From assembly GCA_048941265.1 (NCBI GenBank), contig JBHLNT010000073.1, positions 1-19,141 of the forward strand: a stretch of DNA of 19,141 nt. The letters are read 5' to 3'. The translations under genes and the position numbers were made by a program. The notes under the pieces are model-generated. The model was not told the origin of the DNA and did no database searches. It saw nothing but the letters and a program-made list of their open reading frames with translations. Source of the stretch: Promethearchaeota archaeon (lineage in GTDB: Archaea > Asgardarchaeota > Lokiarchaeia > Sigyniarchaeales > SOKP01). Below are positions 1 through 19,141 of this stretch, one piece after another. The number at the start of each line of letters is the position of its first letter. Position 1 is the first letter of the stretch.

Positions 1-456
1 TATGATATATTATATGGAGAAGTTTATGCCACATCTCCTAATCTTGAAGGAATTGCAGGATGGCTACATTCTGAAAACGCATATACAACAATAGAGAGAC
101 AATTAAAGAGTGGAGGGGCAAAAGTTATTTCTAAACTTGGTATGGAATTTTATAAAAAATCAAAACATATTCAAGAATTTACTGATTTGATTCATAAGAA
201 AAATGCTCCCTTTAAACATTGGTGTTTAGACCAAATTGGAGTTGATCCTAATTTTCAAGGAAAAGGACATGCGGGAGTTTTACTAAAAGCTATGTTTACC
301 AGATTAGATCAAGAAGGGATATCTATTTACCTTGAAACTCATAAAGAAAAAAATGTGGCCATTTACCAACATTATGGGTTTAAAATTCTTGAAAACACTA
401 CGATTCATGACACCGATCTTCGCAAATGGGCCATGTTAAAAGAACCTTCTATTTAA
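1..456 (+). CDS. GNAT-family N-acetyltransferase, 5'-truncated by the window edge
   Basis: Frame +1 is open from base 1 (YDILYGEVYATSPNLEGIAGWL...) into the listed ORF 142..456. Acetyl-CoA-binding motif A IGVDPNFQGKGHA and the downstream YLET..N..Y.HYGF motif are present. Stop TAA at 454-456. Confidence 0.85.
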   Translation, partial: YDILYGEVYATSPNLEGIAGWLHSENAYTTIERQLKSGGAKVISKLGMEFYKKSKHIQEFTDLIHKKNAPFKHWCLDQIGVDPNFQGKGHAGVLLKAMFTRLDQEGISIYLETHKEKNVAIYQHYGFKILENTTIHDTDLRKWAMLKEPSI

Positions 457-582
457 TTATTTACATTTAGCTTTTCATAAGGAGATAGAATTAAAAAAAC
501 AGATTCAACATAATAAAATGATTTTGACGTTAAATGCTCAAAATAATGAGTAAAATAAAAAAAAATTTGGAAAATTTGAAGT

Positions 583-1584
583 TTATAATTTTTTCACAAT
601 AAGTTCTGCCATACGGTTGGAGAAACCCCATTCATTATCGTAGTATGAAAGGATGAATACTTCATCTTCAATTGCTTTTGTCCAAATACTACTAAAGATA
701 GAGCTATGTGCATTTCCGATTATATCACTACTTACAATTGGATCATCACTATATTCTAAAATTCCTTTCAATGAATTATTTGCAGTCGCTTTCATCTTAG
801 CATTAATATCTGCTGCACTACATTTGTTCTCTACAATTGCTTTTAAATCAACTACACTACCGTCTGCTGTAGGAACCCGAATAGCGATTCCATCTAATTT
901 TCCTTTAAGATCTGGATATATCTCTCCAATTGCTTTTGCAGCACCTGTGGATGTTGGTATCATATTTTGGGCTGCGGCTCTACCTCTTATCATTTTTTCA
1001 GGTCCACCTGCTCTAGCAACATCTACATTGGATTGGTCATTTGTATAAGAATGAATAGTTGTCATTAATCCATATTTTATTTTAAAGTTTTCATGTAGGA
1101 CTTTTACAACTGGAGCTAAACAGTTAGTAGTACAAGATGCATTTGAAATTATTTTATGATCACTGGTAATTTTATCGTCATTACAGCCTAACACAACCGT
1201 AATATCGGGATTTGTAGCTGGAGCACTTATTAAAACTCTTTTTGCTCCTGCAGCCAAATGTTTACTCGCTCCTTCTCTGTCTACAAATCTACCTGTGGAC
1301 TCTACAGCAACATCAACGTTATTTGATGCATGTGGTAAATTTGCTGGATCTCTCTCGGCCGTTACGGGAATCTCTTTTCCATCAACAATAAGAGCTTTAT
1401 CTGTAGCACTTACTGTCCCTTCAAATCTTCTGAAAACAGTATCATATTTTAAAGAATAGGCTAAATATTTTGGCTCGAAAAGATCATTGATAGATACTAT
1501 TTCGAGTCCTGGATTTCCCCATGCTGCCCTAAAAAAGAGCCTACCAATTCTCCCAAAGCCATTTATCGCCACTATTTTTGCCAT
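583..1584 (-). CDS. gap: Class I (bacterial/eukaryote-type) glyceraldehyde-3-phosphate dehydrogenase
   Basis: INGFGRIGR Rossmann motif, catalytic SNASCTTNCLAP, PTSTGAAKA, RVPT, YDNEWGFSNR; 333 aa. Confidence 0.97.
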   Translation of the reverse strand: MAKIVAINGFGRIGRLFFRAAWGNPGLEIVSINDLFEPKYLAYSLKYDTVFRRFEGTVSATDKALIVDGKEIPVTAERDPANLPHASNNVDVAVESTGRFVDREGASKHLAAGAKRVLISAPATNPDITVVLGCNDDKITSDHKIISNASCTTNCLAPVVKVLHENFKIKYGLMTTIHSYTNDQSNVDVARAGGPEKMIRGRAAAQNMIPTSTGAAKAIGEIYPDLKGKLDGIAIRVPTADGSVVDLKAIVENKCSAADINAKMKATANNSLKGILEYSDDPIVSSDIIGNAHSSIFSSIWTKAIEDEVFILSYYDNEWGFSNRMAELIVKKL

Positions 1585-1781
1585 TATTCATCAACTATTT
1601 TTCTATTTAATTTTTAATAAATTGGTTCTAATTGTACTAAAAATGATGATTTTATTTGTGTTTGTTAGTTTATTAATTTTTTAGTTTTACTTTTTTTAAG
1701 GAATTAGCCCATTATCTAAAAACCAGCAGAATTCTGCTTTAAAAATAAATAAGAAAAAGTAAAAAATAAGATCTTTAAAAC

Positions 1782-2552
1782 TTAGGTTTCTCCTTCCTCG
1801 AATTCCTTCCCCATAAGTCTTACTACAGCGTCGGCAAGTTTGTTTTGGCTACGGCTCATAATTCCTTTTATTTTACCCTCCTTTCCGGTTACCCTTAGCA
1901 TTATTCCATTCCAGACCGATGAGGGCTCTCCTTTTACTTTTCTGAATCTATCTCTAAAAATTTTTACATCAATTTTATTATAATTTTCAGCCGCAGTAGA
2001 GCATTTAAAACATAGTATGCATAAATCTTTATCGATAATTATCTCCGAACCCTTTCGGGACAAAGCACCTACGGCACATTCATCGCAGAAAGCATCAATT
2101 ACCTTGTTATCTTTTTCACTGGATGTAATTGTAATATTACCCTCTACTACTTTCCGGACCTCTTGCCCATTTTCTAACGTTCTAACTTCTTCCTCAAACT
2201 CTGGAAGCGATCCATTTTCCACTAAGTTTAATTTTTTCTCTCCATTAATGAATAGTTCTAAAGTATAACCAGGGCAGATCCATGTGCAACTGCCACACCA
2301 TATACATTTCTCTAAATCTACAACAATTTTATGGTCTGATTCGATTCCCATCTCTTCAGGAGTCCCAATCGCGGTCTTTTTTAAAGGTTCATCGTAGATG
2401 CTAACGGTAACAGGACAAACTCGGTGGCAAAATCCGCATTCTACGCATTTATCTTCATGATATCGGAGCACCATATCGTGTGATAGCATTTTATATTCGT
2501 AATCTATAGTGTTCTCGTCAACTTGAATTGCTTTTTTAGACGGTAGAGACAT
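1782..2552 (-). CDS. Polyferredoxin-like 4Fe-4S protein (FwdF/MvhB-like)
   Basis: Two complete motifs (CVECGFCHRVCP, CIWCGSCTWICP) and two partial ones (FCDECAVGA, CILCFKCSTAA). Confidence 0.8.
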   Translation of the reverse strand: MSLPSKKAIQVDENTIDYEYKMLSHDMVLRYHEDKCVECGFCHRVCPVTVSIYDEPLKKTAIGTPEEMGIESDHKIVVDLEKCIWCGSCTWICPGYTLELFINGEKKLNLVENGSLPEFEEEVRTLENGQEVRKVVEGNITITSSEKDNKVIDAFCDECAVGALSRKGSEIIIDKDLCILCFKCSTAAENYNKIDVKIFRDRFRKVKGEPSSVWNGIMLRVTGKEGKIKGIMSRSQNKLADAVVRLMGKEFEEGET

Positions 2553-2642
2553 ATTTTTTCACTCTCATTTTTAATTCTTTTAATTAAAATATTACTCTTT
2601 TTTTTTAATATAATTTATAATGTAAAATTTCATGAATCGAAA

Positions 2643-3797
2643 TTAGGTTTTTTCTAATTCCATTTTTGCTATTGCTTTTCCGCTCCTAAATGGAATATCA
2701 TCAACGGAATGTCCGCTTTCATACTTGAACTTTTCTTTAAAAGCATCATTTAACGACTGGAAATATAAAGATAGCGGTAAATTCATTGGACAATTATTGT
2801 CGCAGTTGCCGCATTCAACGCATCGGTCTGCGTCATGGGCGATTCTGGTAAGTTGATATGAAATGTTATCAATAGTTTTTTCTTTTTTCTTATTCATCAG
2901 GATACAATCTACGCAATAACACACTGGACATCCTCGAATGCACATTCCACATGCGGTACATTTTTTGAGTCTTTCTAATTTTTCCTCTTGTGGAACTTTC
3001 GCCCATTCTTCTAAATCTTTAACTCTCTTCTCCCTTGCTTGAGCTATTATATCCTCATATTTTTGGGTATGAGTCTTTTTAATATCATTGGGAAGAGGTT
3101 TTTTACTAATACCCGATTTTTCCAGGACAGTGTTCCCATTTTCGGAATATACTTTTAATATAATTTCATTAGAATCTATAGGAATTCCAAGATCACTTAC
3201 GGATAAATCAGCAATAATGGGCAATTTTCTATAGCATCTAAGACAATTTTCGGCAACGGTGAGATCAAGTTCTTTGCTACTTCCATCATCTAATTTAACG
3301 ATAAGGCCCTTATCTCCGACCTTTTCTTTAATAATTTTTGCTGGATCAATATCTTTTATTTTTTTTATATCTCTTCCTGCCTTAGGAAGTAGTCCTCTGT
3401 CTTCTATAGCAATAATAAAAAGATTATCTAGGTTGATCTGCTTTATTTTAGCAAGCTCAATTAAAGCTCTTGTATCACATGGTCTCGCAATAAGTCCAAC
3501 TTTTTCTTTCATCGCTCCTTGGACTGATTTATGAAGATACTTAGATGCGGAATCCGTTCTGGCATATCCATATGCAATTAAATTTGTTAATGGAAATATC
3601 GCAGTATCCTCTGCTTTTTCCATTAATTTCGGAACTACTGTAAATCTATCCTCTAAATTAGTTTTTTTATCAACTTTTGTTTCAGCACTAATGATTTTAT
3701 CTACAATTTTCTCTTTCAATAGTGTATTCAATAATTCCGGAAAATCTTCAATTTTTATTAGAAACTCTCCTGTTGCGTCCATATGTTTCCAACTCAT
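2643..3797 (-). CDS. FdhB/FrhB-family (F420 dehydrogenase beta subunit-like) protein with a C-terminal 2x[4Fe-4S] domain
   Basis: KVGLIARPCDTRALIELAKIKQINLDNLFIIAI resembles the FdhB core; ENCLRC, ADLSV; C-terminal CTACGMCIRGCPVCYCVDC and CVECGNCDNNCP. Confidence 0.8.
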   Translation of the reverse strand: MSWKHMDATGEFLIKIEDFPELLNTLLKEKIVDKIISAETKVDKKTNLEDRFTVVPKLMEKAEDTAIFPLTNLIAYGYARTDSASKYLHKSVQGAMKEKVGLIARPCDTRALIELAKIKQINLDNLFIIAIEDRGLLPKAGRDIKKIKDIDPAKIIKEKVGDKGLIVKLDDGSSKELDLTVAENCLRCYRKLPIIADLSVSDLGIPIDSNEIILKVYSENGNTVLEKSGISKKPLPNDIKKTHTQKYEDIIAQAREKRVKDLEEWAKVPQEEKLERLKKCTACGMCIRGCPVCYCVDCILMNKKKEKTIDNISYQLTRIAHDADRCVECGNCDNNCPMNLPLSLYFQSLNDAFKEKFKYESGHSVDDIPFRSGKAIAKMELEKT

Positions 3798-3840
3798 ATT
3801 TTCAAGGAAATTTATTTAAATTTTATTTTTGAAAAAATTA

Positions 3841-3857
3841 CTTTATATATATCTTTT
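3841..3857 (-). promoter_or_regulatory. Candidate BRE/TATA box for the fdhB-like gene
   Basis: Minus strand AAAAGATATATATAAAG about 45-60 nt upstream of ATG 3797. The AT-rich background makes this weak. Confidence 0.3.
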
Positions 3858-3891
3858 AATTTAATATTGAATTTTTTTTGAAATTATTTAA

Positions 3892-3966
3892 AATGTGTCA
3901 ATGGTGCTCCCATTCCCTCTGTTAGGTTCTCATTTTTTTTAACCTAACGTCATAAGTGAACACATT
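3892..3966 (-). promoter_or_regulatory. Eukaryote-type SECIS element (selenocysteine insertion sequence) in the 3' UTR of mvhD
   Basis: RNA reads AAUGUGUU-CACUU-AUGAC-GUUAGGUU-AAAAAAAAUGAG-AACCUAAC-AGAG-GG-AAUGG-GAGCA-CCAUU-GACACAUU. Helix I is 3966-3959/3899-3892, AUGA is 3953-3950 facing GA at 3919-3918, helix II is a perfect 8 bp (3948-3941/3928-3921), and the apical loop is A-rich. It begins 6 nt after the mvhD stop. Confidence 0.9.
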
Positions 3967-3972
3967 AAATTC

Positions 3973-4419
3973 TTAAGCTTTCGCTTTTTTTTTAGGTGTG
4001 TTTGTTTCTGGTCGTAAGGGACTTGGTCCTAATTCTCTAATTATTTTGTCGAATGCAATAGCCACATTTTGGAACTTTTGTCCTTCTGCTGCAGTACAAT
4101 AATCCATTTTTAATCTTTTTTCATCCAAGCCAATAATATGTAAAACCTGTTTAAGGTATTCCACTTGGCGGTAAGCAAAGTAATTCCCTGTTTCATAATC
4201 ACATTCTTTTGGATATCATCCAACAATCATTACACCGTCAGCACCCCTTCCAAATGCTCTCATTACGACATCAGGTCCTACTCTACCAGTACAAGGAACT
4301 AATACAGTTCTTAGAGATGAGGGGTATTGGGCACGTATAGTACCCGCCATATCAGCAGAACCATAACCTCATTTCCAACATAAAAATGCTATGATCTTAA
4401 TATCCTCATTTTCCGTCAT
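3973..4419 (-). CDS. mvhD: MvhD/VhuD-family [2Fe-2S] subunit, selenoprotein with two Sec (U17, U68), 148 aa
   Basis: ATG at 4419 with RBS GAGGTGA 5 nt upstream. Translation: MTENEDIKIIAFLCWK*GYGSADMAG...VPCTGRV...GADGVMIVG*YPKECDYETGN...; TGA at 4371-4369 and 4218-4216 occupy the family's CxxC and GC..xC cysteine positions. The frame continues into the listed ORF 3973..4164. Confidence 0.93.
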
Positions 4420-4432
4420 AATCTTCACCTCT

Positions 4433-6400
4433 CTACTCCGGCATTGGTAATAATTCATCCATTAAAGCCATATATTGGTCATCTCTATAGTAAGTAAGTT
4501 CAATTGCCTTGGAGGGACAAAGTGAAGCACATGTTCCGCATCCTCTACATTTTATCAGATCCACTACCAAATTTCCTGTTTCATTTACCGAAATTGCGGT
4601 GTAAGGACATGCTTCAATACATTTATAGCATTTCGCGCATCTTTCATCTGATGGTTTGGCCCGAATTAACTCCATAGTATATTCTCCTTTACTCATGGGG
4701 ATTCCAGCGGTAGACGCAGCCCCTTTCGCTTGACTAACTGCTTTGTCAATTTCTTTTTGTCCCTGAGCAGAACCACAGATATATATTCCAGGAACTTTTG
4801 TACTAATTGGATCGAGTCGAGCATGATATTCTTTAAGAAATCCATCAGGGCTTTTTTCCATATTAAGTACTCTAGCGATTTCTACGGTACCTTGGGATGG
4901 AAGTGATGCTGGTGAAAGAACCACCATCTCGAATTCAGCTGTTATAACTATATCGGTACCTACAGGTTCCATCTGGACGATCAGATTTTTAGTTTCAGGA
5001 ACTTCTTCAATTTTGCCTACTAATCCCTTTACAAAAATTATACCCGCATCCCGAGATCTTCTGTAATATTCTTCGTAATCCTTACCAGCACACCTCATAT
5101 CAATGTAACTACACATAATTTGTGAGTCGGGGTATTCTGATTTGATAAGTTTCGAATTCTTAAGAGATAAATTGCAACAAATAACACTGCACCACGGATT
5201 TTTACTAACATCTCTTGATCCAACACAATTAATAAATAAGATCCTTTTAGGTCTTTCTCTATCAGATGGTCGCTTTAGATGACCGAATGTGGGTCCATTT
5301 GGTGCGATAATTCTTTCCAATTCAATTTGATTGATAACATTTTCATAAGTTCCGTATCCATAATCATCACCATGGTAGAGATCCCATCCTGTAGCAACGA
5401 TGATGGTTCCCACTTCGAGTTCGATAGTGTTATCTTGCTGACTAAAATCTATTGCCTCCTGCTCACATCCATCAACACATGCAAAACATTCTACACAAGA
5501 ATCCCTCACAATATCCCGGACAGCAGGAACTGCTTGTGCGAATGCAATATCAATAACCTTTCTGGCCGAGAGATACTCGTCAAAATAATTCGGAACATAG
5601 ATTGGACATGCTTCTGTACAGGTTCCACATCCGGTGCATTTAGTTTCATCAATAAATCTAGCTTTTCTCTTAATTTTTATCTTAAAATTTCCAATATATC
5701 CATCTACTTTTACAACCTCACTATAAGTTAAAATTTCAATGTTAGGATGACGATTGCTTTCAAGCATCTTTGGACCGAGAATTCATATTGAACAATCATC
5801 TGTAGGAAATGTTCGATCCAATTGGCTCATTCGACCGCCAATTGTAGTATTTTTTTCTACCAGATACACTTTATATCCAGCATCTCCTAAATCAATGGCT
5901 GCGGTTAGTCCAGCAATGCCTCCACCAACAACAAGAGCAGTTGGATTTACTGGAACTGTCATGGTTGGAACATCCTCCAGAAGTTTTGCCCTGGCAATAC
6001 CCGCTCTTATTAGTTCGATAGCCTTTTGTGTCGCTTTTTCGCGTTCCTCAGGAGCTTGATGAACAAATGAACAGTGCTCACGAATATTCACAAATTCTAA
6101 GTATCTAGGTGGTAATCCCATCTCTTTCAAAATAGCGTGAAAAACTGGTAAATGGGTCTTAGGAGTACAAGCTGTTACCAAAATCCTATCAAAAGGATGT
6201 TCTTCATATTGTTCCTTAATATATGATGAACCTCCCTCTGTACATAGAGATAAATAGGGGTAAGCCCAGACATTATCTAATTTATTAATTTCATCAACGA
6301 TCTTAGGGATATCTAAAATTCCAGCAATGTTAATTCCTCAGTGACAAACAAACACACCTATTTTCAATTCTTCATTATCATTGGTCTGATTTTCAGACAA
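4433..6400 (-). CDS. hdrA: Heterodisulfide reductase subunit A (FAD/Fe-S), selenoprotein with two in-frame TGA (U21, U206), 655 aa
   Basis: TTG at 6400 with GGTGA 5 nt upstream (same geometry as mvhD; an in-frame GTG at 6409 is an alternative start). KIGVFVCH*GINIAG (TGA 6340-6338) and FPTDDCSI*ILGPKM (TGA 5785-5783) join the listed ORFs 5783..6181 and 4433..5767 in one frame. GGGIAG FAD motif, CVGSRD..CSVICC and ferredoxin motifs are present. Stop TAG. Confidence 0.95.
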
Positions 6401-6502
6401 ATAATTCACCTTTTAGAATCCTTTCCTCCTTAGTTTTAAATGGTAATTAGTGTTAATTTACCTTTTTTGAAATAATTAAATTAGTTTATATTATAAAAAG
6501 TA

Positions 6503-6540
6503 AAATAGTTGATATTATTAAAGTTAAATCCTTATCAAAA
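6503..6540 (-). promoter_or_regulatory. Conserved 38-bp upstream element, copy 1 (before hdrA)
   Basis: + strand AAATAGTTGATATTATTAAAGTTAAATCCTTATCAAAA, 34/38 identical to 9216..9253, same orientation relative to the gene. Confidence 0.7.
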
Positions 6541-6659
6541 ATCTCTTTTTTAGATATTATACAATTATGTGAAAAGAAATTTAATTTGTTGTAAGAATCT
6601 ACTTTAGTAAAAATTTAAACTATAACAAATGAAAATAAAAAGAAAAAATAAAATTATAA

Positions 6660-7196
6660 TTATTTTAAATCAGCAAGTTGTTCAGCAAACAAGCGTTTAA
6701 CAGCTTCAATTCTAGTCTCTTCGCCTATTTGTTCCACGTTCTTCAACGCTATCGCTTCTTTAGGGCATACAGTAATGCATTGTGGTTCTTTCTTTCCGAC
6801 TTCGGGATCTATGAATTCTTCTCGCATACTTTCACAAAGGTCGCATACAAGAGCCTTCTGGGTATCCATATGAAGCGTTATTACTCCAAAATCGCAAGCT
6901 CGAACACAAAATCCACAACCATTGCATTTGTCCTCATCTACTATAATTGATCCATCCTCGTTTTTATCCAATGCCTTCTCTGGGCAGGCGCGAATACATG
7001 GAGCATCTTCACATTTCTGGCAAGCAAGAGCGATATTTAAAATGGGTTCTATTCTAACCCTGTGAATACGGGTCTTAATCGGATTGAATTCGCCATCGTG
7101 AACAAATGAACATACACTCTCACAAGTCTCGCAGCCAGTACATTTGTCCGCATCAACAACGATAAACTGATGGATCCTCTTTTTCTTAGCAGACAT
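6660..7196 (-). CDS. 4Fe-4S dicluster electron-transfer subunit of the AOR-family enzyme (DmsB/HydN-like)
   Basis: CTGCETCESVC, CQKCEDAPCIRACP, CNGCGFCVRAC, CDLC..PQCITVCP. Its ATG directly abuts the aor TAA (TAAATG), suggesting translational coupling. Confidence 0.9.
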   Translation of the reverse strand: MSAKKKRIHQFIVVDADKCTGCETCESVCSFVHDGEFNPIKTRIHRVRIEPILNIALACQKCEDAPCIRACPEKALDKNEDGSIIVDEDKCNGCGFCVRACDFGVITLHMDTQKALVCDLCESMREEFIDPEVGKKEPQCITVCPKEAIALKNVEQIGEETRIEAVKRLFAEQLADLK

Positions 7197-9134
7197 TTAC
7201 TTCTTCTTCCCTCCTGCAGTTTTTAATTTTCCAATCACAAAATCTAATCCTAATTCTTTTAGAGTTTCATCAGTGGGTATACCTGATTCTTTGTCCCAAC
7301 CTCTTGCTTCATAATATCCACTTAATACTTTTTGATATCCTTTTTCATCCAGTGTTACTCCTTTGGCGGGACCAGTTGTATGTGCTTCCTTAAAAAATCT
7401 TTCAGGGGGATGATCATCCGCTCTCGTCCAACCTTCCCTAATATTAAAGCATTTTGAAAGGGTAACAATAGCATCTCCTCTTTTAAGTATATATTCCTCT
7501 GTTACAGGAATTCCTGTCACAAGTTCATAGACTTTAGCCATCTCCGCATCATTTTCATAAATCCCGCGTGTAAATTTACAGATAATATATGAGTCAATTA
7601 TCGCATACACGTCTTCTAACCCTTTAATCCCCTTCCCTCTTTCAAGTGGTTTATCATATGTAAATCTATCATAGGTTCCTTTAGCATCTATACCATAAGA
7701 TCCATTTCTTAGATGGCATGCTCCTCGGATTGACACACTTTCCCCTACAGCGAATGTACTCATACCATGAAGATCGAATGCTGGCATTTCTAAACCTTTA
7801 ATGTGCATACCATAGTATCCTGCATCTTTTCTTCCCATTTCTTCTAATCGTTGACCTGCTACTTTGGTTCCATCACCAAAAATCTCTCCTGCAAAACCCT
7901 TTCCTAAGCACATCTCCTCCGTAAATCTGGCAAGATTTACCGTAGAACCAAATGGCAATTCATAACCTAAGTCATCCTTAGTAATCAAGCCTACATCATA
8001 TAATTCACAAGCCATCGCTGCGGTGACTCCACCAGAAATAGCATCTATCCCTAAATTATCACATAATTGAATGCATTTAAAGACTGTAGGCCAATCTGAA
8101 TTTCCACAAGCTGATCCAAATGAATAACACATTTCTACATCAACACTCGAGAAAAGATTAGGCCAATTAGGATGAGTTTTAGGTACGCGAGCAATATGGT
8201 CACAAGCAATTGAACACTGGGAGCATGCGACTTTTTTCACAACCCAATTTTCGTTAAGAGAATCTCCTGTGAATGATCCATCAGTTATTTTCTCCCAAGT
8301 GCCCTCACGATGATTATAAGTAGGCATCATGCCCAATTTATTATAGCTGGTTAAGCCCGAAGGAGTTCCTAAATCACGATACTTAGCTGTAGCGGGCCCA
8401 TTAGCTACTTTAATTAATTTCTTAGCTAATTTCCAGAACTCAACGGGATTAGCAACTTTTACTCCTTTAGTGCCTCTGAAGCATACAGCTTTAAGATTTT
8501 TTGAACCCATGACTGCCCCCATTCCAGTTCTCCCTGCTTGTCTATTCCGATCATTAGTAATACAACCCATATGACTCATTCGTTCACCAGCAGGACCAAT
8601 TGACATAACGGCTAATCTGTGATCCTGAAATTCTTCTCTTAAGATTTCTTCTGTTTCCCAACAACCTTTTCCCCAGACTGTTTTTTCACAAGGCTCTAAA
8701 TAATAATTATCATCGTCTACAACCATATAGACAGGTTCAGGAGCTTTACCCTTAAATACAATCATGTTTATTCCTGCCCTACGAGCTTGAGCGGCTACAG
8801 ACCCTGATGAAATTGCCATTCCAAACATTCCAGTTAATGGAGATTTTGCAAAAACACCATATTTTGAGCTGGTTGGTAAAATAGTGGTAGGAAAAGGTCC
8901 ATGAGCATAAACAAACACATTATCAGGACTTAACGGGTCAGCTCCGGGTTTAATTTCATCCCATAATACTTTAGCACCAAAACCATATCCGCCTATCCAA
9001 TCTCTACAAAACTGCCTTGATAGATTTGATTTTTCAATTTTTCCATTTGTTAAATCTACGTCTAATCTAACTTGAGTATATCCTAAAACCTTATCCGGCA
9101 TTGATATTTCCTTAGACTTACTCATGTTTTTCAC
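7197..9134 (-). CDS. aor: Aldehyde:ferredoxin oxidoreductase family protein (tungstopterin, 4Fe-4S)
   Basis: KSPLTG, SIGPAGE, AGRTGMGAVMGSKNLKA, CSQCSIAC, CDNLGID, RGACHL, YYEARGWD..GIP. The start could be ATG 9125 instead of GTG 9134. Confidence 0.92.
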   Translation of the reverse strand: MKNMSKSKEISMPDKVLGYTQVRLDVDLTNGKIEKSNLSRQFCRDWIGGYGFGAKVLWDEIKPGADPLSPDNVFVYAHGPFPTTILPTSSKYGVFAKSPLTGMFGMAISSGSVAAQARRAGINMIVFKGKAPEPVYMVVDDDNYYLEPCEKTVWGKGCWETEEILREEFQDHRLAVMSIGPAGERMSHMGCITNDRNRQAGRTGMGAVMGSKNLKAVCFRGTKGVKVANPVEFWKLAKKLIKVANGPATAKYRDLGTPSGLTSYNKLGMMPTYNHREGTWEKITDGSFTGDSLNENWVVKKVACSQCSIACDHIARVPKTHPNWPNLFSSVDVEMCYSFGSACGNSDWPTVFKCIQLCDNLGIDAISGGVTAAMACELYDVGLITKDDLGYELPFGSTVNLARFTEEMCLGKGFAGEIFGDGTKVAGQRLEEMGRKDAGYYGMHIKGLEMPAFDLHGMSTFAVGESVSIRGACHLRNGSYGIDAKGTYDRFTYDKPLERGKGIKGLEDVYAIIDSYIICKFTRGIYENDAEMAKVYELVTGIPVTEEYILKRGDAIVTLSKCFNIREGWTRADDHPPERFFKEAHTTGPAKGVTLDEKGYQKVLSGYYEARGWDKESGIPTDETLKELGLDFVIGKLKTAGGKKK

Positions 9135-9215
9135 ATCGAAAAGTCTTATTTATTTTTTGTATATTTTTTAATTAAATTTCTATTTATATCTTTACTTCTT
9201 AGATCTTAGATAGTT

Positions 9216-9253
9216 AAATAGTTGATATTTTAAAAGTTAAATCGTTATTAAAA
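9216..9253 (-). promoter_or_regulatory. Conserved 38-bp upstream element, copy 2 (before aor)
   Basis: + strand AAATAGTTGATATTTTAAAAGTTAAATCGTTATTAAAA, 34/38 identical to 6503..6540. Confidence 0.7.
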
Positions 9254-9401
9254 TTTCGATATTCTATTTTAACAAAATGAGTCTTTAGAATTTACGCAAA
9301 GCTTATTAGAAATTTAAAGACAAAAAAATTACCAATCCCTTCTTCAGTTCTGAAAAAAATGATTAATGAAATCAATATTTAGGATTAAAATAATAGAAAG
9401 T

Positions 9402-10259
9402 TTATTTTTTTGGAACCCCATGTGGGCATACTTTGAGACACACAGAGCAATAATTATTATACAACAGACTATTAATGCATTTGGAACGATCTATGTGGGT
9501 AATAATTCCTCCTTCTTTTTGAATGGGTGTTTCAAAAGCAGCTCCACCTTTACAATTTTTTACACAGGCTCCACATGTTTTGCAAAATTCCTTCATTTCG
9601 TTAAAATCCCTTTTAATTGTTTCTGGTATCTCAGCATCAGTAGATATGATTGCCCATCTTTGACGAGGTCCAAATTCAGGAGTAATTATGAGCCCATTTC
9701 GTCCCATTATACCTAAATTGGCTGCTACAGCATGGGCAGTAAATAATAACTTTCCCCCAAAAGGATGATGCGCTTCAGCTTTATATCCTTGTTCTTTTAA
9801 ATGATTTGTCAATTCAATTGTTTTGTCGCCCAATTCCTTATATACTCTAAAAGCTTCAACACCACAAAATACGCTCGGAGCAGTTCTTATATTATCCCAA
9901 ATCATTTCCATTCCAAGCACTATTGCATTTTTCCCGTATATTTTAAGGTTCTTAAATATGTAATTTTCATCAACTGGAGTATAACCTATAAGATTAATGC
10001 CCATTTCCTTGGCTTTTCTCTCAAAATCTTCCCAAAATTCAGGAGTGGTTTCTGTTTTAGTATTTTTTTCATTACCTTCTTTAGTCTTATTCGCAATTTG
10101 AAAGCCTTTGAAAGTCCCTCTTATATACTTACTAAACTCTTTGGCAACTTGCGGATCTATTTTACTCTCAGATTTCATGCTGAATAATTCTTTCGGAACA
10201 ATGAATACTAAATTATCATTATTCCCAATGTAGGTGGGTTTTATTTCTTCTTCAGTCAA
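9402..10259 (-). CDS. Reductive dehalogenase / epoxyqueuosine reductase (QueG)-like cobalamin and 2x[4Fe-4S] protein
   Basis: AVAANLGIMGRNGLIITPEFGPRQR resembles the RdhA/QueG motif; FCKTCGACVKNC and CINS...CSVCLKVCP. No TAT signal seen. Confidence 0.8.
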   Translation of the reverse strand: MTEEEIKPTYIGNNDNLVFIVPKELFSMKSESKIDPQVAKEFSKYIRGTFKGFQIANKTKEGNEKNTKTETTPEFWEDFERKAKEMGINLIGYTPVDENYIFKNLKIYGKNAIVLGMEMIWDNIRTAPSVFCGVEAFRVYKELGDKTIELTNHLKEQGYKAEAHHPFGGKLLFTAHAVAANLGIMGRNGLIITPEFGPRQRWAIISTDAEIPETIKRDFNEMKEFCKTCGACVKNCKGGAAFETPIQKEGGIITHIDRSKCINSLLYNNYCSVCLKVCPHGVPKK

Positions 10260-10479
10260 AATTATCTCCCTTTATAATGGCTTAGATTAATTTATTATAT
10301 TTATTAAGTACATTACTAAGAAAATTTAAATCTTTTTCTTATTATAGAATCGATTTGGCATTATATTTTAAATTATGATTCGAGTGAAAATTAAAAATAT
10401 ATATTAGTTCTGGTGATAATTATAATTAGTTTATTTCAAACTTGAATAACTAAGTAAAATAAACATGAGGATATAAAAA

Positions 10480-11877
10480 ATGGCACAAGAAGGTCTCGCT
10501 CAAACTGAAGTAAAAAGGTATCCTAAGATGATAATAACATCTTTTCAATTTGGAAATCTTGTAGGATTAATGATGAGCCAGATGTATTCCCAGCAGCTTA
10601 CTTTTTTCTATCTAGGAGTGGTAGGTATGGATATAACATTCTATCTAATTGCTATGATAATTTATATGGTTTTTAACATGTTCAATGATCCACTCCTTGG
10701 ATATTTTTGTGATAAGTCCACTCGCTTTATAGAAAGATGGGGTAAACGATTTCCTTTCATCGTTATGGCAATCCCTTGGTGCTTTATAGTTATTTTCTTA
10801 TACATGCCCCCTTCAGTTGATGAAATTGGTCAATTTGGTATATTTTTGTGGTTTTTAATATTTATGTGTATTTATGACACGGTCTTTTCTTTGTTTGACA
10901 TTAACCGAACTGGGCTGTTTCCTGACAAATTTAGAGATAATCAAGATCGAAAATGGGGAGGTATGATTACTACTATACTCGAAACCATTGGAATTTTACT
11001 TGGAGTTTTAATACCAGTGCTTACTATTGAATTTTACGGACAAGATCTTGGATGGAGGATTCAAGCAATTATAATTTCATTAGTCGCTTTTGTATTCTTG
11101 ATTTTGATGATACCTGGAGTACGAGAAGATCAAGAAATGAGACAACGACGTTCTCGTGTCGATAAAATTTTAACGGAACCTTTTTTCAAGGGTTTAAAAT
11201 CAGCTTTAAAAGATAAACATTTTGTCGGATATATGATTTTATTTGTGGTGTATACTTCTACTATGGGTCTTGTGATGGCTTCAATACCGTTTCTTGTGCA
11301 AGACATTCTACAGTTATCAAAAATCGGTGAATTAGTTGTGCTTTTTTACATCTTTGCTGCCATTATAGGAGCACCGTTTTGGTATAAAGTTTCCTTTAAA
11401 TTAGGTATAAAGCGGGTGACGTTAATAGGGGCAATACTTTTGGCTTGTATGGGAATACCATTTCTTTTTATACCCGTTGGTCCTGAAGGTTTAATTTTCG
11501 TTATAATAATTTTTACAATTGCGGGTTTTGTCGATGCCGCAATAATTACTATGACAATGCCTCTTTTTTCCTCTGTGATTGACAATGCTACTATAGAAAC
11601 TGGTAAACGAAGAGAAGGGCTATATAAAGGAGTATGGTTGTTTTTTTCAAGAATAGGTCTTGCTATTCGTGCCATAGTTTTTTGGATTGTTCAAATAACT
11701 TTTGGATATCATTCAGGCTCCACTGATCCATATGAATTAATGGGTCTTAGATTTCAACTTTCAGTTTTTCCTATGATTATCTGTGGAGTTGGTATTTTCG
11801 TTTTCTGGAGACTTTATCAAATCACGCCAGAGCAATTAGAACTTAATATAGAAAAACTTAAAGAACTAAAGCTATAA
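10480..11877 (+). CDS. MFS transporter, GPH (MelB-like glycoside-pentoside-hexuronide:cation symporter) family
   Basis: About 12 hydrophobic segments; NDPLLGYFCDKS..RWGKRFPF and D...ETGKRREGLY motifs; GAGG RBS upstream. Confidence 0.9.
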   Translation: MAQEGLAQTEVKRYPKMIITSFQFGNLVGLMMSQMYSQQLTFFYLGVVGMDITFYLIAMIIYMVFNMFNDPLLGYFCDKSTRFIERWGKRFPFIVMAIPWCFIVIFLYMPPSVDEIGQFGIFLWFLIFMCIYDTVFSLFDINRTGLFPDKFRDNQDRKWGGMITTILETIGILLGVLIPVLTIEFYGQDLGWRIQAIIISLVAFVFLILMIPGVREDQEMRQRRSRVDKILTEPFFKGLKSALKDKHFVGYMILFVVYTSTMGLVMASIPFLVQDILQLSKIGELVVLFYIFAAIIGAPFWYKVSFKLGIKRVTLIGAILLACMGIPFLFIPVGPEGLIFVIIIFTIAGFVDAAIITMTMPLFSSVIDNATIETGKRREGLYKGVWLFFSRIGLAIRAIVFWIVQITFGYHSGSTDPYELMGLRFQLSVFPMIICGVGIFVFWRLYQITPEQLELNIEKLKELKL

Positions 11878-12014
11878 TATTATAAAAAACTAAGTTAAAT
11901 TACTTAACATCTTTTTTTTATTCTCTTTTCTTTTGAAATCATGAAAAAACTTTTATTTTCTAATCATAAAAGTTAAACTTTCAATTGAATTTTTAAAAAA
12001 TAAAAAAGTCGCAT

Positions 12015-15000
12015 TTGGTTGTAAAAATTAACGAAAATAATTACAATTGTCCTTTCTGTGGAAATAATTTAGAATCAAGATATTCTAAATGTTTTAATAT
12101 TTATTGCCAAGGGCAAAAATTCAATGAGGGTAATTTAATTATCTATCGATTGAATCCTAATTTTGAAATAGGACGTATAATAAAGAGACTAGAGATACCT
12201 GCTTCAAAATCATTAGATAATGAAGATACGTATCTTATAACTAAATATAAAGTCCTTTTTAAAAATACTATAATAAAAACGATCCATCCCATTGACCTTA
12301 TTCATTATATCTTCGACGTTAATGAACAAATATTAACTAAAAAAGGAGTGGGTGTAGTAAATACTCAAGATTTCTTAACAAAAGACGGAAAAATCTCATA
12401 TGAAATCTTATTTCCAAATGGGAAATTAGAACAAATAAATGAAACTGAAATTATATCGAAATATGAACCAAGTGCAAAGAGAATAATCTCGAAACATAAA
12501 ACCGATCCTCCTAAAAATTTTTTGATTAAATACTGGGCAAATTTATTCTATTCCTATTATACATCCTACCAAATCAAGTGTATAACAAACTCCAGATTAG
12601 CTCTAATGCCGCATCAAATAAATGTTGCTCATCGATTGTCAGAAGAATATTTCCCAAGAGTAATTTTAGCAGATGAAGTTGGGCTTGGAAAAACAATTGA
12701 GGCGGGGATATATATAAAAGAGATGATGGCAAGGAATTTAGCCGAACGAATACTTATTATAGTACCTGCTACGCTGATTAGACAATGGCAATTTGAACTT
12801 GAAAACAAATTTAATATTAAATTTACGATATATGATGGAAAAAAAATAAAAGAACTAAAAAGAGGAGGACATGGACTTTTGGAATTATTGCAAAATCCAT
12901 TTTATTATGATAACTTAATTATTTGTTCACTTCAATTTGCCAGAAATCCAAAATATATCGAATTATTATCACAAATTTCATGGGATATTATTATTTTTGA
13001 TGAAGCTCACCATCTTAGGAGATATTTAACTAATGCAGCAACAGGAAGCTATCGCGAAACATTAAATTTCAAATTAGCAAGAAAATTAAGTCAAAGTACA
13101 GAATCACTGCTACTTTTAACAGCTACTCCCCTTCAACTTCATTCTTTTGAATTATTTTCATTGATTGATTTAATTCACCCTGAAGCTTTTGATAATTTCA
13201 GCGATTTTGAGCATTTTAGAAAAAATATGCCATTCATTAACTTATTGATATCCAATATAAACGATATTGATAAATTAAATATGTTTGAAATTAAAAATAC
13301 AATCAAACTCCTTAGAGACCTAAAGTACGTAAATAAAAAAGAAGCTAATGAACAAATTCTTGAAAAAATAAAAAATCTTAATTTTAAAACAAAATTACTC
13401 GAAAAAATTGAAGCCGATCATACAATCTCTAAATTTCTAATTCGGAATCGGAAAAAAAATGTATTTTCTAAAGAATTTTTAAATAAAAGGATCGTTAAAA
13501 CGATAATGGTGTATCCGACTAAGCAGGAATTAGAAGTTTATATAGAAATTCGGAATTATTTGGCTAAGGTTTATAATGCTTCAATAAGCGAAGGAAATAT
13601 AGGGATTGGTTTCGTCATAACAACACTCCAAAAGTTATTAACAAGCTCAAAATATGCTATTTTAAAAAGTATTGAACGTCGATTAGAACATATCAATCGT
13701 TTGAAAGATATTTCAATTGAATTAGAATTTATAAAAGAAGATGATCCGGAGTATTATGAAGCTGTATATGAAGAACAGTATATTGATGCAGAAAATGATG
13801 AAATTTTTAATGATCTATTAAGGCAGGATAAAAATAAGCGAGTATTAGATCTAATTAATCAAGAAAAGATTTTAAAAGAATTTTATGTAAAATTAAAGAA
13901 TGTACCATATGATTCTAAATCGGATAAATTCATAGAGCTTCTGTCTCAAGTATATGGTCAAAATTCTCATGAAAAAGTGATTGTTTTTACTCAGTTTGTA
14001 GATACTCTATTTCATTTAAAAGATCTCTTAGAGAATCAAAACAATAATTATGTTATTGAAGTTTTTTATGGTGGAATGAATAAAATAGAAAAAGATGAAG
14101 CAGTAGAGAGATTTCGCACAAATTCAAAATTTTCTATTCTAATCTCGACGGAAATTGGCGGTGAAGGCAGAAACTTCCAATTCTGTAGAATTTTAGTAAA
14201 TTATGATTTGCCTTGGAATCCAATGAAATTAGAACAGAGAATTGGGAGACTTGATAGAATTGGACAAGAATCTCAGGAAATATATATCTATAATTTCTTT
14301 ATGGAAGGTACTATTGAAACTGATATTCTATTTGCATTAGATAAAAGAATAAATTTATTTGAGGAATCAATTGGACTGTTGGAACCAATATTGGGAAAAA
14401 TCGAAAAGGATTTTAAAGAATTGATCTTTTCACAGGAAACACAAAAGCGAAAAAAACTAAATGAATTTAATAGAACGCTTGATGAAGAAATTCAGAAAGC
14501 GAAAGAAATTGAAATGCAATTAGACGATTTATTAATTGATAAAAAATCGTTTCAGATGGATGGATTAATTACATCTTTAGCATCATGTGAAGAAGTCAAA
14601 CTAAGCCATAGTGAATTATTTCTTCTGATCACATATTTTTTTAATTTAGAGCATCATATATATGGGCATTTAGAAATCTTAGACCATGAGGAAAATGAAG
14701 ACAGAGGCAAATTGCCTCTAGTGAAAATTATATTATACGATACTCTACTTTCAAATCCATATTATCAATTTTCAAAAGCATATGTCGGAACATTTAACTT
14801 AGAATTGGCAAGAGAAAGGGAGGAAATAGAATTTTTTGCATTAGGTCATCCCCTAATTGACTACTTATTGGAATATTGTAGAGCCTATTCATTAAGGGGT
14901 ACAATTACAGTTTTAAATCTGAAAAGAAAGGAGTTATTAGATGCAATTAGTCCCAATACCATTCAATATCAGGAATTATATCTATTCCTATTTGAAATAA

Positions 15001-15617
15001 AGTTTCAAGGGTATATTATTGAAACTCAGATTTCTGCTGTAGTTATTGATGATAAGGGAAATCATTTGGAAGATATTGCAGAATATTTATTAAATATTGA
15101 AAACTTTGGGAAAATTTTTAATTTTGACCAAAAAATCCCTCATAATATTAATATAAATCAAAATTTTATAGATAAATTAAGAGAAAATGCTAAATCATTA
15201 GCAAAGAGGAAAACTTCCCTATGGAAAGAAGAAATTAGAAAACTTAACGATAAGGTTTTCAATTTAGAGCAAGATAAAAAAAATAAAATTTATTCTTATA
15301 AAAAAAATGTACTAAATCTTAAACTCAATTCTTTAAAACAGAAGTTAGAAAGAAAATTAAACCAAAGACCAAGTGAAAAACAGAAAAAAAATATCGAAAA
15401 TGAAAAAGATAAAACTAAAAAGAGTGCAAAGTTGAGTAACATAAAGAAGTTGGAAGAAGAAATAAAATTTTTAGACGAAGATATCATTGGAATTAAAAAG
15501 AAGTTAGATGATCTTTCATTTGAATATGATGATTTAAAAAATGAAATGAAAAAAAGAAACATAGCTAAATTCTACACTAATATTTTAGGATTTGCAATTA
15601 TTCGATTTAATAATTAA
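12015..15617 (+). CDS. RapA/HepA-like SNF2-family ATPase with N-terminal Zn-ribbon and C-terminal coiled coil
   Basis: LMPHQ..PRVILADEVGLGKTIEAG, DEAHH, LLLLTATP, STEIGGEGRNFQ, NYDLPWNPMKLEQRIGRLDRIGQ; N-terminal CPFC..C..IYC; K/E-rich C-terminus. Confidence 0.9.
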   Translation: MVVKINENNYNCPFCGNNLESRYSKCFNIYCQGQKFNEGNLIIYRLNPNFEIGRIIKRLEIPASKSLDNEDTYLITKYKVLFKNTIIKTIHPIDLIHYIFDVNEQILTKKGVGVVNTQDFLTKDGKISYEILFPNGKLEQINETEIISKYEPSAKRIISKHKTDPPKNFLIKYWANLFYSYYTSYQIKCITNSRLALMPHQINVAHRLSEEYFPRVILADEVGLGKTIEAGIYIKEMMARNLAERILIIVPATLIRQWQFELENKFNIKFTIYDGKKIKELKRGGHGLLELLQNPFYYDNLIICSLQFARNPKYIELLSQISWDIIIFDEAHHLRRYLTNAATGSYRETLNFKLARKLSQSTESLLLLTATPLQLHSFELFSLIDLIHPEAFDNFSDFEHFRKNMPFINLLISNINDIDKLNMFEIKNTIKLLRDLKYVNKKEANEQILEKIKNLNFKTKLLEKIEADHTISKFLIRNRKKNVFSKEFLNKRIVKTIMVYPTKQELEVYIEIRNYLAKVYNASISEGNIGIGFVITTLQKLLTSSKYAILKSIERRLEHINRLKDISIELEFIKEDDPEYYEAVYEEQYIDAENDEIFNDLLRQDKNKRVLDLINQEKILKEFYVKLKNVPYDSKSDKFIELLSQVYGQNSHEKVIVFTQFVDTLFHLKDLLENQNNNYVIEVFYGGMNKIEKDEAVERFRTNSKFSILISTEIGGEGRNFQFCRILVNYDLPWNPMKLEQRIGRLDRIGQESQEIYIYNFFMEGTIETDILFALDKRINLFEESIGLLEPILGKIEKDFKELIFSQETQKRKKLNEFNRTLDEEIQKAKEIEMQLDDLLIDKKSFQMDGLITSLASCEEVKLSHSELFLLITYFFNLEHHIYGHLEILDHEENEDRGKLPLVKIILYDTLLSNPYYQFSKAYVGTFNLELAREREEIEFFALGHPLIDYLLEYCRAYSLRGTITVLNLKRKELLDAISPNTIQYQELYLFLFEIKFQGYIIETQISAVVIDDKGNHLEDIAEYLLNIENFGKIFNFDQKIPHNININQNFIDKLRENAKSLAKRKTSLWKEEIRKLNDKVFNLEQDKKNKIYSYKKNVLNLKLNSLKQKLERKLNQRPSEKQKKNIENEKDKTKKSAKLSNIKKLEEEIKFLDEDIIGIKKKLDDLSFEYDDLKNEMKKRNIAKFYTNILGFAIIRFNN

Positions 15618-15650
15618 GATTTAGAAAAAAATTAAATTAATTTAAGATCT

Positions 15651-18014
15651 CTAATCTTTGCTATTCTCTAACGCTTCCTTGCGCATTTCTTCGAGAATTC
15701 GCGCCTTTCTCTTATTTTTGTATTTAATTAATCCAATAATTATGATTGGAGCAGAAATACCAATGATAATAATTACAATGATTATGGTTATTAGAGAAGA
15801 TGTTTCAGGACAATCTTCAACAACATTATTTTCGAAGGTATTTCCTTCGCAGTCCTCTTCGTAAATTCCCTGTACATTACAAATGAACTTATTTCCTTTA
15901 ATTACGTTATTATCGCTCATATGCAAGTGAATACCATAATAATTATAATTCGCCTCGTTATTTTTAATTGTATTATCATCGCTTAAAAATAAATGTATTC
16001 CACTTTCCTCGTTCTTATTTGCTTCATTGTCTTTTAATGTATTTTCATTACTAAAGCGTAGATAAAAACCATCTTCGCCATTCTTATTTGCTTCGTTTCC
16101 TTCTAAAGTATTTTCATCGCTAGTTGATAAATATATTCCATTATTATCATTATTTTTTGCTTCATTGTCGTTAATATCATTATTATCGCAGCCAGTGAAA
16201 TATATTCCATTATTATCATTATCATTTGCCTTGTTTTTTGAAATTATATTATCATCGCTGGAAGACAAGTAGATTCCATTATCTCCATTATCTTCAGCGG
16301 TGTTGTATGAAATCGTAGACGCGTCTATTTTAGATATATAAATTCCATTAAATTCATTATTTAATACAATATTACCCGAAATTATACTAATTTGACCAGA
16401 ATTGAATTTTAAACCTACATATCTGTTATTGCTAGCAGTATTACTTGATATTGTTGAAAAATCACACTGATAAATGTTTATACCATAATAAGTACAGCTT
16501 GTTACGATATTTCCATTAATAGTCATAGTTCCGCAATCCCATATATACATTCCTTCTCTACTATAAGATATTATATTACTGGAAACTTTGGTGCCTGTGC
16601 TATTATATATTATTAATCCGTAATAACTATTAATGGCAAAAGTGTTATGATTAACATAGCTATTCTTATCAGTATTTAAATATACTCCATAAGAATTATG
16701 TTCTACTTTATTATTCGAAACATTGTTCTCAATACCATCAATAATATATATACCGTAATCACCGTTATTCGTGATATTATTTGATGAAATTGTAGTGTTA
16801 TCGCTTTTAAATAAATAAATACCATATTTAGTATTATAAGAAGCATTATTGTGAGACAGAGTATTGTTATTACTATAAAACAATGATATACCTACTGATC
16901 CGTGAGTAGTCTTTGTATTTGTTATTAATGAATCGGTACAATTAACTAATATTATTTGCCCAGCATCAGTAAAATTGTTACCACCTAAATCTATTTCATT
17001 TTTATAAAAGTATAATTGTCTTCCATTAATGAAATTAGTATCATCGATCTCATGTGAAAATATTTCTTGAAATATAGCAATAGATACGAATAATCCACAT
17101 TTACTCATATTATTATTTGTAATCGTTATATTTTGGCAATTCTTTAAAAAAATACCATAAATAAGATTCTCACTTGCATTATTTCCAGATATATGAGTAA
17201 AATTGCTTAATTCTAAAAATATCCCATCTTTAATATTATTATTAGCGTCATTAGCAGTGATATTATCATTAAAACAATGTTCCAATCGTATTCCATAATT
17301 GCTTCCTTCGAAAAAATTTCCCACAATAGTGTTGTTTGCAGAATTTTCACAAATTAAACCGTTTTCACCATTATCAGTAGCATTATTCCCAATAATTGTA
17401 TTATTATCGCTAAAATCTAGATAAAGACCATTATCTCCATTTTTTGTTAGATTATTCCCTGAAATCAATGTAAAATTACTATATCTTAGTATAATTCCAT
17501 TGGCAGTATTCTCATTTACATCATTATCTGTAATAGTAATATTGTTACATTTGTTTAAATAAATCCCAATAAGGTTGTCTGTACAATTATTATTAACTAA
17601 GGTTCCATTATTAACGTTAATTAATTTAATTCCTGAATCAGAACTTTTACTTCCAGAATTAAATACTGTACAATTATCTATCACAAAATAATCAGAACAG
17701 TTTTCGATTATTATTCCACTACCAGATCCCTGTGCATTAATTGTCATATTTTCAAGAATGTAAGGATCATTTGCATATCCATTACCATTTATCCACCCCA
17801 AACTTACAGCATTAGTCCAATTGTCGTTTAAGATATATATAGTAGTAAAATTATTCCATGATTTCGAACTTTTTAAATCTATTTCTTCACTAACACTGCC
17901 ATTTATATTAGTATACTCTTTATCAGTTCCAGGAAGGTAAGAAAATACATTTAACAAGATAAGGGAGATTCCCGACGTGATTAATAATATCTTTCTTTTC
18001 GCTTTTGAATTCAA
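15651..18014 (-). CDS. Membrane-anchored right-handed parallel beta-helix (NosD/CASH-type) surface protein
   Basis: N-terminal KRK plus hydrophobic segment, GNG...DPYILEN, many N..GI.L..S.NN.I..N repeats, C-terminal Ile-rich TM helix followed by a basic tail; many N-x-S/T sequons. Confidence 0.88.
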   Translation of the reverse strand: MNSKAKRKILLITSGISLILLNVFSYLPGTDKEYTNINGSVSEEIDLKSSKSWNNFTTIYILNDNWTNAVSLGWINGNGYANDPYILENMTINAQGSGSGIIIENCSDYFVIDNCTVFNSGSKSSDSGIKLINVNNGTLVNNNCTDNLIGIYLNKCNNITITDNDVNENTANGIILRYSNFTLISGNNLTKNGDNGLYLDFSDNNTIIGNNATDNGENGLICENSANNTIVGNFFEGSNYGIRLEHCFNDNITANDANNNIKDGIFLELSNFTHISGNNASENLIYGIFLKNCQNITITNNNMSKCGLFVSIAIFQEIFSHEIDDTNFINGRQLYFYKNEIDLGGNNFTDAGQIILVNCTDSLITNTKTTHGSVGISLFYSNNNTLSHNNASYNTKYGIYLFKSDNTTISSNNITNNGDYGIYIIDGIENNVSNNKVEHNSYGVYLNTDKNSYVNHNTFAINSYYGLIIYNSTGTKVSSNIISYSREGMYIWDCGTMTINGNIVTSCTYYGINIYQCDFSTISSNTASNNRYVGLKFNSGQISIISGNIVLNNEFNGIYISKIDASTISYNTAEDNGDNGIYLSSSDDNIISKNKANDNDNNGIYFTGCDNNDINDNEAKNNDNNGIYLSTSDENTLEGNEANKNGEDGFYLRFSNENTLKDNEANKNEESGIHLFLSDDNTIKNNEANYNYYGIHLHMSDNNVIKGNKFICNVQGIYEEDCEGNTFENNVVEDCPETSSLITIIIVIIIIGISAPIIIIGLIKYKNKRKARILEEMRKEALENSKD
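15925..16360 (-). repeat. Intragenic 69-nt (23-aa) degenerate tandem repeats
   Basis: TATATTCCATTATTATCATTAT recurs at 16132 and 16201 (69 nt apart). Peptide units such as NDNDNNGIYFTGCDNNDINDNEA and KNNDNNGIYLSTSDENTLEGNEA. Boundaries approximate. Confidence 0.7.
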
Positions 18015-18194
18015 TTTTAATCTAACTATTGTAATTAAAATCTTAATATGTTTAATCTATTGAATAAGTATATTTAAACGTTATCTTAATTATTCAGCAG
18101 AATTTTAACTACACTTACTTAAAGCCCCTCTTTTTATTAGATCTAATTCTTATATCGTTTTCAGTTAAATTTTCATTAATAAGTATGATTTTCA

Positions 18195-19007
18195 TCATTC
18201 TTTTATTAGGCTGTACTTCAGTCCATATTGTTTAAAGATCTTTGTCCCTCCTCCTTCTTGTAAGACTTTTATTGTAGAGTCACTGTCTAAGATTTTCATT
18301 CCCGAAACAATGTCAACTCCCTGGTCAAACAATATGTCTGGGAACATACTTGCTGTTGGTCCTATAACTATGATTTGTTGGGCTTTTCTCTTGAACTTTT
18401 CTAATACTTCCTCCATTGTATTGTTAATTAATGCTGTTCCTGTGCAAAACAAGACGTTTGTTGCTAATTCTTCTTCTTTTAACTGATTTATATCAGAGGC
18501 AATTTTAAATCTTTTAAATGATGCAAGTTCTGAAATGCTGTTATCTACAATGATTATGGAGTCAGAAATTTTGCCTATCTTTCGAATTAAGGGTTTAATC
18601 TCACCGATAAAAATGATTTTCGAATTTTTATTAATCTCAAGAAGATCCATCAAATCTTCTTCAAGTTTTCGGTAAGGATTGATTATTTCGAGAATATGTT
18701 GAGACATTGCATTTAAAGTTGCAATACCAATTATTTTTTGTAAACTTGGAGGTCTACAGGTTCAATCTAATAGTTCAGATAGAGGTCTATTCGTAAGGTT
18801 TCCTGCTAAATTAAGCTTTGTAAAGATATTACTCTTAATTTCACTATGTAATGTATAGGCCAACCCCAAAAAAGGGCTATATGAGAGAGCATAAAGTTCC
18901 ACTCCTGTATAACCTAAACCTAATACCACTCTATTGACTTTTGGAGGGATTATTTTATGATATTTGTATATACTTCTCACAAGTTCAACTGTTTTTTCTA
19001 ATATCAT
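18195..19007 (-). pseudogene. DUF364/DUF4213 Rossmann-like (putative metal-chelation) protein interrupted by one in-frame TGA at codon 82; 270 aa if read through
   Basis: The listed ORFs 18762..19007 and 18195..18707 share a frame: ...LSELLD*TCRPPSLQKIIGIATLNAMSQH... Family-like motifs TGTALINNT and IGPTASMFPDILF..GV..VSG are present. Confidence 0.7.
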
Positions 19008-19141
19008 AGTAAAGTTTATTGAATTTTCTTTCTGCTATGATAATGAAATATTTTCTTATTAAGAATAAATCGTATTATACTTTTTTTAAAGTATTTCTAT
19101 AATTAAAAAGATAAATATTAAAATTAAACATGAATCCATAT

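Follow-up and report, generated by a model that had tools for sequence, protein, structure and literature searches.

An Asgard archaeal hdrA-mvhD selenoprotein gene pair probably served by a single eukaryote-like SECIS element

The closest described systems are the hdrA-vhuD pairs of Lokiarchaeota, for which one SECIS element common to both genes was reported by Mariotti et al. in 2016 (PMC4989117). According to that account, hdrA is followed on the same strand by vhuD after a very short spacer, HdrA carries several selenocysteine (Sec) residues including one near residue 200, and VhuD carries two. A single AUGA...GA stem-loop, the lokiSECIS, whose A-rich loop has AG as its last two nucleotides, lies just past vhuD; the hdrA stop is UAA or UAG, Rfam-type tools draw a blank, and tRNA-Sec is found near EFSec (PMC4989117). 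All of these features recur in the locus studied here, and the published pairs differ from it in nothing essential, having up to six UGAs where this one has four. The shared SECIS was extended to Asgard archaea at large by Huang, Xiao and Zhang in 2024, whose account deals with hdrA-frhD clusters (PMC11227280), and the arrangement is thus known since 2016 and generalised since 2024.

Other systems are more distant. The SECIS elements of Methanococcales and Methanopyrus are likewise distal 3' elements at variable distances from the UGA and serve the same selenoprotein families, including a VhuD with two Sec residues served by one SECIS, but they have a GAA_A kink-turn-like bulge and thus another core and shape. 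Methanogen hdrA has a SECIS of its own, according to the discussion in PMC4989117. An archaeal SECIS at 520-679 nt was reported to work in a reporter (PMC9622424), and a lokiarchaeal SECIS was reported to be non-functional in Methanococcus maripaludis (PMC11881835). Eukaryotic SECIS elements (RF00031, e.g., that of selenoprotein P) share with the present element the AUGA/GA quartet, unpaired apical A's, kilobase reach and several UGAs per mRNA. They differ in that the element studied here has no RF00031 match and a shorter helix II, and in that its mRNA presumably holds several cistrons, translation ending and starting anew between the UGAs and the element. SBP2 is described as not known in archaea (PMC4989117). 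Bacterial SECIS elements, which are SelB-bound hairpins directly 3' of the UGA, resemble it in purpose only, since here no constraint is seen past the hdrA UGAs and the element lies 0.27-2.4 kb away.

The window, by which we mean the whole analysed stretch of 19,141 nucleotides from a Promethearchaeota archaeon (assembly GCA_048941265.1, contig JBHLNT010000073.1), contains such a pair with the following features.

6401..6659, minus strand: AT-rich leader, presumed hdrA promoter, with no SECIS-like element
4433..6400, minus strand: hdrA, 655 codons from the likely start TTG at 6400 to TAG at 4435..4433, with Sec codons 21 and 206
6338..6340, minus strand: hdrA UGA-21, motif VCH-U-GINIAG, with the SECIS AUGA 2387 nt downstream
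5783..5785, minus strand: hdrA UGA-206, the canonical HdrA Sec site, DDCSI-U-ILGP, with the SECIS 1832 nt downstream
4420..4432, minus strand: spacer between hdrA and mvhD, 13 nt, AGAGGTGAAGATT, including the mvhD Shine-Dalgarno, GGTGA, which is 5 nt away from the ATG
3973..4419, minus strand: mvhD/vhuD, ATG at 4419, 148 codons plus TAA (3975..3973)
4371..4369 and 4218..4216, minus strand: mvhD Sec codons 17 and 68, 418 and 265 nt from the SECIS
3892..3966, minus strand: SECIS, 75 nt
2643..3797, minus strand: gene for an frhB-like Fe-S protein (PF04432, E 4e-9), following the SECIS on the same strand

When TGA was read as U, the two genes formed single open frames (6409..4433 and 4458..3973), each with two TGAs. 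The hdrA product matched NCBIfam NF040770 (HdrA2) over residues 16-653 with 742.8 bits (E 4e-223); this score lies below the model's cut-off of 1100 bits because NF040770 also spans a fused MvhD part. Its Fer4 and FAD-binding Pfam domains are present, and it combines similarity to the HdrA profile with Sec at the canonical site near residue 200, as in the selenoprotein form of HdrA. The mvhD product matched Pfam FlpD (PF02662) with 145.3 bits (cut-off 22.3, E 1.2e-42) and NCBIfam NF045873 (VhuD) with 138.7 bits (E 1.2e-40), below the cut-off of 215. It belongs to the MvhD/VhuD/FrhD group, with U17 and U68 lying 51 codons apart and both aligned with Cys. The sequence AAAAGGTGAAnnAnTTG at the hdrA start is kept in orthologues and places a GGTGA Shine-Dalgarno 5 nt ahead of the start codon, and mvhD has the same geometry (GGTGA-AGATT-ATG). 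A read-through fusion of the two genes was ruled out because the ATG of mvhD, which lies 16 nt from the first base of the hdrA stop, is out of frame with hdrA. Elsewhere in the same genome, fusions of HdrA and MvhD of the Cys type do occur.

We then compared the four TGA positions with homologues, in alignments that took in Cys-type paralogues from the same genome. All four TGAs face the Cys of these paralogues, which read DCSI-C-ILGP at the second HdrA site. In the 31-row HdrA alignment the first site has 26 U, 4 C and one gap, and the second 27 U, 3 C and one misaligned E; in the 34-row MvhD alignment the counts are 28 U and 6 C at the first site and 27 U and 7 C at the second. In other genomes, 26-28 homologues also have TGA at these four codons, and the reading frame past them is conserved at 57-90% identity. 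MvhD has a match in 60 of 61 related genomes, and two TGAs are present in 28 of the 29 best orthologues from other genomes, the remaining one having a single TGA. Of the other ORFs in the window, 11 were checked; none has an in-frame TGA and two end in TGA. Among the 1955 stop-to-stop frames above 300 aa in the whole genome, 267 terminate at TGA; the four TGAs are therefore not due to chance. As far as sequence comparison goes, they stand opposite Cys and are conserved as UGA, and TGA otherwise serves as a stop. Four DNA contig sets from two studies, fragmentary and in many cases from relatives, had no change at the four TGAs among the rows listed; the contigs without any difference come from one study, possibly the source of the window, cover 5783-5785, and are not independent support. 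An earlier note on this DNA had placed in-frame TGAs at hdrA codons 21 and 206 and mvhD codons 17 and 68, which direct reading of the sequence confirmed. It had also put them at Cys-motif positions, expecting UGA opposite Cys in homologues and TGA conserved in close relatives, and both the HdrA and MvhD columns and the orthologues bear this out. Its remark that standard gene callers break both genes holds as well, since translation with table 11 splits each into fragments.

The Sec machinery to which the earlier note had pointed was recovered in part. SelD (185.4 bits, one TGA) and EFSec (246.2 bits) scored over their cut-offs, and the C-terminal part of SepSecS was found at a contig start (196.5 bits, below cut-off). 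The 5' part of a tRNA-Sec with a UCA anticodon lies 4.2 kb from EFSec, its gene being cut by the contig end; this partial match, at 24.3 bits (E 0.5), stays below the gathering score of 47 and emerged only from a search beside EFSec. A search of the whole genome with RF01852 gave no match over cut-off, the best ones being tRNA-Arg and intron-bearing His and Ser tRNAs. Likewise, ARAGORN predicted 27 tRNAs but no SeC, and looking for 9-bp acceptor stems combined with a UCA loop gave 165 noisy matches and no candidate. PSTK was not found with TIGR03574 and PF08433 in this assembly, which is 91% complete. The best matches to the PSTK profiles were P-loop kinases of 183 and 191 aa that are not PSTK-like and presumably resemble adenylylsulfate kinase.

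The element past mvhD was resolved into the following parts.

3966..3959 (5' strand) and 3899..3892 (3' strand), minus strand: helix I
3953..3950 and 3919..3918, minus strand: AUGA and GA, with one nucleotide (C and A, respectively) between each and helix II
3948..3941 paired with 3928..3921, minus strand: helix II, 8 bp
3940..3929, minus strand: apical loop, 12 nt, A-rich, AAAAAAAAUGAG
3914..3900, minus strand: hairpin III

Its AUGA begins 19 nt past the mvhD TAA, at 3953, and its loop fits the type, the first five nucleotides being A-rich and the final G being preceded by A. For an 85-nt stretch around the SECIS the minimum free energy fold equals the centroid (z -3.15), and for the 193-nt intergenic stretch the fold was not significant (z = -1.26). 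Compensatory changes were observed at seven of the eight pairs of helix II. A covariance model built without the window (R1), which finds Asgard-type elements only, matched the window at 3961..3906 on the minus strand with 50.3 bits (E 1e-9); the runner-up, antisense within an unrelated gene, had 18.6 bits. When R1 was run with filters off on 26 orthologous loci (93,488 nt), it gave one strong match in each, these being the model's own training sequences, and the next match had 15.8 bits. With a strict pattern, the SECIS was located downstream of mvhD at 25 of the 28 orthologous loci retrieved, and the other three have variants recognised by eye.

In core, stem and loop, A-richness of the loop, placement and covariation, the element agrees with the Asgard eSECIS-like type I, or lokiSECIS. 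Type I elements are described as having the core GA_[G/A]A, a loop of 8-20 nt and 7-15 bp in the upper stem, where no more than two mismatches are allowed (PMC11227280), and the window's element, which fits this description, has no mismatch by that rule. Compared with the 9-bp stem and 11-nt loop of the published lokiSECIS (PMC4989117), its stem consists of eight Watson-Crick pairs and one C.A mismatch, and its loop is 12 nt long; 20 of the 25 relatives found with the strict pattern have a loop of 11 nt. No asymmetric GAA_A bulge of the methanogen type was seen in it by eye. No SECIS of any kind in Rfam matched at gathering score, or at E up to 10 within 3600-6800, so that it does not fall under the eukaryotic RF00031 model; the Rfam matches to mir-515 and bxd_5 were chance. 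A simple AUGA-stem-GA pattern matched 831 times genome-wide, 129 times with an AA-loop, and covariance models were used instead because such a pattern is too noisy in a genome of 30.5% GC. An ATGAA...AGA match that recurs inside hdrA of four relatives encodes M-x-x-E-K-x-x-D-G-F-L-K-E, is absent from the window and was treated as chance.

We consider it probable (about 0.8) that this is a standard Asgard hdrA-mvhD pair, of the Promethearchaeota/Lokiarchaeia type, in which both genes are served by one eukaryote-like lokiSECIS. The genome has four Sec-type hdrA-mvhD pairs (C350, C301, C251 and C138), with one SECIS after each mvhD. A promoter in the AT-rich leader would drive a single mRNA for the two genes, and the transcript might run on into the frhB-like gene. 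Since 25 of 28 orthologous loci have an frhB-like gene downstream on the same strand, the SECIS may be intercistronic and not part of a 3' UTR. The 75-nt element is predicted to fold with a kink-turn-like AUGA/GA core at the base of the 8-bp helix that bears the A-rich loop. Directly or through a binding protein, it would bring EFSec-GTP-Sec-tRNASec to ribosomes paused at any upstream UGA, which would require a reach of 2387 and 1832 nt for hdrA and of 418 and 265 nt for mvhD. Such long-range action would extend across the hdrA stop; the UAG would stay unrecoded, and mvhD would initiate afresh from its own Shine-Dalgarno.

It seems quite unlikely that hdrA has its own recoding signal of an unrecognised kind, either beside each UGA in the coding sequence, as in bacteria, or in the 5' leader, and that the element past mvhD serves mvhD alone. 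R1, which recognises Asgard-type elements only, might miss such a signal, a 5' UTR SECIS is documented once in archaea according to PMC4989117 (Methanocaldococcus jannaschii), and the lowest synonymous-site entropy of hdrA (0.57, about 3 sd below the gene mean of 0.75, sd 0.06) lies between the start codon and UGA-21. However, the six informative codons before UGA-21 average 0.80, and the constraint is therefore confined to the first five codons beside the start. Over the 20 codons past the two UGAs, third-position entropy is at the gene average (0.75 and 0.83). The conserved blocks in the leader alignment are promoter-like and Shine-Dalgarno only, Rfam remained empty at E up to 10, and the best R1 match in hdrA and its leader, at 6383..6352 in the start region, had 11.5 bits (E 0.78). 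Similarly, the RNAz scan of the coding sequence +/-200 nt reported in PMC4989117 found only the element after VhuD.

An action that is not strictly in cis, with mvhD under a promoter of its own inside the final part of hdrA and with SECIS-bound factor complexes serving hdrA in trans, also appears unlikely. The genome has at least nine strong SECIS elements, which could maintain a pool of loaded factors, but the spacer measures 13 nt here and is likewise short in the paralogous pairs of the same genome, and one published pair is reported to overlap by 28 nt (PMC4989117). Moreover, the hdrA stop in 24 relatives is TAA (20) or TAG (4) and never TGA, which suggests that all UGAs in hdrA are within reach of the signal, as is likewise argued in PMC4989117. 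Contig C159 of the same genome speaks against trans action as well: its three tandem selenoprotein genes each retain their own SECIS, and the lack of one in hdrA is therefore specific. We give almost no weight to the notion that the TGAs are not Sec codons at all and stem from faulty assembly, a disrupted gene or reassignment of TGA throughout the genome. Gene callers do truncate both genes, and some public translations of related small genes give W for TGA; yet the recurrence of the same four TGAs in 26-28 homologues elsewhere and the conserved frame downstream of them do not fit errors or decay. Nor does reassignment fit the 267 long frames and two window ORFs that end in TGA, the 11 other window ORFs without an in-frame TGA, or the presence of Sec machinery and SECIS elements.

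One SECIS for both cistrons, as the earlier note had proposed, is thus the best reading, given one element per locus, unconstrained sites past the hdrA UGAs and the C159 control. The 13-nt gap and the single SECIS 3' of mvhD on which that note relied were found again, R1 giving one element at 50.3 bits, and the further elements that it allowed for did not appear at significance in hdrA or the leader with R1 or Rfam. Its observation that U21 would be reached before the SECIS exists applies here but is not special to this locus, as it holds for every archaeal selenoprotein mRNA with a 3' SECIS. The novelty that it implied for the shared SECIS falls away, the arrangement being already stated in PMC4989117 and PMC11227280. 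Even so, no other recoding system is known to use one 3' signal for the UGAs of two cistrons, past a stop codon and a new start, and the arrangement joins prokaryotic operons with a eukaryote-style distal SECIS. To this the locus adds one clean example, supported independently by a synonymous-site test, by the internal control that the tandem genes provide and by a search with a covariance model for a second element.

Comparison of the elements also suggests, tentatively, that the Asgard SECIS may be a three-way junction made of closing helix I, the kink-turn-like helix II and the nested hairpin III. Helices I and III differ wholly in sequence between gene families, and complementarity is kept at the same places. 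A hairpin nested between GA and the lower stem was found in 47 of 59 elements and is thus the rule here, unlike the rare downstream 'eaSECIS-like' hairpins, present in 3.4% of genes and judged non-functional, that are described along with a 'lower stem' in PMC11227280. No mention of helix I or the 3' hairpin was found in PMC4989117, and the junction of three helices, in which the 3' hairpin covaries, may be new. An archaeal SECIS-binding factor might dock on hairpin III, which might also contribute to the ability of a single element to serve an entire operon. Should helix I and hairpin III have been missing from the lokiarchaeal construct used in M. maripaludis, its failure there could be partly accounted for.

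This fuller structural model of the SECIS and a candidate selenoprotein family found along the way may prove more useful than the main finding. The family, encoded elsewhere in the genome, is conserved and has adjacent Sec residues in the order C-U-U; we found no published description of it, and it may be new. Its members escape searches that depend on Cys homologues.

Under the standard code, the hdrA-mvhD region was fragmented, and reading TGA as selenocysteine (Sec, U) gave two intact frames on the minus strand (6409..4433 and 4458..3973) with two TGA codons apiece, confirming the view of the earlier note that standard gene calling breaks both genes. The first frame encodes HdrA (NCBIfam HdrA2, E = 4e-223; Pfam FAD-binding and 4Fe-4S domains) and the second MvhD/VhuD (Pfam FlpD, 145.3 bits; NCBIfam VhuD, E = 1.2e-40). 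The TTG at 6400, where the hdrA start had been placed, is likely the true start, judging from AAAAGGTGAAnnAnTTG, a GGTGA Shine-Dalgarno sequence lying 5 nt ahead of it and kept in orthologues; hdrA orthologues with an ATG start begin at this same residue (M-S-E-...). mvhD is preceded by GGTGA-AGATT-ATG, whose geometry matches that at the hdrA start. Counted from TTG 6400, the in-frame TGA codons fall at positions 21 and 206 of hdrA and 17 and 68 of mvhD, as described before, and the hdrA stop codon TAG is indeed followed by a 13-nt spacer, AGAGGTGAAGATT, up to the mvhD ATG, which is out of frame with hdrA.

We then built an alignment of the window proteins, 24-25 orthologues found in other genomes and paralogues encoded by their own. 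All four UGA sites aligned with Cys in the Cys-type paralogues, as the earlier note had expected, and U dominated all four columns: 26 U, 4 C and 1 gap, and 27 U, 3 C and 1 misaligned residue, at the first and second HdrA sites (31 rows), and 28 U and 6 C, and 27 U and 7 C, at those of MvhD (34 rows). The rows with Cys came from the genome's own HdrA-MvhD fusions of Cys type and from its free MvhD copies. A third HdrA site is Cys in the window and U in 6/31 rows. MvhD matches were present in 60 of 61 related genomes, which include Promethearchaeota, Promethearchaeia, Hodarchaeota and Hermodarchaeota; 28 of the 29 best orthologues carried 2 TGA and the other 1, showing that the TGA codons are conserved in relatives. 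Elsewhere in this genome (GC content 30.5%), TGA is an ordinary stop: it terminates 267 of 1955 long frames genome-wide, and 11 other ORFs examined in the window have no in-frame TGA, two of them using it as a stop. The Cys-type fusions (about 800-1170 aa; contigs C241, C20, C355 and C157, excerpts L011, L014, L010 and L017) occur alongside split Sec-type pairs. The window also encodes a 1200-aa SNF2-family helicase (12015-15617, plus strand), whose top NCBIfam match was the DISARM helicase DrmD (352.9 bits, below the cut-off of 610).

Beginning 19 nt past the mvhD stop, the RNA reads AUGA-C-GUUAGGUU-AAAAAAAAUGAG-AACCUAAC-A-GA. This SECIS was unrecognised by Rfam, and all standard SECIS tools are likewise described as missing the lokiSECIS (Mariotti et al., PMC4989117). 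The AUGA-stem-GA pattern was observed downstream of mvhD in 25 of the 28 orthologous loci fetched, the remaining three showing variants (an outer mismatch, UUGA for AUGA, or a longer loop), and compensatory changes affected 7/8 pairs of the stem between AUGA and GA in a 24-sequence alignment. A covariance model built from 33 elements, with the window's own left out (R1), detected the element at 3961..3906 (-) with 50.3 bits (E = 1e-9). On contig C251, the core of the SECIS at 9418-9472 (-) (excerpt L015) has UA, not GA, on its 3' side; the MvhD of that pair has a single Sec, with Cys at the second site. In the window, the SECIS is followed by a further gene:

2643-3797, minus strand: frhB-like Fe-S protein gene, downstream of the SECIS

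Since this gene follows on the same strand in 25/28 orthologous loci, hdrA-mvhD-frhB-like may be a conserved cluster, with the SECIS intercistronic in a longer operon and not in a terminal UTR.

We investigated if hdrA has an element of its own. With filters off, the best R1 match in hdrA or its leader reached only 11.5 bits (E = 0.78), and the runner-up in the whole window (18.6 bits; 15755-15807, plus strand) was antisense to an unrelated gene. R1 gave one strong match in each of 26 orthologous loci, these positives being training sequences, and nothing further above 15.8 bits across the 93,488 nt searched, which comprised leader, both genes and flank. For elements of the Asgard type, the kind that R1 detects, the proposal of a single SECIS, with none for hdrA alone, was thus borne out in the window and in the 26 loci. 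A bacterial-type local hairpin or redefinition element after the hdrA UGAs left no sign in synonymous-site entropy, because third-position entropy over the 20 codons past each UGA (0.75 and 0.83) was at or above the gene mean (0.75). The lowest value in hdrA, 0.57, was found between the start codon and UGA-21; since the six informative codons directly ahead of UGA-21 average 0.80, the constraint was placed on the first five codons, TCT GAA AAT CAG ACn (window 6386-6400 (-)), which are conserved as nucleotides. Codon constraint beside start sites is common, and this pattern probably reflects initiation. In the hdrA leader, promoter-like and Shine-Dalgarno blocks were conserved and nothing else. 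The four Sec-type hdrA-mvhD pairs of the genome (C350, C301, C251 and C138) have one SECIS apiece, after mvhD. An internal control for this sharing comes from contig C159, where three small selenoprotein genes lie in tandem, each with its own SECIS 5-7 nt past the stop:

L075:1778-2299 and L075:2374-2862 (C159), minus strand: paralogues of ~150 aa with adjacent Sec codons
L075:1414-1638 (C159), minus strand: Cys-rich, zinc-ribbon-like 72-aa protein with 4 Sec codons

The hdrA stop in 24 relatives was TAA in 20, TAG in 4 and TGA in none, which agrees with a published argument that a UGA at the end of hdrA would be recoded.

The claim that one SECIS serves both cistrons is thus supported by the lack of a second R1 match and by the unconstrained sites after the hdrA UGAs. 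The timing puzzle raised earlier, that a UGA is reached before the SECIS, is to our knowledge common to all archaeal 3' SECIS elements. These results support an hdrA-vhuD pair of the usual Asgard kind, sharing one 'lokiSECIS'. This is also the accepted interpretation, and the finding is not new, since Mariotti et al. (PMC4989117) and Huang et al. (PMC11227280) state that such pairs share one SECIS. The available parts of published accounts yielded no experimental proof of a shared Asgard SECIS: lokiarchaeal elements were identified by bioinformatics alone, and one was non-functional in M. maripaludis (Peiter et al. 2025, PMC11881835), where a 3' SECIS is reported effective at 520-679 nt (PMC9622424). 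The sharing having been published before, the leads are a three-helix model of the SECIS and the family of the adjacent-Sec paralogues (C-U-U family).

The 85 nt at 3968..3884 folded into three helices in both the minimum-energy and the centroid structure (z = -3.15), and 2/200 shuffled controls folded equally well:

helix I of SECIS 3892-3966, minus strand: closing helix, AAUGUGUU pairing with GACACAUU
helix II of the same element, minus strand: has the AUGA/GA core at its base
hairpin III of the same element, minus strand: AAUGG-GAGCA-CCAUU, between GA and the helix I 3' strand

In unconstrained folds this layout recurred in most elements of other gene families despite very different sequences (helix I examples: UUCCGAC/GUCGGAA, CCGA/UCGG, AUCCAG/UUGGAU, UUCCUUA/UAAGGAA). 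By a simple criterion it was present in 47/59 elements versus 28% with flanks shuffled, which is not a probability because the elements are related. In a second mvhD group (23 elements, MAFFT alignment), hairpin III pairs covaried, one pair being AU 9, UA 5, CG 4 and UG 4. From this group we built models of all three helices (R2) and of helix II alone (R3); R2 found 9 of the 10 elements of the window's group (20.9-33.3 bits), versus 1 with R3 (18.3 bits). The three C159 elements gained 11-19 bits with R2 over R3, and the largest loss for any element was 3.7 bits. In a model-fitted alignment, biased toward structure, 9/9 pairs of helices I and III changed on both sides, and pairing reached 95.5% in helix I and 87-89% in the two parts of hairpin III, versus 35-44% overall with slid partners. 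The Asgard SECIS may thus consist of a closing helix I, an AUGA/GA helix II and a nested hairpin III, complementary despite divergent sequence, whereas the main texts consulted mention just a stem-loop, a 'lower stem' and some rare hairpins downstream that were considered non-functional. A literature search did not find SECIS, Asgard and 'three-way junction' together, and found the term 'lokiSECIS' in Mariotti et al. 2016 alone; the shape may be new relative to those main texts, and supplements may already show the layout.

The Sec machinery was recovered in part. SelD (185.4 bits, 1 TGA) is itself a selenoprotein, EFSec scored 246.2 bits, above the SelB cut-off, and of SepSecS a C-terminal piece is present where a contig begins; PSTK was not found in the assembly (91% complete). 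Whole-genome tRNA-Sec searches missed a partial gene on C284:

L088:15080-15153 = C284:25579-25652, plus strand: tRNA-Sec 5' three-quarters, UCA anticodon, CUUCAAA anticodon loop

EFSec is encoded 4.2 kb away on the other strand, and the contig end truncates the T loop of the tRNA. Mariotti et al. (PMC4989117) also describe tRNA-Sec near EFSec, and a 31-nt intron at that T-loop place.

The C159 paralogues contain ...GC-U-U-E... and ...AD-U-U-A..., and the C-U-U family occurs in 48/61 related genomes, with 2 or 3 TGA in 59/63 among the matches listed. It had no Pfam match; public copies are 'hypothetical protein', truncated at TGA or translated 'WW', and no Cys form was seen among them. The predicted model (pLDDT 79.1, pTM 0.80) has a beta-grasp fold, with the ubiquitin-like sulfur carrier SAMP1 as top structural match (3po0, E = 7.5e-4, TM 0.40/0.63), followed by Urm1 and MoaD; on our reading of this model, the U-U pair would lie roughly at the position of the Gly-Gly terminus of these carriers. 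The 72-aa protein occurs in 12/61 related genomes, with 4-5 TGA in every one, and its gene adjoins a C-U-U gene on C159 and in two other genomes. Both proteins are absent from the 11 archaeal selenoprotein families in the available part of a 2026 review (PMC13188914) and from the seven Asgard families in that of Huang et al. 2024 (PMC11227280). One more candidate had no Pfam family above cut-off:

L089:1706-2026, plus strand: protein of ~100 aa, predicted to be membrane-anchored, with the motif G-U-G-C

Its downstream SECIS (L089:2032-2086), an element outside the training set, scored 41.4 bits.
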